Virus record (IMG/VR): IMGVR_UViG_3300036794_000053
Coordinates: 1 to 64,000 of that record
Direction: 5' to 3' (one strand)
Source: a virus
Taxonomy: Duplodnaviria; Caudoviricetes
Length of the DNA: 64,000 bases
Both the position numbers and the translations under genes were made by a program. A model generated the notes under the pieces. The model was given only the letters and a program-made list of their open reading frames with translations, was not told the origin of the DNA and ran no database searches. Positions 1 through 64,000 of this stretch are shown piece by piece; positions within the stretch are counted from its first letter, which is position 1, and the number at the start of each line of letters is the position of its first letter.

Positions 1-210
1 GCTCCCACCCGAACCGACAAACCGACCCTGGCCGAGCCTGACATCAACCCTTCCCGACTATCCAAGCCTCCCCTTCCCGTGTCGGCCCCACCCTCTCCGA
101 CAACCCGTCCCTGCCCGAGCCCTTTCGCCCCGCTCCATCCCGACTATCCGAACTGCAGGACACAAATGACCCACGCGTGTACCTGGACCCAACGCAATCC
201 CATCCAATTC
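1..210 (+). repeat. Periodic pentamer array (NNNCC)n punctuated by GAC; candidate guide-RNA locus, truncated by window edge
   Basis: GAC at 16, 56, 99, 142. Units 56-98 and 99-141 are exactly GAC + 8 pentamers (TATCC AAGCC TCCCC TTCCC GTGTC GGCCC CACCC TCTCC; AACCC GTCCC TGCCC GAGCC CTTTC GCCCC GCTCC ATCCC). Degenerate pentamers continue at 186-210. Transcribed strand unknown. Confidence 0.85.
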
Positions 211-222
211 GAAGGAGAAAAA

Positions 223-930
223 ATGACTACCAGTCTTGTCACGAGCGCGTTCGAGAAGTACATTCCGAAGGCGTGGCCTTACGAGTACTCTGGTACTCTC
301 CACATCAATCGGATCGCGGGTGGTGTCCCGACGAATCCGAATGTTGCGAAAGCGTGGATTGAGACTAAGCTCGGTAAGCAGACCGACGACATCATCCGCA
401 AGCAGGTTGTGGAGACGATGACTCAGCGCGGGGTTTCCATGGAGGAAGCCGTCGAGCTGGTCGACTCAAACAAGCACCTCAACGGTTTCAAACGGGACAA
501 GGCGCACGAAAACACCCTCTACATCGAGGGCCGTCAGCTGAAGGCCGCTATCAAGGAAGCCGCGTCGTGTGCGGTGGCGGTGGGTAAGCTTCCGTCCCGC
601 GGGTGGGGTGCCACGAACAAAGGTTCGAAAGCTTTCGTCGCCGAGCATATTTGTGTGGTGGAGGACATTCTCCACTTGGGTGTGACGGAGCCGACGGGTA
701 TCGCGCAGCGGTTCGTCGCCACCCACAACGGCACAGGTATCCAATATGAGGAGTATGTCGATGACGTCGACATCGACTTCACAGTAATTACTGACCACAA
801 GTTTCCGGAGGAGCAGTGGGCGATGTTGTGGCTCACCGGACAGGAACAAGGTATCGGTGCGACCCGGTCACAAGGCTACGGCCGTTACACCGTTACCCGC
901 TGGGACGCTGTGAGGACCCCACAGCAATGA
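223..930 (+). CDS. Stand-alone Cas7/RAMP-superfamily-like protein (235 aa)
   Basis: ATG 223 after GAAGGAG RBS. LYIEGRQLKAAIKEAA resembles the RAMP 'yIpGsslKGaiR' motif. C-terminal G-rich loop GIGATRSQGYGRY. Confidence 0.75.
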   Translation: MTTSLVTSAFEKYIPKAWPYEYSGTLHINRIAGGVPTNPNVAKAWIETKLGKQTDDIIRKQVVETMTQRGVSMEEAVELVDSNKHLNGFKRDKAHENTLYIEGRQLKAAIKEAASCAVAVGKLPSRGWGATNKGSKAFVAEHICVVEDILHLGVTEPTGIAQRFVATHNGTGIQYEEYVDDVDIDFTVITDHKFPEEQWAMLWLTGQEQGIGATRSQGYGRYTVTRWDAVRTPQQ

Positions 931-1142
931 ACCTCACTGTGTATGTGACAGCCGATTTGCACAGGCGTATGAAACGCGCGGAGCCCAGGATCAATATGTC
1001 TGACCTGGTCACGAAAGCGATTGAGGCTGAGCTGACGCGGCGCCAGGACGAAGCTGACCGCCAGCTCAGGTGGGCGGAGGAAATCTATGGCGACAAGATT
1101 CGGCCGTTTCCCTGGCTGCCGAGATGGAGGTATGGCGCGTGA
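927..1142 (+). CDS. Small ribbon-helix-helix-like DNA-binding protein
   Basis: ATGA overlap with upstream gene. MNLTVYVTADLHRRMK...INMSDLVTKAIEAEL fits the beta-alpha-alpha RHH pattern. Confidence 0.6.
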   Translation: MNLTVYVTADLHRRMKRAEPRINMSDLVTKAIEAELTRRQDEADRQLRWAEEIYGDKIRPFPWLPRWRYGA

Positions 1143-1909
1143 GTGAGGTAGCGGTCATAACCGAGCCGATCGACGCTGATGGGATCGCCGCGCTCCCACC
1201 CGAGCTGCGCGGTCAGGCAGTCACTTTGGCTTTGGCCCAGTCGAAAGAGTGGCTGACTGTCGCCACAAGGAGCACCGACCCGACCCGTGTCCAGGAGTTC
1301 AAGATGTGGGCGGCGGCTGTCGAGGAGATGACGCGTCAGAAGAAGCTTTCGGAGGAGATTCAGCTTGATGCGCAGGAGATGCTTCGGCGAGCTGAGCGTG
1401 GTGTCGCGCTGGTCCAGGCTGAGATGGATCGAGCTGGTCTGCTCCGTGGTGCTGGGCGCCCTGAGAAAATTCCTCACATTGTGAAGGATTTCGAGTCAGC
1501 GAGTTCGTTGTACAGCAACACGCGGGAGTACGTGGATGCGCAGGATATGGCTAGGGGTGTCTCCGATGAGGACTTCGAGGACGTTATCCAGGAGGAGCGT
1601 GCGGCGCCGAAGCCGAATATGAGTCGTCGGAACATTGCGAGGAAGTCGCGTGAGCGTTCTGGCCGCGAGGTGATCCCCCGCAATACGCGGCCGGCGAGGT
1701 TCGAGGTGGACGTCGGAGACTCAGCGTGCGCCCCTCCGGTGTTGAGGGAAGACATGATTCGGGAGATCAGTGAGTGGGGGTTCGCTGGCCGCGACCTCAT
1801 CCCAGCTTTATCTGTGGATGAACGTAACTACATGATCCAGGTCTTAGTGAAACTCGAAGGTGAGCTTAGAACCTCACCCGTCACAGTCGTTCAGGAGGAA
1901 CAACCGTGA
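1139..1909 (+). CDS. Hypothetical phage protein
   Basis: GTGA overlap with upstream gene; long helical ORF in operon. Confidence 0.7.
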   Translation: MSEVAVITEPIDADGIAALPPELRGQAVTLALAQSKEWLTVATRSTDPTRVQEFKMWAAAVEEMTRQKKLSEEIQLDAQEMLRRAERGVALVQAEMDRAGLLRGAGRPEKIPHIVKDFESASSLYSNTREYVDAQDMARGVSDEDFEDVIQEERAAPKPNMSRRNIARKSRERSGREVIPRNTRPARFEVDVGDSACAPPVLREDMIREISEWGFAGRDLIPALSVDERNYMIQVLVKLEGELRTSPVTVVQEEQP

Positions 1910-2322
1910 GTTACTTTGTAGAGATCGACCAGAACGCGATCAACGTGGGACGCAGACACCAACGCGGTAAGTGCGCCATCGCGTATGCAATCGCTAACCG
2001 ATATCCGGAGGCACGGCACATCAACGTGGACCGTGACGAGGTCAGGTTCACCGACTCCTACGAGCGGGTCCGGCACTGCTTCAAGATGCCGGATAACGGC
2101 ACCGAGTTCGTCGACAAGTGGGACGCGGACGAACCAGTCGAACCGTTCCGGTTGAACCTCACTCCGAGCTTGGAGAAGTGGAATAAGCCGGCGAAGGAAC
2201 GCAGCCCGCGCGACCTGGTGCGGACCACGCACGTGAACACCGAGTTGCCGTTGGCGCCGCGGAGCGTGTCACCGAAGTCGATCGCTACTAGGCCGATGAA
2301 GAAGCAGGAGGCCGGAAGTTGA
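1906..2322 (+). CDS. Hypothetical protein
   Basis: AGGAGG RBS, GTGA overlap. Confidence 0.7.
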   Translation: MSYFVEIDQNAINVGRRHQRGKCAIAYAIANRYPEARHINVDRDEVRFTDSYERVRHCFKMPDNGTEFVDKWDADEPVEPFRLNLTPSLEKWNKPAKERSPRDLVRTTHVNTELPLAPRSVSPKSIATRPMKKQEAGS

Positions 2323-2467
2323 CCTCCGCCGGCCGTCACCGCGGGGACCGCCCCAACCCAACCTTGCAGGGGCTTCGCGGCCGAACCACGCATCACATGA
2401 ATGATCGTGGGAAAGTCCCCGCCCATTTCATCATCGATCTCATCAAAACCGAGAAGTCGAAGGTTGC

Positions 2468-2743
2468 GTGATGACGGATGAAGAGCCGAAGAGGAAGGCG
2501 CCTGCGAAGCCTCGGGTGCGTCGTCTTGCCGCGGCAGCAGCCGCCGAAGCCGAAGCCGAAGCGGGATCAGCGTCGCAAGCCTGGTTCGAGCCGTTAACGG
2601 AGAAGTGGTTTGACGAGGTGCCACCGCCGTGGCTGGCTGCGTGGTCGCAGGATGACACGCCGATTGGTTGCGAGTTGGCGCGGGAGAAAGCCCGTGCGGT
2701 CGCGGCTGCTATCCCGAAGCAGGAGACTCCGAAAGATGCGTAG
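2468..2743 (+). CDS. Hypothetical protein
   Basis: ORF in rightward gene run. Confidence 0.5.
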   Translation: MMTDEEPKRKAPAKPRVRRLAAAAAAEAEAEAGSASQAWFEPLTEKWFDEVPPPWLAAWSQDDTPIGCELAREKARAVAAAIPKQETPKDA

Positions 2744-2964
2744 CTGATTCGTCCGGTTGGTTTTACCGCGGCCGGCCCGGATGGTGTGGATCATCGTGTT
2801 GCCGTGTCGATTCCGTCGGTTGAGTGGGATCGGACTGAGGTTTTAACAGTGTGTGGTTTGTTGATTGTGTTGCATCCGTGGTCGTGTGAGGCGGTGTTTC
2901 ATGCGCGGGATGGTTTATGCCCAAGTTGTTGGGATTCGTTGTTCACAAGGGAGAGGCAAGACTG

Positions 2965-3654
2965 ATGTCCATTGATCTGGAGATGTACGCTCAGATCGTC
3001 CTCAGCCGCGGCGGTCACTCGATGCGCTCGTCGGGGTTGTGTTTGATGGAGGCGGCGGCGCTCATCGCCGGCGAGAAACACTCCGACCACCCGGGGTGCG
3101 TGTCATACACGCTGACCTCTTTCGGGATCGGGTTGAATGATCAGCTGCCGGACGATTTGCGGCAGGAACTGAAGCAGCACATCCCCGCGCTGATCGGTAC
3201 CCGCGACGACGGGTTGGACGTGCAGCGTAAGCACATGTCGTTCGACTGGCTGGCGCGGACGTGGCTGCCCACCTTCCTGGACTTGCCGGCCGACTCGCAG
3301 TGCGCCGAGGCGGCTCAGCAGCTCCGCGACCTCGGCGCCATTACGGACCGAGAGTCGGTGTGTGATGCTGTTCAGCTGGTGGAGAAGGTTTGCGCGGATG
3401 TGCCGGGATCGGCTGGCAATACTCGGTACGGCACGCCGGTGGGGTCGTCCATGTATTACCCCGCGGTCAACGCCGCGTACGGCATCCCGTTTGACGGGAG
3501 CATTTTGGGCGGCCGCAAGCAGAGCCTGCTCGAATCGGGGCTGACGAGCCTCGCCGGGCACGCCATCGAGGCAAGTACACGCGACGTTGATGCGACGGTG
3601 CGTGAGCTGCAGCTGTCCGCGATCGGCCTTTACGGCGACATGATCAAGGCCTGA
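2965..3654 (+). CDS. Hypothetical protein (CLMEAA...SDHPxCVS family)
   Basis: AAGGGAGAGG RBS before ATG 2965. Confidence 0.7.
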   Translation: MSIDLEMYAQIVLSRGGHSMRSSGLCLMEAAALIAGEKHSDHPGCVSYTLTSFGIGLNDQLPDDLRQELKQHIPALIGTRDDGLDVQRKHMSFDWLARTWLPTFLDLPADSQCAEAAQQLRDLGAITDRESVCDAVQLVEKVCADVPGSAGNTRYGTPVGSSMYYPAVNAAYGIPFDGSILGGRKQSLLESGLTSLAGHAIEASTRDVDATVRELQLSAIGLYGDMIKA

Positions 3655-3695
3655 CACACATACCCCGAGAAACACACGACAAGGAGAGGCCGTAA

Positions 3696-5168
3696 GTGGC
3701 GACGACTGTAGTGAAGAAGTTGGTGGACTCCGATCTCATCACCGGCGATGAGATCGAGTTCCGCACCGACGACAAGAAACTCATCACGCTGCCGAAGGGC
3801 ACGAAGTACAGCGAGTTGATGAGGATTCTGGAGGCGAAGAAGCAGGAACAGGAAACTGTTGCTGACTTCACCCGAGTCTTCAATTACCGCCCGTATGACG
3901 GTGCGGTGGCCACCGCGATCGTGCTCAAGGCTAGGTATGGGTTGGTGATGGGGAAAACCCTCACCATCCAAACCCCGTTCGGTGAGCAGAAACGGCCGCC
4001 GCAGGTGTTGGAGGTCCCGATCGGGCCGGGTGGGAAGTCGATGCAGGCGCCGTGGGGGTGCATCGAGATTCCCGTGATCGAGGGCGGCGAGGTGCATCTG
4101 GGTGCGACGACGCACTCCGATTTCGGGTCGGTGTTCTTTATCCGGATTCGGGCGAAGCGGATGTACGCGAAGGAAGCGGAGGAGTTTTTCGCCGAGATCG
4201 CGGAGCAGTTGAAGAACGCGAGCATCTACCGTGGTAAAGCGGTGGCGGGTGCCGATGAGTTGGCGTTCATCGAGGACCTGGACAAGTTCGATCCGAAGCA
4301 GATCGTGTTCGCCGCCGGGATTCAGCAGCAGCTGGAGGCGGCGTTGTATTCGCCGCTGCGTCATCCGCAGGCGTACCGGTCGGAGAAGATTCCGCTGAAG
4401 CGCGCGGTGCTGTTGCACGGCCCGTACGGAACAGGGAAGACCAGCATCGGGATGTTGGTGGCTCAGGAGGCGGTGAAGGCGGGGTGGACGTTTGTGATGG
4501 CCCGCCCGGGCCGTGACCGCGTCCAAGATGTCCTCACCACTGCCCGGTTGTATGCGCCGGCTGTGGTGTGGGTGGAGGACATCGACACCGACACCGGCTC
4601 CAGCAACCCGAAGTCGATCTCCGAGATGCTGGATGCGTTTGACGGCATCACCACCAAGCAGGGTGAGATCATGATCGCCCTATCCACCAACCATATCGAT
4701 CGCGTGCCACCGGGAATGTTGCGTCCTGGCCGTCTCGACTATGTGTTGGAGATCGCGGCGCTGGATCGGGAAGCGACCGAGCGGCTGATTCGGGTGGTGG
4801 TGGCGCCTGGGAAGTTGGCGAAGAACGTCGACTTCGACGCGGTGTACGCGGAGATGGATCATTTCCTCCCCGCGTTTGTCCGGGCCACAGCCGATCGGGC
4901 CAGGTCGTTCGCTATCCACCGCACGAACGGTCGCACCGACTATGTCCTCACCACGGAGGATTTGGTGGGTGCGGCGCGGAGTCTGCATTCCCAGCGTGCC
5001 CTGCATCAGAGCGCGCAGGACCCGGCGCCGTTGCCGTCGGTGGATAAGGCGTTCCGTGACGCGGTCACGAAGGCCGTGAATGGGGTGCAGATGTTGGACG
5101 ACGACGGGGATTACATGGGGAAGTTGACTGTTCCCGCCGCTCCCGTCGCGCGGCCACTAAGAACCTAG
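3696..5168 (+). CDS. Classical AAA ATPase (single AAA module, long N-terminal region)
   Basis: Walker A GPYGTGKT, Walker B VVWVEDID, second region of homology TNHIDRVPPGMLRPGRLD. Confidence 0.92.
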   Translation: MATTVVKKLVDSDLITGDEIEFRTDDKKLITLPKGTKYSELMRILEAKKQEQETVADFTRVFNYRPYDGAVATAIVLKARYGLVMGKTLTIQTPFGEQKRPPQVLEVPIGPGGKSMQAPWGCIEIPVIEGGEVHLGATTHSDFGSVFFIRIRAKRMYAKEAEEFFAEIAEQLKNASIYRGKAVAGADELAFIEDLDKFDPKQIVFAAGIQQQLEAALYSPLRHPQAYRSEKIPLKRAVLLHGPYGTGKTSIGMLVAQEAVKAGWTFVMARPGRDRVQDVLTTARLYAPAVVWVEDIDTDTGSSNPKSISEMLDAFDGITTKQGEIMIALSTNHIDRVPPGMLRPGRLDYVLEIAALDREATERLIRVVVAPGKLAKNVDFDAVYAEMDHFLPAFVRATADRARSFAIHRTNGRTDYVLTTEDLVGAARSLHSQRALHQSAQDPAPLPSVDKAFRDAVTKAVNGVQMLDDDGDYMGKLTVPAAPVARPLRT

Positions 5169-5206
5169 ACGGGATGCCCCAACGGGCAGTAGGGGCATCC
5201 CGTCTA
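5166..5206. terminator. Perfect 15-bp inverted repeat hairpin after the AAA gene
   Basis: TAGACGGGATGCCCC-N11-GGGGCATCCCGTCTA; no U-tract on +. Confidence 0.5.
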
Positions 5207-5235
5207 CGGAAACACACAACACAAGGAGAGTAGCA

Positions 5236-5463
5236 ATGCCGAACGTGCTCAACGTGATGGACCGGACTGGTGACAGCCGGATCGAGTGGAATCCGAATGT
5301 GCCGGCCGAGGTGGAGATGGCGCGGGCCGCGTTCAACGCGGCGAAGGACAAGAAGTACCTGACCTACCGCCTCGATGGGGACGGTAACCGGGGTGAGGTG
5401 CTTCGGGAGTTCGATCCGGGTGCCGCTCGGATTGTGGCGTCGCCGCAGCCGCAGGGCGGCTGA
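5236..5463 (+). CDS. Small putative beta-grasp (ubiquitin/MoaD-like) protein ending in GG
   Basis: 75 aa; apparent b-b-a-b-b-b pattern; C-terminus RIVASPQPQGG-stop; AAGGAG RBS. Confidence 0.6.
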   Translation: MPNVLNVMDRTGDSRIEWNPNVPAEVEMARAAFNAAKDKKYLTYRLDGDGNRGEVLREFDPGAARIVASPQPQGG

Positions 5464-5469
5464 TCTGTA

Positions 5470-6177
5470 ATGCCTGACGAGGTGCCCCCGCCAGTGACGG
5501 TTCAGGTCACAATCGGCGGACGGGAAATCTCAACTTCCACCGTCGAGCTCGCTAACTGGTACATGCAACAGTACGAGTTGAATGGTTGGGGAACGACGAG
5601 CGGGGGCACCTTGTCAGGCGGCACTTTCTCGATGACTATCTACCCGACGACGTACACCACCGTGAGTACAAACGAGCCGCGGGTGCTGACGGAAGCGGAA
5701 CAGGAACACCTGGAGCAGCAGCGGGAAATAGCGGAGCAGCAGGTCCGGGAGGAGCAGGCGCAACGTGACGCGCGGCAGGCCCGGTGGGAAATGGCCCGCC
5801 AAGAAGAACGCATGCAGCGCCAGGAAGCCATACGACGCAGCACGGAACTCCTCGAATCACTGCTGAACGACACCCAGCGGGAAAGTTACTGCGCCCACGG
5901 CCACTTTGACGTTGTCGGTTCCGCGGGCAACATCTACCGCATTGAGCAGGGCAGCAACGGCAATATCTTGTGGCTTGTGGACGGCGAGGTCGCCGGCAGG
6001 CTGTGCGCCCACCCGCATTTCGGCGACGCGGGCGGCTGGCTCCCCCTTCCCGACGTCGCTCTCGGGCAAATGCTGGCTTTAGTTACTGACGAACGTGGCT
6101 TCATCGACATAGCGAATGTGCATGCCGGTCGCCGACCTGAATATCCCGAGCTAGAAGAGGTGGAAGCTGATGTGTGA
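5470..6177 (+). CDS. Hypothetical protein: coiled coil + C-terminal domain with LCAHP motif
   Basis: Starts 6 nt after the GG protein; E/Q/R-rich coil then a globular domain. Confidence 0.7.
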   Translation: MPDEVPPPVTVQVTIGGREISTSTVELANWYMQQYELNGWGTTSGGTLSGGTFSMTIYPTTYTTVSTNEPRVLTEAEQEHLEQQREIAEQQVREEQAQRDARQARWEMARQEERMQRQEAIRRSTELLESLLNDTQRESYCAHGHFDVVGSAGNIYRIEQGSNGNILWLVDGEVAGRLCAHPHFGDAGGWLPLPDVALGQMLALVTDERGFIDIANVHAGRRPEYPELEEVEADV

Positions 6178-6481
6178 GGTATGTCGAGTGATCAGGGCGG
6201 CGATCGAGCAGCGGTGCCTGCACCCCGCCGAGGGTGAGATATGCGGGAAGCCGGCGAAAACGCACGTTCGCATGATGGGTGGGATGTCGTTGGCGTGCGA
6301 CGAACATTCCCGCGCGAACAAGTGGCACATCACGGATGCGCACGAGATCGGCCCGTCGTGTGCGTTGCCGGATGCGACGTGGGTTGAGGGCGGCGAGGGT
6401 GAGTCGTCGCGGTGTGAGGTGGACGGTTTGAACGAGCTGTTGGAGGCGGTGTCGTCCGGGAAGATGCCGCCCCATGGCTGA
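6170..6481 (+). CDS. Cys-rich hypothetical protein
   Basis: Overlapping start in operon. Confidence 0.6.
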   Translation: MCEVCRVIRAAIEQRCLHPAEGEICGKPAKTHVRMMGGMSLACDEHSRANKWHITDAHEIGPSCALPDATWVEGGEGESSRCEVDGLNELLEAVSSGKMPPHG

Positions 6482-6814
6482 TGTGGTGGCCGAGTTGCGG
6501 TATTGGGCGCAGGTGTGCGCCGAGAAAGCGGAGTCGTGTCCGTTTGGTGAGCGTGGGGCCTGGTTGGAAGTGGCGGAACGGCTGACGGAACGGGCCGACG
6601 AGCTGGATTCCAAGCCGGGAATTGGGTGGGCTGTGTTCCGTGAGCCCGATGAATGAGGAGCCGTGGACGTGTCCGTGCGGGCACGAATTAGACCCGGACG
6701 ATAGGGAGGTGTGTCTGGTGTGGGATCGGCGGAACAGGGTGCATAAGGTGCGCACGACACGTTCGTGGTGTGAATGCTGCGGGGCTGATCTCGCCGTGTT
6801 GGAGGGGTGGACGC

Positions 6815-7123
6815 GTGATTGATTTCCTGGCCGATGTGTTCTCCCTGGCGTGTTATCTGCTGGTGGGGACACTGTATGCGCGGGCGAATGCGCAGCGGTG
6901 TTACAGCGCGGCGGCGAAAAAGTGGGCCTCAAGGAATATCGATCTGGTGAATGCGTCGTATCGGGAACGGGTCGCGTTGCATGTGTTGGCGTGGCCGATT
7001 GTGTGGCCCACCCAGCTGATCGGCCGGACGGTGGATGCGCCTGTCGGGGATATGGAGTCGGCGTATTCGTCGTGGAAGTACATGCAGGAACAGGTCGCGT
7101 TGGCCCGGAAGGAGCTGGAGTAG
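6815..7123 (+). CDS. Membrane-associated hypothetical protein (paralog of 22712-23095)
   Basis: GGAGG RBS; shared YLxVGxLYAR motif. Confidence 0.6.
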   Translation: MIDFLADVFSLACYLLVGTLYARANAQRCYSAAAKKWASRNIDLVNASYRERVALHVLAWPIVWPTQLIGRTVDAPVGDMESAYSSWKYMQEQVALARKELE

Positions 7124-7474
7124 ATGCCGAATCTTGCTCTGAGGCGTCAGTTGGAGGAGCGGATTGAGCGTGAGCTGGAGGAGCGGATCGAGGCGGTTCG
7201 CCGGTTCGCGGAAGAACACACATATGAGGGACCACTTCCCGAGAGGAAACTGGAGAGTAAGCCCGTGAGTAGCAGGAAGACGCTCGGTATGCAGGCCACT
7301 CGGTGGGCGCAATGCGTGGGCGCTGTGGCCGCTGGTTCTTTTAGCGTCGTGTTCGGCGTGGTGTGGCTGGTCGCCGCGTGGCAGACCCTGTCGATGCAGG
7401 AGGCGTTGGCCATCACGCTCGCTGGGGTGTCGCTGGTCCTGGGTACAGTGTTGTTCGCGGTAACCGAGCGCTAG
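7124..7474 (+). CDS. Membrane protein
   Basis: Two C-terminal hydrophobic segments. Confidence 0.6.
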   Translation: MPNLALRRQLEERIERELEERIEAVRRFAEEHTYEGPLPERKLESKPVSSRKTLGMQATRWAQCVGAVAAGSFSVVFGVVWLVAAWQTLSMQEALAITLAGVSLVLGTVLFAVTER

Positions 7475-8254
7475 ATGACCGAACCACAACAGGTGCTGAT
7501 CGCGGGCGATTGGCACACCAACACCCTGTGGGCGAAGGCGGTGATCGAGAAGCTACCCGAGGCGATACCCGAGGGCCCGCGGATTCTGTTGCACGTCGGC
7601 GACTTCGGATTGTGGCCAGGACCAGAAGGCAAAAGATACCTGTATGAGGTGACGGCCGCGCTCGCCGCGGTGGATGCGGAGTTGTGGTTTGTCGACGGCA
7701 ACCATGAAGACCACGCCCGGTTGACCGCGCTACTCGCGGCCCGTCATGGCAACCGTTCACAACCAATCCCCATCACCGACCGGATCACATGGCTACCGCG
7801 GGGCTACCGGTGGACATGGCACGACCGTGAATGGTTGGCATTAGGTGGGGCTACGTCGGTGGATCGGGCTGTTCGCATTCCTGGCCGTAGTTGGTGGGCG
7901 AACGAATCAATCCACCACGCCGACTTCAAAGCCGCTGTAGCGGGTGGCCACGCGGACGTGATGGTGACCCATGACTGTCCGCAGGGTGTGCCGTTGTCGC
8001 TGTCGGGGAATGTGCCTGGGTGGTGGGAGTTGGGGCCCGCCGAGGAGCATCGGCGCATCCTGCGGCAGATCGTGGACCAGGTCAAACCGTTCTGGCTGGT
8101 CCACGGCCACTACCACCTGTTCCACAACACGGTTGTTGATCTGGGTTGGGGGTGTCTGCGTGTTGTCGGTTTGGATTGTGATGGTGCGTGGGCTGGGCAC
8201 ACCGTGTTGTGCGATGTGCGGGACATGACGTTCAAGGATGTGTTTCGTGAGTAA
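7475..8254 (+). CDS. Calcineurin-like metallophosphoesterase
   Basis: GDWH, GDFG, GNHE, THD and HGHYH motifs. Confidence 0.9.
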   Translation: MTEPQQVLIAGDWHTNTLWAKAVIEKLPEAIPEGPRILLHVGDFGLWPGPEGKRYLYEVTAALAAVDAELWFVDGNHEDHARLTALLAARHGNRSQPIPITDRITWLPRGYRWTWHDREWLALGGATSVDRAVRIPGRSWWANESIHHADFKAAVAGGHADVMVTHDCPQGVPLSLSGNVPGWWELGPAEEHRRILRQIVDQVKPFWLVHGHYHLFHNTVVDLGWGCLRVVGLDCDGAWAGHTVLCDVRDMTFKDVFRE

Positions 8255-8566
8255 CAAAGGATGGCGAGAGCACAATCTGGCGTGCGCGGTGGACACGGTC
8301 GCCGACATCATCGAGTGCATGACGCGGGAAGGCGAGTCACCGCGAACAATCGCCGAGGAACTGGCCAAGTGCAGATTCTTCGACCAGCACAAGGCGAGCC
8401 GGATGTGGCTGTACAAGAAGGACTCGTGGTCGGGGCCGTTGGTGATGCGCGGCGGCGACGAATACCTCAACTCGACCCTGGTGTTCCGTCTCCCTGGCGG
8501 GCGGGCGTTGGTGGTCGCGTTGAATGTGCCGTTGAAGCGGCGATACTGCTCGGGGGGACACCACTG

Positions 8567-8914
8567 ATGGCTGACATGCCAAACGATGTAGAAGAGTTGG
8601 CGGGGATGTTTCTGTCCGCGATGCACGAGTTGGACAAACCCGTCCCGAAGATGAAAGGGATGGACTTTGAAGCGCATTTCGCCGATGAGTTGACGACTTT
8701 GCGGGAAGCGCGGAAAACGTTAGCGCAGAGAATCATGTATGGCCAGCAGGTCAGTCTCAAAGAGCTGGCTCAAACGACGACTCTTGCCGGGTGGCTGCTG
8801 ATGTGCGCGAGGCAGGCCAAGCAGGTGCATTGGCAGTTGGAGCAGCGGGAGAAAGGTGAGTGCAGCTGCACTCCGGAGAGGCGTGATCGGGGGTGTCGGG
8901 TGCATGAGTCGTGA
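8567..8914 (+). CDS. Hypothetical protein
   Basis: TGATG coupling with upstream ORF 8238-8567. Confidence 0.6.
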   Translation: MADMPNDVEELAGMFLSAMHELDKPVPKMKGMDFEAHFADELTTLREARKTLAQRIMYGQQVSLKELAQTTTLAGWLLMCARQAKQVHWQLEQREKGECSCTPERRDRGCRVHES

Positions 8915-9257
8915 CCGGGCGAGTTTGTTGCTGCGGTTGTTGTGGAAGTTACCGGATGATTCGCGGCGTGCGTTGGCGAAGTCGGTGTTTTTCTGCGCGG
9001 GCTGGTTGACCAGGGTGAAGACGTATCAGCGGTATTACTCGATGGACAACCTGGACGATTTAGGTAGCGACGAGCCGCTTAAGTTCACGTTGGAGGGGCG
9101 GCATTGGGCGTCGTGCGAGTGGTCAATGAGCCTGTTGAACTTTTCGATGCAGTTGGACTGGGACCACTGGGACCACTGGGCGTGCATGCACGAGGACTGC
9201 GACCCATTCCCGTGCACGGTGTGCGGTGGGCTCGCATGCAGAAATGAGGAGGAGTGA
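8904..9257 (+). CDS. Hypothetical protein, C-terminal Cys cluster
   Basis: Overlapping ORF in operon. Confidence 0.55.
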   Translation: MSRDRASLLLRLLWKLPDDSRRALAKSVFFCAGWLTRVKTYQRYYSMDNLDDLGSDEPLKFTLEGRHWASCEWSMSLLNFSMQLDWDHWDHWACMHEDCDPFPCTVCGGLACRNEEE

Positions 9258-9457
9258 AGTACCAGAAGTTTATGGACGCTGCCAGAGAGTACATAGCCGA
9301 GCATCCGGAGCAGCGCCGAGGGCAGGCTTACATGAATGTGCTGTACACATTCGACCCGGACATGCACATCAAGTTGCCGCTGCATCTGGACCCGTACCAC
9401 CGGAATGATAGCTGTGCAACGTTCTTAAAGTTTTTACGAGAAACGTGGCCTGACTAG
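9254..9457 (+). CDS. Hypothetical protein
   Basis: GAGGAG RBS, GTGA overlap. Confidence 0.65.
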   Translation: MKYQKFMDAAREYIAEHPEQRRGQAYMNVLYTFDPDMHIKLPLHLDPYHRNDSCATFLKFLRETWPD

Positions 9458-10256
9458 GAGAAACAGCCATGACGTCACCTGTGTGGGTTACGTGGAAGTC
9501 TCCGTACACCAAAGGGACGACTTCAGTCGCGCACCGGGTCCGCGGTACGTTCAACACGGACATCCAGTTACGCACAAAATGCGGCCAAAGATTCGCCGGC
9601 CAGTGCGCGGTGGTAGCTGATCCGAACATCCCACGGTGCAAACGCTGCACCCCCTGAAAGGGAACAACCGTGCCTGGACGACACCGCCGCCCGTCAACAT
9701 TCGCCGCGTTCAACAGGTCGTTAAACTGGCAACTCGTCGGCACCGTCGCCGTCATGGGTGGAATGTTCGGCGGCATCCTGTGCGCCCCGCCAACACACAC
9801 AGCCGCGGTCGCTGCTCCCGTAGTGTCGTTGGCGCCGGCTGTGACGTTGTCGGTGCCCGCGTTGCTGCAGCCGATCAAACGTGCCCCGCTGGTCCGCGAG
9901 GTCGCCGATACCCATCCGCTTCCCGAGCGGTATCACCACTGGACGGAGGTCCGCCATTTCCACGGACACCACCGACGGCACCACTGTCGAGGACATCGAC
10001 GGTGATTGGTATCGGCTGCACGATTGCGACGGATGCGGTCTCCGACTCCCGATCGGTGTCTTCCTCGGCCAGCTCGAATCGAAAGACCACTACAACCAGC
10101 GGAAATATCACGACGGCGAATGTGAGGCGTTGTTCCACCGCAAACCCGTGACACCCAGCCCCGAGCTGGTCGATCGGAAACGCCCGAGGGCGGCGGCGAG
10201 GAGTAAGGCGTTGCGGAGGTTAGGTCAGATGTTCCCATCAAAGCTGCAGGAATTTC

Positions 10257-10520
10257 TTGACGAAGAGATGGAAGCCTCGCCCTGACTGGATGCTATCCGC
10301 GCCGTGCGCCAGCGTGGACCCAGAGATTTTCTTCCCCGACCCGAAGCAACGCCAAAACTCGTGGGCCGCGAAGAAAGTATGTGCACGCTGCCCATATAAG
10401 GCGCCGTGCGTGTTGTGGGCGATTGAACACCACGAGAAGTGGGGCATTTGGGGTGGGTTAGGCCCCGATGCCCGTCAACTACTTGCCGTTGAACTCGGTT
10501 TCCCGACCGAGGCGGCATGA
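10257..10520 (+). CDS. whiB: WhiB-family transcriptional regulator
   Basis: C...DPEIFFP...AKKVCARCPYKAPC...GIWGG. Confidence 0.93.
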   Translation: MTKRWKPRPDWMLSAPCASVDPEIFFPDPKQRQNSWAAKKVCARCPYKAPCVLWAIEHHEKWGIWGGLGPDARQLLAVELGFPTEAA

Positions 10521-10534
10521 CAGGAGAGAGCGAC

Positions 10535-10936
10535 ATGGCGAACATCAAGATGTTGGAAGAAGTAATGGACTACATCAAGACACATCCGGAGCAGCTTCGG
10601 CAGGATGTGTGGGCAACCCAGAAGGCGGATTGTGGGACGGCGTGCTGCTTCGCCGGCTGGACCGCGGTGCTCAACGGGTACCAGTTGGACTGGCTGGAAG
10701 ACGACGACATGACATCCATCGTCCGCGACAAGGACGGGATTCACCACGTCATCTCCGACCTCGCGGAAGAACTCCTTGACCTGACCCAGTTCGAGGGTGA
10801 TGTGTTGTTCGCGGGGTCGAACACGATCGACGAGCTGGAGCAGATGGTGAAAAACCTGGCCAACGGCGCCCACATCAAGGCCTGCCTGGCTGTCACTGTG
10901 CCGGCCACTGTTCCCGTTCTGCCGGAGGCGGCGTGA
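10535..10936 (+). CDS. Paralog family A, copy 1
   Basis: MANI..L..V..YI..HPE...Q..WA....CGT.CCFAG motif. Confidence 0.8.
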   Translation: MANIKMLEEVMDYIKTHPEQLRQDVWATQKADCGTACCFAGWTAVLNGYQLDWLEDDDMTSIVRDKDGIHHVISDLAEELLDLTQFEGDVLFAGSNTIDELEQMVKNLANGAHIKACLAVTVPATVPVLPEAA

Positions 10937-11319
10937 TGGCAAACATCCCAGAACTGGAACGCGTACTCCAGTACATTAAGGACCACCCAGAGCAGCACGA
11001 CCAGAACATATGGGCCGCTAAGCACGGGTGCAAAACGACGATGTGTTTCGCCGGCACTGCGGTTGCGTTGTCTGACCAGTACGACTTGGTGTGGGAGCGA
11101 GGCGCCATCACTGGCATCTACAGTTGCGCCCAGGCGGTTGACCGGGAAACGTGGGAAATTGTGTCTGTTCGCGGGGCTGCCGAAAGGATTCTGGGGCTTG
11201 AAAACAGGGAGTCTTCAGCGTTGTTCAACTGGTCACGCACCCGCGACGACCTGGAGCTGATGGTGAAGAACCTCGCCAACGGCGACGACGTCCTCAAAGG
11301 TATGGGTGAGTCATTCTGA
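10936..11319 (+). CDS. Paralog family A, copy 2
   Basis: Same motif; TGATG coupling. Confidence 0.8.
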   Translation: MANIPELERVLQYIKDHPEQHDQNIWAAKHGCKTTMCFAGTAVALSDQYDLVWERGAITGIYSCAQAVDRETWEIVSVRGAAERILGLENRESSALFNWSRTRDDLELMVKNLANGDDVLKGMGESF

Positions 11320-11729
11320 TGGCGAACATTCCAGAACTAGAACGCGTCCTTCAGTACATCAAGGACCACCCGGAGGAACACGACCAGCATTCGTGGGCGC
11401 ATCGGGGTCCGTCGTGTGGGACGACGATGTGTTTCGCCGGCACCGCGGTCCAGTTGTCGGGCAAGTATCAGTTGGAGTGGTCGGCGACGGAAGGCGCTGC
11501 CTACGCCCGCGCGAACAATGCTACCGATGCTCGTGGGCGCTCCTGGTTTATCCCGGATGCCGCGGAGGAACTCCTAGGCCTCACCGCGCGTGAGTCTCAT
11601 GCGCTGTTCCTCGCCGCGACCAACATCGACGAGCTGGAACTGATGGTGAAGAACTTGGCCAACGGCGACCATGCCCGCACCGGACTAATCGAACTGCGTG
11701 AAGCAAAGAGGAGACGTTCTGATGGCTAA
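11319..11729 (+). CDS. Paralog family A, copy 3
   Basis: N-terminus nearly identical to copy 2. Confidence 0.8.
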   Translation: MANIPELERVLQYIKDHPEEHDQHSWAHRGPSCGTTMCFAGTAVQLSGKYQLEWSATEGAAYARANNATDARGRSWFIPDAAEELLGLTARESHALFLAATNIDELELMVKNLANGDHARTGLIELREAKRRRSDG

Positions 11730-12228
11730 TGTTGCGCTGCTCGGAAAGGTACTCGACCACATTCGGGCCAACCGGAAAGAGCACAGCCAGGAACAGTGGG
11801 CCCGCACCACTCGCTGTGGAACAACCTACTGTTTCGCGGGGTGGACGGTGCAGCTGGCCGGACATGAGATCGATTGGAGTGACTGCGCGATCACCGAGAC
11901 GCTAGATGTGTATGACGACGCGGTCTTCGTCACCGGTTCCTGCAAGGTACCCGACGAGCGGCCGGAATATGGGGAGTTGTTCGGCGGGTCGGCGGCGATC
12001 TGGACTGTGGCCCGCTACGAGCTCGGGCTGACCGAGAATGAGGCGGCCGCACTGTTCATGGGGGCGAACACATTCGCCGCTGTGGAGGAGACGGTGGCCC
12101 GGATCATCGCCGACGAGGAACTGACCGAGGAACTGCACGCTGAACAGGCCCGCGCCGCCGAACTGACCGCCGCGCTAGCTGTTGAGCTTGACCTCGCGGC
12201 GGGGTTGCGCGAGTTGGTCGCGGCCTAA
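11722..12228 (+). CDS. Paralog family A, copy 4
   Basis: CGTTYCFAGW motif. Confidence 0.8.
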   Translation: MANVALLGKVLDHIRANRKEHSQEQWARTTRCGTTYCFAGWTVQLAGHEIDWSDCAITETLDVYDDAVFVTGSCKVPDERPEYGELFGGSAAIWTVARYELGLTENEAAALFMGANTFAAVEETVARIIADEELTEELHAEQARAAELTAALAVELDLAAGLRELVAA

Positions 12229-13027
12229 GTTGAGCGACGAGCAGAAGAAGGCGCCGCTCCGGAACGGCGAAGGCTACTACGTTTTGGAGGACGGCTCGAA
12301 GCTGCTCAGCGTCACAAACATCAAGAAAGGCGGCATCCCCGTTGATCTGACCGGGTGGGCTGGGTACCAAGCCGGCATGCTGGCCATGGAGTTGGTGCCC
12401 AAGCTCACCCGGGTCCGCGGGGCGCAGGACCGACGGGTCATGGCCCAATGGCTCGGCCAAGTCTCGGACCGTATCCGTGACGAGGCGGGCCGGCTCGGCG
12501 GCCATGTGCATGACGCGATCGAAGCGCACATCATGGGCCAGCCGATACCGACATTGACGGAGAAGGAGGAGTTGTTCTTCCAGGCCTACCTCAACTTCTT
12601 CGAGATCGAACGCCCGCAATATGAGCATGTCGAGTTGACGGTGGCGCACATCGAGCACGGGTGGGCGGGGAAGCTGGATTGCACCGCGCATTTGCCGCGG
12701 CGGAAGGAAGGGTTGTGGCTCCTAGACTGGAAGACGTCCAGTAAGGCGCATGCTGATTTCGCGTTGCAAGTCGCCGCGTACCAGCGGGCCACAGTCGGCT
12801 GGTTGCGGGACGGCACCCAGATCGTGCCACCAAAGGTGGAGCAGTGCGCGGTGGTGCACATACGGCCAGATAAGTACCCGGATGTGGGGTACCGGATTGT
12901 GCCGATGTACACGGGCGACGATGTGTACGAGTGTTTTCTGTGTGCGAGGAAGATAGCGATCGAGTGGGATCGGGAGTTGTCGAAATCGGCTCGGGGTAGG
13001 GCGTTGAAGGTGTTGGAGCGGGAATGA
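12182..13027 (+). CDS. PD-(D/E)XK exonuclease (RecE/Cas4-like recombination exonuclease)
   Basis: GGHVHDAIE, AGKLD, LLDWKTS, LQVAAY; adjacent to ERF. Start uncertain. Confidence 0.85.
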   Translation: MSLTSRRGCASWSRPKLSDEQKKAPLRNGEGYYVLEDGSKLLSVTNIKKGGIPVDLTGWAGYQAGMLAMELVPKLTRVRGAQDRRVMAQWLGQVSDRIRDEAGRLGGHVHDAIEAHIMGQPIPTLTEKEELFFQAYLNFFEIERPQYEHVELTVAHIEHGWAGKLDCTAHLPRRKEGLWLLDWKTSSKAHADFALQVAAYQRATVGWLRDGTQIVPPKVEQCAVVHIRPDKYPDVGYRIVPMYTGDDVYECFLCARKIAIEWDRELSKSARGRALKVLERE

Positions 13028-13034
13028 GTGGGTT

Positions 13035-13754
13035 ATGACGGAGTCGTTGGCGTCGGCGTTGGCGCAGGTGCAGACGCAGTTGCCGAAGGTGGGGAAGTCC
13101 AGCACGGCGAAGGTGGGTCAGTACAGCTACTCGTACGCTGATTTGGCGTCGATCCACAACGTGGTGCTGCCGCTATTGGGCCAGCATGGGTTGGCGTGGA
13201 TGACGATGCCCACGTTCAACGACGACGGCATGTTCGTGTTGCGGTATGAGCTGCTGCACGTGTCCGGGGAATGCCGGGTGGGGCACTATCCGTTGCCGGC
13301 GTCGACGAGCAAGGCGCAGGAGCTCGGGTCGGCCATCACCTACGGCCGCAGGTACTGCCTGTCCAGCGTGATTGGGATTGCGCCGGATGATGACGACGAC
13401 GGCGCCGCCGCGCAGAAGGCGAAACCGCAGCGGGTTCCGAAAGCGAAGCCCACACTGGATGTGGATTCGGTCCGGGCCGCGCTACACGCCGCGACGTCAC
13501 TGGACGATTTGCGGGAGTTGTGGCCCGAGGCGAAAGCGGCGGGGTTGCAGCCGTTGTGGAAAGAGATGGGCAACAGATTCCGCACCGTCGAAGCGGTCGA
13601 CTCGGTGGATAAGCTGTGGGCCACCGTGATGGAGACGGTGCCGGAGGACTGGCCAACGTCCAAGGTTGAGGCCGACTTCGAAGAGTTCACTGGGGTCGCG
13701 GTGGAGAAAGCCAACGCCCAACATATGCAGGCCTACCTTGCGCACCTGTCATGA
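13035..13754 (+). CDS. erf: ERF-family ssDNA annealing protein
   Basis: YSYADL and QELGSAITYGRRYCLSSVIGIAPDDDDDG. Confidence 0.9.
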   Translation: MTESLASALAQVQTQLPKVGKSSTAKVGQYSYSYADLASIHNVVLPLLGQHGLAWMTMPTFNDDGMFVLRYELLHVSGECRVGHYPLPASTSKAQELGSAITYGRRYCLSSVIGIAPDDDDDGAAAQKAKPQRVPKAKPTLDVDSVRAALHAATSLDDLRELWPEAKAAGLQPLWKEMGNRFRTVEAVDSVDKLWATVMETVPEDWPTSKVEADFEEFTGVAVEKANAQHMQAYLAHLS

Positions 13755-14104
13755 GCGACGAAGTCCTCAACCCCGTCGAGATCGAGCAGAACATTCAGGA
13801 GGTGCGCCGCCGAATCCACAACGGCGTCAAGGTCGTCACGCAGGCACGTAAGGCGTACAACGTGGCGAAACGCGCCTACGCCAAAGCGTTCGCGCTGGCC
13901 TATCTCGGCTATGAGGGGGCGGCGCATGAACGGAAGTACGGCGCCGAGCTCGCCACCGAGGACCAACGCGAAGCGATGGACACCGCCGAGGAAGCATTCA
14001 AATACGCCCTCGAACTGTCCGAGGCGTTACGTGACGATCTGCGGGCGTTGCAGTCGATCGGTGCGTCGGTGCGGGCGATGTACAGCACCGAGGGCCGGTC
14101 ATGA
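13751..14104 (+). CDS. Helical hypothetical protein
   Basis: ATGA overlaps on both sides. Confidence 0.7.
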   Translation: MSDEVLNPVEIEQNIQEVRRRIHNGVKVVTQARKAYNVAKRAYAKAFALAYLGYEGAAHERKYGAELATEDQREAMDTAEEAFKYALELSEALRDDLRALQSIGASVRAMYSTEGRS

Positions 14105-14433
14105 CGAACACCGGACCGAACGAATACGTGGTTAATGCGGCGTTGGAGCGGGCGAACCACTGTTGTGAACGGTGCGGCCGGCCGCGTCCGGAGCAGATTC
14201 ACCACCGGAAACCCCGAGGTGCGGGCGGGACGTCTGATCCGAAGATAAATGTGCTGTCGAATCTGTTGGTGTTGTGTTCGGCGTGTCACGTGGAGGTGGA
14301 GAGCGACCGGGCAGTGGCGTATGAGCAGGGTTGGTTGGTGCGGCGGAACGCCGATCCAGCGAAGACGCGGGTGTGGTTGGCGTTCCGAGGGTTCTCGTGG
14401 TTGTCCGACGATGGTGCGGTGGAGGTGGAGTGA
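14101..14433 (+). CDS. HNH endonuclease
   Basis: CERC...HHRKPRGAGG...NLLVLCSACH. Confidence 0.88.
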   Translation: MTNTGPNEYVVNAALERANHCCERCGRPRPEQIHHRKPRGAGGTSDPKINVLSNLLVLCSACHVEVESDRAVAYEQGWLVRRNADPAKTRVWLAFRGFSWLSDDGAVEVE

Positions 14434-14792
14434 TGTTGGGACCGGAGGTGGTGTATCTCGATGAGATTGAGCGGGCGCTCGCGGAACTTATCGAAATCAT
14501 CCGCCCATATATCAACGTGTTGTCCGGGTTTGAAACAGCCGAAGAGATCAGGGCCTTCCTGGCGAAGGAAGGAGTGACGGGGCGGACGTACGAGTCGGAG
14601 TCTTGCCCGGTTGCGGAGTACCTGCGGGCGAAGAGTGGGTTCAAGGTGACGGTGGGCTACACCAAAATCTCGGCGTGCAGCACTATCCCGTTGCTGCATT
14701 TGGCCACGCTCGGTGTCCCGACACCAGCGATGGTTGACTTCATCATTAACTTCGATCAGGGTGACTACCCAGAATTGTTGGTGACCAAGTGA
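14433..14792 (+). CDS. Paralog family B, copy 1
   Basis: TAEEIRAFLA...CPVAEYL...TPAMVDFIINFDQGDYPEL. Confidence 0.7.
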   Translation: MLGPEVVYLDEIERALAELIEIIRPYINVLSGFETAEEIRAFLAKEGVTGRTYESESCPVAEYLRAKSGFKVTVGYTKISACSTIPLLHLATLGVPTPAMVDFIINFDQGDYPELLVTK

Positions 14793-15310
14793 CGTACCAG
14801 TCTGGACTTGCCGAGGCGCTCACGCCGGCAGGAGCGAAGTTTTCCACAAGGAGCCACGCGTATTCGCCGGAAGAGGTTGAGGAGATTCGCCTCGCGGTCG
14901 ACCCGTACTTCCAGAAACTCGCCGACTGCCAGACGGCCGAGGAGATCAGGAAGTTCCTGGCCGACGAGGAGGTGAAGGCAATCCCCGGGATTTCCAGCGA
15001 CTGCGCGGTCGCCGCATACCTGACCGCCGGCTCGGGCCACCAGATGTGGGTAGGTAGGACGCACACCTGGATCACAAACGGGTACAGCGAGGGTGACTTG
15101 CGGATCGTCAACACCCCCGCAATGGAGGAGTTCACCCGGGAGTTCGACAAATTGAGCTACCCGGAGTTGGTGGACCAGCCACGGTGGAACGCGGTGAAGA
15201 AAGCTCGGTCTGAGGCAACGGAAAGGTTTAAGCACATCAGTACCAACGTCGTGTCCGCACTGGGCGACGTCACCGTCAATGTGACCGTCACTACGGACAG
15301 CCCATGGTAA
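14789..15310 (+). CDS. Paralog family B, copy 2
   Basis: TAEEIRKFLA...CAVAAYL...TPAMEEFTREFDKLSYPEL. Confidence 0.7.
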   Translation: MTYQSGLAEALTPAGAKFSTRSHAYSPEEVEEIRLAVDPYFQKLADCQTAEEIRKFLADEEVKAIPGISSDCAVAAYLTAGSGHQMWVGRTHTWITNGYSEGDLRIVNTPAMEEFTREFDKLSYPELVDQPRWNAVKKARSEATERFKHISTNVVSALGDVTVNVTVTTDSPW

Positions 15311-15504
15311 TGGGACGTGCGCTGTCCGATAGCGCGGCCCGCGAGATTCGGCTGCGCCGTGCCGCGGGTGCGAACCAAGAGGACTTGGCTGAACAGTTCG
15401 GCGTGTCCCAAGCACTGGTGTCGATGATTGTGAACGGCCGTAAGTATCGGGACGCCGGCGGACCAGTGCAAAGGCCACGACCCTATTACAGGAGGAAGAA
15501 CTGA
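15304..15504 (+). CDS. Small HTH DNA-binding protein
   Basis: NQEDLAEQFGVSQALVSMIVNG. Confidence 0.8.
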   Translation: MVMGRALSDSAAREIRLRRAAGANQEDLAEQFGVSQALVSMIVNGRKYRDAGGPVQRPRPYYRRKN

Positions 15505-15917
15505 TGGCGCATAACGTGAATGTTCCCGTGCTGCGCAAAGCATTGGAGCACATCACCGCGCACCCCGAGGAATGGCGGCAGCATTCATGGGCTGTGCAGG
15601 AAGCGGGTTGCGGTACCGCGTACTGCCTGGCTGGGACTATCGCTGTCCAGCAGGGGTATGAGCTGGACTTCGAGCCAGTGGTGCTCCTCGATTCGAGGGA
15701 CCACGCGGAAGTGAGGGCGCAAATGGCCAGCTGCACGAAAGACGGCCAGCGAATCGCCGAGGTCGCCGCACGCGAGGCAGGACTCCCAACTTACGACATT
15801 CGTAGTAGCGGCGTCGGCCATATCTTCAGCGGTTTCAACTCGCTGTCTGATCTGTGGCGGATGGCGAACACATTGACCGACGGCGAGATCGAGATTCCGG
15901 CTGGGCTGGAGGACTAA
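15504..15917 (+). CDS. Paralog family A, copy 5
   Basis: [11 protein letters not shown]...CGTAYCLAG. Confidence 0.75.
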
Positions 15918-16357
15918 TGGCGCAGGGTGATGTCAACATCACGGTGGTCGGTAACCTTACGGCGGCGCCGGAAGTGAAGTACACCGCGTCGGGTGCGGCG
16001 GTCGCTAACTTTACGGTGGCTTCGACTCCGCGGTCGTTTAATAAAGATACGAAGGAGTGGGAGGACGGGGAGTCTCTGTTTTTGCGTTGCAGTATTTGGC
16101 GTGATGCGGCGGAGAATGTGAGGGAGTCGTTGGATCGTGGGCATCGTGTGATTGTTACGGGTCGGTTGAAGTCGCGTTCGTTTGAGACGAAGGAGGGTGA
16201 GCGGCGGACGGTGTTGGAGTTGGAGGTTGAGGAGGTTGGTCCGTCGTTGCGGTATGCGCAGGCTGAGGTGACGAAAACACCACGGTCAGGCGGGAAGCCG
16301 CGGCCAAACGTGGGGCATGAGGAGTTTGTTGGCGCGGATGAGGAGCCACCGTTCTAA
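15917..16357 (+). CDS. ssb: Single-stranded DNA-binding protein
   Basis: [10 protein letters not shown]...[10 protein letters not shown]...; acidic tail DEEPPF. Confidence 0.95.
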
Positions 16358-17529
16358 TGGAAGAGAAGAAGGTGGACTACCCGCAGCTATTCGACGCATT
16401 GCCGGATTCTGTTGAGGCTGCACTACGGGCCAGCATAGAGAAATTCGGAGTGCTTGTCCCGATCGTGCGTGACCAGCATGGTGGGATGATCGATGGAAGG
16501 CATCGTGCTCGGATCGCCGATGAGCTCGGGGTGTCATATCGGGTCGACGTTGTTCAAGTCATCGGCGCCGAGGAGGCTCGGGAAATTCAGCGGACTCTGA
16601 ACGCCGATCGACGGCACCTGTCAGGGGAGCAGCTGCGCGAACATATTGTTTTCTTGGCTCAGCAGGTTGATGAGGACGGAGTCGGCGTCTATTCGCAGCC
16701 AACTATCGCTCAAGTCACTGGTGTGTCGCAACCGTATGTAAACCAAACGCTGGGCGACGACCAACTTATAAGTACTTATAAGTTGCCAGACCGGCGCTTG
16801 GGGGCGGACGGGAAAGTCCGTCCGGCTCGTCGGCCGCCGACCTTGATCCCTGCCTCATCCGAGGCCCAAGCGGCCCGTGCGAGCGAGGTGCTGAACAAAC
16901 TCTATAACAGGTCGTGGGCCCAGAACCCAACGGCGACCGAGGTGATTCGGGAAGGCCGTCAAGCCGCTAAGGCTGAGCGTGTTGCGGCGATCGCTGCCGC
17001 TCCTGTATCCGCGATCGGAGAAGACGAGACATTCCCGGTAGTTCTTGCCGACCCGCCCTGGCGCTACGACTATGCCGAGGACACGAGCAGGCAGATCGAG
17101 AACCACTATCCGACCATGACTATCGACGAAATGGCGGAACTTTATGTCCCGTCAGCTGAGGACTGCGTGCTGTTCTGTTGGGCCACAAGTCCGAAGCTGC
17201 GTGACGCATTCGTTCTATTGGACGCGTGGGACTTCATCTATAAGACGTGCATGGTGTGGGTGAAGGACAAGATCGGCATGGGCTATTACGCGCGGCAGCA
17301 ACATGAACTGCTATTGATTGCCACGAAAGGTAACTTGCCGGTACCGGAGCCAGCCGATCGTCCGTCGTCGGTCTTCCATGGTGAGCGGACTGCGCACTCA
17401 GCCAAGCCACCAATTGCACACGAGCTGATCGAAGCCATGTACCCGCACTACCGGAGATGCGAAATGTTTGCACGGCAGCCACGCGAGGGCTGGAAAGTAT
17501 GGGGCAACCAGGCAGGCGGTGCGGCATGA
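16357..17529 (+). CDS. ParB-like N-domain + HTH + MT-A70-family adenine methyltransferase
   Basis: LRASIEKFGVLVPI...IDGRHR; VVLADPPW; HYPTM; HELLLIATKG; HSAKP; EMFAR. Confidence 0.88.
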   Translation: MEEKKVDYPQLFDALPDSVEAALRASIEKFGVLVPIVRDQHGGMIDGRHRARIADELGVSYRVDVVQVIGAEEAREIQRTLNADRRHLSGEQLREHIVFLAQQVDEDGVGVYSQPTIAQVTGVSQPYVNQTLGDDQLISTYKLPDRRLGADGKVRPARRPPTLIPASSEAQAARASEVLNKLYNRSWAQNPTATEVIREGRQAAKAERVAAIAAAPVSAIGEDETFPVVLADPPWRYDYAEDTSRQIENHYPTMTIDEMAELYVPSAEDCVLFCWATSPKLRDAFVLLDAWDFIYKTCMVWVKDKIGMGYYARQQHELLLIATKGNLPVPEPADRPSSVFHGERTAHSAKPPIAHELIEAMYPHYRRCEMFARQPREGWKVWGNQAGGAA

Positions 17530-18032
17530 TTCACGACTTCCAAGAAAGTTTGGCGAAGTCGCACGCTCAAGCCGATGCGTCGTGGTGGGAGCAGGTATAC
17601 CGCAAAGCATTCCCGACCATGACGGCAATGAGAGACGTGCGCGCCGACGGGTGGGCTCAGCGCGGCGGCATTGATCGGTTCGTTGATCTCCGGGACGGTT
17701 CGTCGATCAAGATCGACGAGAAGGTGCGCTACGAGGATTACGGCGACATATTCCTAGAGTACTGGTCAAGTCGAGAGCACAATACACCTGGCTGGACGAT
17801 CAGAGATTTGACCTGCGACTACATTGCCTACGCTATCGTCCCAACGGAGACATGCTATCTCTTCCCATTCCAGGTGTTGCGGAGGTGCGCACAGGAATAC
17901 TGGCCGGAGTGGAAGCACTACAAGAAAGTGTTCGGAGAGAACCCTGGGTATACCACGGAAGGCCGGGCCATTCCGACTGAGGTCCTTCTGACCGCTATCC
18001 GTGACGCCATGGTCATTAAGTGGGACGCTTGA
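17526..18032 (+). CDS. Putative PD-(D/E)XK nuclease-fold protein
   Basis: GID...IDEK...IFLE pattern; ATGA-coupled to the methylase. Confidence 0.55.
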   Translation: MIHDFQESLAKSHAQADASWWEQVYRKAFPTMTAMRDVRADGWAQRGGIDRFVDLRDGSSIKIDEKVRYEDYGDIFLEYWSSREHNTPGWTIRDLTCDYIAYAIVPTETCYLFPFQVLRRCAQEYWPEWKHYKKVFGENPGYTTEGRAIPTEVLLTAIRDAMVIKWDA

Positions 18033-18370
18033 TGAGCGACGACGAGAATGTCATGGGCGAAGCGGTGTATGACTACATAAAGGCGTGGCTGCGAGAGAAC
18101 GACTATTCCGTGGGCGCCGGCGGCGTTGTTACCGGACGTGAGAACGTCAAGCTTTTCCAGCCGGGACGTGCGCCGGCGCCTAGAGGCCGTTCCGTTCTTG
18201 GTGTACGCCGACAGTGTTCACGCTGCGGCAAGCACCTCATGGTCACTGTTCACTACAACGACGGGAAGGTGTGTGACTCGTGGGGCGCGGTCTTGTTTGA
18301 TGATGAGACCGTGTGCGATTGCTGCCTAGGTGAATGTCCCGAAGGCTGCGTTCCTAAGAGCAAGGGTTAG
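18032..18370 (+). CDS. Zn-binding hypothetical protein
   Basis: CxxC motifs; coupled start. Confidence 0.55.
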   Translation: MSDDENVMGEAVYDYIKAWLRENDYSVGAGGVVTGRENVKLFQPGRAPAPRGRSVLGVRRQCSRCGKHLMVTVHYNDGKVCDSWGAVLFDDETVCDCCLGECPEGCVPKSKG

Positions 18371-18898
18371 GGATACGGGTGGCGATGAGTGACGGGACCA
18401 CGCTGTCGGAACGGCAGGCTGAACACCGGGCGGCGGCGATCGCGTTGGGTCGGTTTCTGCGGGAGTACCCGATGCTGGTGCCGAGTGGCCGGCGGATTGT
18501 GCTCACGGTCGCGGGTGATCCGGTTGGGGAGGTCATGTTGCGGTTGCGTGGTTTGCCGGGTGTTGTGGCGGTGTATCGGCCGGAGACGGGTGGGCTTGAG
18601 TTTGTTGATACGGCGCCGCCGTGAGGCTGAATGACACTGGCCGGCCGATCTCGGAGGACCAGTACAACCGGCTGGTGAAGGCGCTTGCCGACCCGAAGGT
18701 AGTACAGGATTTTTGGCTGGGTGAGGAACGGCCGGCCGACTGGCCGGAGGCGGTACCGTTCCCGGCAGAGCGTGTGGTACTCCCGCGGGATTGGGTTGTT
18801 CGGCGGCGTGTCGAGTTGGGGTTGGGTGCGCGGCGTAGGGGTTGACGTTGTGAGGAGGGCGCTGTGGGTGCGTGTTTTCTCTGGCGGTGGGTTGCGCC

Positions 18899-19918
18899 TT
18901 GAGTTGGTTGAAGATTGATGATGGGTTTCATTCTCATCCGAAGGTGTTGGAGGCTGGGAATGAGGCGGTTGGTTTGTGGGTGCGGTGTGGTGCTTATTGT
19001 GCGCAGCATTTGACGGATGGGTTCGTACCCCGTCAGATTGTTCTGATTTACGGCAGTGTGACGTTGGCGGAGGTGTTGGTCGAGGTGCGTCTGTGGGTGT
19101 CTGTTGATGGTGGTTGGCAGATGAACGACTTCTTGACATACAACAGGTCGCGTTCGCAAGTCTTATCAGATCGTAAGGAGGGGTTGGAGCGGCAGCGGCG
19201 GTCTCGTGAACGCCGAAAGGGTGTTGACGAGGGAGAACAGGTCGACGCTATCAACGGTCACAGCGTGAGTCACAGCGTGACAACTAGTGACAGTCACAGT
19301 GTGAGTCACGCGTCTGTCACACCGACCGGTGTCACACCGACCCGACCCGACCCGATAACTACTAATAAGAACAAACGGTCGGCCGAAGCCGACCAAGACT
19401 TCGCCGAGTTCTGGACGCACTACCCACGTAAGCGCCAGAAAACCGACGCACGAACCGCCTGGACACAACAACTACGCAAGAACGTCACACCCGAACGCAT
19501 GATCAACGGCTCAGCCGGCTACGCCCAACACTGCCGCGACCGCAACATCGACGACCAGTTCATCAAATACCCGGGCGCCTGGCTGCGCGCCGGCGGCTAC
19601 GACGACTACCAGCCGGAACCCGACCCGCTGGACGGCGACCCGGCCGAAGTGCTGCGGGAACTGTGGCGGATCGCCGACGCCAAAACCGTGGCCTCGATCC
19701 TTCGAGTCCCGTTCGTTGACCGGCCACAACCACCCAGCGACGGCACCCCGCGCGACCAGTGGCTGCGGGACTCCCGCCGCTCGTGGATCGAGGACCATAT
19801 CGAGGCCGCGAAACAAGCGCTGAGCTGCCGCCAATCCACACCGTGGCCCCTGACCCCACCGCATCCCTCCCAGTCGCTCTCGAACGGCGCCAGCCGGCAG
19901 CACACGGTGTCGCCATGA
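18899..19918 (+). CDS. Phage replication initiator (Rep/O-like)
   Basis: WLKIDDGFHSHPKV...GLWVR...TDGFVP N-domain; FAEFWTHYPRK and YPGAWL C-domain; internal iterons; precedes DnaB. Start 18899 or 18872. Confidence 0.8.
   Translation: MSWLKIDDGFHSHPKVLEAGNEAVGLWVRCGAYCAQHLTDGFVPRQIVLIYGSVTLAEVLVEVRLWVSVDGGWQMNDFLTYNRSRSQVLSDRKEGLERQRRSRERRKGVDEGEQVDAINGHSVSHSVTTSDSHSVSHASVTPTGVTPTRPDPITTNKNKRSAEADQDFAEFWTHYPRKRQKTDARTAWTQQLRKNVTPERMINGSAGYAQHCRDRNIDDQFIKYPGAWLRAGGYDDYQPEPDPLDGDPAEVLRELWRIADAKTVASILRVPFVDRPQPPSDGTPRDQWLRDSRRSWIEDHIEAAKQALSCRQSTPWPLTPPHPSQSLSNGASRQHTVSP
19257..19376. promoter_or_regulatory. Putative replication origin (iterons + AT-rich tract) inside rep
   Basis: Clustered GTCAC/GTGA(C/G) repeats 19257-19335, (CCGAC)n, then TAACTACTAATAAGAACAAA. 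Confidence 0.65.
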
Positions 19919-21192
19919 CCGAAGACCAGTTGCGATCCGACCCCGCCGAAGCCGCGTTGCTGGGCGCGCTCGCCTTCCACGGCAACGCCATGCACCACGT
20001 CCTCCGGGCGGTCGCCGCCGACGACTTCTACAAGCCGGCACGCGGCGCGATCTGGCTGGCCGCGCAGCAGCTGGCCACGAATGGCAAACCGATTGACCCG
20101 GTCGCTGTCACGCGTGAGCTGCAGGGTGGTGGCCAGTTGAACCGGGTGATTGAGCAGTTGATAGTCGCTGAAATGACAACGTCAGTCAGCGTTGATATCG
20201 CCGGCCGCTACGCCCAAACCGTCGTTGACCTGGCCAAACGTCGTGACATGTTAAGAGCTTGTCAACGGGCCACGGACATTGTCATGTCGCACCCTGGTGA
20301 GGCGTCCGAGGCTCTGTCCGCGGCGCGCGCCGAGTTCGAGAAGCTGTCCATCAACGAGGATGAGCCGGCCACGTTGTCGTGGCGGCAGATGATCGACGAG
20401 TTTGAGACGGTGCATGCCCCGGGTGGTTCTCGTCCTGGCATTCCGTCGCCGTGGTGGCAGCTGGACATGCTGATCGGCGGCCTGTTTGGGTCACGCATGT
20501 ATACGTTCGGTGGAAGACCTGGCGATGGCAAAAGTACGGCTGTCTTAAACTGTGCGTTTCATGCGGCGAAAGAGTCCGGCAAGCAAGTCTTGATCTTCAG
20601 CAAAGAGATGCCGTCGATTGACGTGACCGGCCGCTTCATTTCGGCCGCCGCTGAGATACCACTTGACGAGATCGCGGCACGTCGGCTGTCAGATGACATG
20701 CGGCAACGTGCACGGGACTGGGCCAAGAAGATAGGGAACCTGCCGATCCGGGTGAACGCCGGCCCGGGCGGCTTGACGGCGATTAAAAACCAGGCACGAG
20801 CGCAGGCCAACCGAACCGGCCTGGACATGCTGATTGTGGACTACTTGCAGCTCGTCAAGACCGAAGCGCCGGGTCGGAACCGTGAGCAAGAGGTTGCGCA
20901 GGTGTCGCGCGAGTTGAAGGCGCTGTGTATGGAATTGGATTGTGCTCTTCTTGTCCCTGCGCAGTTGAACCGTGGGTCAGTGACACGTTCCGATCCGAAA
21001 CCAACCATGGCTGACCTACGCGATTCGGGTCAGATCGAGCAAGATAGCGACGCGGTGATCTTGTTGTATCGGCCGGTCGCCGAGAACGGCGAACCCAAGG
21101 GCGGTATCCGATTCATCGTGGACAAGAACCGGCACGGCTCGCCGGGTGTGGTCGATCTGGATTGGAACGGCGCGTACGGGTTGATCCGATGA
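19915..21192 (+). CDS. dnaB: Replicative DNA helicase
   Basis: GGRPGDGKS, FSKEM, IVDYLQL, AQLNR, DLRDSGQIEQDSD, KNRHG. Confidence 0.95.
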   Translation: MTEDQLRSDPAEAALLGALAFHGNAMHHVLRAVAADDFYKPARGAIWLAAQQLATNGKPIDPVAVTRELQGGGQLNRVIEQLIVAEMTTSVSVDIAGRYAQTVVDLAKRRDMLRACQRATDIVMSHPGEASEALSAARAEFEKLSINEDEPATLSWRQMIDEFETVHAPGGSRPGIPSPWWQLDMLIGGLFGSRMYTFGGRPGDGKSTAVLNCAFHAAKESGKQVLIFSKEMPSIDVTGRFISAAAEIPLDEIAARRLSDDMRQRARDWAKKIGNLPIRVNAGPGGLTAIKNQARAQANRTGLDMLIVDYLQLVKTEAPGRNREQEVAQVSRELKALCMELDCALLVPAQLNRGSVTRSDPKPTMADLRDSGQIEQDSDAVILLYRPVAENGEPKGGIRFIVDKNRHGSPGVVDLDWNGAYGLIR

Positions 21193-21464
21193 TCCGGCCA
21201 TCGTTCGACGACACCATCAAATCCCTCAGGGAAATCGCCGCGCGCAATGATGACGGTGTGCTGCACGATCTGATAGCGACGGCCGAGTATGTGAACTTCG
21301 ACCACCAGTCCGCATCCGAGGAGCATTCGGCTAAGCATGGGTGGGGGGTGTGTGAGACGTGCGAGACGCCGTGGCCGTGTTTGGTGTGGGTCACCACCGA
21401 GGCCGCGATCGTGGAATGGTTGATCAAGAACAGTACGTGTTTGATGGCGAAGCGGCACCGATGA
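21189..21464 (+). CDS. Hypothetical protein (CxxC...WPC)
   Basis: Coupled to dnaB. Confidence 0.6.
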   Translation: MIRPSFDDTIKSLREIAARNDDGVLHDLIATAEYVNFDHQSASEEHSAKHGWGVCETCETPWPCLVWVTTEAAIVEWLIKNSTCLMAKRHR

Positions 21465-21636
21465 TCGAGAGCATGATCGTGGTGGTGTTGTCGTTGATGG
21501 TGGTGGCGGTGGCGTTCGCACCGTTGGAGTGGCTGCTGCAGCGGACCATTCCGTTCTGGCTGGGTGTCACGTTGTATACCAGTTGGTTCGCGTTGTGGAT
21601 GGTGGCTATCCCCATGTTGGTGGCGTGTGGGTTGGG

Positions 21637-22047
21637 GTGGCTGCGCTGATCGAGTTCGTGTTGTTCGTGCCCGGTAAGCCAGCACCGCAAGGTAGTAAGC
21701 GGCATGTGGGGAATGGCGTGTTGGTGGAGTCGTCGAAGGCAGTGGGGTCGTGGCGGTCGGTGGTGGCGTGGTCGGTGGCGCAGCAGTGGCGGTGGCCGCC
21801 GATCCCGGGCGCGGTGTGTGTGGATTTAGAGTTCGTGATGCCGCGTCCGAAGGCCACCCCGAAGGTGACGCCGCCGGCAGTCAAGAAGCCGGACTTGGAC
21901 AAACTTTTGCGCGCGATTTTGGATGCGTTGACTGGGGTGTGTTGGCGGGATGATTCGCAGGTGGATGATGCGCACGCCACGAAACGGATCGCCGAGTTGA
22001 ACGAACTGCCGGGTGTGCGTATTGTGATTGTGGGAGCGGATGGGTAA
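21637..22047 (+). CDS. rusA: RusA-like Holliday junction resolvase
   Basis: PGKPAPQGSKR; KPDLDKLLRAILDAL; DDSQV. Confidence 0.88.
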   Translation: MAALIEFVLFVPGKPAPQGSKRHVGNGVLVESSKAVGSWRSVVAWSVAQQWRWPPIPGAVCVDLEFVMPRPKATPKVTPPAVKKPDLDKLLRAILDALTGVCWRDDSQVDDAHATKRIAELNELPGVRIVIVGADG

Positions 22048-22348
22048 GCACGTCTATATTTCTGGGCCGATGACTGGGATACCGGAGTGGAATCTGCCGG
22101 CGTTCGCCCAGGCCGAGGTCGACCTCACCGACGCTGGGTACACTGCGATCAACCCGGGTAGGCACGGCGCCGATCCGGACCGCCCGTGGTCTGACTATCT
22201 GCGCCAGGATTTGCAGGAGCTGTTGGGTTGTGACGCGGTCGCTCTGCTGCCCGGGTGGGAACGGTCACGTGGCGCGCAGCTGGAAGTTCATGTGGCCAAG
22301 GCGTTGGGCATGGAAGTGGACGACTTGTCGACGTGGCTGAAGCAGTGA
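22040..22348 (+). CDS. DUF4406 / nucleoside 2-deoxyribosyltransferase-like protein
   Basis: VYISGPMTG...NP...CDAVALLPGWERSRGAQLE. Confidence 0.85.
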   Translation: MGKHVYISGPMTGIPEWNLPAFAQAEVDLTDAGYTAINPGRHGADPDRPWSDYLRQDLQELLGCDAVALLPGWERSRGAQLEVHVAKALGMEVDDLSTWLKQ

Positions 22349-22711
22349 CGGAACGTCCGTATGTCCCAGGGGCCGTGCATGATGCGCCGGAATCACAGTT
22401 GCGGTCGGCGGCGTTGTACATAATGAGAAGGCAGCGTCGGAATCCAGTGGCTATGTGGGAGTTGCTGGAGGCGTTGGGTTTGACCAGTGTGGCTCGGGAG
22501 TTGTTGGCCGAGCGGATCGGACGTTCATGATTGGGCTCGTGGTGTGTGACGAGGCGGCGTTGCGGGCGGATGCGGCTGATCTCGTGGGAACGATTTTGAA
22601 TGAGTTGTTTCACGAGTTGTCCCGGACGGAGTACCTGTTCCTGGTGCATCAGGTGTGCGGAAAACATGGGGTGGATTTCACCCCGACGGATCGGCCGCTT
22701 CGGGACGCGGC

Positions 22712-23095
22712 GTGATCGCCGTCCTCAGCGTGGTTGGGTATCTGGCGGTGGGGATGTTGTATGCCAGGTCGCAGGCGTTGAACTGCTGGAAACGCGCGAA
22801 CGTGGAATGGCATTGCGAGAGCAGCATTCGGGAAGCTGTTGTTGCTATGCAGGCGTGGCGGGTGTTCTTCTGGCCGTATGGTGTGGTGTGGGACACGGTT
22901 CGCGGTCCGGTCTACAAGTGGATGACGAAACCAGTCACTGACTACGCGGCGCATGTCAAGCAGTTGCAGGACGAAGCTAAGGGCTGGCAAGAGAAGCAGT
23001 ACGACTCGTCGGCCAGCCAAGCTGAGCGGGACATGGCGGCGCAGCTGGCCAAGTTTTGCCGTGACGAGGCGTGCCGGCTCGAAGCGAAGCGGTGA
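22712..23095 (+). CDS. Membrane-associated hypothetical protein (paralog of 6815-7123)
   Basis: YLAVGMLYAR...WP. Confidence 0.6.
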   Translation: MIAVLSVVGYLAVGMLYARSQALNCWKRANVEWHCESSIREAVVAMQAWRVFFWPYGVVWDTVRGPVYKWMTKPVTDYAAHVKQLQDEAKGWQEKQYDSSASQAERDMAAQLAKFCRDEACRLEAKR

Positions 23096-23715
23096 CCCGA
23101 CCGTTCTGGTGGGCGGTCGGCGTGGTCACCGGGTTGTTGTCGGCGGCGGCGGCGTGGTGGTGGCAGGAGCTGCGGCCGGCGGAGCTGGTGTGCCCGATCT
23201 GCGACAAGCCGTTCTCTTGTCACCGTGACGAGATTGATGCGGCGATGGTGTATCACGAGGAATTTGACTGTGAGGGTGAGGTATGAAAGCGAACTGGAAA
23301 ACCAGGCCCGATAACGAGCACCGTTGGCTGCCGGCTATCTACATCACCACATCCACTGTGCTGTGGGTTACCGGGATGGTGGCCGCGTTCCAAGGTAAGT
23401 GGACGAGTGTGGCGATCTCGGTCCTGACGTTGGTGTTCACGTCGGCGTTGTGGTCGTGGTCGCTGCAGGAACGGTTCACCACCACGATCACGATCTCACG
23501 GGACGACGAGTGAAGCCGTCATTGAGAACCGACGGGATAGTCCAGTTCACGGTGATACTTATCCTCGTGGCGATGGGCGCATACAACGGGTTCACGAACC
23601 ATATCGGCGGCGCGATCTTCGACATCCTGATGCTGCTCGCGCTGCTGCATGTGCGTGTCTGGATAATCTGGTCGGCCCTGCAGTTCTATATCGACATGTG
23701 GATCAGGCGACCACG

Positions 23716-24444
23716 ATGACCCAACAGCAGTATGGACGCCACGGCTGGAACAACCCGCTCCTCCTGGACTTGTTTTGCGGGGCCGGTGGCGCCGCCAAGG
23801 GATATCAGGACGCCGGCTTCGAAGTCATCGGGGTCGACATCGCACGCCAACCCAACTTCCCGAGCACGTTCCTGCAGCGGGACGTGATGGAGGCCGGCAT
23901 GATTGAGGAGCTGGTGAAATGGTGCCACCCGACCGCCATCCACGCCAGCCCACCATGCCAATTTTATTCACCTCTTCGTGCATATACTCAGAAGGAATAC
24001 CCGGACCTCGTCAACGCCGTTCGTGCTGGCCTCGTCGCCACGGGCACCCCGTGGGTTATCGAGAACGTCCCCCAAGCACCACTGATCAACCCGATCATTC
24101 TGTGCGGTGCAATGTTTGGACTGCGGCTCTACCGGCACCGTGCGTTCGAATCGTCCATCGAACTCACCGCACCCGAACACCCAGCACACACGGCACGGTG
24201 CGCACGGAACGGCAACATGCCGACCGCCGACCAACCGTTCATGACCATCACTGGCGGTAAGCACAGCAAGGCGTGGCAGTTGAAAGCGTGTGAGTATATG
24301 GGTACGCCGTGGATGGAGACGGTGGTTGAGGTGTGCGAGGCGATCCCACCTCGCTACACCCAGCATGTTGGTGAACAGTTGCTAGCCGCGATCGACATCC
24401 CACCACTGGATTTTGGGTGGATGTCGTTACCCTTCGCCTACTAA
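23716..24444 (+). CDS. DNA cytosine-5 methyltransferase (short type)
   Basis: Motif I LDLFCGAGG, motif IV SPPCQ, motif VI IENV. Confidence 0.88.
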   Translation: MTQQQYGRHGWNNPLLLDLFCGAGGAAKGYQDAGFEVIGVDIARQPNFPSTFLQRDVMEAGMIEELVKWCHPTAIHASPPCQFYSPLRAYTQKEYPDLVNAVRAGLVATGTPWVIENVPQAPLINPIILCGAMFGLRLYRHRAFESSIELTAPEHPAHTARCARNGNMPTADQPFMTITGGKHSKAWQLKACEYMGTPWMETVVEVCEAIPPRYTQHVGEQLLAAIDIPPLDFGWMSLPFAY

Positions 24445-24455
24445 GGAAGACAGAG

Positions 24456-24815
24456 ATGAAAGACTTCACCGCCGCCGCGGTCGCTATCTGTGGCGGCATC
24501 ATCGTCCTATGCGTGGTCATCTTCGGCGGGTGGGCGGCCGGCTGGTGGTTCACAACACAGAACACGAACCGTAGCGACGTCCTCTACCAGCAAGGTTATG
24601 CGGCGCAGAACGCCGCCGAGCACGAGCTGTCCCAGCAAATCGTGGAGCTCACCAAGATGGACAACCAAATCGCCGCCGCCACTGCTGCCGAGCGTCCCGG
24701 GTTGGTGGCGCAGCGGGTGGCGATCCTGAATCAGGCGTGTGAAACGGCCGCCGGGATCACCCATCCCACGTTTGTGCATGTGCAGTGGCGTGCCGTGAAC
24801 TGCGGGGCCAACTGA
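24456..24815 (+). CDS. Membrane-anchored hypothetical protein
   Basis: N-terminal TM segment; AAGGAAG RBS. Confidence 0.65.
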   Translation: MKDFTAAAVAICGGIIVLCVVIFGGWAAGWWFTTQNTNRSDVLYQQGYAAQNAAEHELSQQIVELTKMDNQIAAATAAERPGLVAQRVAILNQACETAAGITHPTFVHVQWRAVNCGAN

Positions 24816-25396
24816 TGAGGCGCTATGTGTTTCTCGGGGCGCTGGTGTGTCTCGGGTTGGCGGCGTGTGGGGTGCCGGCGTCGAACGGGGATCAGCGGGA
24901 AACCCAAGGCCAGCATCAGCAGACGGATCAGTTCATCCAGTCGCAGCCGCCGCACTTCCACTCCTATAGCCAGTGGCGGCAGAACCTGAACGAGATCGAG
25001 GACGCCGAGGCCACTGGTATTCAGACCACGAGTTTCATGATGGGGCCGGCGGTGGACCCGGACCCCATCCAAACGTGTCCGTCGATCGGTGTGCCGATCC
25101 CGATCACCGCATCATTGACCAACCCGCACCAGTTGACGTGGCAGTGGATCGGTGGGGATGGTGGCCATTACTCGGACGGTATCGTCGACCAGATGGACCC
25201 GAACGGTATCTATGTACCAGCCGATTCGGCCGGCACCTTTGTGATCTGTGTCCAGCCGGATGGTTCGGTCGAGCCTTCGTACGCGGAGGGGTTGGTGCAT
25301 ACTGTGTTTGGGCCGGCGACGTGGGACTACGTGCATCACCAGGTCAAGTTGACTGGGGCGCCGACGGTGCATTTCTCCCCGCCGAAATCAGGCTGA
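24815..25396 (+). CDS. Lipoprotein
   Basis: Signal peptide with LAAC lipobox. Confidence 0.7.
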   Translation: MRRYVFLGALVCLGLAACGVPASNGDQRETQGQHQQTDQFIQSQPPHFHSYSQWRQNLNEIEDAEATGIQTTSFMMGPAVDPDPIQTCPSIGVPIPITASLTNPHQLTWQWIGGDGGHYSDGIVDQMDPNGIYVPADSAGTFVICVQPDGSVEPSYAEGLVHTVFGPATWDYVHHQVKLTGAPTVHFSPPKSG

Positions 25397-25494
25397 ATAG
25401 GTCCGCCCCTGTCGCTCCCCAAGAACTTCCAGGGGCGGACCACGTAACCGGGTGACGTCCGGTCGACCGAGAGCTTAGCGCTTGGGAGGCTGAA

Positions 25495-26193
25495 ATCGAC
25501 GCAGACCCGCTGCAACGCCCGGCTGGTGCGTGCAGTACGTGTCGTCCACCCGCCGGGGAGCGGGCGTGGACTCGCGCCGACGACGGCTCCCGAACCTGCG
25601 GCCAGTGCGCTGATGTGATTCGTAGGAATTTGCGGGAGGTCGCCGTCCGGTATGACATGTTGGACCCGTCGCCGGGTGGGTGTGCTGATGGTGGTCGGGG
25701 TGCACCTGGGTTCGGCAGCCGTTCGCCGGGTAGTGACCACATTATTGCGATGCGTGATCCGAGGTCGAGCGCGGATGCGCATGTGTGGGTGGGCGCGGAC
25801 GGCAGGGTGCATCGGGAATCGCAGCGGCCGCCGCTGTCCGTGTTCGGCGTGTTGGACTGTTGGTATTGGGACGTCACCGAGGCGAGAGGCTTCGACTCCC
25901 GACAACAAACCACAGTCGCCGGGCTATGTACGTGGCTGGGTGACCAGGTTGGGTGGTTGACCAGCCAGGAATGTGTGGTCGAGTTCCACGAGGACGTTGC
26001 GTTGCTGGTTGGCCAGTTGAAACCGTTGACTGGTGGCGGGCAGAAACCGGTCGCTATCTGCCCGAGGGTGGTGGATGGGCGGCCGTGCCGGTCGAAGCTG
26101 TTTGAACCGGACCGTGATGGGGTGATCACGTGTCCGCGTTGTCATTGGGATTGGCCGCGGGAGAAGTGGCGTGAGCTGGGTGAGGCGTCATGA
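25495..26193 (+). CDS. Zn-finger protein, possible late-gene regulator; probable ATC start
   Basis: Open frame from 25456; two CxxC upstream of the first GTG (25615); GGAGG 5 nt before ATC; C-terminal Zn ribbon. Confidence 0.6.
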   Translation: MDADPLQRPAGACSTCRPPAGERAWTRADDGSRTCGQCADVIRRNLREVAVRYDMLDPSPGGCADGGRGAPGFGSRSPGSDHIIAMRDPRSSADAHVWVGADGRVHRESQRPPLSVFGVLDCWYWDVTEARGFDSRQQTTVAGLCTWLGDQVGWLTSQECVVEFHEDVALLVGQLKPLTGGGQKPVAICPRVVDGRPCRSKLFEPDRDGVITCPRCHWDWPREKWRELGEAS

Positions 26194-26375
26194 GAGGCCC
26201 ACGTCATCTGTTTACCGCGGCGGAGGCGGCGCGGCTGTTGCATATCCCACCAGGCACGATCCGTTCGTGGAAGGCCCGTGGGTTGTTGTTCGAGTTCGGG
26301 TTGACTGAGCGTGGGAATCCTATGTATGACCGGGATCATCTGGTGGCGTTGCGGGATCGCCGCCGGGCGAGTTGA
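26190..26375 (+). CDS. MerR-type HTH protein
   Basis: TAAEAARLLHIPPGTIRSWKARG. Confidence 0.8.
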   Translation: MRGPRHLFTAAEAARLLHIPPGTIRSWKARGLLFEFGLTERGNPMYDRDHLVALRDRRRAS

Positions 26376-26621
26376 CTTCTGTCCCCCGGGGTTGCAACAC
26401 TGGGTTTCATACTGGCCGTCGTACGCGCTGGCGCGCCTGGCCTTTCCGTTGATCACCCGAATGGGCGAGGAAAATAGGTGGCGAAGATGGGCGACGGCTG
26501 ACAGTATGGGTTTCAGCGGGACAATCCCGAACCCGTCCCGCCGTGCTGAATAGCAAGGAATTAGGTGGACCCCAGTCCTACCCCCCCTTACTCGGCTGGG
26601 GTTCACCTAACAGCAAGTCAT

Positions 26622-26697
26622 AGCGGTGTGGGGGAGCTCGGTTGTCCCCGCAAGCCTCATAAGCTTGAGAGCGTCAGTTCGAATCTGACCACCGCTA
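26622..26697 (+). tRNA. tRNA-Met (CAT); could be Ile2 or initiator-like
   Basis: Acceptor AGCGGTG/CACCGCT; anticodon arm CAAGC-CTCATAA-GCTTG; T arm GTCAG-TTCGAAT-CTGAC. Confidence 0.88.
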
Positions 26698-26712
26698 CTG
26701 TGGGTAACAACG

Positions 26713-26787
26713 CGGGGTGTAGCTCAGTTGGTTTAGAGTGCCGCGTTTGGGGCGCGGAAGTCACAGGTTCGAGTCCTGTTACCCCGA
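26713..26787 (+). tRNA. tRNA-Pro (TGG)
   Basis: CGGGGTG/TACCCCG; CCGCG-TTTGGGG-CGCGG; TTCGA T-loop. Confidence 0.93.
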
Positions 26788-26835
26788 CGGCCAGCAGCGG
26801 CCACGCGTTTCTGCTGGTTTCACAATTGAATACGG

Positions 26836-26908
26836 TCGGGTGTGCAGCTTTGGTGTATGCGCTTGGTCTCCAAAACCGAGAAACCAGGTTCGAGTCCTGG
26901 CACCCGGG
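26836..26908 (+). tRNA. tRNA-Trp (CCA), atypical D arm
   Basis: TCGGGTG/CACCCGG; CTTGGT-CTCCAAA-ACCGAG; CCAGG-TTCGAGT-CCTGG. Confidence 0.8.
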
Positions 26909-26968
26909 CTGACCGGCAGCGGCTAGGCATTGCGTGTCCGTCCTTGCCACGCCGCTGCTGGTCTCCAG

Positions 26969-27043
26969 GCCTTCGTAGCTCAGTTGGTTAGCAGCAGCCG
27001 GCTTTTACCCGGCGGGTCGCACGTTCGAATCGTGCCGGGGGCA
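26969..27043 (+). tRNA. tRNA-Lys (TTT)
   Basis: GCCTTCG/CGGGGGC; GCCGG-CTTTTAC-CCGGC. Confidence 0.88.
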
Positions 27044-27115
27044 CGGGGCGTAGCTCAATGGATAGAGTGCCGGTTTCCTAAACTGTGGATGCGGGTTCGA
27101 TTCCCGCCGGCCCGA
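27044..27115 (+). tRNA. tRNA-Arg (CCT)
   Basis: TAGCTCAATGGATAGAG D arm; loop TTCCTAA; one acceptor and one anticodon-stem mismatch. Confidence 0.8.
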
Positions 27116-27569
27116 CGTGAACGCGAGAGGATTGTTCGTGTCAGTGTGGGTGTTGGTCGCGGCGCATGGTGCGATCACGTCACCTACGCCGGTTGAGAGT
27201 AAGTGTGTGGCGTGGATTGTGGTGTTCACGAGTTTGACGATTGCGGTGGCGCCGGTTGTGGTGGCGAAGCTGCAGTCACAACCCGCCATCACGGTGGTTG
27301 CGGCGCCGGTTGTGTGTGCTGCGAGTTGTGATTGCGACAGGTGTTTGGAGAGGCACTTGCGGGAGAGTCTTACCTCGGCGGACCGCGAGTATCTGAAGGT
27401 GCTCGGGTGGCGTGATGAGGGTTCACCATGAACATGCAGTGGTTTCCCTACATTGTAGATGCCGTGTTGTTCGGCTGGTTGGGGTTTGTGACTGGCCGTT
27501 GGTCAGCGGAAACGTTCCGCGCGAAGTTCGACATGGAACGCGACTGGAATGGTCGGAAGAAGTACCGTG

Positions 27570-27845
27570 ATGGATAGGCCGTTGCCGTGCATTGTGTGTG
27601 GTGTTCAGCCGAAGCCGGTGTGGGATGATGGTCATTGGCCGCATCAGCCGTTTGAGGCGACGATGTTCGAGGCTGGCATGGGCCATTATGGGTCGACGGT
27701 GTGGGACAAGGTCAGCGGTGACCAGTCGCTGATGATCAACGTGTGCGACAGCTGCCTGCTGGAGAGGCGTGATCGGGCGGCGGTGGTGAACAAGGTGCGG
27801 GTGCCGACGGAGTTCCAGTTTGAACCGTGGCAACCGGAGCCGTAG
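27570..27845 (+). CDS. Hypothetical protein (CxxC, GHYGST, CxxC)
   Basis: ORF with paired Cys motifs. Confidence 0.6.
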   Translation: MDRPLPCIVCGVQPKPVWDDGHWPHQPFEATMFEAGMGHYGSTVWDKVSGDQSLMINVCDSCLLERRDRAAVVNKVRVPTEFQFEPWQPEP

Positions 27846-27854
27846 ATTCCATGT

Positions 27855-27929
27855 GCGCGGGTGGCTTAGGTGCTAGGTTCTTGGCTCTGATCAGGCTGTT
27901 GGACACAGGTTCGACTCCTGTCCCGCGCT
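27855..27929 (+). ncRNA. tRNA-like element (possibly degenerate tRNA-Gln CTG)
   Basis: Perfect acceptor GCGCGGG/CCCGCGC and T arm ACAGG-TTCGACT-CCTGT; non-canonical D and anticodon arms. Confidence 0.6.
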
Positions 27930-27949
27930 CAGGTTGAGGAGAGGTCAAT

Positions 27950-28246
27950 ATGTTGAGCGAGCAGTTCACGAAGTCGAGTTTCTCGGTGTTGAGCTGTGTT
28001 GAGGTGGCGTACCGCAAGTCCTCGTTCTGTGGCCACCCCGGCTGTGTCGAGGTGGGTGCCGGCGACGACGGGCATGTGCACATGAGGGACTCGAAGGACC
28101 CGGATGGCACGGTGTTGACGTTCACCCGCGAGGAATGGGAGTTGTTCCTGGCGGGTGCGAAGGCCGGCGAGTTTGATCTTCCCCTTCCTCGCGCTGGTGT
28201 CGAGGTCGGGTATCTGTTCGCTCAGAGCGTTGTTGAGGGTGGCTGA
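27950..28246 (+). CDS. DUF397 protein with duplicated N-terminal motif
   Basis: KSSFS..SCVEVA then RKSSFC...GCVEV; RDSKDP; FTREEWELFLAGAKAGEFD. Confidence 0.9.
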   Translation: MLSEQFTKSSFSVLSCVEVAYRKSSFCGHPGCVEVGAGDDGHVHMRDSKDPDGTVLTFTREEWELFLAGAKAGEFDLPLPRAGVEVGYLFAQSVVEGG

Positions 28247-28961
28247 TGGCTCATTCGCCGCACCGCCGGTGGAAGGGTTGCCAGTTGTGTAAGCCGCAGA
28301 AGTTCCGTGATCTGGGTCGGGCTAGGCGTGATCCGTTCGCGGTGCGTCGGAAGCTGGGTACCAGGCGGCGGGCTGGTCGGCATGATGTGCCGGCGGATCA
28401 GTGTGAAGCTGCTTCGTAGGTGGCGTTGCCACGGTTCGTGGTGGTGTTGCCAGTATTGCGACGAGCCGATGTGCAATGGCTGGCATGATCCGCACCTGGT
28501 TGCTAGGTGGTTTTACCGTCGCCGTGTGAGGAGAGAGCAGCGACGCGAAGAACGCGAGGACGAAGAAAAGCGTGAACGGCAACGGCGAGAGGCAGATGAG
28601 TGGCGTGAACGGCGCCGACGCACCTACGGTTGGTGAGCGGATCGCGCCGGTGCAGGTGGTGTGTGGGATGTGCGGCCGGTGGGGTGTGCGTAAGCCGGGC
28701 GACGAAACGTTGATCATGCACCTGGGCAGGATCGCGCCATGCCGGGAGAAGAATGGCTAGGTTGTTGGGTGCGTCGCATTACTGGCGTTCTTGGCATTGT
28801 GGTTGGCGCAGCTCGCCTTGGGCGGCTAAGTGGCCGAGAGCTGTGCAGGTTTCGTTTAAACGGCGGCAGCGTAAGGTTGAGAACCGTCGTTGGCGTAAGG
28901 ATCAACTCCACCCGAATGGGTGATCAAATCAGCGGGGCGGCCCACGTTACGGTGCCAATCA

Positions 28962-29552
28962 ATGAACTCTGAACTCGACTTCTCCCGGTTCCACCCACTT
29001 GACCACCGACCCGGCGGCGCCCGGTGCCGCTCGCTGTATGGCGGCACGCGGAATCACCTGGTGATGGCGTGGCAGTTCAAGTGGTCCGCGCGGCTGCGTG
29101 AGCTGACGTTGTGCCGGCTGGGCTGGCATGAGCGCTGCACCGCAACGTCCTACAACTCGGACGGTACGGAACGGAAGCGGCAGGCATGTTGGTCGTGCGG
29201 CGCCGATCTGCGGTGCCGGCACCGGTGGATTTACGGCCAGCTGGACGGTGAGATCGTTGAGCATTGCCAGCTGTGTTCCGTCGAGGCGCCTGATCGGGGT
29301 GTCAAGGTCCATGCGTGGCTGAGGAAGCATCACTTGCCTCGTATCCATGGGTGTATTTGGGATCGGCATTGCCGGTTCTGGTGTCCGTGTGCGCGGGTGT
29401 CGTTGTATTGGGGTCCGTTGTCGGTTGATGTTGAGCTGCCTGGTTATTGGGTGGGTATGGACCTTGACTTTGAGACGCATATTGCGGTGCGGCGGCGGAT
29501 GTGGGAACGCGGCCACGTCAGTTGTCATTGGAGGCAGCAACGCTGGCACTGA
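28962..29552 (+). CDS. Cys/His-rich hypothetical protein
   Basis: ORF with several Zn-ligand pairs. Confidence 0.55.
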   Translation: MNSELDFSRFHPLDHRPGGARCRSLYGGTRNHLVMAWQFKWSARLRELTLCRLGWHERCTATSYNSDGTERKRQACWSCGADLRCRHRWIYGQLDGEIVEHCQLCSVEAPDRGVKVHAWLRKHHLPRIHGCIWDRHCRFWCPCARVSLYWGPLSVDVELPGYWVGMDLDFETHIAVRRRMWERGHVSCHWRQQRWH

Positions 29553-29577
29553 GAGCCTCAGAGAGCTCTGAACGCGC

Positions 29578-29612
29578 AACAGCCCGGCTCCCTTGATAGG
29601 GGCCGGGCTGTT
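29578..29612. terminator. Hairpin between convergent genes
   Basis: AACAGCCCGGCTCC-N7-GGGGCCGGGCTGTT. Confidence 0.65.
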
Positions 29613-29624
29613 TGCTGCGCAGCG

Positions 29625-30131
29625 TCAGACTGAGACGCCGTTCGTCTCCGGCCTGGGTGCCGGCATCGGGACCGTGATACGTCCCCGATCCAGCCGGCTG
29701 ACATCTCGGCCGTTCTCGAACGCATCCCACACGTCATCAGGCAACCGGCCGCCGCCCATCTCGCCGCCGCCGATGTCGCGGAACCATTGCCGAACCTCCG
29801 CGACCTCTTCCTTGCTGTGCTTAATTCCCTTCGCGCGCGGCTTGCTGGTCACAGCGTCTGAGTCAGCAACAGTGGGTACGTGCGTGTCGCCGAGCTGCTC
29901 TCTGATGAGGTCGTGGGTGCGGATGACCGCACGGCCCTTGGCGTTGGGGTCTACGACCTCGCGCGCGGCCCGAAGGTACGGGCCCAGCAGCTCGGCTAGC
30001 TTCCGCTGCTCCTTGTCGGACAGATCGATCTCATACTTTTTGTGGAACAGGCTGAACGGGACCGCGCCGCCGTCGCCCGGCTCTAGGTATTCGCCGGTCA
30101 AGTCGTCGGTGGTGAGGACTACCTTACCCAT
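29625..30131 (-). CDS. lsr2: Lsr2-like nucleoid-associated protein
   Basis: DDLTG...YEIDLS dimerisation domain; EVRQW...GRLP DNA-binding domain. Confidence 0.85.
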   Translation of the reverse strand: MGKVVLTTDDLTGEYLEPGDGGAVPFSLFHKKYEIDLSDKEQRKLAELLGPYLRAAREVVDPNAKGRAVIRTHDLIREQLGDTHVPTVADSDAVTSKPRAKGIKHSKEEVAEVRQWFRDIGGGEMGGGRLPDDVWDAFENGRDVSRLDRGRITVPMPAPRPETNGVSV

Positions 30132-30134
30132 GGG

Positions 30135-30674
30135 TCAGGCTCCTTTGCGCTGGTCGAGGTAGGTGCGCTGAGTGGGGATCGCGCGACGCAGGTCGGTGAG
30201 GGACATGCTCTCGAACGCGACGCTCATGGCGAGGTTCCCGATCTGCTTCGGCTTCGCCCGGCCCTTGCCTTTGACCACGTACTGTTCGCCGTTGCGGCCT
30301 TCGATGTAGCTGGTGTCGTCCGCTATCAGTTCGAACGTCAGCCGGCCCTTCCGGTTCCGCCTGACCGCCCAGCGCTGCCGCTTCACCGCCATCTCGCAGG
30401 ACAGGCAGCGCATCTCCCTGACCAGCGAGCCGTCATTGGTTTGGTAGTTGAAGATGGTGGGGTCGGCCGGGTCGTCTTCGTAGAGGTGGCGGCCGCGGCG
30501 GCGGCAACGGATCGCTCCGGGGGACGCTTTGCGCACGATGTCTTCGGCGTCGGCGTCTGACATGGGAGCGCCGGGTGACAGCTGCTCCGCCTCTTCCTGT
30601 TGCTCCCCTTGGATCGACATGAACTGGGGGCTCTGCACCAGAGTTGGCCGTCGCCTTGTCGTTGTCGCTGCCAT
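30135..30674 (-). CDS. Hypothetical protein
   Basis: RBS and co-orientation with lsr2. Confidence 0.65.
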   Translation of the reverse strand: MAATTTRRRPTLVQSPQFMSIQGEQQEEAEQLSPGAPMSDADAEDIVRKASPGAIRCRRRGRHLYEDDPADPTIFNYQTNDGSLVREMRCLSCEMAVKRQRWAVRRNRKGRLTFELIADDTSYIEGRNGEQYVVKGKGRAKPKQIGNLAMSVAFESMSLTDLRRAIPTQRTYLDQRKGA

Positions 30675-30803
30675 TTGTTGTTGCCCTTCTTAGGGTGTGT
30701 TGTTGTCGCACTTCCCATTGTTGGGGTTAGTGCACCTTCAGTGTGGCACAGAAATTGCTGCGGGTGAGTGTAGACCCACACAGCGGCGCGTCAAAACCAA
30801 GGC

Positions 30804-31028
30804 TCACAGCACATCCCACAGCACCGAGTGCCGGTGACGGTACGGAGCCGGCTCGTCACCGAGAAGCAACACCCGGCGGGCGGCGCGCCGGGCACGACGA
30901 TTCTCCAGCTGCCGCTGCCACTTCACACGGCTCTGGTGGGGGCTCACGTACATGCGGACGACGGAGTGGTAGACGAGGCCCTGGGCGGCGCGTAGCCGCG
31001 GGGGCGTCGTGTTGTCAGTTCGAGACAT
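30804..31028 (-). CDS. Small basic hypothetical protein
   Basis: MSRTD...Arg-rich ORF. Confidence 0.55.
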   Translation of the reverse strand: MSRTDNTTPPRLRAAQGLVYHSVVRMYVSPHQSRVKWQRQLENRRARRAARRVLLLGDEPAPYRHRHSVLWDVL

Positions 31029-31730
31029 CTACCCAGGCATAGAACCAATTGTTCCACACGGGGGCAGATTTATGGGCAGGCTTCCGAAACCGAAGATCAC
31101 TAAGCATTCCTACTTCGGCGCGGCCGGCGACATCTACAACTGCCCCACCATCGCCTCGATCGACCGCCACGTCATCGCGCTCACCGAACGTATCCACACG
31201 TGCAGCCCGTGGCGGGCGGCCACGTTGAAAGCTTTGCAAGAAGACAGGGACATGTTGCTTGATCTGCGCTGGGCGAAAGCTAAGCGGCAGCGAGTGACGT
31301 CCCACTAAGCAGTTCCCTGGTTGTCCAACACCCGCGTCGAGTCTTTGTGCGCACGGCGGCTCGTTGTGACATGGCTGGGGAACAACATTTCCCGATGAGC
31401 AGGGGGCGGCGCCGGTTGCCGTTCGGCGTCGGTTCAACTGGCGTCGCTCCTTCCCGGGACAAATCCATTAGGGAGAAGTGTGCCGATTAACGCCCGCATG
31501 TGGGGAGCCATTGTCATCGCGGTGGTGGTGTTAATTCTCATCGCGTTCGCCGTGTCCAGTTGCGGCCCGACTGTGGTTGCGCATCGGACTGTTGTCGTGC
31601 CGCGGACTGTGGTCCGGACTGTTGCACCACCGCCGAAGCGGTGTTTCTTCCACTGCTCGTCGCCTAGGACTACGCCGCGTCGTGGGCTGCTCTCCCATTT
31701 TCGTAAGCCCGCCCTGAAGACGAGGAAGTC

Positions 31731-32252
31731 ATGACCGCTGTCCAGTATCTTCCCACTAGTGTTATTGCCCCGAACGTTGTGAGTTTCGTGCAGTACACCC
31801 CCGGTCGCACCGTGACCGATGGTGTGCTGAACACCACTACCACTGTCACGTCGGCGACTGCCGCGTTTACGTCGTCGGATGTGGGTGCCGCGATCTCTGG
31901 CGGCTCCATTCCAGTTAACGCCACGATCGCGTCGGTCACTAACGGCACCACTGTGATCATTTCCAACGCGGCCACTGGTTCAGCTACTGGTGTGACGTTG
32001 ACGATTACTCGGACTACCGCGTTGGCGGCACCGATCTTTGGGACCGCGTTGACGAGTGCGTATGCGGCGACTGCTGGGACTATCCAAACTTTCGTGGACA
32101 CCCAGGTCACCGGCAATGTGCTCGTGGTGAGTAACGACGTCGAGGTTGAGACGGTGCCGCCGACCTATTGGTTGGGGTTCAACCATGGGCAGTGGTCGAT
32201 GTTCTCGCCGGCCGCGTTGGCCGCTACCTACTCTCAGTACTTCCTGAGCTAA
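31731..32252 (+). CDS. Thr/Ala-rich beta protein, possibly virion-associated
   Basis: GAGGAAG RBS; composition. Confidence 0.65.
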   Translation: MTAVQYLPTSVIAPNVVSFVQYTPGRTVTDGVLNTTTTVTSATAAFTSSDVGAAISGGSIPVNATIASVTNGTTVIISNAATGSATGVTLTITRTTALAAPIFGTALTSAYAATAGTIQTFVDTQVTGNVLVVSNDVEVETVPPTYWLGFNHGQWSMFSPAALAATYSQYFLS

Positions 32253-32262
32253 GGAGTTTCTT

Positions 32263-33219
32263 GTGTCCCGTGTGCGCGGACATTATGGGCGCCGACCGAA
32301 TGATCCAGCGCGCCCACGAGTTGAACTGAAACCAGCCGGAACGTTGAACCCGCCAGCATCGGTGAATTACTACTCGAATGTGCCGGCGTGGGGCATGCTG
32401 GCCAACGGCCCGGACAACTCCATCCCCAGCCTGCCGAACTTTTCAGGCTGCGGGGACTGCACGCTAGCTGGTGTTGGCCACCTCGTTGATGAGGTGGCGG
32501 TCGATGCGCAGGGTATCGCCGCGCCGGCCACTTCGGTTGAGGCGTTGAACGCGTATATCGCCATCACCGGCTACAACCCTAAGACCGGCAGCAACGACAA
32601 CGGCGCCGAGCTTCAGCAGGTTTTGCAATGGTGGACGGCTAACGGTTTCGCCGGCTACACCCCATCGGCGTACGCCGAGGTGGATGTCACGAATGTGCCG
32701 CTGGTGCAGACGTGTATCGCCGCGTTCGGCGCCTTGTATACGGGGTTCGAGGTGCCGGCCGCGTTCGAGACACAGTTCGATGCCGGCCAGCCGTGGTCGG
32801 TGCCGACTGGGCGCAGCGGTAGCCAGATTGTGGGCGGCCATTGCGTCCCGTTCGTGGGGTACGACGCCTCATATATCTATTGCGTGACGTGGGGTGCTGT
32901 CCAGCCGATCACGTATGCGGCGGTGGCTAAGTACTGGGGCAAGCAAATGGGTGGCGAAGCGTGGGCTGTGGTTCTCCCGCAGGAGGTTGAGGCTTCGGGT
33001 TCGACTTATGAGGGTTTGGATACGGCGACGGCGAATGCTGATTGGCAGTCGTTGACCGGCAGCACCGCGTCCCCGTTCCCGACCGTCACCCCAACACCCA
33101 CCCCTACTCCTACTCCTACTCCTACTCCTTCTCCGAGTAGTGCGACCGCGTTGCTGCAGTCGATCCAAACGCAGATCACGCAGTTCCTCGCGGCCGCCCC
33201 GCATCACCACGGCCACTAA
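32263..33219 (+). CDS. Papain-like (C1-type) cysteine peptidase with PT linker
   Basis: GCGDCTLAG (Cys), GGHCVPFVGYD (His), TWG; (PT)n at about 33085-33130. Confidence 0.7.
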   Translation: MSRVRGHYGRRPNDPARPRVELKPAGTLNPPASVNYYSNVPAWGMLANGPDNSIPSLPNFSGCGDCTLAGVGHLVDEVAVDAQGIAAPATSVEALNAYIAITGYNPKTGSNDNGAELQQVLQWWTANGFAGYTPSAYAEVDVTNVPLVQTCIAAFGALYTGFEVPAAFETQFDAGQPWSVPTGRSGSQIVGGHCVPFVGYDASYIYCVTWGAVQPITYAAVAKYWGKQMGGEAWAVVLPQEVEASGSTYEGLDTATANADWQSLTGSTASPFPTVTPTPTPTPTPTPTPSPSSATALLQSIQTQITQFLAAAPHHHGH

Positions 33220-33656
33220 TGCCCTTCTGGGGAGGCGGAATGCCGGACGAGCATCACGGCGGTTACGTCACGCAAACAGAGTTCGTGGCCGCCATGGAAC
33301 ACATGTGGGACTACGTCCTGCAACAAACAGACGCAATCAACAAGCTAGGAGCAGATCAGGTGGCAACCCAGGCTGACATTGACGCCCTCACTACCCAGGT
33401 TCAGACGCTGGATTCGCAGGTGACCACTCTGACCGGCCAGCTGCAGGCGCAGGATTCGCAGGTGCAGAACGCGATCACTAATATTAATGCGGAGATCGCC
33501 GCGTTGCAGCAGGCGAACCCGGCTCTTGATGTGTCTGGTTTGCAGTCGGCTGTTGCGCAGCTGGCCACGGACCAGGCCACCGAGGGTGCGGCGGATGAGC
33601 AGTTGGCGACCGATGTGTCTACCGTGGACACCATCGCCCCGCAGCCGGGCGGTTAA
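33219..33656 (+). CDS. Coiled-coil protein
   Basis: Heptad Q/T/L repeats; alternative internal start at 33360. Confidence 0.65.
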   Translation: MPFWGGGMPDEHHGGYVTQTEFVAAMEHMWDYVLQQTDAINKLGADQVATQADIDALTTQVQTLDSQVTTLTGQLQAQDSQVQNAITNINAEIAALQQANPALDVSGLQSAVAQLATDQATEGAADEQLATDVSTVDTIAPQPGG

Positions 33657-33724
33657 ATTCCGATGGGGGTGTGTGGTCTAGAAAGCCACACACCCCCACC
33701 CCCTAACGCCGAAGGGGCAACACG

Positions 33725-34330
33725 TTGTTCGAGAGGTTCACCGACCGGGCTAGGCGTGTGACTGTCCTCGCCACCGAGGAAGCCCGCCGCCTCAGCCACA
33801 GTTATCTGGGCACCGAGCATCTTCTTCTCGGGTTGATTCATGAGGGTGAGGGTGTCGCCGCCCAGGTGTTGGCCGCGTTGAACATTGAGCTTGATGCGGT
33901 GCGTAAGGAAGTTGAACGCATCATCGGGTTCGGTCAGCGGGCGCCGTCTGGGCATATCCCGTTCACCCCACGAGCCAAGAAAGTTCTTGAGCTGGCGTTG
34001 CGTGAAGCATTACAGCTGGGGAACAACTACATCGGCACCGAACACATCCTCCTCGGCATTATCAGTGAGGGTGAAGGCGTCGCCGCGCAGGTGTTGGTGA
34101 CGTTGGGCGCCGATTTGGAAACCACCCGTATGAAGGTGGTCGAAGTTGTGGGGGGAGACCGGCGGGAACCCGGCGGCAACAAGCCGGAGCGGAACATGCA
34201 GGTGTGGAACATCCTTAACAGGCTCGCTCAGCGTCCCGACGACCATGAGGTTGTCGACTACCAGTTCATGACGACTGAAAAGAATGGCGAAATCACCGAG
34301 ACTTTGACGATTCGCTGGCGGCCTCAGTAA
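33725..34330 (+). CDS. Stand-alone ClpC N-terminal (Clp repeat) domain protein
   Basis: MFERFTDRARRV...GTEHLLLGLIHEGEGVAA...GHIPFTPRAKKVLELALREALQLG; no AAA module. Confidence 0.92.
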   Translation: MFERFTDRARRVTVLATEEARRLSHSYLGTEHLLLGLIHEGEGVAAQVLAALNIELDAVRKEVERIIGFGQRAPSGHIPFTPRAKKVLELALREALQLGNNYIGTEHILLGIISEGEGVAAQVLVTLGADLETTRMKVVEVVGGDRREPGGNKPERNMQVWNILNRLAQRPDDHEVVDYQFMTTEKNGEITETLTIRWRPQ

Positions 34331-34344
34331 CCCGAAGGGTTGAG

Positions 34345-34917
34345 ATGGGGCAACACAGCAAGACCAGCGGCAGTCGTTTAGCGGTGCTGTTCGGGGCGGT
34401 CGCGGCGTTGCCGTTGACGCAGGGCACCGCGCTCGCCGATAGCCACCCGTCCATTGACTGGTCACCGATTATCCAGTGTGAGTCGGGTGGGAATCCGCAG
34501 GCACATAACCCGCGGACATCCGCGTCGGGTTTGTTTCAGTTCATGGCTGGCACGTGGCGGTCATTGGGTGGCCTGGCGTTTGGCCGTACCGCGGCGGACG
34601 CTACACCGCGGGAGCAGGAACGGATCGCTGACCGGGCTTATGCCAGTGAGGGGTTGGGTCCGTGGGAGGCGTCGCGGGATTGTTGGAGCGGGCGCGCGGT
34701 CCGCCGCAGCGTCCATGTGTACGCGCGGCGCACCACACACCACTTGTTCCGCCGTACTCGGGTGGAGCGGGTGGTGACGTACACGGTGCGGGCGGGTGAC
34801 ACATTGTCCAGTATCGCCGCGGCGCGCGGGTATTCGTGGGAGCAGTTGTGGTCGCAGAACCGGGCGGCTGTCCGTAACCCGAATCGGGTGTATCCGGGGT
34901 TGACGATTTCGTTGTGA
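34345..34917 (+). CDS. rpf: Resuscitation-promoting-factor-like transglycosylase + LysM
   Basis: Signal peptide; WSPIIQCESGG, GLFQF, EQERIA, GPW; LysM YTVRAGDTLSSIA. Confidence 0.9.
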   Translation: MGQHSKTSGSRLAVLFGAVAALPLTQGTALADSHPSIDWSPIIQCESGGNPQAHNPRTSASGLFQFMAGTWRSLGGLAFGRTAADATPREQERIADRAYASEGLGPWEASRDCWSGRAVRRSVHVYARRTTHHLFRRTRVERVVTYTVRAGDTLSSIAAARGYSWEQLWSQNRAAVRNPNRVYPGLTISL

Positions 34918-35345
34918 GGGTGACTATGCCGCATCTGCATCCGGCGAATCAGGCGAGACATGATGACCTTACCCTTGGCCAGCGGGTTGCTGATGCGGTG
35001 ACTACGGGGTTTGGTTCGTGGCGGTTCATCATCTGGCAGTCCATTGTGGTCGCCGGTTGGATCACGTTGAACTTGGTCGGGTGGGCGCACCACTGGGACG
35101 TCTACCCCTACATTTTGCTGAACCTGGTGTTCTCCACCCAGGCCGCGTATGCGGCGCCGTTGATTCTGCTCGCGCAGAACCGCCAGGAGGAACACGACCG
35201 GGTCAAGGCCGAGCATGACTATGTGGTGAACGAGGAGTCGTTGAAGTTGCTGCGTGGTATTGCGTGCGGTGAGATCGCTATCTCGGTGGCGCAGGAAGCT
35301 ATTGCCGCGGATGTGTCCGGGATCGCGGAGCGTCTCGATGAGTGA
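34914..35345 (+). CDS. DUF1003 membrane protein
   Basis: GSWRFI...DVYPYILLNLVFSTQAAYAAPLILLAQNRQ. Confidence 0.88.
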   Translation: MRVTMPHLHPANQARHDDLTLGQRVADAVTTGFGSWRFIIWQSIVVAGWITLNLVGWAHHWDVYPYILLNLVFSTQAAYAAPLILLAQNRQEEHDRVKAEHDYVVNEESLKLLRGIACGEIAISVAQEAIAADVSGIAERLDE

Positions 35346-36294
35346 GCTTGCGCCGATCCCGTGGCCACCCACCCTCACCCCAACGTGGACGGAGGTTCCG
35401 GGTGCGCGTAACACGGACCCGCTGCCCCGCGCCGATGTTCTGGTGGTCACGTACACCGCGGCTGAGGGCGAGGCCCTGGCGGACGTTCTGACGCCGGGTT
35501 ATCCGAGCTCGGGTTGGATGCCGTACCTGAATGGTTGGGGCGATCTGAAGCCGCTGGTGGGGCCGGGCGGGCCGTCTCTGGAGTCGGACCGGGCCGGCCT
35601 GTGGGCGGTGACCAGTATCGGCAACGCGAAGGCTGTCCTGGTCAAGTCTGATCTGCACCCGGCGACTGACGGGCCGAAGCTGCCCATGGTTGTGTTGTGG
35701 CGGCAGATGGTGGCGCAGGTACGGCCGTCGTTGATCATCACCACCGGCACCGCTGGTGGGGTGGGTGCGTACACCGAGCTCGGCGACGTCATCGTGACGA
35801 GCTCGGTGCGGTGGGACGCGCGGACCAAGTTCAGGTCGGAGTCGTGGGCGCAGGCCAGCTACACCAGCAGCGGCGGGTCGGCGATCCTGGGCTCGGGCCT
35901 GGTGCAGGGCTATCTGAACTGGGGGTTGGCCAAGCTGATGCCGATCAACCTGGCCAAGGTGCCGCGCCCGACAGTTGAGCCGCAGCTGCACGCCGGCACG
36001 ACAGTGACCACTGACTTCTTCGCGTTCGACGACGCCGCTGACCACTACGGGTTACGTGCCTATGAGCCGGATGCGTGTGCGGTGGAGATGGATGATGCGG
36101 CGTTGCCGCTTGCGCTGGGGGATGATCCGACGCCGTGGATATCCGTGCGCAACGCCAGCGACCCGCAGATGGATGGGCCGAACCTGAAGTCCGAGGACCA
36201 GGAAGCGGCGGATATTTACCGTAGGTATGGCTATTACACGACGAGTTGCTCGGCGATTGCGTGTTGGGCAATCATCGCCGGGCTAGGAGTGTGA
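35338..36294 (+). CDS. Nucleoside phosphorylase/nucleosidase (PNP_UDP_1)-like protein
   Basis: IITTGTAGG, LGDVIV, AVEMD, VRNASD. Confidence 0.75.
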   Translation: MSELAPIPWPPTLTPTWTEVPGARNTDPLPRADVLVVTYTAAEGEALADVLTPGYPSSGWMPYLNGWGDLKPLVGPGGPSLESDRAGLWAVTSIGNAKAVLVKSDLHPATDGPKLPMVVLWRQMVAQVRPSLIITTGTAGGVGAYTELGDVIVTSSVRWDARTKFRSESWAQASYTSSGGSAILGSGLVQGYLNWGLAKLMPINLAKVPRPTVEPQLHAGTTVTTDFFAFDDAADHYGLRAYEPDACAVEMDDAALPLALGDDPTPWISVRNASDPQMDGPNLKSEDQEAADIYRRYGYYTTSCSAIACWAIIAGLGV

Positions 36295-36753
36295 GTGCAG
36301 TCGAAGATGCCACCGGTCTTTGTCTTCAAAGACAAGGACGTCAATGTGTGGCGTTGGACGTGTCGCCAGTGTTCGCAGTCTGAGTGGCGTGGCCGCCATG
36401 ACGAGGCGTTGAGCGACGCGCAGAAACATATCCGGTCGCACGAGTCGTTCGGTTTTAAACGCTAGTCCCCGCTACGCCGAATTGGGGTTGTTTGTTATGG
36501 CTTGCAATAATTGTAGGGCGGGTGTGGCTGTCACGTTCGTTGACGCCCCCGAGTCTCGCCGGTTCACGGCGTCCCGTATGCGGCTCACCGAGCAGGGGTA
36601 TCTGAATCTGTTTGATGATTCGAAACCTACCCAGCTGGTGGCTACGGTGGCACCGGGTCATTGGAAGGTCGCCGAGTATGTGGAAGCGCAGGCGTTGTGC
36701 CGCTGCTCGGGGTTCAGCCTGACACCGCTGCATAACATGGTCAGCGTTCAGCA

Positions 36754-37152
36754 GTGAATAGCATGCTGCACATTCGGGGCGGCACCGACTATGCGGACGC
36801 GATCGGGATTCTGTTGAGGCAGCTCGGTCCGTCGGGTCCGTTCTGGCGGTACGCGAAAGAACCCAGCGACTATAAGACACCGCCGTTGTCGTTCCCGCCG
36901 AACACGGATTGGTTGGCCGAGGCGCGCAGCATGGCGGTAGCCATGGACAAAAGGTTGATCCAGACGAAGACCGGCACCTGGGTGGTTGTTGACCCGGACG
37001 AGTGGAACCCGCGGGTCGACGAGGAACGCGACCTACTTCTCGAGTTGGCGTTCCAAATGCGCGAACTCGAACCCGACACGCTACTGGGCCGCATGTCACG
37101 GATGCAGTGGGACGAGTGGCAGGACTGGCTGCGGAAACGGCGCGCCGCATAA
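36754..37152 (+). CDS. Hypothetical protein
   Basis: ORF in rightward run. Confidence 0.55.
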   Translation: MNSMLHIRGGTDYADAIGILLRQLGPSGPFWRYAKEPSDYKTPPLSFPPNTDWLAEARSMAVAMDKRLIQTKTGTWVVVDPDEWNPRVDEERDLLLELAFQMRELEPDTLLGRMSRMQWDEWQDWLRKRRAA

Positions 37153-37266
37153 AGCAAGGGAGCGTTGCCATGTGGGCGAAACTATCCAAGCTACTAGCCA
37201 AGTTGGTGAAGCGTTGCGAATGCGCCAGCTGCGAGCTGCGCCGCCGAGTGTTGAAAGGGCGGCACC

Positions 37267-37644
37267 GTGACAAAGGCAGCTAAGGTGGCGAAAGGCGCGA
37301 ACTGCTGGTACGGAATCTGCAACCAGTGCGGCGACTTCGCCGTCACCCCGTCGCAACCTGACGCGTTGGCCACTGTCCTGGCGCATTTGAAAGAGTTCTC
37401 GTGTGTGTCCACGCCGGCCGCGATCCCTGCCGGCGCGCTCGCCGAGCTGGATCGGGCGAAGGCCGGCGCGGACGCCACACTCAACATGTTGATCTCCAAG
37501 CTACGCCACCACCTGGCCGCCGGGTTCGACCCGACTGAGCTGTGGAACGAAACGTATTTGGAGTGGTGCCAGCATGCGGGGAACCCGATGTTGGCGTTCG
37601 CGTTCGCTACAGCTGCGGTGCGGCTAGCTCTGCCGCAAGGCTGA
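37267..37644 (+). CDS. Hypothetical protein
   Basis: Last ORF of the rightward run. Confidence 0.55.
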   Translation: MTKAAKVAKGANCWYGICNQCGDFAVTPSQPDALATVLAHLKEFSCVSTPAAIPAGALAELDRAKAGADATLNMLISKLRHHLAAGFDPTELWNETYLEWCQHAGNPMLAFAFATAAVRLALPQG

Positions 37645-39008
37645 GCCCGTAGTCGAGGCCTTGGCCTTCGGCGAGGAGCGCGAGGAACGCGAGGTATGCG
37701 TGGGCGCGGAACCGGATGATGCACTGGTCGCCTTCCACGGACACCAGGTCGCATTCCTCGGCGTCGGCGAGGTATTGCTCAGCTGCCCGGAAGTGGTCTC
37801 TTCCTGTCATTCTTTTCTTTCTCCTCCTGGTTCTTTCGGTGTTGTTCCCTGAGTCGGCGGGCGACACTGGGTAGGGTTTCGACCCGTCCGACGCCGAGGC
37901 AGATACCGCAGGTGGGTTCGTTCGGCCCCGGCTGTTTCCCCATGCAGCGGCCGCACGTTGCGTAGTCAGACATCGTTCTCCTCGCATGGGCACCAGATGG
38001 TGTCGGTGTGCGGGGCGCCACAAAGTGGACAGGTCCCCGCTTCTTGCCATAGATGAGCGGGTAACGCAAGGTCCGCCAGGTCATCGTCGTAACTTGTCAT
38101 TGAGGCTCAACCCGCATTCGCCGCACCATAACGACACGACTGCTTTCTGGTCGCCGGCTACCACGAGGAGTTCGTGTATGCAGTTGGGCTTCCCGGTCAG
38201 GTGTGGGGCGAGGTAGGTGACGCGCAGGTTTTGTTCCGCCTCATCCAGGCTGAGGAATCTCGGTTTCGGTTTCGGTCTCATGCTCCTTGTCCTCGGTCAG
38301 TCTGAGCCGGCCCGCCCCCTTGATACGGGCCGGTTCAGCGCGGTGGCAGTCCCCGATGGCCAGCAGCACCCGCCCCCGAATGGTGATGTCGAGGTGTAGC
38401 TCCAGCAGCCACAGCCGGAACGCCACAGTCAAGAACACGGGCGGTTCGTTTAGAGACATAGCTGTGCCGTTTCACGAAAGGGGCAGGCTAATGATTGTGC
38501 TCGGGATTCTGCTAGCCCTGTTGGGCTACTTCCTCGCCATTGGCGTGCTGGAAACCATCGGGATCATTCTGGTGGTGGTTGGTGCGGTGCTGTTGTTGAT
38601 CGGGCATGTGGGTCCGATCGGTGGGCGGTGGTGGTGAGTCGAGCTCGGCGGTGAGCGCTTCGGCTAGGCCGGCGAGCTCGACTCGTAACCACTGTTCGAA
38701 GTCAGCTGACACGTTGCTTCGGTGGCTTCGGCGGCCGGCGCCCTTCGTTCTTCTTACGGCCGTGCGGGCACTGGTCGGTGTGCCCGTCACCCCATGGGCC
38801 GACTCGTCCCCCGCAGGTCGGGCACTTCTCGTCGGACAGTTGGATGTTGATCAGGTGGGTCAGGTGGTCGAACGCGGCGTCTGTTTCCTGTACCCGGCGG
38901 GCGGCGGCTTCTTCGGGTGTCTCGGGGTACTGGTCGAGTTTGGCCCAGTTCACGAACCTGGCCCATGCCCGACGCAACTCAAGTAACATCATCACTCCCT
39001 GGGGATAG

Positions 39009-39515
39009 TTATTCCCAGACATCGTATGTGACTCGGCGATGTTTCGGTCGGGTCCAGATGGGCGCTTCCTGCCGGCAGCTGTAGCACACGTTCTCGCCGG
39101 CCCGTAGCGTGGCCCAGCTGCCGCACCTGCCGCACCAAGCGTTCCGTTCGTCGCCGAATAAGGCGGTCGGTGGTGGGACGCGCTGGGTGGCTTCGGCGGT
39201 GAAGTTCCACGCGCGGACGCCGGGGCCGATGTGCTGGTGTTCGGAGTAGGCGATCTCGTGGCCGGCGTCGACTTGCTCGGCGAGGTTCTCCGCCCACTCG
39301 CGGATTTGTTTGCCGGTCCACATGTATCTCCCGAGGAGTTCGTCCTCGTGCACGGGGAGCCTCATGATCTCGTCGATGATCTTGGCTGCGTCGAGGAGTG
39401 TGGTCTCACCGGACCGCACCGATTCGATGAGCCGCTCGTCCCCGTGTTCTAAAAGTTTCTCCGCCTCCTTGATTTGGTCGGGTGGTACGGCGGGCATGGT
39501 CAGGATGTTGCGCAC
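39009..39515 (-). CDS. Hypothetical protein with C-terminal Zn ribbon
   Basis: CGRC...CYSC. Confidence 0.6.
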   Translation of the reverse strand: MRNILTMPAVPPDQIKEAEKLLEHGDERLIESVRSGETTLLDAAKIIDEIMRLPVHEDELLGRYMWTGKQIREWAENLAEQVDAGHEIAYSEHQHIGPGVRAWNFTAEATQRVPPPTALFGDERNAWCGRCGSWATLRAGENVCYSCRQEAPIWTRPKHRRVTYDVWE

Positions 39516-40216
39516 TGGTGTCCCCCGTGTATGTTGTGAGTTGTGCTAAGTAGTCGCGTTGCACTCGGGCGCGGCGGCGCAGTAGGACGCGGCGCTGTCG
39601 GGTGTCGCCGATCTTGATAGCGGTGTCGATCTTGAAGTCGATCATGTCCAGTCGAGCGGAGAACGCGGCGGTGAGTTCCGGCTCGGTCACTGGGCGCGCC
39701 GCTTGGCGGGAGGCCAAGGCCGCGGCGGCTGGTTGCTGGGGTTTTTCGGGGTCGCGCGGTGGATCACGCCTCGCACGTCGCGGGTGGCGTTGCCGGACGC
39801 GATGAGTTCGTTGGCATAGGCCCGCTGCATGAACGTCAGCGTTGATTCGGGCACTGGTCCGCGGCCCAGGTCTTGCCAGAGTTCCCACTTGCCGGTCCTG
39901 GCTGGCCGGTGTTTCGGCATCGTCTAGGTCCCCTTCGTTTAGATCAATGTCTGGTGGCCGTTGGCAGAGTGCCATTTGGTCACGCGCCGCACAACGGGTG
40001 ATCGTCGATCAGGTCACGCGCTACGCTGAGGCCAGTCACAGGAAACTCTGTGTTTGGGCAATGGATGCTTGACGCACCAACGAAATAACTCCTGGTAGCG
40101 GCAGGGTGCCGGCAGATGTGACCCATGTGACCCGATCACCCGGACGGATGAACCAAGAAATAGGCATACCTCACCTACCGCCACCCGTGCGCGATAAGTG
40201 ATATCGATAGCAAGGC

Positions 40217-40263
40217 AAAAAAAATAGGCGCGGCGCGCCCGAATGGGACACGCCGCGCCTTTT
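40217..40263 (-). terminator. Intrinsic terminator (possibly bidirectional)
   Basis: A8-T-AGGCGCGGCG-loop-CGCCGCGCCT-TTT. Confidence 0.75.
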
Positions 40264-40451
40264 ACATCGGCGGAACAAACCCCGCCAGCCAACCCCCATC
40301 ACACACCGTGCAGCGACGAGGCGACCAGTCGTACCACAGCTCCTCACCACGCGCCGCGACAGTCGGCCTGGACGTGTAACCCACGCCGCCGCACACATGG
40401 CACACAGTGCGCGTGCTCTCGACGCTCTCCTCGCTGTCCATTCCTTGCACC

Positions 40452-40787
40452 CTACTCAGCCAGCTGCTGCTGCCCATCTTCGAGCGCCCACAGCCCCGCC
40501 TGGCGCGCGCACCAGATATGCCCAGCCGCCCGCATGTAGTCCTCGTCGAGCTTCGCGCGGTCGCTCGGTCCCCGGCGGGACGCGAAGCCGATCGTCCCCG
40601 GGCCTCCGTGGTCGTCGATGTGCACGATCACCTCAACCTCCCAGGGATGGCGCGGTCCGCGCCGACACCACACGGTCATCATGTTGTCGATCTCGCCGTC
40701 CTCGTCGGCGACCAGTTGGTAGCGGTACCGGCCGCCCGGGCTGATGACCGAGTAGCGGCTGTGGTCAAAGTCAATTGGGTCACTCAT
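40452..40787 (-). CDS. Hypothetical protein
   Basis: AGGAG RBS on the minus strand. Confidence 0.6.
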   Translation of the reverse strand: MSDPIDFDHSRYSVISPGGRYRYQLVADEDGEIDNMMTVWCRRGPRHPWEVEVIVHIDDHGGPGTIGFASRRGPSDRAKLDEDYMRAAGHIWCARQAGLWALEDGQQQLAE

Positions 40788-40922
40788 CTCTCGTCTCCTA
40801 CGGGCATGGTTTTCTCCTCGATCGTTTGGGTGATATGGTGCCGCGGCCAGCCACCCTGGCGGCCACCCCTATCTCAGGCTGATGTCGGGCAGGTCGCAGG
40901 GTTCTCCCGCGCAGGGCTGGTG

Positions 40923-40970
40923 AACAAAAGCGGGGGGCCGAGCCGGTTAGGTAGCGGCTCGGCCCCCCGC
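40923..40970 (-). terminator. Intrinsic terminator after 40975-41562
   Basis: GCGGGGGGCCGAGCCG stem + TTTTGTT on minus. Confidence 0.8.
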
Positions 40971-40974
40971 CCAG

Positions 40975-41562
40975 TCAGCCGCCGAGGGTGGCGAGCTGCG
41001 CGTCGATCTCGGCGAGCCGCTCGACCAGCTGCTGCCGCTCGGCCCGCAACGTCTCCAGCACGCCGGACGGGTCGTCGACCAGATACGAGTCCCGCGCGTT
41101 GGCCAACATCTTCATCGCCTGGCCCGGTGGCACGTCCCGCACTTCGAGCACCGTGCCGTCCTCTGCGGGTTCCAGCCGCGGATTCTTGACCGAGCCGCCC
41201 CGGGAGTCCCAGCCACCGGACGCCAGGATTACCCCGTCGCCGAGGCGCACGGCATCGTCACGGTTGGGCCGCCAGGCTAGCCGTCGGCCGGCTAGCCGTA
41301 GCTCTTGATCCCAGGTGTCTTGAATGGTGTTGACCGGGATGCGGATGGTGAGGCCGGGTTGGTCAGCGGTTGATCCGTCGGTGCCGTAAATCTCGATGCA
41401 CAGCTCGCGGACCCGCTGCTCGTCGCGCGCGTCGAACGTCCAAAGTTTGGTGCCGCTGCTGAATCTGCCGCCGATCTTGCGTGCCTTCGCCGGCATGGCC
41501 GGGTCGTAGGGTGCGCTCAGCGCCAGCTGTCCGGCGTGCACGGTGATGTGAATAGGTTCCAT
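40975..41562 (-). CDS. Hypothetical protein
   Basis: AAGGAGAGG RBS; APYD...KIGGRF...W motif. Confidence 0.7.
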   Translation of the reverse strand: MEPIHITVHAGQLALSAPYDPAMPAKARKIGGRFSSGTKLWTFDARDEQRVRELCIEIYGTDGSTADQPGLTIRIPVNTIQDTWDQELRLAGRRLAWRPNRDDAVRLGDGVILASGGWDSRGGSVKNPRLEPAEDGTVLEVRDVPPGQAMKMLANARDSYLVDDPSGVLETLRAERQQLVERLAEIDAQLATLGG

Positions 41563-41682
41563 TTGCCCTCTCCTTTGGGTATGGTGGCGGGGTCTTCCGG
41601 GGCGGTGCCTTCATTGAGGTCTAGCCTCAGGACCGCCGGCATCTGTACCGCTGTCCCTTTGCCCGCCCCGGAAGACTCACCA

Positions 41683-42258
41683 CTACCGCGCGCTGCTCCA
41701 TTGCGCGACCTCGATGACGTCGCCGCTGCCGTCGGGGTCGTAGTCCCAGGCCACCCACGGCGCACCGTTCTCGTCCTGGTCCTGGAACACGCCCGGGTGT
41801 TCGCAGCTGCCGGTACGTACGTCCTCTTCTCTGTCCTCGGCTGACTCGTCCTCGTCGAGCGGCTCGGCCAGCTGGGCCAGCGCCGCACGCAGCTCCTCGC
41901 GCAGCCTGTTGCGGATGGCGGCGCGCCGATCTTCCAGGCCTTGGACGAGGCGGGTGGCCAGTTTGTCGGCGGCGGCCACGATGTCCATCTCGCTGGCCGA
42001 GGCACCGAGCCATGTCGAGTCGACGTCGAGCCACTCGCCGCAGCCGTGTTGCTGGTTGTAGTCCTGGATCGCGCCACCTTGGCCGGCGCCAGGGTTCAGG
42101 TGCAGCGGGCAGCCTGGTTCCCGCGGCACGGGCTGCCCGCACCTGGGGCAGTGTCCGTAGGGGCGGTCGGCCCAGACGGCGTGGTAGAGCAGCGGCTCTC
42201 CCGTGACAATGTCACGTGCCGTGAGCTCGGCGTGGTGGGTACCTTTGGGTAGGTCCAT
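41683..42258 (-). CDS. Hypothetical protein
   Basis: RBS; Cys/His motifs. Confidence 0.6.
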   Translation of the reverse strand: MDLPKGTHHAELTARDIVTGEPLLYHAVWADRPYGHCPRCGQPVPREPGCPLHLNPGAGQGGAIQDYNQQHGCGEWLDVDSTWLGASASEMDIVAAADKLATRLVQGLEDRRAAIRNRLREELRAALAQLAEPLDEDESAEDREEDVRTGSCEHPGVFQDQDENGAPWVAWDYDPDGSGDVIEVAQWSSAR

Positions 42259-42545
42259 GATCTTTCCTCTCGCTTGGGTCGTGACTTGTTTACACTGCCC
42301 AAGCGGGTCGAGCCAAGGTATCGGCCGGCTCGACCCGCCTCACTTACCCTTCCGTGGGTGCGGTGGCAACGCTCGCGCCTTGGTGAGCTGGGCTTCTAGC
42401 CCGCACCGCTTGCACTCCCCCATCACCACCGACCCGGTCAGTGTCTTGACGAGCCGGACGTTGATTGCCTTGGTATACGAGCCGAAGCAATCCATACCAC
42501 CTTTCCTTTCTGTTCGTTTCTCTCCCGAAAGGGGGCTAAATTAAA

Positions 42546-43031
42546 ATGGCTAAGTCGACTCGCCACACCTTCAGGACCAGCCCGCAAGCTATTGCGCGGC
42601 GTGAGCGTGACATGAAGTGCGTCGAGATGCGCCGGTCTGAGATTGATTGGGACACGATCGCCGAGAAGCTCGGCTATGGATGTAAGCAGTCCGCGCATTC
42701 CGCTTTTATCCGGTTCATGAGGGAATATCCGCGGGATGATGTCGAGCAGATGCGTGATCTTGAGCTCGATAAGATTGAACGTAAGTGTCTCCAGTTGGAG
42801 CCGGAGTGTGCGAAGGGTAACCCTCGGGCGATCGAGGTGTGGAATAAGCTGTCTGAGCGGCGGTCTAGGTTGTGTGGTTGGGATAAGCCGGAGCGTCGTG
42901 AGGTTCATGTTCTGTCGGCGGATACGGTGAATTTGGCGATTGAGAAGTTGAGTTTGGAGTTGAACGCGAAGGCCGCGGCGAATGATCTTGATCTGTCGCA
43001 GCTGGTGATCGAGGGCGAGCTGGTCGAGTAG
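42546..43031 (+). CDS. Terminase small subunit-like HTH protein
   Basis: WDTIAEKLGY HTH...ELDKIE...GNPRAI...ERRSRLCGWDKP, a pattern typical of actinophage TerS-like proteins. Confidence 0.6.
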   Translation: MAKSTRHTFRTSPQAIARRERDMKCVEMRRSEIDWDTIAEKLGYGCKQSAHSAFIRFMREYPRDDVEQMRDLELDKIERKCLQLEPECAKGNPRAIEVWNKLSERRSRLCGWDKPERREVHVLSADTVNLAIEKLSLELNAKAAANDLDLSQLVIEGELVE

Positions 43032-43075
43032 CCACACGTGTGCCGCCTGTTGCTGTCGGGTAGGGTGAGTCTTGC

Positions 43076-43288
43076 GTGACTCACCCTACCTTGGGAGCAA
43101 CAGTGCAGCGTAAGAGCGAGATCGTTGACGACAACCTGCTCACCGTGCAGGAAGTCGCCGACGAGCTACGCATCTCAAAGATGACCGTCTACCGCCTGTG
43201 CCACAACGGCGAGCTGCTGTTCTACAAGGTCGGGAAGAGTTTCCGGATCACCGAGGGCTCGGTCCGGGCGTTCCTCAAGATCGACTGA
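43076..43288 (+). CDS. Excisionase/BldC-like winged-HTH protein
   Basis: LLTVQEVADELRISKMTVYRL...KVGKSFRI. Confidence 0.85.
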   Translation: MTHPTLGATVQRKSEIVDDNLLTVQEVADELRISKMTVYRLCHNGELLFYKVGKSFRITEGSVRAFLKID

Positions 43289-43673
43289 CGTACTGGTCCT
43301 GGTGCGACTCGATGCCCGGCACCCACACATGCCAGGACCGTGACGGCGCGCAGTAGTAGGCGGCGAGCCTGCCACTACGGGCCATGTTCGCCGCTCCCTG
43401 CTCGGGCAGCATCCGCCGATGGCACCTCGGACACTTCGGGCAATCAGTCAGGTTCACTCCGTGCCACTCCCTCCGCACGCTGGGCATGTCGTCTTGCACG
43501 GCTCAACCGAGTCGGTGTCGCGGTTGAGGGTAGCCTGCCACACCTCGCGTGTTCTACGAGTCGGAGACCTACGACCCGGAAGCTGGCGAGTCGGTCCATG
43601 TGTGCACGATCCCGGGCGACTGGGACGCCTACCGCACAATCAGCCAAACGATCATTGATCATGGGGAGCCACA

Positions 43674-44072
43674 GTGAGCACCTTCGTTACGATTTCTACC
43701 TCCCGTACGAACGCCGACTACTATGGCCAAACCAGCCACACTTCCCTGGAAGAAGCTGAAGAGGCCGCACGCGTCGTGATCCGTGCGCGTCTGGCCGACT
43801 CAGCCGCCGTGTGGCCCGGCACCATGTTCGAACCGACTGCCGTGTGGCCTGACGTCGTTTCAGCGCCGATCAGCTACTTCGGTTACTGGCGTACCCCGTT
43901 CCCCTGGGCCGGTATCGATGACCGCCTACCGGAGCAACGTCTGACGGCCAGCGACGCCCACATGTTTGATGAACACGGCGAGCCACTTGAGGTGTTCACC
44001 GACCAGGGGCAGTGGGAAGTCGCGTATAAGGCCAAGACACCACGCGCAACGACACCAGCCACACCCGAGTGA
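43674..44072 (+). CDS. Hypothetical protein
   Basis: GGGGAG RBS before GTG. Confidence 0.55.
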   Translation: MSTFVTISTSRTNADYYGQTSHTSLEEAEEAARVVIRARLADSAAVWPGTMFEPTAVWPDVVSAPISYFGYWRTPFPWAGIDDRLPEQRLTASDAHMFDEHGEPLEVFTDQGQWEVAYKAKTPRATTPATPE

Positions 44073-45030
44073 TGAGCATGACTGAAATTGACCAACGTCT
44101 CGACTGGGACGATCTCGGCTACAGCGCCGTTCCGGAGGTTCACTCCCACTACGTCCGCCGCATGCGCGGCAGGGGGTCGAGTGCTCGGCTGGTTCGGGTT
44201 GCGGGGTGGTTTTCTTCGCGGTGTCCCACGCCGCTTTGTCACGGTTGCCCATGATCTTCTCCCTTGATGTACGCGATTGCGCGGTCGATGTTGATCATGC
44301 GCATGTTCATGATCCCGGGCGTGGCCCACTCGATGTGCCACGCCTGGCCGTCCGCTTCGAGGTTGAGGTACCGCCGGGTCTCGCGGTGTTTGTACTGGTA
44401 GATGACCCGTGTCTCGTGGGCGAGCCGGGTCATGTACATCAGATGGCCCACCAGCTGGGGTACGTACTCCAGGGCTGGCCGCCAGTTAGGCTCAGGGGTG
44501 CCGTAGTCCGGCGCCTCCCAGACCCACACATTGGCGAACTGGTCGAGAGCCTTGCCGTCCATGATTTCCCTCTCGATTGGTGGTGCTGGCCCGGCGGGTT
44601 CGGCGCCCGGCGGGTGCGTCAGCGGCCAGGCCAGCACCAGGCATTCAGAACCGTACGGCGAGCGCAAACAGTAGTGCGCACACCAGGATGAGCAGCCACA
44701 CGCTCACCCCTCACACCTCGTCGAATGCACCGCGTCCGCCCAGTTGGGCACCACCTCATCCTCGTCCGGCAGGTCATCCAACGATCGCCGGCAACATTCC
44801 GTTATCACCTCCTCGGCATTCCAATCCGTGATCAAGGTGGACCACTGGCTTGATCATCTTGTCTGCTCCCCTTTATCCGAGGTCCAGTTCGTATCGGTAT
44901 GGCCGGTGCGGAACCGGCCGCTGGTAGGGCAGCTGCCGGTTCACCGGCCGCCGAGTAACGACGGGTGGGGTGGACAGTAGCCGGCGCAGCTGCCGCCGCC
45001 ACAGGTAAAGTCGGAACCGCCAGCGATTCA

Positions 45031-45705
45031 TCACTCACCTTCCTTGAGTACGGTGCCGATCGCCTCGGCGACCATGCAGCCCTGCGCCCACGGCAGCCGC
45101 ACCGTGATTTCCACGGTGTCGTCGTAGTAGGACTTGACCTTGCCGCCGTGGTCGTAGCTGCCGAAGCTGACCTCCGGCTTGTGGCTGTCGCGGTCCCACC
45201 TGTCGCGGCGTACCTCGCCGTTGAGCAGGCCGGCGATCTTGTCCATGAACCGGTCGAGCCGCGCCGCCGTGTCGTCACTGTCCTGTTTGCGTGCGGCCAA
45301 GCTGGCCACCATGTCGGCCAGCCCGGGCAGTAGGCGGCGGGTGATGTCCTTCGCCGCGGCCGTGGCCGTCTTCTCGTCCGACACGGTGATCGACTTGTTG
45401 CTGCTCTCTTGGTACCGCTCGTGCTTGGTCAGTTCGCGCTCGATGCTCCAGGCGATCGCCACGCGGCCGGCGAGCTGGTAGCCACCCATCCGTACGTGTA
45501 GCTTCTGTCCGTCCGGGCCGGTCAGGTGCGCGTCTTCACCGTTGGACCAATGCCCGGGTGTGGCCGACCAGTCCTCGCCGAGCTCGGCGGCGACTTCCTT
45601 GGCCCAGGTAATAGCTTTGCCGTTCATTTTGATGAACCTCTCCATGTGTGTTTTCTCGTCGGCGAGCACGCCAGCGAGCCGCAGAGCGATTGTGTTCTGG
45701 CTCAC
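45031..45705 (-). CDS. Hypothetical protein
   Basis: GGAG RBS; 224-aa ORF. Confidence 0.65.
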   Translation of the reverse strand: MSQNTIALRLAGVLADEKTHMERFIKMNGKAITWAKEVAAELGEDWSATPGHWSNGEDAHLTGPDGQKLHVRMGGYQLAGRVAIAWSIERELTKHERYQESSNKSITVSDEKTATAAAKDITRRLLPGLADMVASLAARKQDSDDTAARLDRFMDKIAGLLNGEVRRDRWDRDSHKPEVSFGSYDHGGKVKSYYDDTVEITVRLPWAQGCMVAEAIGTVLKEGE

Positions 45706-45892
45706 TTGCTTCTCCGTTCAGTGCTGCCAATGCACACCGCCAGGTAATGGGCTGGCGGCGACACAAGCGGTACTGCTCAGTCCTCGGCTAACTCCAGGCA
45801 GTCCTCGCAGTAGCCGTTAAAGTCGCAGTCCTGATCTGACTGGCCGTCGCAGTCGATCTCTTCTTTACAGCTGCGGCATTGGTGGGTGTGCA

Positions 45893-46285
45893 TCACTCGA
45901 CGCCTTTCTTGGCGAGTAGTTTCCACGGCTCGCCGGTGATGTTGTTCGGGTACAACGGGTACCCGTGCCGCCGGTGATCTTCGAGGTGGCTAGGCGCGAG
46001 GTATACGGCGCTGACATTCTTACGCCCGACTTTCCACACCCGCGCCGCACGGATTCGCTGGTGAGCGTAGATAGCGACGAGGTCACCCACTTCTACCTCG
46101 CCGGCTTTCATGTCCTCGGCGGTGATCTGAGACCCGCGGCCGGTGGTCGTGTCCATCACGCCCCACTCGTTCAGGTCGGTGACGCACCGCTTGACCAGCT
46201 CGTCACGTGTCATGCCTAGGCTTTTCATTGCGTCGTCGAGACTCATCATGTCCCTTTCTTTTGTTGAGTAACCCATAGGACACAC
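45893..46285 (-). CDS. Hypothetical protein
   Basis: AAAGGGA RBS near Met at about 46249. Confidence 0.55.
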   Translation of the reverse strand: MCPMGYSTKERDMMSLDDAMKSLGMTRDELVKRCVTDLNEWGVMDTTTGRGSQITAEDMKAGEVEVGDLVAIYAHQRIRAARVWKVGRKNVSAVYLAPSHLEDHRRHGYPLYPNNITGEPWKLLAKKGVE

Positions 46286-46313
46286 ACCCCCGATGTGTGC
46301 CCGCGTGCATCAC

Positions 46314-46928
46314 TCACCCTTCCCCGTACAGGTTGACTATCTGGTTGATCCGAGCCGACGGTGACATCTTTCGCAAATACACCGCCGTGGTATTTAGATG
46401 CGTATGCCCGAGCTGCTCCTGAATGTTCGTCATCACCACACCGTTGCGTTCCAACTCGCACGCATGCCAGTGCCGTAGCGCGTGCGGGTGCACACGGTGT
46501 TCGATACCAGCCCGAGCCGCGGTGTCCGCCACTATCTGACGTATCTGCCGGTCACCCAATGCGTGGCCGCGGGCGCCGCGCCATAGCCCACACATCAGCA
46601 CCGGCCCGCGAATCCCGAGCACCTTACGGGCGTCCCGCCACCGGGCAACGTGCAACAGTTGCGGCGCAAGACAGCCGGCGATCCTGGCTTTGTCTCCCTT
46701 TCCGTGCAGCACGTGGATTGAACCGCGTTCTAGGTTGACGTTGCCGGGGCTGAGCGCGGTGACCTCGGAGTTGCGGAGGCCGGCGCCGAGCATGGCGGCG
46801 ATGATCGCCCGGTTCCGCATGGCGGTGGGTGTGTCGTTGGATCGCACGGTGAGTAGCGCGTGCGCTTCGTCGTTAGTGATCTCTTCGTAGGGGAATGTCT
46901 TGTCTTTATGGGTGGGCGGCGCGGTCAT
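46314..46928 (-). CDS. Tyrosine recombinase, catalytic domain only
   Basis: GLRNSE (R), GKGDK (K), HALRH (H-x-x-R), LGH, TAVY (Y). Confidence 0.9.
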   Translation of the reverse strand: MTAPPTHKDKTFPYEEITNDEAHALLTVRSNDTPTAMRNRAIIAAMLGAGLRNSEVTALSPGNVNLERGSIHVLHGKGDKARIAGCLAPQLLHVARWRDARKVLGIRGPVLMCGLWRGARGHALGDRQIRQIVADTAARAGIEHRVHPHALRHWHACELERNGVVMTNIQEQLGHTHLNTTAVYLRKMSPSARINQIVNLYGEG

Positions 46929-47013
46929 GGTGTGTCCTCTCCATTGTTGCAACGCTGTGAGTTACACTGATCGAAAGCACAATTGTTCTTGTGTCGCTGC
47001 GCTTTCGAACTAG

Positions 47014-47589
47014 CTACTCGGTCCCCTTCCACGCCACCCACGTCACGGCTTGCACGGTGGATGGAATCTCGCCGAGTCGGCGCGCGGCTTCCCGATAGGC
47101 GTGCGCCAGGGTGGCGTACCTCCGCTTGGCGGATAGGCCGCGGTCGCGTTCGCCGTATCGTTCGCCGGCGACGATGTCGTGTGCGTGCCGGTCGATCACT
47201 ACCGGGTCGGCATCTTCGGGATCGATGATCGCTTTGAAGAAGTTCCACGTCTTGGAATCTTCGGGCAGCACAGACAGCGGTTCTCCACCCGCCATGATTC
47301 GCTCGGCTTTGTCGAGTGCGTTACGGAAGTGGCCCCTCGCCTCCTGATACGTGAACGTCTCCCGGGCCAGCTTGACGTTCGCCTCCCATGTTTTCTGCGG
47401 GCTGAGCGCGGCGATCACGCCGGCACCCGCGCGGGTATTCCCCTCGGCTAGCAGGGTGGCTACCTCGTTAGCCGTGCGATACCAAGCGCGACCGCGTGCT
47501 ACCTGGTCGGCGGTGGCGCCTCGCCATACCGCGATGATGTTCGACACGTACTTTTCGTGGGCCGTATCGTCCGCTGTGGTCGGCAACAT
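47014..47589 (-). CDS. DUF7178-like protein (possible HhH glycosylase-like fold)
   Basis: WY...AALSPQKTWEAN...KTWNF...VIDRHA...VQAVTW; family name from memory. Confidence 0.6.
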   Translation of the reverse strand: MLPTTADDTAHEKYVSNIIAVWRGATADQVARGRAWYRTANEVATLLAEGNTRAGAGVIAALSPQKTWEANVKLARETFTYQEARGHFRNALDKAERIMAGGEPLSVLPEDSKTWNFFKAIIDPEDADPVVIDRHAHDIVAGERYGERDRGLSAKRRYATLAHAYREAARRLGEIPSTVQAVTWVAWKGTE

Positions 47590-47884
47590 CAGGCCACCAC
47601 ATACAGCGTGTCGTCCCAGATACGGCCCACCGTGTGCTGCTCCGCCGGTATCCGCGCCTGCCACGTGTGCTGTTCCATGCGGCGCACCGTGCGCCACGGC
47701 TCAGCAATGGACGGGGCCACGTACATGGTGCCGTCGGCGGCAATGTAGGCGGGCCGCCAGCCGTTACGGATACGGACACGGCCGTAGGTATTCGCGGTGT
47801 TCATTGTTGTTTCCCTCTCCCTTTGTGATCAGTGTTGGTAGCGCCGCCGCTAGGACTCTGCACCTAGCGGGACGCAAACGACAC

Positions 47885-48688
47885 TCACCCCAACTTCCGA
47901 GCCCGGTATCCTTCCACTACTTCGGCCATGAGTTCAGCGGACCACAGTGCCATTGCCGCTGTTTGTCCGTCGTCTCGATTGTCCGGTTCGTAGCGGTAGC
48001 ACTGGCATCCGTATAGCCAGTCCTCACCGCAGTCAACGCACGTGTGGCACACAGCGCAGCGGTCCACGTCCTTAGCTAAGGGTGTGCCGCATGCGAGGCA
48101 CTCACGCGGGAACGTGACCAGCGGTAGGTATTGGTAGTCGCTGTTTGAATACCACGCCCCGTCATCCCACATACCAGAGCTCTCGTTAATGATGTAGGAC
48201 TGTGCCCCGTAGGCAGGGTTCACTGTCAGGATGACGAGTTTGTTCCACTTGCCTATGTACTTGCCTAGTCGGTCACGGCTGGCCCGTTCGGATAGGTGTC
48301 CGAACCCGTCGCCTATCCATTCTTCGGCGGCGTAGCGGGTGTCGCAACGGCGGTCCTTCTTACCGGGTTGCGCACTGGCGGGCATGATTCCGTTGTGTGC
48401 GACCACGGTGCGCCGGTCACCGCGCAAGCGGAACGGGTGACAGTTGTACCTAGAATAGGTGCCGCCGGTGCCTAGCCGCGAGTGAAATAACGCTGGGCCG
48501 TCCGGGTGCCGGTTACGGGCCACGTCGAACCGTTCGATTACTTGTTCCGCGTTCATGCCGTGACCGACCATTAGGTGCCGGCCGGTCACGATGGCATAGC
48601 CGAACCCGTCCGGGTTGAATTCGGCGCCCGTGTACAGCGCGTCAACGTCCGGACGGATTCCGCCAGGGTAGAAACTCAAGAGGCACAT
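47885..48688 (-). CDS. Class II (Ntn) glutamine amidotransferase
   Basis: Cys2 (MC), NPDGFG, HSRLGT, CHPF, AHNG. Confidence 0.88.
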   Translation of the reverse strand: MCLLSFYPGGIRPDVDALYTGAEFNPDGFGYAIVTGRHLMVGHGMNAEQVIERFDVARNRHPDGPALFHSRLGTGGTYSRYNCHPFRLRGDRRTVVAHNGIMPASAQPGKKDRRCDTRYAAEEWIGDGFGHLSERASRDRLGKYIGKWNKLVILTVNPAYGAQSYIINESSGMWDDGAWYSNSDYQYLPLVTFPRECLACGTPLAKDVDRCAVCHTCVDCGEDWLYGCQCYRYEPDNRDDGQTAAMALWSAELMAEVVEGYRARKLG

Positions 48689-49857
48689 ACGGTCATCTCC
48701 TCCGATAGCGCGGAGTACTCCGGCCGTGCGTCAACCCACGTGCGGAACGCGTCCCATGTCCAGCCACCGGCCAGGATCACGGGCACGGTGAGATGACGGG
48801 TGTACTCCACCGACGCCGCCACTAGATCTAGCGCGGCCCGTACCTCTTGAGTGTCGAGTGACGCGGCGAATACCCGTACCTCAAACGTTGCCCAATTCTG
48901 GACGTTGATAGCGGAGTAGCGTTCTCCGTCGCGGTCGCCTTTAGCGGATGCTTTCAGATTGGGCCGTTTGGCGTGCGAGAATGACGCCCACTCGTATGAG
49001 CGGCGGCGGGCGACACCTGACACCCCGTCCGCGTTACGGTAAATCAGCTGCATCCACCGGTAGACATGGGCCGGGCCGTCGAACGCGTCACGGTTAACAT
49101 GCACGTGCATGCCTGCCCCGTCCGCGTCCGCTCCGGCGCACCGTAGGTCACGCAGCATTGACCACGGGAAACTTTCGGATGCGTATTCGTGTGTCATTGG
49201 GTGCGTGACAATCTCGAACCCGTCGGCTAGGGAGCAGTCTTCTTTCAGGTATCCGAGCTGCCCTAACTCCTGCGATGCGATCTGGGCGCACTGCCCGTCC
49301 GCATAGTTGAGTTCGAGTTCCATACCTAGGTAGACGCGCCCCTTCCCGTGGAATTCGGGGCGAGGCTTATACCCGTAGTTATTGAGATATGACTCGGCCG
49401 TGTCGTGGCAGTCGCTGCACCGCTCACCATGCTCCACCCACCGGGAGCAACCGTCGCACTGTGAGTAGCTCTCGTCACGGCAGTCGTCACACAGTTCGTT
49501 GCTGTATCCGGAGTATTCGGGGGCAACGTCAGTCAAGTCATAGTCATCTTCGGAGAAAAGATGGCACTGTTCGCAGCGGGCTACGGTGCACCCGAAACAA
49601 ACTTCACGGTTGTGAATGGTGGGATGGGTGGTCACGGTGCGTTCGTCGCATCGTTCGCACGTGGGTAGGTCTGCCGCGCATGTGTGGCAGACGGGCGTGC
49701 CATCTACCCATATACCGGTGGGCACGGTGAGGACGAGGTCTTCGTCGCGCCATGCCGTGTGGTACGGCATGAGCCACACGTCTGCGCATTGGGTACAGCG
49801 TTCGGCCCCGGGGACGCGTGCTGGGGGGGGAAACAGGGGTAGGGTGCTGCTAGTCAT
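48676..49857 (-). CDS. COOH-NH2 ligase (amidoligase) with N-terminal Zn ribbons
   Basis: GMELE, KEDCSL, GFEIVTHP, GMHVHV, RYSAIN, TFEVRVF; many CxxC. Confidence 0.85.
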   Translation of the reverse strand: MTSSTLPLFPPPARVPGAERCTQCADVWLMPYHTAWRDEDLVLTVPTGIWVDGTPVCHTCAADLPTCERCDERTVTTHPTIHNREVCFGCTVARCEQCHLFSEDDYDLTDVAPEYSGYSNELCDDCRDESYSQCDGCSRWVEHGERCSDCHDTAESYLNNYGYKPRPEFHGKGRVYLGMELELNYADGQCAQIASQELGQLGYLKEDCSLADGFEIVTHPMTHEYASESFPWSMLRDLRCAGADADGAGMHVHVNRDAFDGPAHVYRWMQLIYRNADGVSGVARRRSYEWASFSHAKRPNLKASAKGDRDGERYSAINVQNWATFEVRVFAASLDTQEVRAALDLVAASVEYTRHLTVPVILAGGWTWDAFRTWVDARPEYSALSEEMTVCAS

Positions 49858-50322
49858 CGTGCTGGCTCCTGACCAGTCGGTGATTAGCGCCACGCCTAGG
49901 GCGGCAACCCTGGCGTGGCGCGTCTGTCCGTGCGGACAGTGACACCGCTGGTCTAGGTGACGAGCGGTCTCGTTATCCCACGGGCAGTGTCACAGTGTGA
50001 CTCACGCGTGACAGACGCGTATCGTCACACTGTGACAGCGGTTGTTTCATGCCAGTGACACTGCGAATTCGACGCGCAACAGATCACGGTGACCGGCTTC
50101 GATGAGCGCGGACACCCTGTCTTGCGCCGCTGCCCAACGGCTCACTGTGGTGGCCCGGTCACTCGGCCCAGCGGCACGGTAGGCGACATAGGCAGCATCG
50201 GCCAGCGCGCGTGCCTGCATAAGCTCAGTTGAAATTGTCACGGTCTCTCCTCCGATCACGGTCACTGATAAGTCTGGAGACGCGCACCCATTGGATGCGC
50301 GACCCACACTTGACTCACTGGC

Positions 50323-51390
50323 CTACAGCCCTACCCACGGTGGGGTAGGCATGGTGAATTCCTTGTCCACGCAACGCAACACGTGATAGCCATGCTTGGT
50401 TAACACGCGGCCGCCGGACAGTCTCTTAATCAGGCGGGTACGCATGAGGTACGGTTCACGGTTGGTCACTGCGTCACTGTCCAAACACAGCATGTCTGCC
50501 AGGGCTTCGATGCCGATTGGACTGTCCTGCCCGGCCAGCCCGTCTTTAAGGATGCGCCGGTCTAGGGGGTCAAGGCCGAACTCATCGATCCCGAGCTGGG
50601 CCAGCGCCTTTTCAACGTCCGGGCCGGTCATCGCATCCAGATCGGCGACTTCGCCGAACCGTGCGACCCGCCGCAATATGGCGTTCGCTATCCGGGGCGT
50701 GCCCCTGCCAACCGCGGCTAGGTGGGCGTAACCCGCGTCGTCGAACGCGAACCCTTCGATCCCCGCGTACCGCCGGAGAATCTTCTCTATCTCGCCGGTC
50801 GAATAAAAGTCGAGCGACTCACGCACGGTGAACCTGTCAAGCAGCGGCCGCAACAACTGGCCAGGGTTCGTCGTGGCGCCGATGAGCACGAACGGGGCCA
50901 GCACAAACGGCTCTTTCGCCCCGGGCGGGGTGAACTCACCGTTTTCAAGCGCGTCAAGCCACAGTTGCTGACCCTTCTTACAAGCGGCGTGCGTCTCATC
51001 GGACCACACAACCGCCGGACCCTCATCAGGCCCACCGATAGACGCGATAGCCGCGGCCGCTTCGCGTACGGTGCCCATAGACGTGGCTGGAATGACCACT
51101 AGCCGCTTACCCAACACATCGGCGATACAAGCGGCTAGGGACGACTTCCCCAGACCAGCCGGACCCTCCAACAAGATGTGGTCTGGTAGCTCACCCCGCT
51201 TCGAAGCCGCGCGGCACTCCACAGTCAGATTAAAAACCACGTTCGACTGCCCGATAAAGCTATCCAACGCTTCAGGCCTAGCCGTACGGACCACCGGCGA
51301 AGCTCTCCGCTCCTCCGGCCCCACAACACGCAACACAGGAACGGGCCGGCCGATACGGTCAGCAACCGTCTGCATAAGCGGCGTACTCAT
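50323..51390 (-). CDS. ruvB: RuvB-like Holliday junction branch-migration ATPase
   Basis: RP..LDSFIGQ, GPAGLGKS, DETH, IGATT, PLLDRF, GTPRIAN, EPYL. Confidence 0.9.
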   Translation of the reverse strand: MSTPLMQTVADRIGRPVPVLRVVGPEERRASPVVRTARPEALDSFIGQSNVVFNLTVECRAASKRGELPDHILLEGPAGLGKSSLAACIADVLGKRLVVIPATSMGTVREAAAAIASIGGPDEGPAVVWSDETHAACKKGQQLWLDALENGEFTPPGAKEPFVLAPFVLIGATTNPGQLLRPLLDRFTVRESLDFYSTGEIEKILRRYAGIEGFAFDDAGYAHLAAVGRGTPRIANAILRRVARFGEVADLDAMTGPDVEKALAQLGIDEFGLDPLDRRILKDGLAGQDSPIGIEALADMLCLDSDAVTNREPYLMRTRLIKRLSGGRVLTKHGYHVLRCVDKEFTMPTPPWVGL

Positions 51391-51915
51391 AACCGCACCT
51401 CCAAAAAAGTCGGAAAGATGACCGACCGTTCACCGCACGGTGACCGGCAACAGCCAACGGACAAGCCGTTGACTCTTGACAACCACCACAACAGCCACAC
51501 ACAAACCAAACAGCAGACGAAAGTAAGCACCCGTTTACATAGGGGACTCGCGCGCCTTGTGATAACAGCCGTAGCAGGGTGCGACCAGCGAAAACGCCGC
51601 ACTTTTTCATGATCAAATCGCTGACTACCGCTTCTCACTATTAGCGGTACTCAGCCAGGCCGAGCGGCGCCCCTCGGGGCGCCTGGCCACAAAAGCGGTA
51701 CTCAGTGGGCACGGCTCAGCGCGCGCTACAAGCGCCTTTCGCCAGGGCCGGCCCGGATAATGTGTGCGCCCGTAACCCACGGGCGGGGGTAGCGCACTCA
51801 CCGCTCGACAGTGCCCACGTGCACCGATGTGCACGTCCTTAGGCACGGCACGGCCAACGCGCACCTATGTGCGCGACCTTAGGCCGCTCGTCTCTGCGAT
51901 ACTTGCGCTCGCTCA

Positions 51916-51935
51916 CTATTGAGTTCTCAAGGAAC
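51916..51935 (-). promoter_or_regulatory. rrn-type boxA antitermination element
   Basis: Minus strand reads GTTCCTTGAGAACTCAATAG. Confidence 0.7.
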
Positions 51936-52138
51936 CGTTGCCCACCGGATGCGCCCGGGGACTCCGCTCGCGCGGCGATGGATGGGTGCCGCGCGCACGG
52001 GGCGGCGCACGGGCATGGCAGTGCCCCGGTCGGGGCGAGCTGGCGGATTTCATACCCCGATAGTAGGCCACCACACTGGTATGGCCTATGACCTAGGTCA
52101 CACTGCTGCTGTGACGTGCGTCACACAGTCCACTTGAG

Positions 52139-52240
52139 TCCAAAGTGGACGCTGGGCGCGCTCCTATGTGGACGGACGCGGGTGTCCTATGTGGACTCGC
52201 GGCGTGTCCTATGTGGACGCCAGAGCGGTCCTATGTGGAC
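52139..52240. repeat. Five phased 12-bp direct repeats TCCTATGTGGAC
   Basis: Copies at 52139 (TCCAAAGTGGAC), 52162, 52185, 52207, 52229; period 22-23 nt. Confidence 0.9.
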
Positions 52241-52417
52241 ACACCTACCCTCGGGGGGTATCGGGGAGGTTAGGGTACACTCCCCCCCACCCAGGCCAGC
52301 CTAGCCTAACCCAGGGCAAGGGTTCTTGACCGTTCGCGTTTTTGCTGTTCAGGCGTGCCCTGTTTTTTCTGCGCGCGTGCGTGAGCTGCCTGGTGTTGGT
52401 GTGTAGCCTGTTGTGTT

Positions 52418-52810
52418 ATGACTGTGACTGTGGAGAGGCGTGTGCGGGCGCAGGTTGATCTGCCTGGTGATTTGGTGGATCGGGTGGCGGTGCATGCGGA
52501 GCGGTTGGGTGTGACGGCGACGTTGTTGTGGTTTTCGTGGTTGAGCCAGGCTTTGTGGTTGGTTCACCAGGGGCGGGGGCATTTGTTGCCGCGGGTGCCG
52601 GTTCAGGGGTCGTTGCGGCGGTTGCCGGCTGGGTCGTTGGGTGTGAAGCGGGGGGTGGGGTGGGTGATGTCGTCGGCGGAGTACGGCAGGTTGTCGTTGG
52701 TGTTGGATGGTGCGGGTACGACGGTGCCGGCGGTGTTGGTGGCTGCTGGGGAGGCGTTTTGTGCGGTGGGGGGGGATTTGGCGCGGATGGAGTGGCCGCC
52801 GGTGGCGTGA
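52418..52810 (+). CDS. Hypothetical protein (possible tandem RHH)
   Basis: AQVDLPGDLVDRVAVHAERLGVT. Confidence 0.5.
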   Translation: MTVTVERRVRAQVDLPGDLVDRVAVHAERLGVTATLLWFSWLSQALWLVHQGRGHLLPRVPVQGSLRRLPAGSLGVKRGVGWVMSSAEYGRLSLVLDGAGTTVPAVLVAAGEAFCAVGGDLARMEWPPVA

Positions 52811-53309
52811 GAGAGGCCCCCTTTCGGTATCTCTACCTTGGGGGGCTTCTGTTCGGCGCTGTGTGTGGCTGTGGGGGGCCTTTACGGGGCTACGTCACCC
52901 TCGTCCTACCAGCGCGCGGGCGAGGGTGACGAGCCGGAAGTCGGGGCCGATCTCGGTTGCGTCAACGGCTCCGGCGCGCAGGATGTCCGCCAACGGGCGC
53001 GCGATCTGTGGCCCCATGCTGGCTATCCAGCCGGCGCGGGTCTGATCGGTGCACTGATTGCCGAGGGTGGCGACGGTGGGCATATCGGCGTCGTCGTCCC
53101 AGGCGACGTCATCCAAGATGACGTAGTACGGGCCGTCCTCCTCGTACTGGTCGTAATCCCACGCTTCGTGCAGTGCGTAGGAGTCGATGCGGTTGGCCGC
53201 GCGGCGCATCAGCTCGGCGCACGCTTCGGCGTTGGCCAGCTCGGCGGCCGTGGGCGGTGCTTGCGAGAACTCGGGGAGTCCGGTCATTGGAACGCTTTCC
53301 CGGTTGGCG

Positions 53310-53720
53310 TTAGTCATGGACGTCGGGGCATGTGCAGCCTGGTTCTTTGCATATGTCCGGTGGTTCGGGGAAGGGGGACTTGGGGATGTCCTCGGTGGAA
53401 AACGATCGTTCTCTCATCCCCGGTGCGATGAGGCCATCGAAATTGCTTGACGATCTACATGCGTCGATGTAGCCGTCGGAGTCGGAATCGACCGCTTCAA
53501 TTGACCCGTCCGCGTAGAAGAGAAACCCGACAACGGGGTTCGTCCAGGTACTGTCGTTGCCGTTGCGGTACCTGACCATCCAGCCTTGACCGGGTAAGAC
53601 GGCGACAACGGGGTTCGCCGGAGGTTTTAAGTCTTTGACCGCGCGAACGAGGTCGCCCACGCTGTTGTCGAGCTGCTCGATTCGTCCTTGGATGTAGTCC
53701 AACGCGTCATCAACGCTCAC
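53310..53720 (-). CDS. Hypothetical protein
   Basis: GAAAGG RBS; 136 aa. Confidence 0.6.
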   Translation of the reverse strand: MSVDDALDYIQGRIEQLDNSVGDLVRAVKDLKPPANPVVAVLPGQGWMVRYRNGNDSTWTNPVVGFLFYADGSIEAVDSDSDGYIDACRSSSNFDGLIAPGMRERSFSTEDIPKSPFPEPPDICKEPGCTCPDVHD

Positions 53721-54348
53721 CGAAACTTAACCTTTCTCGTCATGTTTCACGTCGTCGACCTGGGGTGTTGTGTCCGGGGGTGGCATGTCTCCACCGGCGG
53801 GTAAACCGGGTTCAACGTCCAGTGGTTTCTGGGTAGGGTGGTGGTGGTTCCCTGGGGTGCTCCCCCGTGTGCAGCGGGGTGTGTGGTGACCACCGGATTC
53901 GGTGAGGCACCCCAGGGAACCCTCTCATTGCGTGAAGTCGTAGCCGCACCTGCGGCACTGACCGTTCTCCAGGTCGTGTCTGCTGGAGAGACATTCCGCT
54001 ACCCGGCGGGTGACTTCCACTCGCTGCTGGAGCAGCGCTTCGTCCAGGGCGAGGTCGTTCCGCCACACTTTTTGGATCAGTTCGTCGGTGTACTCGTCGA
54101 TGGTCATCGTTGTTTCCTGACCTCGCGGACGAGCTCGACGAGTTCCTCGTCGCTCAAGTGTTTCCCTGACCATCTCAGCTCTTGCCGCGCGATGCGGCGA
54201 CGCAGCGCCTTCTCCGAACGTAGGCGGCGCCAGTACCAACGGCGCCAGCGACCATGCATCGGTGTCACTTCTGTTTACTCCCGCCCCAAAAATGGAAGTT
54301 GGCCACCGGCCGGTTCTCCGGTTAGCGGCGAGCCGCAACACCAGCCGG

Positions 54349-54720
54349 TCAATCATGTTCATCCGGCCACACCTCCAAGTCATTGCGGGTGTTCTCCACC
54401 GGTTGTGCCGTGGCGCGACGGCGAATCAACTCGTCGAGTCCTGCCTTCGCCTCGCCGAGAGCTTGTGAGTAGCGCGTGAGCAGCTCGTCGGCCGTCAGTT
54501 CATGCAGCTGTTTAGTTTTGATCGGGAGTAGCTGTTCGTCGAGCTTGAGTTTCTCCTGGATGAACAGCATCCGGGTGTGGGGAATCTTCCCGCACTCCCA
54601 CTTCAAGTAGCTGCTCAGCTTGAGGTGGAACAATTCCGCCATCTCTTCACGACTGGCTCCCCGTCGTTGTCGTGCTTCCCGTAGCCGCTGACCCAGCTCG
54701 TCCCGGATGTTGTTGGTCAT
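54349..54720 (-). CDS. XRE-family HTH regulator
   Basis: LGQRLREARQRRGASREEMAE...YLKWECG. Confidence 0.8.
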   Translation of the reverse strand: MTNNIRDELGQRLREARQRRGASREEMAELFHLKLSSYLKWECGKIPHTRMLFIQEKLKLDEQLLPIKTKQLHELTADELLTRYSQALGEAKAGLDELIRRRATAQPVENTRNDLEVWPDEHD

Positions 54721-55079
54721 GGAATCCCTGTCACCGGCGGTCCGAGTGCCACATGCGTTCGTTGAGCGGCAGGAACGGCGGGGCGGGGTAGGGCTTCTCC
54801 GCCATCACGCCGGTGGTGATGATGAGCACGCAGCCGATGAGGAGCAGCCAGACGCTGCCGCCGTTCAACAGGATGGCCATGCCGATCGCGCCGACGACCA
54901 TTGATGCGCCCCAGGCGATGGCCCAGTTGGGGCGGGCGATCTTGCTGTAGCTCTGACGGCAGGTGCGTTCGACGTAGACGACGCGGCGGCGTCGGAAGCT
55001 CGGGATGAAGAAGAACACGTCCCCTCCTTCGGAATTTGGGACGCCCATTGTCCCACAGAAAACTCTTGGTGAGGTGGAC

Positions 55080-55586
55080 GTGAAGGGCTGCGTGTGTGTC
55101 GACGTCGAAACCACCGGGCCCCACCCCGAAACCCACGAAGTCGTCGAGGTCGCCTGGTGGGCCATGGACATCGGCGAACGGGGTGTGTTCATCCCACCCC
55201 ACACCCTGACCGGCGCCGACGATCACGCCTTGTCGGTCAACCGCTACTGGACCCGCGGCCTGTGGAAGGGCGGTTGGGACGACGGCACCGAACTGGCCCG
55301 CTTCCACACCGTCCTGGCTTCCCGGTGGGTGGTGGGCGCGAACCCGGGTTTCGACTGGGCGTTCCTGCGCCGGCTGTTCATCCGGGAGGGACTCAGCGTC
55401 ACCTCCCTCTCCTATCCGCCGCTGGATTTGCCTGCGTACGCGGCGGGTGTCCTCGGTCAAAGGATCACCGACCGGATGGGACTCAGCCGGCTGTGCCGGT
55501 TGCTGGGGGTCGAGCCGGGTGACCACACCGCCGAAGGTGACGTCCGGGCCTGCGTGGAATGCCTTTTGGAACTTCACAAACGCTAA
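55080..55586 (+). CDS. DEDDh 3'-5' exonuclease (DnaQ-like)
   Basis: DVETTG, NPGFD, HTAEGD. Confidence 0.88.
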   Translation: MKGCVCVDVETTGPHPETHEVVEVAWWAMDIGERGVFIPPHTLTGADDHALSVNRYWTRGLWKGGWDDGTELARFHTVLASRWVVGANPGFDWAFLRRLFIREGLSVTSLSYPPLDLPAYAAGVLGQRITDRMGLSRLCRLLGVEPGDHTAEGDVRACVECLLELHKR

Positions 55587-55728
55587 TCAGGTGTTGTCAT
55601 GGAACTACCTAACGAGTTGCCTAGGCCTTTGTTTCCGGAACCGGAACCCATTCCCGATTGGGTTGTGACGGTGATGAAACGTGGCTGCCGTCGTCAGAAA
55701 GAAATTAATTGGGTCGAGGTGTTGGACA

Positions 55729-57165
55729 ATGCGCGACGAGATCACCCTGAATGAAGTCCATGCACCTATTGACCAGTTGAAACTTTTGCGCCGACTCCAA
55801 ACGATGAAAGAGGAGTTGGATCGGCGGATCGCGTCGAAGGTGGTGGACCGGCCGAGGCCGTGGCATAAGAAGGCTCGGGCGAAGCAGCTCCCCCCGAGTG
55901 GTGACTGGAACATTTGGTTGATCATGTCGGGGCGCGGCTGGGGGAAGACCGCGACCGGCGCGAACTGGTTGGCCGAACAAGCCGCGAAATACCCGCAAAC
56001 CGAGTGGGCGGTGGTTGCGCCGACGTGGCGGGACTGCCGCAACACCTGCCTCCAAGGCTCCTCCGGGGTGTTGAAGGCGTTGTTGCCGGACGAGTACGAC
56101 TCGATGAACCTGTCCGACCTGACCATCCGCCTCAAAAACGGCAGCCGGATTTACGGGTACAGCGCTGACGGTTTCGAACGGCTGCGTGGCACGAACTTGT
56201 CGGGGGCGTGGGTGGATGAGGCCGCGGTCATGGACCAGGTCGAGGCCATGTTCTTCGAAGCGCTCATGCCGGCCCTGCGGATCGGTGACAAGCCGCGGGT
56301 GGTGATTACCACCACCCCACGGTCGGTGAAGTTCCTGCGTGATCTGTTGGCCCGCACGGATGGTTCTGTGGCGGTCACTCGGGGCAGCACGAAGGAGAAC
56401 GCGGACAACTTGTCCGCCGCCGCCCTCGCCGAGCTGTACACCCGCTATGAGGGCACCCGGATTGGTGAGCAGGAACTCGAAGGGAAGATGCTGCAGGACC
56501 TGCAAGGGGCGCTGTGGTCGCACGACATTTTGGAAGCTACCCGGGTTCAGAAGGCACCGAATCTGGTTCGGGTGGTGGTGGGGGTGGACCCGGCTACCAC
56601 GTCGGGGAAGAAGTCGGACTACACCGGCATCGTCGTCGCCGGCCGGTCCAGTGACGGCCATTTCTATGTGCTGGAAGATGCGACGACGAAGGGCACCCCG
56701 AATCAGTGCATGGCGAAAGCGGTGGGTTGTTATCACCGGTGGCATGCGGATCGGATCATCGGGGAGATGAACAACGGCGGCGACTTCATCGAGTCCGTCA
56801 TCCGCGCCGTCGACCCCACCGTCTCCTACAAAACGGTACGGGCCACCCGGGGGAAGTTCATTCGGGCCGAGCCGATCTCGGCGTTGTGGGAGCAGGGCCG
56901 CGCGCACATGGTCGGCGTGCACCCCATTCTGGAAGACCAAATGTGTGTGTTCACCCACGACGGGAAAGAATCCCCGGACAATCTGGATGCGTTGGTGTGG
57001 GCGGCGACTGAACTGAATGTTGGCGCGACCGCGATGGCGTATTTGGCGGCGCTGGCGAACATTTGCCGCGAATGTGACATGCCGAATTTGAAATTGTCGA
57101 CCGCGTGTTACAAGTGCGGGGCCGCGTTGAAAACAGATGTAGAGGAAGGGGGCCGGTGTGCCTAA
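55729..57165 (+). CDS. terL: Terminase large subunit
   Basis: GRGWGKT, WVDEAA, ITTTP, GVDPA, DNLDA. Confidence 0.95.
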   Translation: MRDEITLNEVHAPIDQLKLLRRLQTMKEELDRRIASKVVDRPRPWHKKARAKQLPPSGDWNIWLIMSGRGWGKTATGANWLAEQAAKYPQTEWAVVAPTWRDCRNTCLQGSSGVLKALLPDEYDSMNLSDLTIRLKNGSRIYGYSADGFERLRGTNLSGAWVDEAAVMDQVEAMFFEALMPALRIGDKPRVVITTTPRSVKFLRDLLARTDGSVAVTRGSTKENADNLSAAALAELYTRYEGTRIGEQELEGKMLQDLQGALWSHDILEATRVQKAPNLVRVVVGVDPATTSGKKSDYTGIVVAGRSSDGHFYVLEDATTKGTPNQCMAKAVGCYHRWHADRIIGEMNNGGDFIESVIRAVDPTVSYKTVRATRGKFIRAEPISALWEQGRAHMVGVHPILEDQMCVFTHDGKESPDNLDALVWAATELNVGATAMAYLAALANICRECDMPNLKLSTACYKCGAALKTDVEEGGRCA

Positions 57166-59038
57166 GAAACTACGGGGCAGCAGGCCGCCGAATAACATCA
57201 CACGCGGCGGGTTCGGTGCGCCCCGGAAAGACACGGATGTTCGGGATATTATTCGGGAAGAGTTGACGAAAGCGTTGCGGTTGCCGGCCGGGGCGACGAG
57301 TCAGGAGATCACCGCCGGCTACCTGGAGTCGCTGCAGCGGAACGGGTCGGCGCGGATCAACGGCGCGGCGGCGTTGCCGCGTGACCCGTACAACACTTAC
57401 CTGTTCGGCCCGGGTGAACCGCTCTACCCGGAGCCGGTGTCGCCGCTGCTGCCCAGCGGGCGGCCGGCGCCGCGGCAGTGGGAGTACCCGGTCTCGTGGA
57501 ACCTGCAGACCGCGTCCACCCGTGGGGTGCCGTGGATGGTGCTCCGCGACGCCGCCGACTCCGTGTCGATTGTCCGGTCGTGTATCGAGACGTGTAAGTC
57601 GGCGCTGATCGGGTTGGAGTGGAGTTTCGGTATCGACTCCACCCGGGCCCGGGCGGTGGCGAAACGGGCGAACCTATCCCCACACGGTGTCACAGCGGAC
57701 CTGCAAGACAAGTACGCGGACGACATTGAGCGTTTGCACCAGTGGTGGATGCGGCCGGCGCGGGGGTGGACGTTCACCGAGTGGCTGTCCGCGATCCTCG
57801 AAGACGAACTCGTGTATGACGCGGTCGCGCTGTACCCGAGGCTCACATTCGGCGGCGATTTGTTGGCGTTGGAACCGATCGATTCTTCTACTATTAAGCC
57901 GTTGTTGGATGAGGGCGGCCGGACCCCATTGCCGCCTTTGGCTGCTTATCAACAGATCCTTTGGGGCTTTCCCCGCGGCGAGTATTCACCGACACCCCTG
58001 GAAGGGATTGACGGTGAATACTTGGACGCTGTGTATGGTCCTTTGGATGTGAAAGGCGCCCGCACCGACACCTTGATTTACAAGGTGCGTAATAAGCGCA
58101 CCCGCTCCCCCTACGGATTCTCTTGTGTTGAGCAGGCGTTGGTTGACACGGATTTGTGGATTCGGCGTTGGCAGTGGCTGGTCGCCGAATACTCCGCGGG
58201 TGTCACCCCGGAGATGGTGGTGCAAGTCGAAGCGAACATGACCCCGGAACAGTTGCGCCAGTACGAAGCCGTGTTCAACGACGACTTGTCGGGTCGGACT
58301 GGTGAGCGGCACCGGGCGCGTTTCCTCCCCGCGGGTTTCCACCCGAGCTATCCGGCGAACATGGACGCCAAGTTCGTGTCCGACCTCGATCTGCACATTG
58401 TCCGGTTGATCTGCGCCAGCTTCAGTGTCCTGCCCACCAGCTTGGGATTCTCCCCGAATCACAACGCCGGGAACATGTCCGGCATGTCCCACCAGGAAGG
58501 CGAACAAACGTCGCAGCTGGAACGGGGCACGAAACCGCGGGCCCGGTGGGTGACCGACCTCATCAACGAAATCTCCATCAACTGGCTGGGGATGCCACCG
58601 GAAGTGACATTCACCTGGCACGGCCTGGACGATGAGGATGAGAAGAAGGAAGCGGACCTCCTCGAAGGCTATTTGGCCAGCGGGATTATGACGTTGAACG
58701 AAACCCGGGACGCCCGGAATCTGCCCCGCTATTCGTTCCAGAACGCGAACGAACCGTTCGTGCACACCCCGACCGGGGTGGCGTTCTTCAATCCGGACGC
58801 GGAGCCGGTGAGCATGCCGGGGAACTTGCCGTCGGCGGTGCAAAACCAACCCGGCTTCAGCGGGACGAGGCAGGAGCAGAAGGCGTTTATGAGCTTCGCC
58901 CGGAACGCGCAACGCCGCGAGACGTGGCGGGACTTCACCTTCAAAGCGCATGACACCGAGGTCGCGGAGGCGGCGAACCGGCTCGCGGCGGCCGGCGACA
59001 TGGACGCCGTCAAAGCGTTGTTCGCGTTGGTGGAATGA
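57158..59038 (+). CDS. Portal protein
   Basis: Follows TerL; IDSSTIKP, YGFS, MTLNETR. Confidence 0.88.
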   Translation: MPKKLRGSRPPNNITRGGFGAPRKDTDVRDIIREELTKALRLPAGATSQEITAGYLESLQRNGSARINGAAALPRDPYNTYLFGPGEPLYPEPVSPLLPSGRPAPRQWEYPVSWNLQTASTRGVPWMVLRDAADSVSIVRSCIETCKSALIGLEWSFGIDSTRARAVAKRANLSPHGVTADLQDKYADDIERLHQWWMRPARGWTFTEWLSAILEDELVYDAVALYPRLTFGGDLLALEPIDSSTIKPLLDEGGRTPLPPLAAYQQILWGFPRGEYSPTPLEGIDGEYLDAVYGPLDVKGARTDTLIYKVRNKRTRSPYGFSCVEQALVDTDLWIRRWQWLVAEYSAGVTPEMVVQVEANMTPEQLRQYEAVFNDDLSGRTGERHRARFLPAGFHPSYPANMDAKFVSDLDLHIVRLICASFSVLPTSLGFSPNHNAGNMSGMSHQEGEQTSQLERGTKPRARWVTDLINEISINWLGMPPEVTFTWHGLDDEDEKKEADLLEGYLASGIMTLNETRDARNLPRYSFQNANEPFVHTPTGVAFFNPDAEPVSMPGNLPSAVQNQPGFSGTRQEQKAFMSFARNAQRRETWRDFTFKAHDTEVAEAANRLAAAGDMDAVKALFALVE

Positions 59039-59649
59039 GCACCACCCGCGCCCTGATGGCGGTCGCTCGGGCGTACGTCACTAAACGGGATTTGGCGCAG
59101 GATCGTGCTGTCGCCGCCGCGTTAGCGGTGTGGTTCGGCGCCCCCCCGACTGATGCGACGCAGCTACCGGAGTCGCTGATTTCCCTCCTGACCGGTTTAG
59201 GTGTGGGGGAGTCAGCGGCGATCGAGGTGGGCGCGTTGGCCGCCACCGCGCCGGTGTTGGGTCGTGGCCCGGATGGGTCGCCGGCGTGGCTGCGGCGGCA
59301 GCCGGCGGTGGAGCGGGTGGCCGCCGATGAGCCGATGCATCGGGCCCGGTATGTGCTGGCCGCCGCCCGCCGGGACTCGCCGCGCGAGCAGCAGTATTTC
59401 GCCGCGCATGTGGCGGCGGCGGTGAATCGGCGGGACGCGGCGCGGCGGATAGACGGCATGGGTAACCAGGTTTTGCGGTGGACGACCGTGGGTGATGACC
59501 GGGTTCATCCGGACTGTCGAAGGTTAGAGGGGCGGCTGTTCACGGCGACGAATCTGCCGGATGGCCTTGTGCCGGGCGGTGTTCGTGTCGGGTGCCGTTG
59601 CCGCGCGGTGCCGTGGGGCCGCCCGTTCTGGGCAATCAGCGAATTCTAG
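59035..59649 (+). CDS. MuF-like head morphogenesis protein
   Basis: WTTVGDDRVHPDC...GCRC. Confidence 0.75.
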   Translation: MSTTRALMAVARAYVTKRDLAQDRAVAAALAVWFGAPPTDATQLPESLISLLTGLGVGESAAIEVGALAATAPVLGRGPDGSPAWLRRQPAVERVAADEPMHRARYVLAAARRDSPREQQYFAAHVAAAVNRRDAARRIDGMGNQVLRWTTVGDDRVHPDCRRLEGRLFTATNLPDGLVPGGVRVGCRCRAVPWGRPFWAISEF

Positions 59650-59689
59650 CCGGGGCGCCGCCGGTCACGCACAGAAGGAATTAACACTT

Positions 59690-61468
59690 ATGAAAATGAC
59701 GTCGGTCTTTGCGCCGATCACGAAAAGTGTCGAGAATGACGACGGCACTATGTATGTGTATGGCAAGGCCACTGGCCCTGATTTGGACCTCGATCAGCAG
59801 CGGTGTGATGCTGAATGGTTGAAGACGGCAATGCCAGAATGGTTCCAGATCGGAAATATCCGTGAGCAGCACGACGGGAAACGCGCCGCCGGGAAAGCCG
59901 TCGAACACGACGTCCTCGAAGACGGCCACTACATCAAAGCCCACATTGTCGACCCCATCGCGGTCCTCAAAGTCAAAAACGACGTATACACCGGGCTGTC
60001 CATCGGGATCGGCCAGCCGCGGGTGGAGAAGTCCACCACCGCACCGAACGGCCTGATCAAAGGCGGCAAAATCTTCGAAGTCAGCCTTGTGGATCGGCCG
60101 GCGTTGCCGACCGCGACGTTCCGCATGTGCAAGACGGCGAAGCCGGGCATGGAAGTGTCCTCGGGCGACTTCGATTCCAGCCGCATGCTGGTCCGCTGCG
60201 GCGACTTCATCGAGAAAGCCCAAGATGAGGTTCCCGAGATGACGGTGAAACTCGGCGAAGCCCTCACCCAGGAGCAGAAGGACAAGTTCGATCAGCTCTT
60301 CGAACAACAGGATGAGGTGGACAAGGCCGCGATCCTCAAGGGGTTCAATCGGGACCAGGCTATCGACCTAGTCACCACAACCCTGGAAAAGGCGGAGAGC
60401 ACGGGCGTGACTGTTCCGCCGATTGCTCCACCGGAAGAGCTCGACGACATCATGGGCGCCAAGGCGGCTATTGCGTTGATTGCTCAGCTGATCCAGTCCG
60501 AAGCGGCCGACATGGTGTGCGCGCCGAACGAGGACTACGACATCGAGTTGCTGTTGCAGGCGGTCGGTGCGTTGCGGTGTTTCATTTGCCGCGAGAAAGG
60601 TGAGCCCGGCGGCGACGGCATGATCATGCTAGCCGCCGACTCTGAGTTGGGGAAGAAAGCGAAGTACAACGCCGAGCAGCTGCGGTCGATGTTGGCGTCG
60701 GGTAAAGCCATGAAAAACAAGAATGGTGACCCGTCCTATCCGATCGCCGACAAGGAAGACCTTCAGAACGCGATCCACGCGGTGGGTCGTGGTTCTGGTG
60801 ACCATGACGCGATCCGCGCCTATATCAAGCGCCGCGCGTCGGCGATTGGAGCTTCGAACATGATCCCTGAATCTTGGTCCAAGAACGTTGAGCCGGACCT
60901 CACTAAGGCGGTGCAGGATGGCGAGAGCGCGGAGGACACGAGCGCAGCGGCCGGTGAAGATGCGGGCGGCGAAACCAGCAAAAGCGTCAGCGGCACCGAA
61001 GTCGGTGAAGGCGCCGAAGTTGTCAAAGAAGCTTCGGACGGGGACGGAGAAGATGGCGCCGGCGCCGAAGCAGCAAAAGCCGTCGCGGTTGGCGCGGACT
61101 CCGAACCCGAACTGACGGTTGAGCTGGGTTCCCACAAGACCATTGAGGCTGTCCTGACTAAAGTTTTCACGGAGGATGACTCCGCGATCCATAAGAGCAT
61201 TAAGTCCATCGTTGAGGCTGCGCAGGAGTCCACCGCAAAGTCCATCAGTGATCTGGTGGAGCGGTTGGAGAAGGTGGAGCAGATGGGTGTTCCGGGTGGT
61301 CCGTCGCAGCGGCGGACCGAGGTTGAGCGCAGCGTCGCCCGGAAGCATGACCTCGAATCTGAGGTGGTGCGCTATAAGTCGCTGGCGATGAACACGCAGG
61401 ATCAGAAGCTTCGGAAGGGCTACACGGCGTTGGCCGCGAAGTTGGAAGCGGAGATCAATTCGCTGTAG
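59690..61468 (+). CDS. Prohead protease fused to scaffold region
   Basis: IREQH, GLSIG, EVSLVDRPA; acidic/coiled C-terminus. Confidence 0.85.
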   Translation: MKMTSVFAPITKSVENDDGTMYVYGKATGPDLDLDQQRCDAEWLKTAMPEWFQIGNIREQHDGKRAAGKAVEHDVLEDGHYIKAHIVDPIAVLKVKNDVYTGLSIGIGQPRVEKSTTAPNGLIKGGKIFEVSLVDRPALPTATFRMCKTAKPGMEVSSGDFDSSRMLVRCGDFIEKAQDEVPEMTVKLGEALTQEQKDKFDQLFEQQDEVDKAAILKGFNRDQAIDLVTTTLEKAESTGVTVPPIAPPEELDDIMGAKAAIALIAQLIQSEAADMVCAPNEDYDIELLLQAVGALRCFICREKGEPGGDGMIMLAADSELGKKAKYNAEQLRSMLASGKAMKNKNGDPSYPIADKEDLQNAIHAVGRGSGDHDAIRAYIKRRASAIGASNMIPESWSKNVEPDLTKAVQDGESAEDTSAAAGEDAGGETSKSVSGTEVGEGAEVVKEASDGDGEDGAGAEAAKAVAVGADSEPELTVELGSHKTIEAVLTKVFTEDDSAIHKSIKSIVEAAQESTAKSISDLVERLEKVEQMGVPGGPSQRRTEVERSVARKHDLESEVVRYKSLAMNTQDQKLRKGYTALAAKLEAEINSL

Positions 61469-61482
61469 TTACTAGTCACTTC

Positions 61483-61508
61483 AACCCCCGTTCACGCGGG
61501 GGTTTTTT
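61483..61508 (+). terminator. Intrinsic terminator-like hairpin before the capsid gene
   Basis: AACCCCCG-TTCACG-CGGGGG-TTTTTT. Confidence 0.6.
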
Positions 61509-61525
61509 CATGTAAAGGATTGGTT

Positions 61526-63283
61526 ATGGCTGAAATGCCACCATCCGCGGGCGAAATGTTCGGCGACGCTGAGTCGCCGATGGAGGTCGCCCAGCGGTTC
61601 GAAGCCTATAAGGCTGAACTGAATAAAGCTATCGGGGCGCCTAAGCGCCCGCCGGGTCACCCGGCTTACTCCCAGCCGGACGAGGTCGAGTCTCTCACTA
61701 AGGCGCTCGGGTCGGATCAGATTTCGAAGGCGCTTTCCCCGGAGATCATTGACTCCGTTCGGAATGCGCTTGCCGAGTCGCAGCTGGGTAAGGAATGGAC
61801 CGCCGGTACTGGGTCTAACGCTAACCCGGTTCCGACCGGCTTGGTTGCTTTCGATCTGGAAGCCCCGGCGAAGCTGCTCGCGCCTCGCCCTACTCCGCTG
61901 CGGAATATGATTCCGCGTAACAAGGGCGTCGGTTTGGCGCACCGCTTCAAGGTCATCTCCGGTTTCACCGGCACTGGCACTGGCGGGGTGGGGACGTTCT
62001 TCCCCGGTATCACTGAGAGCGGTACGACCGCTTCTGGGACCACCCAGTTCAGTCAGGGCGGGTTCACTCCGCTGCGTGGCGCGACGATTAGCTACGCCGG
62101 TTACGACCAGGCTGTGAACTATAAGCAGTTCGGCGTGAGCGACGTGGTGAGTTGGGCCGCGCAGTATTCTGGGCAAGGCTACGAGGACGTTCGTCAGCTT
62201 TCCCAGACTGCCCTGTTGTGGTCTTCCATGCTGTTGGAAGAGCGCATGCTGTTGGGTGCTCGCGGTACCGATTCTGGTTTCTCTGGTGCGTTGGCCGCTC
62301 CTACTGGTGTGACGTTGACGGCGCGGGCCGCGACGGGCGCCGAGGTCGGTAACACCGCGGACATTGCGAACTTCTTCGTGTATGTCGTGGCTGTCGGCAT
62401 GTGGGGCAATGGGCCGGCGTCGAGTGTGGCGACCACTACCGGTTTGTCCGCCGCTACTGGCGACGTTGTGGACGTTGTGTTCAACGACGTGCCGGGTGCT
62501 TTGGGGTACCAGATTTTCGCGGGTACTACCACCGGTGTGGCTAACTCGTTCGCGGCGCAGATTTCCGGTGGCCAGTTGGCTGCCGCGCCCGGTGTGATTG
62601 GGGTTTCCCCAGCGGCTGGTACGTCCGCGGCGAAACTGACCATCAACTTCACCGGTGGCGGTACTGGTGGCGCTCCGAGCACTGGTTCGCAGCCGTCCGC
62701 GACGGATGGCAGCGCGTTCGCCACCGCCTATGACGGTGTGTTGAGTTACTGCACCGGCACGAGCTCCGGCTATGTCACTCGGGTCAACAACACCTTCGCC
62801 GGCGCGGACGGCGCGAATGTTGGGAACACCTTCAACAACGCCTACGCGAGCCTTTACGACTCGGTGAAAGCGGACCCGGATGAGATGTTGGCTAACGGCC
62901 ACGACCGTAAGCAGGTCAGCGACCAGCTGAAGAACGAAAGCTCCGCGTCCTACCGCATCGTGTTGGACAACGCGACGCAGGCACACAACGCGCAGATTGG
63001 TGCGTTGGTGACGGGGGTGCAGAACGAGGTCACCGGCAAGATGGTGAACCTCACCGTGCACCCATGGCTGCCGCAGGGCAACATCCCGATCATTTCGTGG
63101 ACGCTGCCGCTGCCGGACAGCAACATCTCCAACGTGTTCTCGGTGATCAACGTGACCGATTACCAGGGCATTTCTTGGCCAGTGGTGCAGTACCTCTACG
63201 AGACCAGCTCGTATTGGTACGGGACAATGGTATGTTATGCGCCCGCGTGGTGCGGCGCGGTCCAGGGAATTTGGAAGGCGTAA
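61526..63283 (+). CDS. Major capsid protein with inserted Ig/FN3-like domain
   Basis: Position after scaffold; DLEAPAKLL.P.PTPLRN; G/T/A-rich insert with VPGALGYQIFAG. Confidence 0.8.
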   Translation: MAEMPPSAGEMFGDAESPMEVAQRFEAYKAELNKAIGAPKRPPGHPAYSQPDEVESLTKALGSDQISKALSPEIIDSVRNALAESQLGKEWTAGTGSNANPVPTGLVAFDLEAPAKLLAPRPTPLRNMIPRNKGVGLAHRFKVISGFTGTGTGGVGTFFPGITESGTTASGTTQFSQGGFTPLRGATISYAGYDQAVNYKQFGVSDVVSWAAQYSGQGYEDVRQLSQTALLWSSMLLEERMLLGARGTDSGFSGALAAPTGVTLTARAATGAEVGNTADIANFFVYVVAVGMWGNGPASSVATTTGLSAATGDVVDVVFNDVPGALGYQIFAGTTTGVANSFAAQISGGQLAAAPGVIGVSPAAGTSAAKLTINFTGGGTGGAPSTGSQPSATDGSAFATAYDGVLSYCTGTSSGYVTRVNNTFAGADGANVGNTFNNAYASLYDSVKADPDEMLANGHDRKQVSDQLKNESSASYRIVLDNATQAHNAQIGALVTGVQNEVTGKMVNLTVHPWLPQGNIPIISWTLPLPDSNISNVFSVINVTDYQGISWPVVQYLYETSSYWYGTMVCYAPAWCGAVQGIWKA

Positions 63284-63298
63284 GGGCTAGAAACCGCT

Positions 63299-63335
63299 AG
63301 GGAAGGCGCCAGAGTACCCAGCTGGCGCCTTCCCT
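63299..63335 (+). terminator. Hairpin after the capsid gene
   Basis: AGGGAAGGCGCCAG-N9-CTGGCGCCTTCCCT. Confidence 0.6.
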
Positions 63336-63372
63336 GCGTCTTTCCCCTGTCCGCCTAAAGAGAGGTTTCCTG

Positions 63373-63591
63373 ATGATCGAAGAGACGCCGAAACGACCGC
63401 GTGGACGCCCACGTAAAGACGCACCACCCTACGTGTACCAGCCCGTTGAGCAGCCAAAACATGCCAAACCTGCGGGGCCGGTGGACCCGCGGATTGGTGA
63501 GGAAGTGGACGCGACAACGAAGTTCATCACTTTCCCCGACGGCGCCGAATACCGCGCCGAAAACGGTCGGCTTGTGGAGCGGGTGAACTGA
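63373..63591 (+). CDS. Small protein with AT-hook-like PRGRPRK
   Basis: RBS; post-capsid position. Confidence 0.6.
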   Translation: MIEETPKRPRGRPRKDAPPYVYQPVEQPKHAKPAGPVDPRIGEEVDATTKFITFPDGAEYRAENGRLVERVN

Positions 63592-63845
63592 TGTCTCGAC
63601 TGCTGTCACCGGACGACAAGTGTGTTCAGGTTGATGTCCCGTTGGGGCGGAACCGGCGTTACAGCGGCCAGTTGATTGATGTGTCCGACCCGAGTCATGT
63701 CCGTGCTTTGCGGCTAGCCGGGTACACGGTCGCGGACACCGCCGGCGCACCCGCGAAAACGGGGGGGTTCGAATGTGCCAATTGTGGGTTCCACAGCTAC
63801 TTCCGTACCTGTTCACGGTGCGGCGGAATGTGTGAGCGCCCTTAA
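63591..63845 (+). CDS. Small Zn-ribbon protein
   Basis: CANC...CSRC. Confidence 0.65.
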   Translation: MSRLLSPDDKCVQVDVPLGRNRRYSGQLIDVSDPSHVRALRLAGYTVADTAGAPAKTGGFECANCGFHSYFRTCSRCGGMCERP

Positions 63846-63860
63846 CAGGAGGGGTGTGTT

Positions 63861-64000
63861 ATGACGGCCCCAACTATTCACCCCGTTTCCACCCAGGGTG
63901 TGTCGATCCCGTACATCACGGTGGACGAGTTGAAACGTTCCCCGGTGTACACCCAGTTGCAGAAGTTGGTGCCTCGTTCTTCCGAGGCGGATCGGGACGC
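63861..64000 (+). CDS. Partial CDS, probable head-tail adaptor
   Basis: AGGAGG RBS; PYITVDELK; runs off the window. Confidence 0.5.
   Translation, partial: MTAPTIHPVSTQGVSIPYITVDELKRSPVYTQLQKLVPRSSEADRD

Follow-up and report, generated by a model that had tools for sequence, protein, structure and literature searches.

A probable VIPR locus with a C-rich, GAC-punctuated repeat array in an actinobacterial phage

Described VIPR systems and the RAMP protein of the locus

VIPR (Viral Interference Programmable Repeat) systems were first described in 2026, in two preprints that appeared between April and June (bioRxiv 10.64898/2026.04.26.720920 and 10.64898/2026.04.26.720927). The usual locus consists of vipr and one accessory vap gene, has no CRISPR array and is mostly viral (10.64898/2026.04.26.720920, 10.64898/2026.04.26.720927). 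Vipr, a lone ancestral RAMP protein, occupies a vrRNA of GGY/NN repeats with one protomer per 5-nt repeat, hides the GGY and exposes the NN, and in this form binds dsDNA, skipping one base in each unit, and acts as a transcriptional repressor (10.64898/2026.04.26.720920, 10.64898/2026.04.26.720927). The text of the first preprint distinguishes seven VIPR types, some of them with NNNGG, YNNNG or NNNNG repeats and with staggered or ribozyme-spaced arrays (10.64898/2026.04.26.720920). An experimentally tested representative is the type II system of Escherichia phage SUSP1, which comprises Vipr, vap1 and four vrRNAs (10.64898/2026.04.26.720920, 10.64898/2026.04.26.720927, 10.64898/2026.10.15.759431); in this locus vipr (28474-29061) and vap1 (28031-28471) are both located on the minus strand, and the GGY/NN repeats are read on the gene strand. 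A genomic language model yielded 21 clusters of Vipr-linked non-canonical 5-nt arrays, for which the main text of the respective preprint of October 2026 names GAC/NN, CAC/NN, WGT/NN and TGH/NN as examples (bioRxiv 10.64898/2026.10.21.760802). The VIPR systems studied at the bench so far are G-G-Y systems from Proteobacteria only.

The locus presented here belongs to an actinobacterial phage, the record of which comprises 106,197 bp at 62% GC, has a CheckV completeness of 86% and is without a terminal repeat. The window, that is, the whole stretch of 64,000 nucleotides analysed, corresponds to bases 1-64000 of this record. A megablast search with window positions 1-3000 against phage records gave no match. 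The following features were assigned at the left end of the window:

1-144, plus strand (strand inferred): 3' part of a vrRNA-type array, from direct reading, lag-5 periodicity and the grammar of relatives
1-18, plus strand: partial array unit with GAC at 16-18, from direct reading
19-26, plus strand: array unit of one pentamer, from direct reading
27-58, plus strand: irregular array unit, from direct reading
59-101, plus strand: clean 43-nt unit of eight NN-y-CC pentamers plus GAC, from direct reading
102-144, plus strand: clean 43-nt unit of eight NN-y-CC pentamers plus GAC, from direct reading
145-222, plus strand: trailer and vipr 5' UTR, with a lone TATCC, degenerate non-periodic sequence and the RBS GAAGGAG at 211-217
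223-930, plus strand: vipr gene for a 235-aa minimal RAMP, from the RBS GAAGGAG at 211-217, the fold and profile homology
927-1142, plus strand: 71-aa gene, possibly ribbon-helix-helix (RHH), overlapping the vipr stop codon (ATGA), with a weak Pfam CcdA match

The reading frame at 223-930 had been singled out in the original prediction for its RAMP-like motifs; these are present, and the proposed comparison with Cas7 and Csm3 structures returned a RAMP fold. The AlphaFold2 model, built with 31 homologs (pLDDT 76), has an RRM core, a helical insertion at ~39-83, a beta-hairpin thumb at ~159-180 and a G-loop at 206-222 (GIGATRSQGYGRY). The top Foldseek matches in the PDB were Cas7-type RAMPs (type VII Cas7, Csm3 and Cas7-11/gRAMP; best E 4e-6), and all of the first 19 rows of the VIA structural search were RAMPs as well, with Z 10.3 to the type VII Cas7 8yhd_A (rmsd 4.2 over 137 residues) and Z 9.4 to Csm3 of 9g9a. 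In the BFVD library of viral structures the sole clear matches were RAMP-like proteins of phages and archaeal viruses. Searches of Pfam and PHROGs with the same protein gave no match, and phmmer against PDB sequences returned chance matches only.

Homologs are abundant. At E <= 1e-3, a word-indexed search found at least 1383 proteins, most of which come from Actinomycetes and metagenomes, and an exhaustive profile search for the RAMP family resulted in 740 clusters at 50% identity. Relatives of the protein include WP_344176836.1 of Nocardiopsis tropica and WP_428502255.1 of a Pseudonocardia sp. When a SUSP1-type Vipr profile (A2) was aligned by hhalign with a diverse profile of the present family (A4), a match of 93% was obtained (E 3.5e-7) over 131 collinear columns, extending from just before helix-1 (LYIEGRQLKAAIKEA against GFVMNGEMIEACIKSG) through the thumb to the G-loop (GIGATRSQGYGRY against GVGDWRPRFGRF). 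The N-terminal third remained unaligned to SUSP1 Vipr, and a shallow alignment gave 43% only. It is the fold together with this profile match that led us to take the 235-aa protein as a Vipr. Since VIPR systems are in print and arrays were also found at homologous loci (see below), the suspicion of a VIPR-like system voiced in the original prediction was well founded, and the locus is very probably a VIPR system with a guide mechanism of the kind proposed below.

With the SUSP1 system the locus shares a lone, phage-encoded minimal RAMP with RRM core, helical bundle, thumb and G-loop, the lack of cas1 and of a CRISPR array, a small conserved gene that may be the equivalent of a vap gene, and adjacent 5-nt repeats on the vipr strand with about three constrained and two free positions. 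The two differ in their fixed letters, which are y-C-C here and G-G-Y there, and in the length of the guides, 6-9 pentamers here compared with 9-16 in SUSP1. Furthermore, the units of the present array abut with GAC alone between them and are without a structured 3' tail or pseudoknot, the array is located between the accessory gene and vipr and has no recognisable promoter of its own, and the accessory protein, encoded upstream, is unrelated to vap1 and has no known fold match. The residues by which SUSP1 Vipr contacts GGY are replaced, too: the guanine-reading D177, W178 and R138 align with A213, T214 and E176, a change that, judged from the alignment, is compatible with a different letter preference. 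Co-variation of G-loop residues with the repeat letters was considered and rejected, as the G-loop hardly differs in L025-type proteins, which go with NRT repeats; because relatives with different repeats have near-identical G-loops, no residue-to-motif rule is readable.

Class 1 Cas7 proteins (type VII Cas7, Csm3, Cmr4, Csf2 and Cas7-11) are the best structural matches and have the G-loop and thumb in common with the present protein, whereas sequence identity to them is only 10-20%, the RNA step would be 5 nt here and is 6 nt there, and the locus lacks Cas5, Cas8, Cas10 and Cas11 partners, Cas6, Cas1 and a repeat-spacer array. No Cas1 was detected in the 106-kb genome, in a search that did detect the positive controls, nor was a CRISPR-like tandem array found in the window, in line with the initial reading that cas genes and CRISPR repeats are missing.

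The pentamer array at the locus and in its relatives

The recurrence of CC every 5 nt that had drawn attention to this region is genuine. The CC autocorrelation at lag 5 was 21, compared with 10.3 +/- 2.7 expected from 500 dinucleotide shuffles (z 4.0; reached in 0 of 500), and lag 3 was depleted (z -2.7), which marks the stretch as non-coding. The length originally given for the array, at least 210 nt reaching the RBS, has to be revised: the regular part ends at 144, or at 149 if the lone TATCC is included, and a degenerate, non-periodic trailer follows at 150-210. In relatives such as L002 the array does run right up to the RBS, unlike in the present phage. The two clean units at 59-101 and 102-144 agree with the 43-nt units with GAC punctuation noticed at the outset.

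Sequence further upstream, which the original prediction had wished to see, does not exist on the contig, as window base 1 is contig base 1. The missing part of the array is instead located at the other contig end, where a 178-aa gene terminates and the last 195 bases (genome 106003-106197), directly behind its stop codon, follow the same grammar. As the array resumes there, at the opposite end and behind this gene, we conclude that the assembly broke within the array; the order 178-aa gene, array, RAMP gene in relatives further indicates that the genome is circular or circularly permuted. No overlap was found between the two contig ends. Joined, they carry at least nine GAC marks over at least 340 nt, with a gap between them, and z for lag 5 rises to 6.2.

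Nineteen related loci were compiled, with contigs of viruses, genomes of actinobacteria and assembled metagenomes as their sources; cultured carriers among them are Nocardiopsis tropica JCM 10877 (L012) and Streptacidiphilus carbonis NBRC 100919 (L016). In a phase-aware scan, 15 of the 19 loci had a CC-pentamer array directly upstream of vipr and on its strand; the array of L006, degenerate but with GAC punctuation, escaped the automatic scan, and none of the scanned upstream arrays was in GG phase. Sixteen loci have both the accessory gene and vipr, and in 14 of these the array, with the same NN-y-CC/GAC grammar, fills the gap between the two genes; a test of homologous loci for 5-nt periodicity had been proposed in the original prediction. 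In the two-gene loci this gap is 185-1058 nt long, mostly ~50% C, and contains 3-23 CCGAC marks. Between the accessory stop codon and the array there are 0-106 nt, and between the array and vipr 15-62 nt (119 nt in one locus).

Splitting the arrays at CC|GAC gave 209 units, the lengths of which peak at 33, 38, 43 and 48 nt, corresponding to 5n+3, i.e., 6-9 pentamers plus GAC. Positions 1 and 2 of the pentamer are variable, position 3 is C in 43-68% (usually about half), position 4 is C in ~75% and position 5 in ~90%, and the pentamer right after GAC is usually TACCC-like. The position frequencies thus leave two free bases per pentamer and not the three of the NNNCC motif first suggested, and the unit is NN-y-CC. 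Canonical GGY trinucleotides are absent, the gene strand reading y-C-C and the other strand G-G-r, and the motif does deviate from the published GGY/NN, as had been stated. Missing GGY is compatible with membership in the VIPR class, because published work allows related consensus repeats as well as non-canonical trinucleotides. Written on the opposite strand, as GG-r-NN, the repeat looks closer to the published GGY/NN. Rfam families, the hammerhead ribozyme included, were found neither in nor beside the array.

These data also bear on the reading that there is no functional element at all and that the stretch is low-complexity DNA rich in C, or else a coding extension, rich in proline, of an ORF spanning 1-930. 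Frame 1 is indeed open across 1-930, and in a crude CC-phase scan a signal at ~74.3 kb of the genome also scored, which was rejected as an array because it is proline-rich coding sequence. The open frame is explained by C-rich DNA without stop codons. We regard this reading as scarcely credible in view of the enrichment at lag 5 and depletion at lag 3 relative to dinucleotide shuffles, the quantised unit lengths, the strong RBS and ATG at 211-225, the accessory stop codon that precedes the array in the joined genome, and the recurrence of the grammar in the related loci.

Arrays are not restricted to the upstream position. L007 and L020 have further arrays downstream; the tRNA-like sequence noticed between those of L007 was dismissed, as ARAGORN made no tRNA call. 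In Microcystis phage Mae-JY09, which encodes a 31%-identical homolog, an array with CC on the gene strand begins right after the vipr stop codon. Two distant relatives deviate in their letters, with NN-N-R-T pentamers in L025 and NNNNC plus GAC in L026.

The array contents are hypervariable. Array identity between the present phage and its two closest relatives was 0.49-0.57, equal to the shuffle baseline, whereas in the same comparison DNA identity was 74-80% for vipr and 62-65% for the accessory gene. Such hypervariability beside conserved genes is what one would expect if guide content is subject to turnover.

The accessory gene and other neighbours

The 178-aa gene at the far end of the contig, which stops right before the array, is encoded on the same strand as vipr and is conserved in 16 loci. 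It was recognised directly upstream of distant vipr homologs as well (hhalign 97.8% in L027 and 95.3% in Mae-JY09). The model of its product is confident (pLDDT 88) and mostly helical; in the structure searches Foldseek gave no match at E <= 0.001 and the best VIA match had Z 4.5, and no similarity to SUSP1 vap1 was found.

On the other side, the product of the 71-aa gene matches Pfam CcdA with E 0.0015, below the curated cut-off. A homolog adjoining vipr is present in none of the 19 related loci; the gene is lineage-specific and was for this reason rejected as the vap gene, and it is uncertain whether it is part of the VIPR system.

Two ParB-like genes are located just upstream of the accessory gene, and the other neighbours encode an AAA ATPase and proteins without assignment. 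These ParB-like genes, the possible RHH gene after vipr and the contig break at this very place, as it would occur at a repeat or a genome end, could be taken to mean that the array works as DNA, in the form of iterons, a ParB-like/RHH centromere, or a G-quadruplex or i-motif at an origin or packaging site, with the RAMP gene merely adjacent. We consider this highly improbable: across actinobacterial phages and a cyanophage the linkage of the array is to the RAMP and accessory genes and not to ParB or RHH genes, the RHH gene being not conserved, and only 2-3 of 5 positions are fixed while the rest is at the shuffle baseline, unlike protein-binding iterons. Moreover, the homologous system with the same architecture is an RNA guide by experiment.

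Transcribed strand, proposed guide mechanism and significance

Which strand is transcribed decides what the fixed letters are, y-C-C if it is the gene strand and G-G-r if it is the other. Scans of the present locus with consensus promoter motifs on both strands recognised no convincing promoter, and a terminator scan of both strands gave nothing convincing either. Judged from genomic arrangement, the gene strand is the better candidate. The array is embedded in a co-directional accessory-vipr module, in which hardly any spacer sequence flanks it, and since only 15-62 nt (119 nt once) separate it from the vipr start, an antisense promoter would need to lie in coding sequence. Its orientation relative to vipr is constant, irrespective of an upstream or downstream placement. 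Only ~15 nt separate the end of the downstream array of L007 from a strong bidirectional terminator (dG -39 and -44.6 kcal/mol, with A-run and U-run), which closes convergent minus-strand genes, one of which resembles a lysis amidase by eye; because this terminator abuts the array, minus-strand transcription cannot easily enter it, and a promoter would find no space. Behind the L025 array there is a UUCG hairpin on the plus strand that ends in a U-rich tail; folding of the reverse strand is not better than that of shuffled sequences. Finally, conservation climbs towards NN on the plus strand in both the present family and L025, and a parallel is provided by the vrRNAs of SUSP1, which are encoded on the gene strand.

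These observations speak against guides made from the strand antisense to the operon, which would have the form GTC-(GG-r-NN)k and represent a near-canonical G-based vrRNA. Such guides would have two strong G, a semi-conserved base and NN in the same order as GGY/NN, the NNNGG and NNNNG repeats given in the text of the first VIPR paper could possibly be the present clade read in this direction, and the failure to find a plus-strand promoter fits as well. With the fixed orientation, the promoter position that would be required, and the terminators of L007 and L025 weighing on the other side, we judge guides from the opposite strand to be unlikely.

Assuming gene-strand transcription, the array would be transcribed as part of the accessory-vipr operon and the transcript cut at or near the GAC/TA junctions. 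Since the units have neither tail nor pseudoknot nor ribozyme, we infer that guide biogenesis must rely on this junction; candidates for the cutting activity are Vipr itself, the accessory protein or a host RNase. By homology, one Vipr protomer would bind each pentamer, holding y-C-C and exposing the two variable bases, so that a guide would comprise 12-18 specifying bases. The resulting Vipr filament is predicted to recognise a gapped DNA target and to repress it without cleavage, the probable targets being rival phages or prophages. A further-reaching version of this proposal, to which we give an even chance, is a large VIPR clade of actinobacterial phages with a pyrimidine scaffold code, in which (NN-y-CC)6-9-GAC guides are cut from operon mRNA without tail, pseudoknot or ribozyme, the G-contact residues of Vipr have been lost and the accessory partner is of no known fold.

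We searched for targets by exact matching with ~14-18 specifying bases, an approach of low power. In ~275 kb of DNA of this phage and related phages, 53 clean units, tested with skips of 0-3, produced no excess of matches over shuffled controls. Scans of IMG/VR with two 8-pentamer units, written as 16-base gapped patterns with a 1-nt skip, gave 9 matches each; these were of mixed GC, came from unrelated contexts and shared no gene family beyond one lineage counted three times. In view of this heterogeneity, both sets were taken as chance matches and rejected as targets.

The VIPR class as such and non-canonical repeat letters are already contained in the text of the 2026 preprints, and the locus is a variant within the published class. 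In the main texts of the published papers we did not find y-C-C letters combined with tail-less units chained by GAC that lie between vipr and a new accessory gene, in a very large clade of actinobacterial phages. The locus stands for a very large clade in phages of high-GC Gram-positive bacteria, with at least 1383 proteins, and departs from the studied systems in three ways, in its fixed letters, in short, tail-less, GAC-chained guides and in a partner protein without known fold. If the G-rich strand is the RNA, it would simply be one more member of the published family. If it is the C-rich strand, the locus would give insight into how the scaffold letters of Vipr proteins come to be reassigned, its guides would be a simpler format for engineering purposes, and a native-type programmable repressor might become available for Streptomyces, Nocardiopsis and mycobacterial genetics. 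Should the pyrimidine code prove true, the constant letters of VIPR would be freely re-assignable, and a 3-nt punctuation mark alone would suffice for guide biogenesis.

Individual traits of the array have counterparts among the published variants. Consecutive guides, in which the end of one is the start of the next, are shared with the staggered vrRNA arrays as described in the legend of fig. S18 of the first preprint, and degenerate constant parts of one or two letters, as in the NNNNC plus GAC of L026, with the alternative consensus repeats in its text (10.64898/2026.04.26.720920). By that text description, the consensus sequences NNNGG, YNNNG and NNNNG are written with G, whereas the gene strand of the present array has C as its fixed letters. 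The arrays found by the language model have ~10 repeats each, as opposed to GAC-chained units of 6-9 pentamers in the present family, and the motifs that the main text of that preprint names do not include YCC/NN (10.64898/2026.10.21.760802). As far as described there, they do have in common with the present locus that the repeats are 5 nt long, contain a fixed trinucleotide other than GGY and adjoin a gene for a Vipr-like fold, and the NN-N-R-T pentamers of L025 are similar to them.

Fixed-letter codes of the related arrays

The array accompanying P0374, a Vipr homolog that is 33% identical and is carried on the metagenome contig L025, lies 3′ of the vipr homolog gene, that is, downstream of it (L025:1147-1510). 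Its unit consists of NNN-R-T pentamers joined by an AAACGAT-type mark, which amounts to a 5n+2 phase shift, and the array terminates in a UUCG hairpin terminator on the plus strand. Compared with the CC-type arrays, L025 combines the same protein family with a distinct fixed-letter code. On the contig with the homolog P0366 (L026), the array is located upstream (L026:1-290), with units of 43-48 nt and the GAC punctuation of the CC-type arrays. Only the last C of the pentamer is strongly fixed here (NNNNC), suggesting a gradient of degeneracy inside the clade.

Loci with additional or absent arrays

A further related locus, L007, possesses ~1.7 kb of extra arrays downstream of vipr (L007:7236-8920), organized in two blocks, the first of which is preceded by several hairpins. 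The blocks are separated by ~560 nt of non-array DNA containing a tRNA-like T-arm motif, and ARAGORN called no tRNA at this stretch. No array separates the adjacent accessory gene and vipr in L008 and L019 (gaps of 236 and 38 nt, respectively); the guides of these two loci, if there are any, must be located elsewhere.

Other repeats in the genome

Two tandem repeats reported by TRF have no relation to the VIPR array:
window 19257-19321, period 12, 5.5 copies
window 52162-52242, period 22, 3.6 copies

Outside the window, a region at genome ~74290-74560 scored in a crude CC-phase scan and was rejected as a false-positive pentamer array, as it is a proline-rich coding tract with PPxAP-type repeats.

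Genes neighbouring the VIPR module

The following genes flank the module:
genome 103553-105396 (L023:5554-7397, the contig-end region of the same genome, outside the window), two ParB-like genes in succession (PHROG ParB-like; Pfam DUF6551)
window 927-1142, 71-aa gene, N-terminus weakly CcdA/ribbon-helix-helix-like
window 3696-5168, 490-aa AAA ATPase (Pfam AAA, E 3.5e-17; phrog_10440, E 7e-68)

The ParB-like pair, directly upstream of the accessory gene, may point to a plasmid-prophage lifestyle or to a ParB-type nuclease. The 71-aa gene and the end of vipr overlap at the vipr stop codon (ATGA); this small gene is not conserved beside vipr in the relatives. The ATPase gene, downstream of the VIPR module, is part of the early region.

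What the first reader, a model, noticed from the sequence alone, without database searches (positions are those of the whole stretch)
16..149. Array grammar: GAC + 4x NNNCC + NNNTC + 3x NNNCC, with variable triplets that read like codons
Seen: two exact 43-nt units (56-98, 99-141) and one 40-nt unit (16-55). In both full units the fifth pentamer ends TC instead of CC, and the short unit has ACATC in a similar place, so this is higher-order structure rather than slippage. Variable triplets are unique per unit: TAT AAG TCC TTC GTG GGC CAC TCT and AAC GTC TGC GAG CTT GCC GCT ATC. These are stop-free and GC3-rich (YKSFVGHS, NVCELAAI). Inference: CCGAC is a processing or boundary signal, and each unit encodes a 24-nt target or a gapped NN-x pattern, possibly in codon phase. 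The codon look may only reflect C bias at the third position.
Basis: partly seen in the sequence, partly recalled or inferred. Interest (0 to 1): 0.85.

Follow-up and report, generated by a model that had tools for sequence, protein, structure and literature searches.

The report
Phage VIPR guide-RNA array, C-rich type
The five-base-phased C-rich repeat is the guide array of a VIPR system, a CRISPR-related RNA-guided gene silencer of phages first described in 2026 preprints. It sits next to its Cas7-like protein gene, so it is a real and interesting feature but an unusual copy of a known kind, not a new kind.

Summary
The window starts at base 1 of a 106,197-bp phage contig, and the array continues across the contig junction (genome 106,003-106,197 plus window 1-149, about 345 nt, 8-9 units). 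It is the only such tract in the genome.

Gene 223-930, just downstream, has a Cas7/Csm3-type RAMP fold (Z about 10). About 50 of 57 relatives of that gene, in actinophages, prophages and a cultured Microcystis phage, carry the same grammar next to it: pentamers N-N-c-Y-C, reset by a 3-nt GAC, with unit lengths 33/38/43/48.

This matches VIPR systems (bioRxiv 10.64898/2026.04.26.720920 and .720927): one Vipr protomer per pentamer, and the variable NN bases read target DNA while skipping every third base.

I tested that rule here. Guides from relatives spell, in codon phase, conserved motifs of rival phages' vipr, DnaB and primase-helicase genes. No target was found for this phage's own units.

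It differs from the characterised type: the constant letters are C on the vipr-sense strand, the G-reading residues are replaced, and guides abut without a structured tail. The transcribed strand is not settled.

This scan has already logged VIPR-related notes in at least 159 other genomes, including this C-rich clade in three.

The parts
1..15 (+). 3' part of the unit that spans the contig junction (three pentamers ending CC). The array continues upstream at genome 106,003-106,197, outside the window.
   Evidence: The junction unit is 50 nt with a 2-nt phase slip at the contig break, so some array sequence may be missing from the assembly.
16..55 (+). 40-nt irregular unit (GAC plus one pentamer, then GAC plus a slipped tract)
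56..98 (+). Guide-like unit U6: GAC plus 8 pentamers; NN series TA AA TC TT GT GG CA TC
   Evidence: No target found.
99..141 (+). Guide-like unit U7: GAC plus 8 pentamers; NN series AA GT TG GA CT GC GC AT
   Evidence: No target found.
142..149 (+). Terminal GAC plus TATCC: the 8-nt boundary motif that closes the array. In relatives the same motif sits directly before the ribosome-binding site of the RAMP gene.
150..222 (+). Spacer and ribosome-binding site (GAAGGAG at 211-217) of the RAMP gene. No terminator lies between the array and the gene.
223..930 (+). vipr-like gene: 235-aa single-domain RAMP with a Cas7/Csm3 fold and a G-rich loop (GIGATRSQGYGRY)
   Evidence: AF2 model pLDDT 84. All top Foldseek hits are Cas7-type RAMPs. 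VIA Z 9-10 over about 160 residues. hhalign to the SUSP1-type Vipr family gives E 2.7e-4 over 142 collinear columns. 1383 homologs, none annotated.

Best explanation
The array is the guide-RNA (vrRNA) array of a VIPR system, and gene 223-930 encodes its Vipr protein.

By analogy with the characterised type II system of Escherichia phage SUSP1, the array is transcribed. One Vipr protomer binds each pentamer and the protomers form a helical filament. The constant letters of each pentamer are held by the protein, and the two variable letters (NN) are presented for pairing. Target DNA is read as NN-x-NN-x, so a unit of 6-10 pentamers specifies 12-20 bases, typically the first two bases of successive codons in a conserved gene of a competing phage. 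Binding silences transcription.

The 3-nt GAC acts as a shortened repeat that resets the register and separates adjacent guides. The next pentamer, mostly TACCC, completes an 8-nt constant boundary.

I think the C-rich strand, co-oriented with vipr, is the RNA (about 65 %). This would make it a C-scaffold variant in which the constant C5 takes the place of the pyrimidine Y3 of the published G-G-Y motif.

The conserved upstream gene (genome 105,466-106,002; 178 aa, helical) is the likely accessory (vap-like) partner.

Shown here: the grammar, the fold, the two-way association of array and gene, and the 1-nt-skip matches of relatives' guides.
Inferred: transcription, filament formation, processing at GAC, silencing, and the strand.
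For: 1. Fold. The gene is a Cas7/Csm3-type RAMP. Its profile aligns collinearly with the SUSP1-type Vipr family through helix-1, thumb and G-loop.

2. Association, gene to array. 49 of 57 non-redundant loci holding the gene have an array within 3 kb by a strict filter. Several of the remaining 8 show one by eye: L044, L062, L068 and a mini-array in L042. The cultured Microcystis phage Mae-JY09 also has one.

3. Association, array to gene. Of 25 IMG/VR pattern hits, 14 contigs hold the gene. Of the other 11, four show no array (chance matches) and most of the rest are small fragments or have the array cut at a contig end.

4. Only the upstream gene and the RAMP gene are conserved around the array, as in the two-gene VIPR loci described in the paper.

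5. Pentamer period with 3 constant plus 2 variable letters, and quantised units, matches the published vrRNA logic, including alternative repeat classes and contiguous 'staggered' arrays.

6. Code test.
- In 266 units against 0.86 Mb, perfect hits for units of 8 or more pentamers occur only with a 1-nt skip: 1 unit against 0.025 expected.
- That unit (L022) matches 16/16 the K/N-V-A-E-G-W-L site of the vipr gene in 10 other loci, in codon phase.
- Two of three 10-pentamer guides of the Streptosporangium prophage L012 have exact 20/20 matches in IMG/VR, against about 0.04-0.09 expected per pattern (my estimate, scaled from the hit counts of the 16-base patterns). They fall in the Walker A motif of Toprim-D5_N primase-helicases and in a DnaB helicase motif. 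The hits whose frame I could resolve (4 of 6) are in codon phase.

7. Strand.
- 95 % of array bases have the C-rich strand in the vipr sense.
- The C-rich RNA is nearly unstructured: MFE -41.6 against -142 kcal/mol for genome windows of the same length.
- The SUSP1 residues that read G1 and G2 (D177, W178, R138) correspond to A213, T214 and E176/E177 here, while R179, which reads Y3, is kept as R215.
Against: - No transcript data exist for this phage or its clade.
- No target was found for this phage's own units.
- The profile match to characterised Vipr is only borderline (Prob 42 %).
- No structured 3' tail like that of SUSP1 vrRNAs lies between units.
- The evidence for the code rests on three guides from two relatives.
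- The published alternative repeat class NNNGG is the reverse complement of this array, so the RNA may come from the other strand.
- Hairpins lie on the vipr-proximal side of the array in L068 and L044 but on the distal side in Mae-JY09 and L048, which does not settle polarity.
- L050 has the gene but no array within 6 kb. L042 has only a mini-array of about 100 nt.
Confidence: 0.85

Rival explanations
1. It is a VIPR system, but the guide RNA is transcribed from the opposite strand as NNNGG repeats ending in GGGTA-GTC. It then belongs to an alternative repeat class already listed in the discovery preprint, and the C-rich appearance is only the non-transcribed strand.
For: The preprint lists NNNGG, YNNNG and NNNNG vrRNAs. 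All characterised vrRNAs are G-based with a conserved 3' element, and read on the minus strand each unit here ends in a constant 8-mer. L049, L051 and L065 carry arrays inverted relative to vipr. L068 and L044 have a hairpin between vipr and the array.
Against: 95 % of array bases would then be antisense to both flanking genes, with no room for a promoter or terminator, because arrays abut the stop codon upstream and the ribosome-binding site downstream. On that strand the base 5' of NN would be a purine in 72 % of pentamers, whereas the published Y3 pocket excludes purines. The G-reading residues are not conserved, while the Y3 reader is.
Confidence: 0.3
2. The array is a sequence-periodic scaffold RNA, or the leader of the RAMP mRNA, bound by the RAMP protein for autoregulation or assembly. 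The variable bases carry no targeting information.
For: No targets were found for this phage's own units. Arrays abut the RAMP gene's ribosome-binding site. The L022 guide is only 2 mismatches from its own vipr gene, which would fit autoregulation.
Against: Relatives' units give exact in-phase matches to conserved replication and vipr genes far above expectation, and only with the 1-nt skip. Arrays also lie downstream of the gene, inverted, or up to 2 kb long.
Confidence: 0.07
3. It is a DNA-level element (packaging site, genome terminus, replication origin or partition site), or a Rho loading tract between operons.
For: Both ends of this contig, and of an independent 103,779-bp relative, fall inside the array, and many metagenomic contigs end in arrays. 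Two ParB-like genes lie just upstream. The RNA would be C-rich, G-poor and unstructured, as rut sites are.
Against: The two contig termini share no sequence and show no terminal repeat, which fits assembly breaks in a hypervariable tract better than a defined end. In prophages and most contigs the array is internal. The ParB-like genes are not conserved with it. The large terminase gene is 55 kb away. None of these roles explains the strict 5-nt phase, the GAC reset, or the in-phase matches to other phages' genes.
Confidence: 0.05
4. It is the end of a proline-rich coding sequence.
For: Frame 1 is open from base 1 to 930.
Against: The period is 5, not 3. Unit lengths and indels between relatives are not multiples of 3. 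The upstream gene ends with a stop codon immediately before the array. The downstream gene has its own ribosome-binding site and ATG at 223, and homologs start there. The lack of stop codons follows from 54 % C.
Confidence: 0.01

Closest known systems
VIPR systems (Vipr protein, vap gene and vrRNA); type II of Escherichia phage SUSP1 and a Pseudomonas fulva prophage is the characterised example (bioRxiv 10.64898/2026.04.26.720920, 10.64898/2026.04.26.720927, 10.64898/2026.10.15.759431)
   Same: Phage-borne. A lone single-domain RAMP gene plus one small conserved partner gene. Flanking non-coding arrays of tandem pentamers with constant letters alternating with two variable letters. Arrays upstream and/or downstream of the gene. 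Relatives' guides match conserved genes of other phages, including other vipr genes, by the NN-x rule with the skipped base at the wobble position.
   Different: The constant letters are c-Y-C on the vipr-sense strand (GG-R on the other strand), not G-G-Y, and only one letter is invariant across the clade. The SUSP1 G-reading residues D177, W178 and R138 are replaced. Units are 6-10 pentamers rather than 9-16 and abut with only a 3-nt GAC, with no leader, own promoter or structured 3' tail. Arrays reach 0.3-2 kb. The partner gene has no detectable fold relative. Hosts are Actinomycetota, with a cyanophage branch.
Alternative VIPR classes in the discovery preprint: NNNGG, YNNNG and NNNNG repeats, and 'staggered' arrays whose vrRNAs abut with a 1-nt overlap
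   Same: Read on the opposite strand the array is NNNGG (NNNNG in low-GC relatives). Units abut directly.
   Different: I could not check whether this clade is among the preprint's seven types, because its figures and data files are not held. The preprint text does not mention a C-based scaffold or the GAC reset.
Type III and type VII CRISPR-Cas backbone (Csm3, Cmr4, Cas7 on crRNA)
   Same: Closest solved folds (Z 9-10). A thumb and G-rich loop. One protomer per fixed step of RNA. An 8-nt constant element at the unit boundary recalls the 8-nt crRNA tag.
   Different: No repeat-spacer array and no other cas genes. The step is 5 nt rather than 6. Guides are non-contiguous. There is a single RRM.

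Membership tests
VIPR (Vipr + vrRNA) | Stand-alone RAMP protein with RRM core, thumb and G-rich loop, outside any CRISPR-Cas locus | tested here: met
   AF2 model. All top Foldseek hits are Cas7-type RAMPs. VIA Z 9-10. The neighbours tested give no match to any Cas family.
VIPR (Vipr + vrRNA) | Sequence homology to characterised Vipr proteins (SUSP1 clade) | tested here: inconclusive
   hhalign of the two family profiles gives Prob 41.8 %, E 2.7e-4 over 142 collinear columns covering helix-1, thumb and G-loop. tblastn finds no SUSP1-like protein.
VIPR (Vipr + vrRNA) | Tandem pentamer repeats with constant letters and hypervariable NN, next to the vipr gene | tested here: met
   Present in 49 of 57 related loci.
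VIPR type II (SUSP1 type) | Constant motif G-G-Y on the RNA, co-oriented with vipr | tested here: not met
   The vipr-sense strand reads N-N-c-Y-C and the antisense strand reads G-G-R-N-N. The G-reading residues are not conserved. It therefore cannot be filed as type II.
VIPR type II (SUSP1 type) | Each vrRNA has its own leader and a conserved structured 3' tail (pseudoknot) | tested here: not met
   Units are separated only by GAC. The whole C-strand tract is nearly unstructured. Compare the SUSP1 locus.
VIPR (Vipr + vrRNA) | Targets read by the 1-nt-skip rule (NNx), mostly in coding sequence with the skip at the wobble base | tested here: met
   Met for relatives' guides: L022 against vipr genes and L012 against primase-helicase and DnaB. 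Not demonstrable for this phage's own units.
VIPR (Vipr + vrRNA) | Accessory vap gene in the locus | tested here: inconclusive
   A 178-aa helical gene is adjacent in 37 of 57 loci. It has no Pfam family and only one weak PHROG match of unknown function (E 0.006), with no Atlas or fold match. Relation to vap1-6 could not be checked.
VIPR (Vipr + vrRNA) | vrRNAs expressed and co-purifying with Vipr; programmable repression | not testable with these tools
   Needs RNA sequencing, pull-down and reporter assays.
CRISPR-Cas class 1 | Repeat-spacer array plus a multi-gene cas operon (Cas5, Cas10 or Cas8, adaptation genes) | tested here: not met
   No direct-repeat array. No match to any Cas family in the flanking genes tested.
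Rho-dependent terminator (rut tract) | C-rich, G-poor, unstructured RNA downstream of a gene | tested here: inconclusive
   The composition and lack of structure fit. However, G at the variable positions is near the genome average, and the strict phase, GAC reset and target matches are not explained.

The most novel reading that the evidence does not exclude
This actinophage and cyanophage clade uses a C-scaffold guide. The RNA is the C-rich strand, and only one pyrimidine per pentamer (the equivalent of Y3) is read by the protein. The two guanine pockets of the published Vipr have been lost, and guides are punctuated by a 3-nt mini-repeat (GA-C) instead of structured tails. That would show the VIPR filament needs only one fixed base per step, and it would provide a second, unstructured, G-free guide format.
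Probability: 0.55. Interest if true: 0.6.

Novelty: new variant of a known kind. Interest (0 to 1): 0.5.

Why it matters
VIPR is a newly described relative of CRISPR that recognises DNA with a non-contiguous guide. This locus extends it to temperate phages of high-GC Gram-positive bacteria, with a cultured cyanophage in the same branch.

It has a different constant motif, different base-reading residues, compact tail-less guides and a new partner gene.

The relatives' guides point at the most conserved motifs of rival phages' replication genes and of their vipr genes. This supports the idea that these systems serve phage-against-phage competition and choose targets that cannot escape by synonymous change.

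If the C-rich strand is the RNA, the format would help define the minimal rules for Vipr-RNA recognition and for engineering such guides.

Tried and rejected
- DNA similarity to 50,697 phage records, near and distant: no match.
- Pfam and PHROGs for the RAMP gene: nothing. PDB sequence profile search: only noise and a weak type VII Cas5 G-loop match.
- Rfam on the right-end 6.2 kb, which holds the array's right-end 195 nt: no relevant family.
- The upstream partner gene gave no family (one weak PHROG match of unknown function), no Atlas neighbour and no fold match by Foldseek or the wide structural search. A Cas11-like reading is therefore not supported.
- A second periodic region near 22.8 kb is ordinary coding sequence.
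- A coding reading of the tract was rejected on period and indels.
- Packaging-site or terminus reading: two independent genomes break in the array but share no end sequence or terminal repeat.
- Targets of this phage's own units: IMG/VR exact scans at chance level; own genome and relatives no better than shuffles.
- No general excess of relatives' units against vipr genes beyond the single L022 guide.
- The simple consensus scan found no useful promoter or terminator.
- The preprint's supplementary files are not held, so I could not check whether this clade is one of its seven types.

Full report
**What is there.**
The window is bases 1-64,000 of a single 106,197-bp phage contig. It carries a large terminase gene at 55,681-57,162, a portal gene and a DnaB gene, and a serine integrase, an HTH regulator and two ParB-like genes near the right end.

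The reported tract parses as stated: GAC followed by pentamers ending CC, with two 43-nt units at 56-98 and 99-141 and an irregular 40-nt unit at 16-55.

The tract is cut by the contig start. Its other half lies at genome 106,003-106,197, beginning right after the stop codon of the last gene. The whole array is about 345 nt, with units of 38, 38, 39, 50 (across the junction, with a 2-nt slip), 40, 43 and 43 nt. It is 54 % C and 16 % G.

The lag-5 autocorrelation of C is 0.30 (shuffles 0.00 +/- 0.054), with secondary peaks at 38-39 and 43-44. It is the only place in the genome, on either strand, with at least 6 of 8 in-phase CC.

**The neighbour.**
The array ends at 149. A ribosome-binding site and an ATG at 223 open a 235-aa gene with no Pfam or PHROG family but 1383 unannotated homologs.

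Its AlphaFold model (pLDDT 84) matches only Cas7-type RAMPs: Csm3, Cmr4, type VII Cas7, Cas7-11 and type IV Csf2. Foldseek E-values reach 8e-7, and Z is 9-10 over about 160 residues.

**Comparative anatomy.**
I collected relatives of this gene from IMG/VR and from genomes of Nocardiopsis, Streptomyces, Actinomadura, Streptosporangium and Streptacidiphilus. Nearly all carry the same kind of tract next to the gene, 0.1-2 kb long.

The sequences do not align, but the grammar does. The spacing between CGAC marks peaks at 33/38/43/48/53 and is 3 mod 5 in 270 of 560 cases. Pentamer composition is N-N-c-Y-C, and the pentamer after GAC is mostly TACCC.

Lower-GC relatives use NNNTC (L062) or NNNAC (L068 and L072). 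The cultured Microcystis phage Mae-JY09, PP395641.1, carries the array at 38,462-38,846, directly after the gene. So only C5 and the CGAC mark are invariant.

By a strict filter, 49 of 57 non-redundant loci have an array within 3 kb, and 95 % of array bases have the C-rich strand in the sense of the RAMP gene. Arrays may lie upstream, downstream or, rarely, inverted.

In the reverse direction, 14 of 25 IMG/VR contigs found with an array pattern hold the gene. Of the other 11, four show no array (chance matches) and most of the rest are small fragments or have the array cut at a contig end.

Only one other gene is conserved with the pair: the 178-aa helical gene just upstream, found in 37 of 57 loci. 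It has no recognisable family or fold.

Arrays evolve fast, by unit-sized indels, unit duplication and C/T changes at position 4.

**Identification.**
A literature search led to three 2026 preprints on VIPR systems. A phage-encoded RAMP protein (Vipr) and usually one accessory gene (vap) are flanked by non-coding RNAs made of tandem pentamers, YNNGG in the studied type.

One protomer binds each pentamer and the protomers form a filament. The constant G-G-Y bases are flipped into protein pockets. The NN bases pair with DNA while every third target base is skipped, giving transcriptional silencing of competing phages and satellites.

The preprint also reports seven types, alternative NNNGG, YNNNG and NNNNG repeats, and 'staggered' arrays whose guides abut.

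I located the SUSP1 locus (NC_028808, genes at 28,031-29,061, with G-rich TNNGG repeats co-oriented with vipr). I built a profile of its Vipr family. hhalign against the family studied here gives E 2.7e-4 over 142 collinear columns through helix-1, thumb and G-loop. That is suggestive but not conclusive on its own.

**Testing the code.**
I took the NN pairs of 266 distinct units and searched 0.86 Mb (this genome plus relatives' loci, with arrays masked) with 0-3 skipped bases, against order-shuffled controls.

Perfect matches appeared with the 1-nt skip: 11 places, against 0-1 for the other rules and for shuffles. For units of 8 or more pentamers, one unit scored against 0.025 expected.

That unit is the last guide of L022. 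It matches 16/16 the conserved K/N-V-A-E-G-W-L site of the vipr gene in ten other loci, and 15/16 in six more. NN falls on codon positions 1-2 and the wobble base is skipped. L022's own gene differs in the last NN.

I then scanned IMG/VR with three 10-pentamer guides (20 specified bases) of the Streptosporangium prophage L012. The chance expectation is about 0.04-0.09 per pattern, my estimate scaled from the 9 hits seen for 16-base patterns.
- One guide gave 2 exact hits, in the Walker A motif (YGTGANGKS) of Toprim-D5_N-DUF5906 primase-helicases.
- One gave 4 exact hits. Two lie in confirmed DnaB genes at the motif AGEIDLIVDK. For the other two (L124, L125) the reading frame could not be resolved.
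- One gave none.
- The four hits with a resolved frame are in codon phase.

So this array family does behave as NN-x guide arrays aimed at conserved genes of other phages. The published observation that some guides target other VIPR systems recurs here.

**This phage's own guides.**
The NNx patterns of units 56-98 and 99-141 gave 9 IMG/VR hits each, spread over GC 32-66 % and unrelated proteins, which is chance level. All five regular units score no better than shuffles against the phage's own genome and the relatives. Their targets are unknown. The host and its resident prophages, the likely targets, are not available.

**Which strand is the RNA?**
This is open.

For the C-rich strand:
- Co-orientation with vipr and the flanking genes, with no room for antisense promoters or terminators.
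- A nearly unstructured RNA: -41.6 kcal/mol, z +1.85 against shuffles, against -142 for genome windows.
- A structural mapping. In SUSP1, D177 and H17 read G1, R138 and W178 read G2, and R179 reads Y3. Here D177, W178 and R138 correspond to A213, T214 and E176/E177, while R179 is kept as the invariant R215. The only invariant RNA letter, C5, sits immediately 5' of NN, exactly where Y3 sits.

For the other strand:
- All known vrRNAs are G-based.
- The preprint's NNNGG class is the reverse complement of this array.
- On that strand each unit would end in a constant 8-mer, like a 3' tail.
- Some loci have inverted arrays, or hairpins on the vipr side.

I put the C-rich strand at about 65 %.

**Rivals.**
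A coding reading fails on period and indels. A Rho-loading or spacer role, a packaging site, an origin or a partition site do not explain the phase, the GAC reset or the target matches.

Both ends of this contig, and of an independent 103,779-bp relative, fall in the array, but they share no end sequence and no terminal repeat. I read this as assembly breaks in a hypervariable tract, so the array here may be incomplete.

**Verdict.**

The feature is a VIPR guide array with its Vipr gene. The kind is known from 2026 preprints. This scan has already logged VIPR-related notes in at least 159 other genomes, including the same C-rich clade in three.

It differs from the characterised type in its constant motif, base-reading residues, punctuation, guide length and partner gene. 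I class it as a new variant of a known kind, with the caveat that it may coincide with the preprint's NNNGG class, which I could not check.

Noticed in passing
genome 106,003-106,197 joined to window 1-15; L099 and L100 (G014 ends): This contig and an independent 103,779-bp relative both begin and end inside the array, with no overlap or shared end sequence. Many metagenomic contigs also stop in arrays. The likely cause is assembly breaks in a hypervariable tract, so the array here may be longer than assembled.
   Followed up: partly
L022:5940-5982 against the vipr genes of L009, L016, L025, L026, L029, L036, L050, L054, L055 and L088: The last guide of one relative matches, 16 of 16 NN bases and in codon phase, a conserved site in the vipr genes of ten other phages. 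Its own vipr differs by 2 bases. This points to anti-VIPR targeting or autoregulation.
   Followed up: yes
L012:3791-3896 against L121-L126: Two 10-pentamer guides of a Streptosporangium prophage match, 20 of 20, the Walker A motif of primase-helicase genes and a DnaB helicase motif in viral contigs of GC 36-72 %.
   Followed up: yes
PP395641.1 (L101) 37,713-38,900: The cultured Microcystis phage Mae-JY09 carries an unannotated copy of this system: the RAMP gene, a 385-nt array of mostly 33-nt units, then a strong hairpin. It could serve as an experimental model.
   Followed up: partly
L044:6960-7040: Two adjacent 38-nt units are near-identical, differing at 2 bases. This is a recent unit duplication and shows how arrays grow.
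   Followed up: no
L042:6830-7480 and L050:6670-6770: In two lower-GC relatives, tRNA-like sequences follow the RAMP gene directly (not checked with the tRNA finder). L042 has only a mini-array of about 100 nt before them, and L050 has no array.
   Followed up: no
window 927-1142: The gene overlapping the RAMP gene's stop codon (ATGA) encodes a 71-aa ribbon-helix-helix-like protein with a weak CcdA match (E 0.0015). It is not conserved with the locus in relatives.
   Followed up: partly
L073 (genome 100,001-106,197): The right end of the genome holds a large serine recombinase, an HTH_3 regulator and two ParB-like (DUF6551/DndB-like) genes just upstream of the VIPR partner gene. The phage is probably temperate.
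   Followed up: partly
window 3696-5168 and 16357-17529: There is a classical AAA ATPase and an MT-A70 family adenine methyltransferase in the early region.
   Followed up: no

Follow-up and report, generated by a model that had tools for sequence, protein, structure and literature searches.

Do three consecutive genes on a phage genome encode a system that tags proteins and then unfolds them? The question arose from a 64,000-nucleotide stretch of an uncultured actinobacterial phage (positions 1 to 64,000 of the 106-kb IMG/VR record IMGVR_UViG_3300036794_000053; hereafter, the window). A sequence-only reading of the window had noted a classical-clade AAA ATPase, a 75-aa protein ending in Gly-Gly and a protein with a coiled coil and an LCAHP motif, and had remarked that no E1/ThiF, E2 or JAB gene was recognizable. 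It proposed a minimal, possibly E1-independent conjugation system that marks host proteins, such as defense factors, for remodeling or degradation. We confirmed that the three genes and their motifs are present as it described (Table 1). As detailed below, its interpretation was only partly supported. The data point instead to a widespread gene pair, of which we found no published description, with the ATPase as a recurrent but optional neighbor.

Table 1. Features of the three-gene locus (positions in the window)
Position	Strand	Feature	Details
3696-5168	+	Single-domain classical-clade AAA ATPase, 490 aa	N-terminal region of about 200 aa from no known family, then the AAA domain (about residues 208-420); phrog_10440
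5169-5203	+	GC-rich hairpin directly after the ATPase stop codon	Terminator-like, with no T tract
5223-5229	+	Shine-Dalgarno-like AAGGAGA	6 nt before the ATG of the GG gene
5236-5463	+	Predicted ubiquitin-like (beta-grasp) protein, 75 aa	Free C-terminal Gly-Gly; ends ...REFDPGAARIVASPQPQGG-stop
5470-6177	+	Partner protein, 235 aa	Starts 6 nt after the GG gene
5470-5679	+	Variable N-terminal region of the partner	Residues 1-70; Thr/Ser/Trp rich
5692-5862	+	Long single helix of the partner, a coiled-coil candidate	Residues 75-131
5869-6144	+	Conserved C-terminal domain of the partner	Residues 134-225
6004-6006	+	Codon of the invariant Cys179	Within LCAHP

A predicted beta-grasp protein and its cysteine partner

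The sequence-only reading had named the fold of the 75-aa protein, conservation of its GG end and of the partner cysteine, and recurrence of the gene order as tests of its proposal, and we began with these. The 75-aa protein is predicted with high confidence to be a beta-grasp (strand-strand-helix-strand-strand-strand; pLDDT 90), with lower confidence in the tail that follows strand 5 (pLDDT 67). Its nearest solved folds are ubiquitin-type or B1-type beta-grasps, and bacterial Bil Ubl chains (8tyx, 8tyz) are among the best Foldseek hits. The family has 1,676 clusters, almost all from uncultured phages. Of the best 150 family members, which are distant relatives, 141 end exactly in GG. Among 35 distinct proteins taken from examined loci, 29 end in GG, 3 in AG and 1 in SG. 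A few members carry 1 to 5 residues after GG, which suggests processing in those cases. In the protein of the window the last Arg or Lys lies 10 residues before the end (...AAR|IVASPQPQGG), so that trypsin would leave a 10-residue remnant on any conjugate rather than diGly.

We next asked whether the 235-aa protein is a constant companion of the GG protein. A homologue follows the GG gene in every independent locus that we examined. It lies immediately downstream in 26 of 26 IMG/VR loci, whose GC content ranges from 33 to 66%, and the same holds in nine further loci (L002, L004, L025, L028, L031, L037, L038, L040 and LR756511), in the 197-kb record Rctr197k and in three MAG contigs. The AlphaFold2 model of the partner comprises an N-terminal region of low confidence, one long helix (pLDDT above 90) and a C-terminal domain consisting of a helix (134-143), four strands (145-179) with Cys179 at the end of strand 4, a 13-residue loop, a long helix (193-214) and a strand. 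The N-terminal region shows 23% mean identity to homologues, against 49% in the C-terminal domain. Across 42 distinct sequences the conserved positions are Cys179, Pro192, Asp195, Glu208 and Ala215-Asn216, and the cysteine is kept in 41 of 41 complete domains, from phages of 33 to 66% GC. The histidine at +2, which the sequence-only reading had paired with the cysteine, is not conserved: it is replaced by Q, Y, A or N in about a fifth of sequences.

Does the partner resemble an E2 enzyme? The order of its predicted elements fits the UBC-type fold, but no E2 or RWD chain appeared in Foldseek or VIA structure searches, whose lists were dominated by the 57-residue helix. The best Foldseek hit in the PDB had an E value of 0.57, and the wide and second-look VIA searches returned only coiled coils. 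A structure search of BFVD returned only homologues, the best being A0A1P8DIP4 (268 aa; E 1e-6), plus an uncharacterized protein of Agrobacterium phage Atu_ph07 at E 1.7e-3. None of 39 homologues matched a UQ_con or Prok-E2 Pfam family at E values up to 0.5, and HP follows the cysteine rather than preceding it as in the HPN motif of E2 enzymes. A UQ_con profile search of the phage itself gave no hit, but it is uninformative because the control gave none either. Hence, any E2-like assignment rests only on the order of secondary structure and the position of the cysteine, whose catalytic role is inferred.

To determine if the two proteins might bind each other, we predicted the complex of the GG protein with residues 125-235 of the partner. 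The prediction gave weak support, with a score of 0.33 against 0.01 for the best of 3 controls. That mark was reached by 58 of 80 solved complexes and 2 of 110 mismatched pairs; at 0.60 or under, however, it was reached by only 7 of those 80, and by both mismatches that passed. The runs agreed in at least 93% of contacts, and the pLDDT of the partner was at least 71.

We then looked for enzymes that would activate or trim the GG protein. Profile searches with ThiF and Prok-JAB found no E1 or JAB gene in the whole 106-kb record or in three relatives (G001, G002 and G003), of which G002 is complete, while ThiF was detected in all 14 control bacteria and archaea. The remark that E1 and JAB genes are not recognizable in the window thus holds beyond it. 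A host enzyme could substitute.

Neither protein of the pair matched any model in Pfam, PHROGs, NCBIfam or PADLOC. In searches of GenBank phages, blastn and tblastn with the GG and partner proteins of the window found nothing, and other family members hit only two uncultured records, LR756511 and KX853510; no member was found in a cultured phage. An alignment-based scan of species-representative genomes found none, and of 52 hits to a degenerate DNA pattern only those in 3 MAG contigs are real, so that the family is essentially absent from isolate genomes as far as this pattern reaches. One 230-aa protein (P0143) looked like a fusion of the GG domain to further sequence, but the extra part is a DUF6197 region in one contig.

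The neighboring AAA ATPase

The 490-aa protein contains GPYGTGKT, VVWVEDID and RPGRLD, hence Walker A, Walker B and the second region of homology with Arg fingers. It matches Pfam AAA (PF00004; E 3.5e-17), phrog_10440 (E 7e-68) and Cdc48/p97 chains of the PDB (E 1e-30 to 2.8e-34), and it aligns over 200 residues to both Cdc48 domains. Two features differ from Cdc48. Walker B reads ED rather than DE, and the stretch opposite pore loop 1, MARPG, is aligned to KMAG (D1) and MWYG (D2) and has no aromatic residue, resembling the non-aromatic D1 loop; the homologue in locus L037 differs again. Unfolding by threading is therefore not assured. Against PADLOC the ATPase gave only weak, partial hits to IetA/TRIP13 around the P-loop.

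Is the ATPase part of the same system as the pair? The order ATPase, GG, Cys partner recurs in G001 and in two distant phages, L037 and L167. In L037 the ATPase is only 28% identical, the GG protein 37% and the partner 31%, and these are the only three genes shared with the window. The ATPase lies downstream of GG/Cys-partner arrays in G002 and in locus L191, and downstream of partial signals in L147 (GG-like only) and L148 (Cys-partner-like only). Overall, 6 of 80 ATPase-family loci have a GG or Cys-partner gene within 5 kb, in both gene orders, and the other 74 lack the pair nearby. The pair-positive ATPases are scattered over the ATPase tree (7 Fitch changes for 8 positives), and the closest relatives of the ATPase of the window (75 to 77% identity) lack the pair nearby. 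Conversely, at most 1 of 26 pair loci has the ATPase within 6 kb, and the Rctr197k record has the pair but no ATPase. The ATPase is common in cultured phages that lack the pair, and five complete cultured phages have it without a GG gene. These data do not support the ATPase as an obligate component.

The ATPase and GG genes are separated by 67 nt that hold a GC-rich hairpin of at least 12 bp (minimum free energy, -28.4 kcal/mol, z -5.2; with flanks, -36.3 kcal/mol, z -6.9). Hairpins of unrelated sequence occupy the same place in G001, L037 and L167. We first read the hairpin as specific to the three-gene block. However, 62 of 79 ATPase-family loci have a stem of 10 bp or more within 90 nt of the stop codon whether or not a GG gene follows, and we rejected that reading. 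The ATPase behaves as a separate cassette with its own terminator-like hairpin, which separates it from the pair.

Interpretation and related systems

We conclude that the core of the locus is a two-gene phage module. What the analysis establishes is a small protein, predicted to be a beta-grasp, whose exposed C-terminal Gly-Gly is kept under strong selection, and a cognate partner with a fast-evolving N-terminal region, a long helix and a conserved C-terminal domain with a single invariant cysteine. The chemistry, including conjugation itself, is inferred, and we hold this part only tentatively. The pair most likely works like a stripped-down ubiquitin-type system: the Gly-Gly carboxylate would be activated by an ATP-dependent E1-like enzyme that the phage does not encode and that probably comes from the host (MoeB, ThiF or MoeZ type, which are universal in bacteria), the tag would pass as a thioester to the partner cysteine, and from there it would go to a target chosen by the variable N-terminal part. 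The use of a host E1 is pure inference. In this lineage the ATPase may act on the tagged proteins or on the pair itself, though we consider such cooperation somewhat less likely than not, and adjacency could reflect a shared accessory-gene niche rather than shared function.

Could all three genes nonetheless form one E1-independent tagging machine, with the ATPase unfolding or extracting the marked host proteins? The recurring gene order, the proximity of ATPase and pair in several lineages, the Cdc48-like sequence of the ATPase and the precedent of tag-plus-AAA pairs (ubiquitin with Cdc48, Pup with Mpa) speak for it. However, most pair loci lack the ATPase and most ATPase loci lack the pair, the ATPase has its own terminator-like hairpin and lacks an aromatic residue opposite pore loop 1, and a free C-terminal carboxylate cannot be conjugated without ATP-dependent activation, for which E1-independent conjugation has no energy source. 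AAA domains are not known to adenylate, and a host E1-like enzyme is the more economical assumption. We therefore regard the integrated model as unlikely. Slightly less unlikely is a non-covalent complex, in which the GG tail inserts into a pocket of the partner as the MoaD tail does in MoaE, the beta-grasp protein is a regulatory or assembly subunit and the cysteine has a binding or redox role. Yet one absolutely invariant cysteine together with an almost invariant terminal glycine is the signature of acyl-transfer chemistry rather than of a simple interface, and the residues after GG in a few members suggest processing there.

Perhaps the phage protein is instead a decoy that mimics the tags of bacterial ubiquitin-like defense systems (Bil, Bub, CBASS Cap2) or of host sulfur carriers and, with its partner, traps or misdirects the host E1/E2? 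The module is phage borne and sits among early accessory genes, the N terminus of the partner evolves fast, a Bil Ubl is among the best structural hits, and Bil and Bub act in antiphage immunity (PMC11601596). Against this, there is no sequence similarity to BilA or BubA families, a decoy does not obviously need a conserved cysteine partner, and we infer that a GC range of 33 to 66% is far wider than any single defense type would be expected to cover. We consider a decoy improbable. Least likely is a sulfur-carrier pair, in which the GG protein would be thiocarboxylated by a host E1-like enzyme and the Cys protein would be a sulfurtransferase for a phage nucleic-acid or cofactor modification. 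A beta-grasp with a GG tail and an E1 encoded elsewhere matches the logic of MoaD, ThiS and CysO, and the nearest annotated cluster in the ESM Atlas was a ThiS-family one, albeit at a chance-level score of 0.76. However, none of 110 members matched the ThiS/MoaD profile PF02597 at E values up to 0.1, the long coiled coil and variable N terminus of the partner are unlike known sulfurtransferases, and no PP-loop, radical SAM or rhodanese gene is consistently adjacent.

Ubiquitin-like conjugation in the prokaryotic world has so far been characterized on the cellular side, in sulfur carriers, SAMP, Pup and the Bil, Bub and CBASS defense systems, each with a dedicated activating enzyme. A very large, unannotated family of phage gene pairs with a free Gly-Gly tag and a one-cysteine partner but no E1 would be a new way for viruses to tag proteins using host activation, a new non-covalent use of the ubiquitin tail or a counter-defense, and the recurrent Cdc48-like neighbor gives a concrete hypothesis about what reads the tag. 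In the boldest view, which we think unlikely but cannot exclude, phages of many bacterial phyla carry a minimal tagging system, made up of a tag and a cysteine carrier/ligase with a fast-evolving target-recognition end and powered by hijacking the sulfur-carrier E1 of the host, and in several lineages a phage Cdc48-like ATPase reads the tag to extract or remodel tagged host proteins. That would be a viral ubiquitin-segregase axis in bacteria.

Among known systems, the bacterial Bil (BilABCD) and Bub operons (PMC10557695; PMC11601596) share a small beta-grasp tag with a C-terminal Gly and a partner carrying one catalytic nucleophile (a role that is only inferred for Cys179), and they too are linked to phage-host conflict. 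They are host defense genes, however, that encode their own E1 and a peptidase, and Bub works through oxyesters (PMC11601596), whereas the phage-borne module has no E1, JAB or protease and its partner matches no E2 profile. MoaD-MoaE, ThiS-ThiG and CysO also combine a GG-tailed beta-grasp with a dedicated partner encoded next to it and an E1-like activator encoded elsewhere, but the architecture of the partner here is unlike MoaE or ThiG. Pairs of a tag and an unfoldase (ubiquitin or SAMP with Cdc48/p97, and Pup with Mpa/ARC in Actinobacteria) resemble the locus in that a classical-clade AAA ATPase is encoded next to a small tag ending in or near Gly-Gly. Here, though, the ATPase has one AAA domain and an N-terminal domain from no known family, and it occurs mostly without the tag. 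Pup is disordered, ends in GGQ/GGE and is ligated by PafA. The tag here is predicted to be a folded beta-grasp without a Pup Pfam match, no PafA/Dop family appeared in profile scans of the nine nearby ORFs tested, and the ATPase scores only 38 bits against the pup_AAA model, whose cut-off is 505. The ATPase itself has full-length homologues in 83 cultured-phage records, with 30 to 43% identity over 87 to 97% of its length, for example Mycobacterium prophage McProf gp91, Gordonia phage Ronaldo gp51, Delftia phage PhiW-14 gp235 and proteins of N4-like Erwinia and Pseudomonas phages. Those phages have no GG gene, and in them the ATPase sits among replication genes or as an isolated, sometimes reversed, insert.

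The three genes and their setting

The window is the first 64 kb of a 106-kb IMG/VR virus record that is estimated to be 86% complete and has about 61% GC. A small Cys-rich, WhiB-like ORF and the closest cultured relatives of the ATPase, which are Mycobacterium and Gordonia phages, point to an actinobacterial host. All three ORFs picked out by the sequence-only reading are present (see the table), and hence its observation held. Two neighboring ORFs were also examined: the 234-aa ORF upstream had no match in Pfam, PHROGs, or NCBIfam, and the 259-aa ORF, which has GDWH and GNHED motifs of calcineurin-like metallophosphoesterases, had no NCBIfam hit at an E value of 0.01 or better.

Coordinates of the ORFs and loci discussed in this part
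Sequence	Position	Strand	Feature
Window	226-930		234-aa ORF
Window	3696-5168	+	AAA ATPase, 490 aa
Window	3696-5168, residues about 268-298	+	Walker B and segment aligned to Cdc48 pore loop 1
Window	5236-5463	+	GG protein, 75 aa
Window	5470-6177	+	Partner protein, 235 aa
Window	7475-8254		259-aa ORF with GDWH and GNHED motifs
Window	10257-10520		WhiB-like ORF
Window	10517-12228		Four tandem paralogous ORFs
L033 (ATPase-bearing relative)	9488-10045		Homologue of the tandem paralogous ORFs
L024 (G002, complete 122-kb relative)	2303-7894	minus	Second GG-like gene, three partner paralogues, 81-aa ORF, STAS-like ORF, ATPase
L167 (ATPase homologue locus)	6431-6652		GG-family member with a residue after Gly-Gly
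L147 (ATPase homologue locus)	3927-4187		GG-family member with a residue after Gly-Gly
L051	about 6001-6246		GG-family member with residues after Gly-Gly

The predicted beta-grasp protein and its cysteine partner

The small protein matches no family in Pfam, PHROGs, or NCBIfam. Its close homologues (63-79% identity) all end in GG. To determine how far this ending is conserved, we ran a profile search of 1.84 billion cluster representatives, which found 1,676 clusters at an E value of 0.001 or better. In nearly all of the best 150 the match runs to the last residue, and 141 of those 150 end in GG. Among 35 distinct proteins recovered from genomic loci, 29 end in GG, three in AG, and one in SG; one has five residues after GG, and one lies in a fused ORF with 138 further residues. 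Two more, from L167 and L147, carry a single residue after GG. The members extended by 1-5 residues (L167, L147, and L051; AGGC, AGGV, and GG+ALGYD) could be precursors that need trimming. AlphaFold2 on a 110-sequence alignment gave a pLDDT of 90 and the order strand-strand-helix-strand-strand-strand with a flexible tail. These data support a beta-grasp fold and a free GG end, though they do not establish specific descent from ubiquitin. The ESM Atlas places the family mostly in Uroviricota. The sequence-only reading had proposed diGly-type proteomics for this protein; however, its last Arg or Lys lies ten residues before the C terminus, so trypsin would leave a ten-residue remnant rather than diGly.

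The 235-aa partner also has no family. Its model (pLDDT 81) shows a poorly defined N-terminal 70 residues, one 57-residue helix, and then a compact domain consisting of a helix, four strands, Cys179 at the end of strand 4, a 13-residue loop, a long helix, and a strand. We gathered 42 distinct domain sequences from phages with GC from 33 to 66%. The Cys is present in all 41 complete ones, and Pro192, Asp195, Glu208, and Ala215-Asn216 are also highly conserved. The His two residues after the Cys, however, is replaced by Gln, Tyr, Ala, or Asn in several; the "Cys-His" protein of the sequence-only reading is thus really a "Cys" protein. The N-terminal part is much more variable than the C-terminal domain (23% against 49% identity). 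Structure searches with the whole model were swamped by the long helix and gave no usable match for the C-terminal domain. A search of BFVD returned only homologues, the best being the unnamed A0A1P8DIP4 (268 aa), plus one uncharacterized 397-aa protein of a cultured jumbo phage, A0A2L0UZL2 of Agrobacterium phage Atu_ph07, at a Foldseek E value of 1.7e-3, which may offer a cultured system. The element order and the spacing from the Cys to the following helix resemble those of E2 enzymes, but this is a resemblance only, and no E2 profile matches.

In every independent locus where we could see downstream of a GG gene, a partner gene follows at once. This was the case for 26 of 26 IMG/VR loci found with a family motif. 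It also holds for the relatives G001, G002, and G003; for loci L002, L004, L025, L028, L031, L037, L038, and L040; for Virus Rctr197k; for the 595-kb phage LR756511; and for three MAG contigs. In the window the two genes are 6 nt apart. Several phages carry second, divergent copies in tandem. In G002, for instance, a second, divergent GG-like gene (104 aa, ending PQTVGG) is followed by three partner paralogues (CAHS, CAYP, CAAP), an 81-aa ORF, a STAS-like ORF, and then the ATPase, while the main GG pair lies 20 kb away.

We wondered if the two proteins might bind one another. A complex prediction of the GG protein with residues 125-235 of the partner gave only weak support, with a score of 0.33 against 0.01 for the best of three controls. 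The mark was reached by 58 of 80 solved complexes and 2 of 110 mismatched pairs; at 0.60 or under it was reached by only 7 of those 80, and by both mismatches that passed. The runs agree in at least 93% of contacts, and the pLDDT of the partner is at least 71.

ThiF and Prok-JAB profiles found nothing in this record, nor in G001, G002 (complete, with terminal repeats), or G003, although ThiF was detected in all 14 control genomes. A free C-terminal carboxylate cannot be joined to anything without ATP-dependent activation. If the pair conjugates, the simplest source is therefore a host MoeB-, ThiF-, or MoeZ-type enzyme, a step that we infer.

The AAA ATPase and its association with the pair

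The ATPase is a single-domain classical-clade AAA protein with an unassigned 200-residue N-terminal region. It matches Cdc48/p97 at an E value of 3e-34 and PAN, CDC48, and FtsH models weakly. In the alignment to Cdc48, MARPG, which has no aromatic residue, lies opposite pore loop 1 (KMAG in D1, MWYG in D2), and Walker B reads V-E-D-I-D, that is, Glu-Asp rather than Asp-Glu. Hence, threading activity should not be assumed. The full-length family (phrog_10440) occurs in 83 cultured-phage records, including Mycobacterium prophages, Gordonia phages, N4-like Erwinia and Pseudomonas phages, and PhiW-14. There it sits among replication genes or as an isolated insert; in Gordonia phage Ronaldo it is reversed between the tail chaperone and tape measure genes. 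Five such complete genomes contain no GG gene by a profile search that does find the gene in this record and in G001-G003.

To determine if the ATPase belongs with the pair, we compared their neighborhoods. The order ATPase, GG, partner is found in the window and G001, and also in a 191-kb phage (L037) whose three proteins are only 28%, 37%, and 31% identical to those of the window; these are the only genes which that locus shares with the window. It is found again in L167. In G002 and in the ATPase locus L191, GG/partner arrays lie a few kb upstream of the ATPase, while L147 (a weak GG-like ORF) and L148 (a partner-like ORF) show only one member of the pair upstream. Overall, 6 of 80 IMG/VR loci with this ATPase have a GG or partner gene within 5 kb. 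This is far more than expected for a family making up about one in a million protein clusters, an expectation that rests on no matched control.

However, at most 1 of the 26 pair loci has the ATPase within 6 kb. Rctr197k has the pair and no ATPase, and in LR756511 the two are 80 kb apart. The closest ATPase relatives of the window (L123 at 77%, L124/L033 at 75%) have no pair in their flanks. On an ATPase tree, the eight pair-linked members need seven changes among 81 leaves. Perhaps the GC-rich hairpin between the ATPase and GG genes (-28 to -36 kcal/mol, z -5 to -7) was a mark of the three-gene arrangement? It does recur, with unrelated sequence, in G001, L037, and L167. Nevertheless, 62 of 79 IMG/VR homologue loci (L123-L202) have a strong hairpin, with a stem of 10 bp or more within 90 nt of the stop, regardless of what follows. 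It is therefore the 3' end of the ATPase cassette itself, which behaves like a self-contained mobile cassette. We conclude that the ATPase is an autonomous gene that has repeatedly landed beside the pair; functional cooperation between them is possible, but we consider it somewhat less likely than not.

Comparison with known systems

The sequence-only reading, which joined the three genes in one tagging and unfolding system, is thus only partly supported. Our tests confirm the pairing, the GG end, and the invariant Cys, but they do not confirm an E2 fold, and conjugation, activation by a host enzyme, and any action of the ATPase on the pair remain matters of inference. By analogy, the pair would work most like the tag plus carrier of ubiquitin-type pathways, and it is closest in context to the Bil and Bub systems of bacteria. 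It differs from them in being viral, in lacking an E1 and a peptidase, and in having a partner with no detectable E2 sequence signature (PMC11601596). A tail-in-pocket complex of the MoaD-MoaE type is the main noncovalent alternative. With the ATPase, the arrangement recalls ubiquitin with Cdc48 or Pup with Mpa, but the ATPase fails the comparison at pore loop 1 and is mostly found alone. We found no publication on this pair.

One further gene family touches on what lies beside the ATPase. The four tandem paralogous ORFs of the window share a motif of the type HPE(Q/E)HDQ..W, then T.CFAG, then MVKNLANG. In the relative L033, a homologue directly follows the ATPase gene in place of the GG pair.
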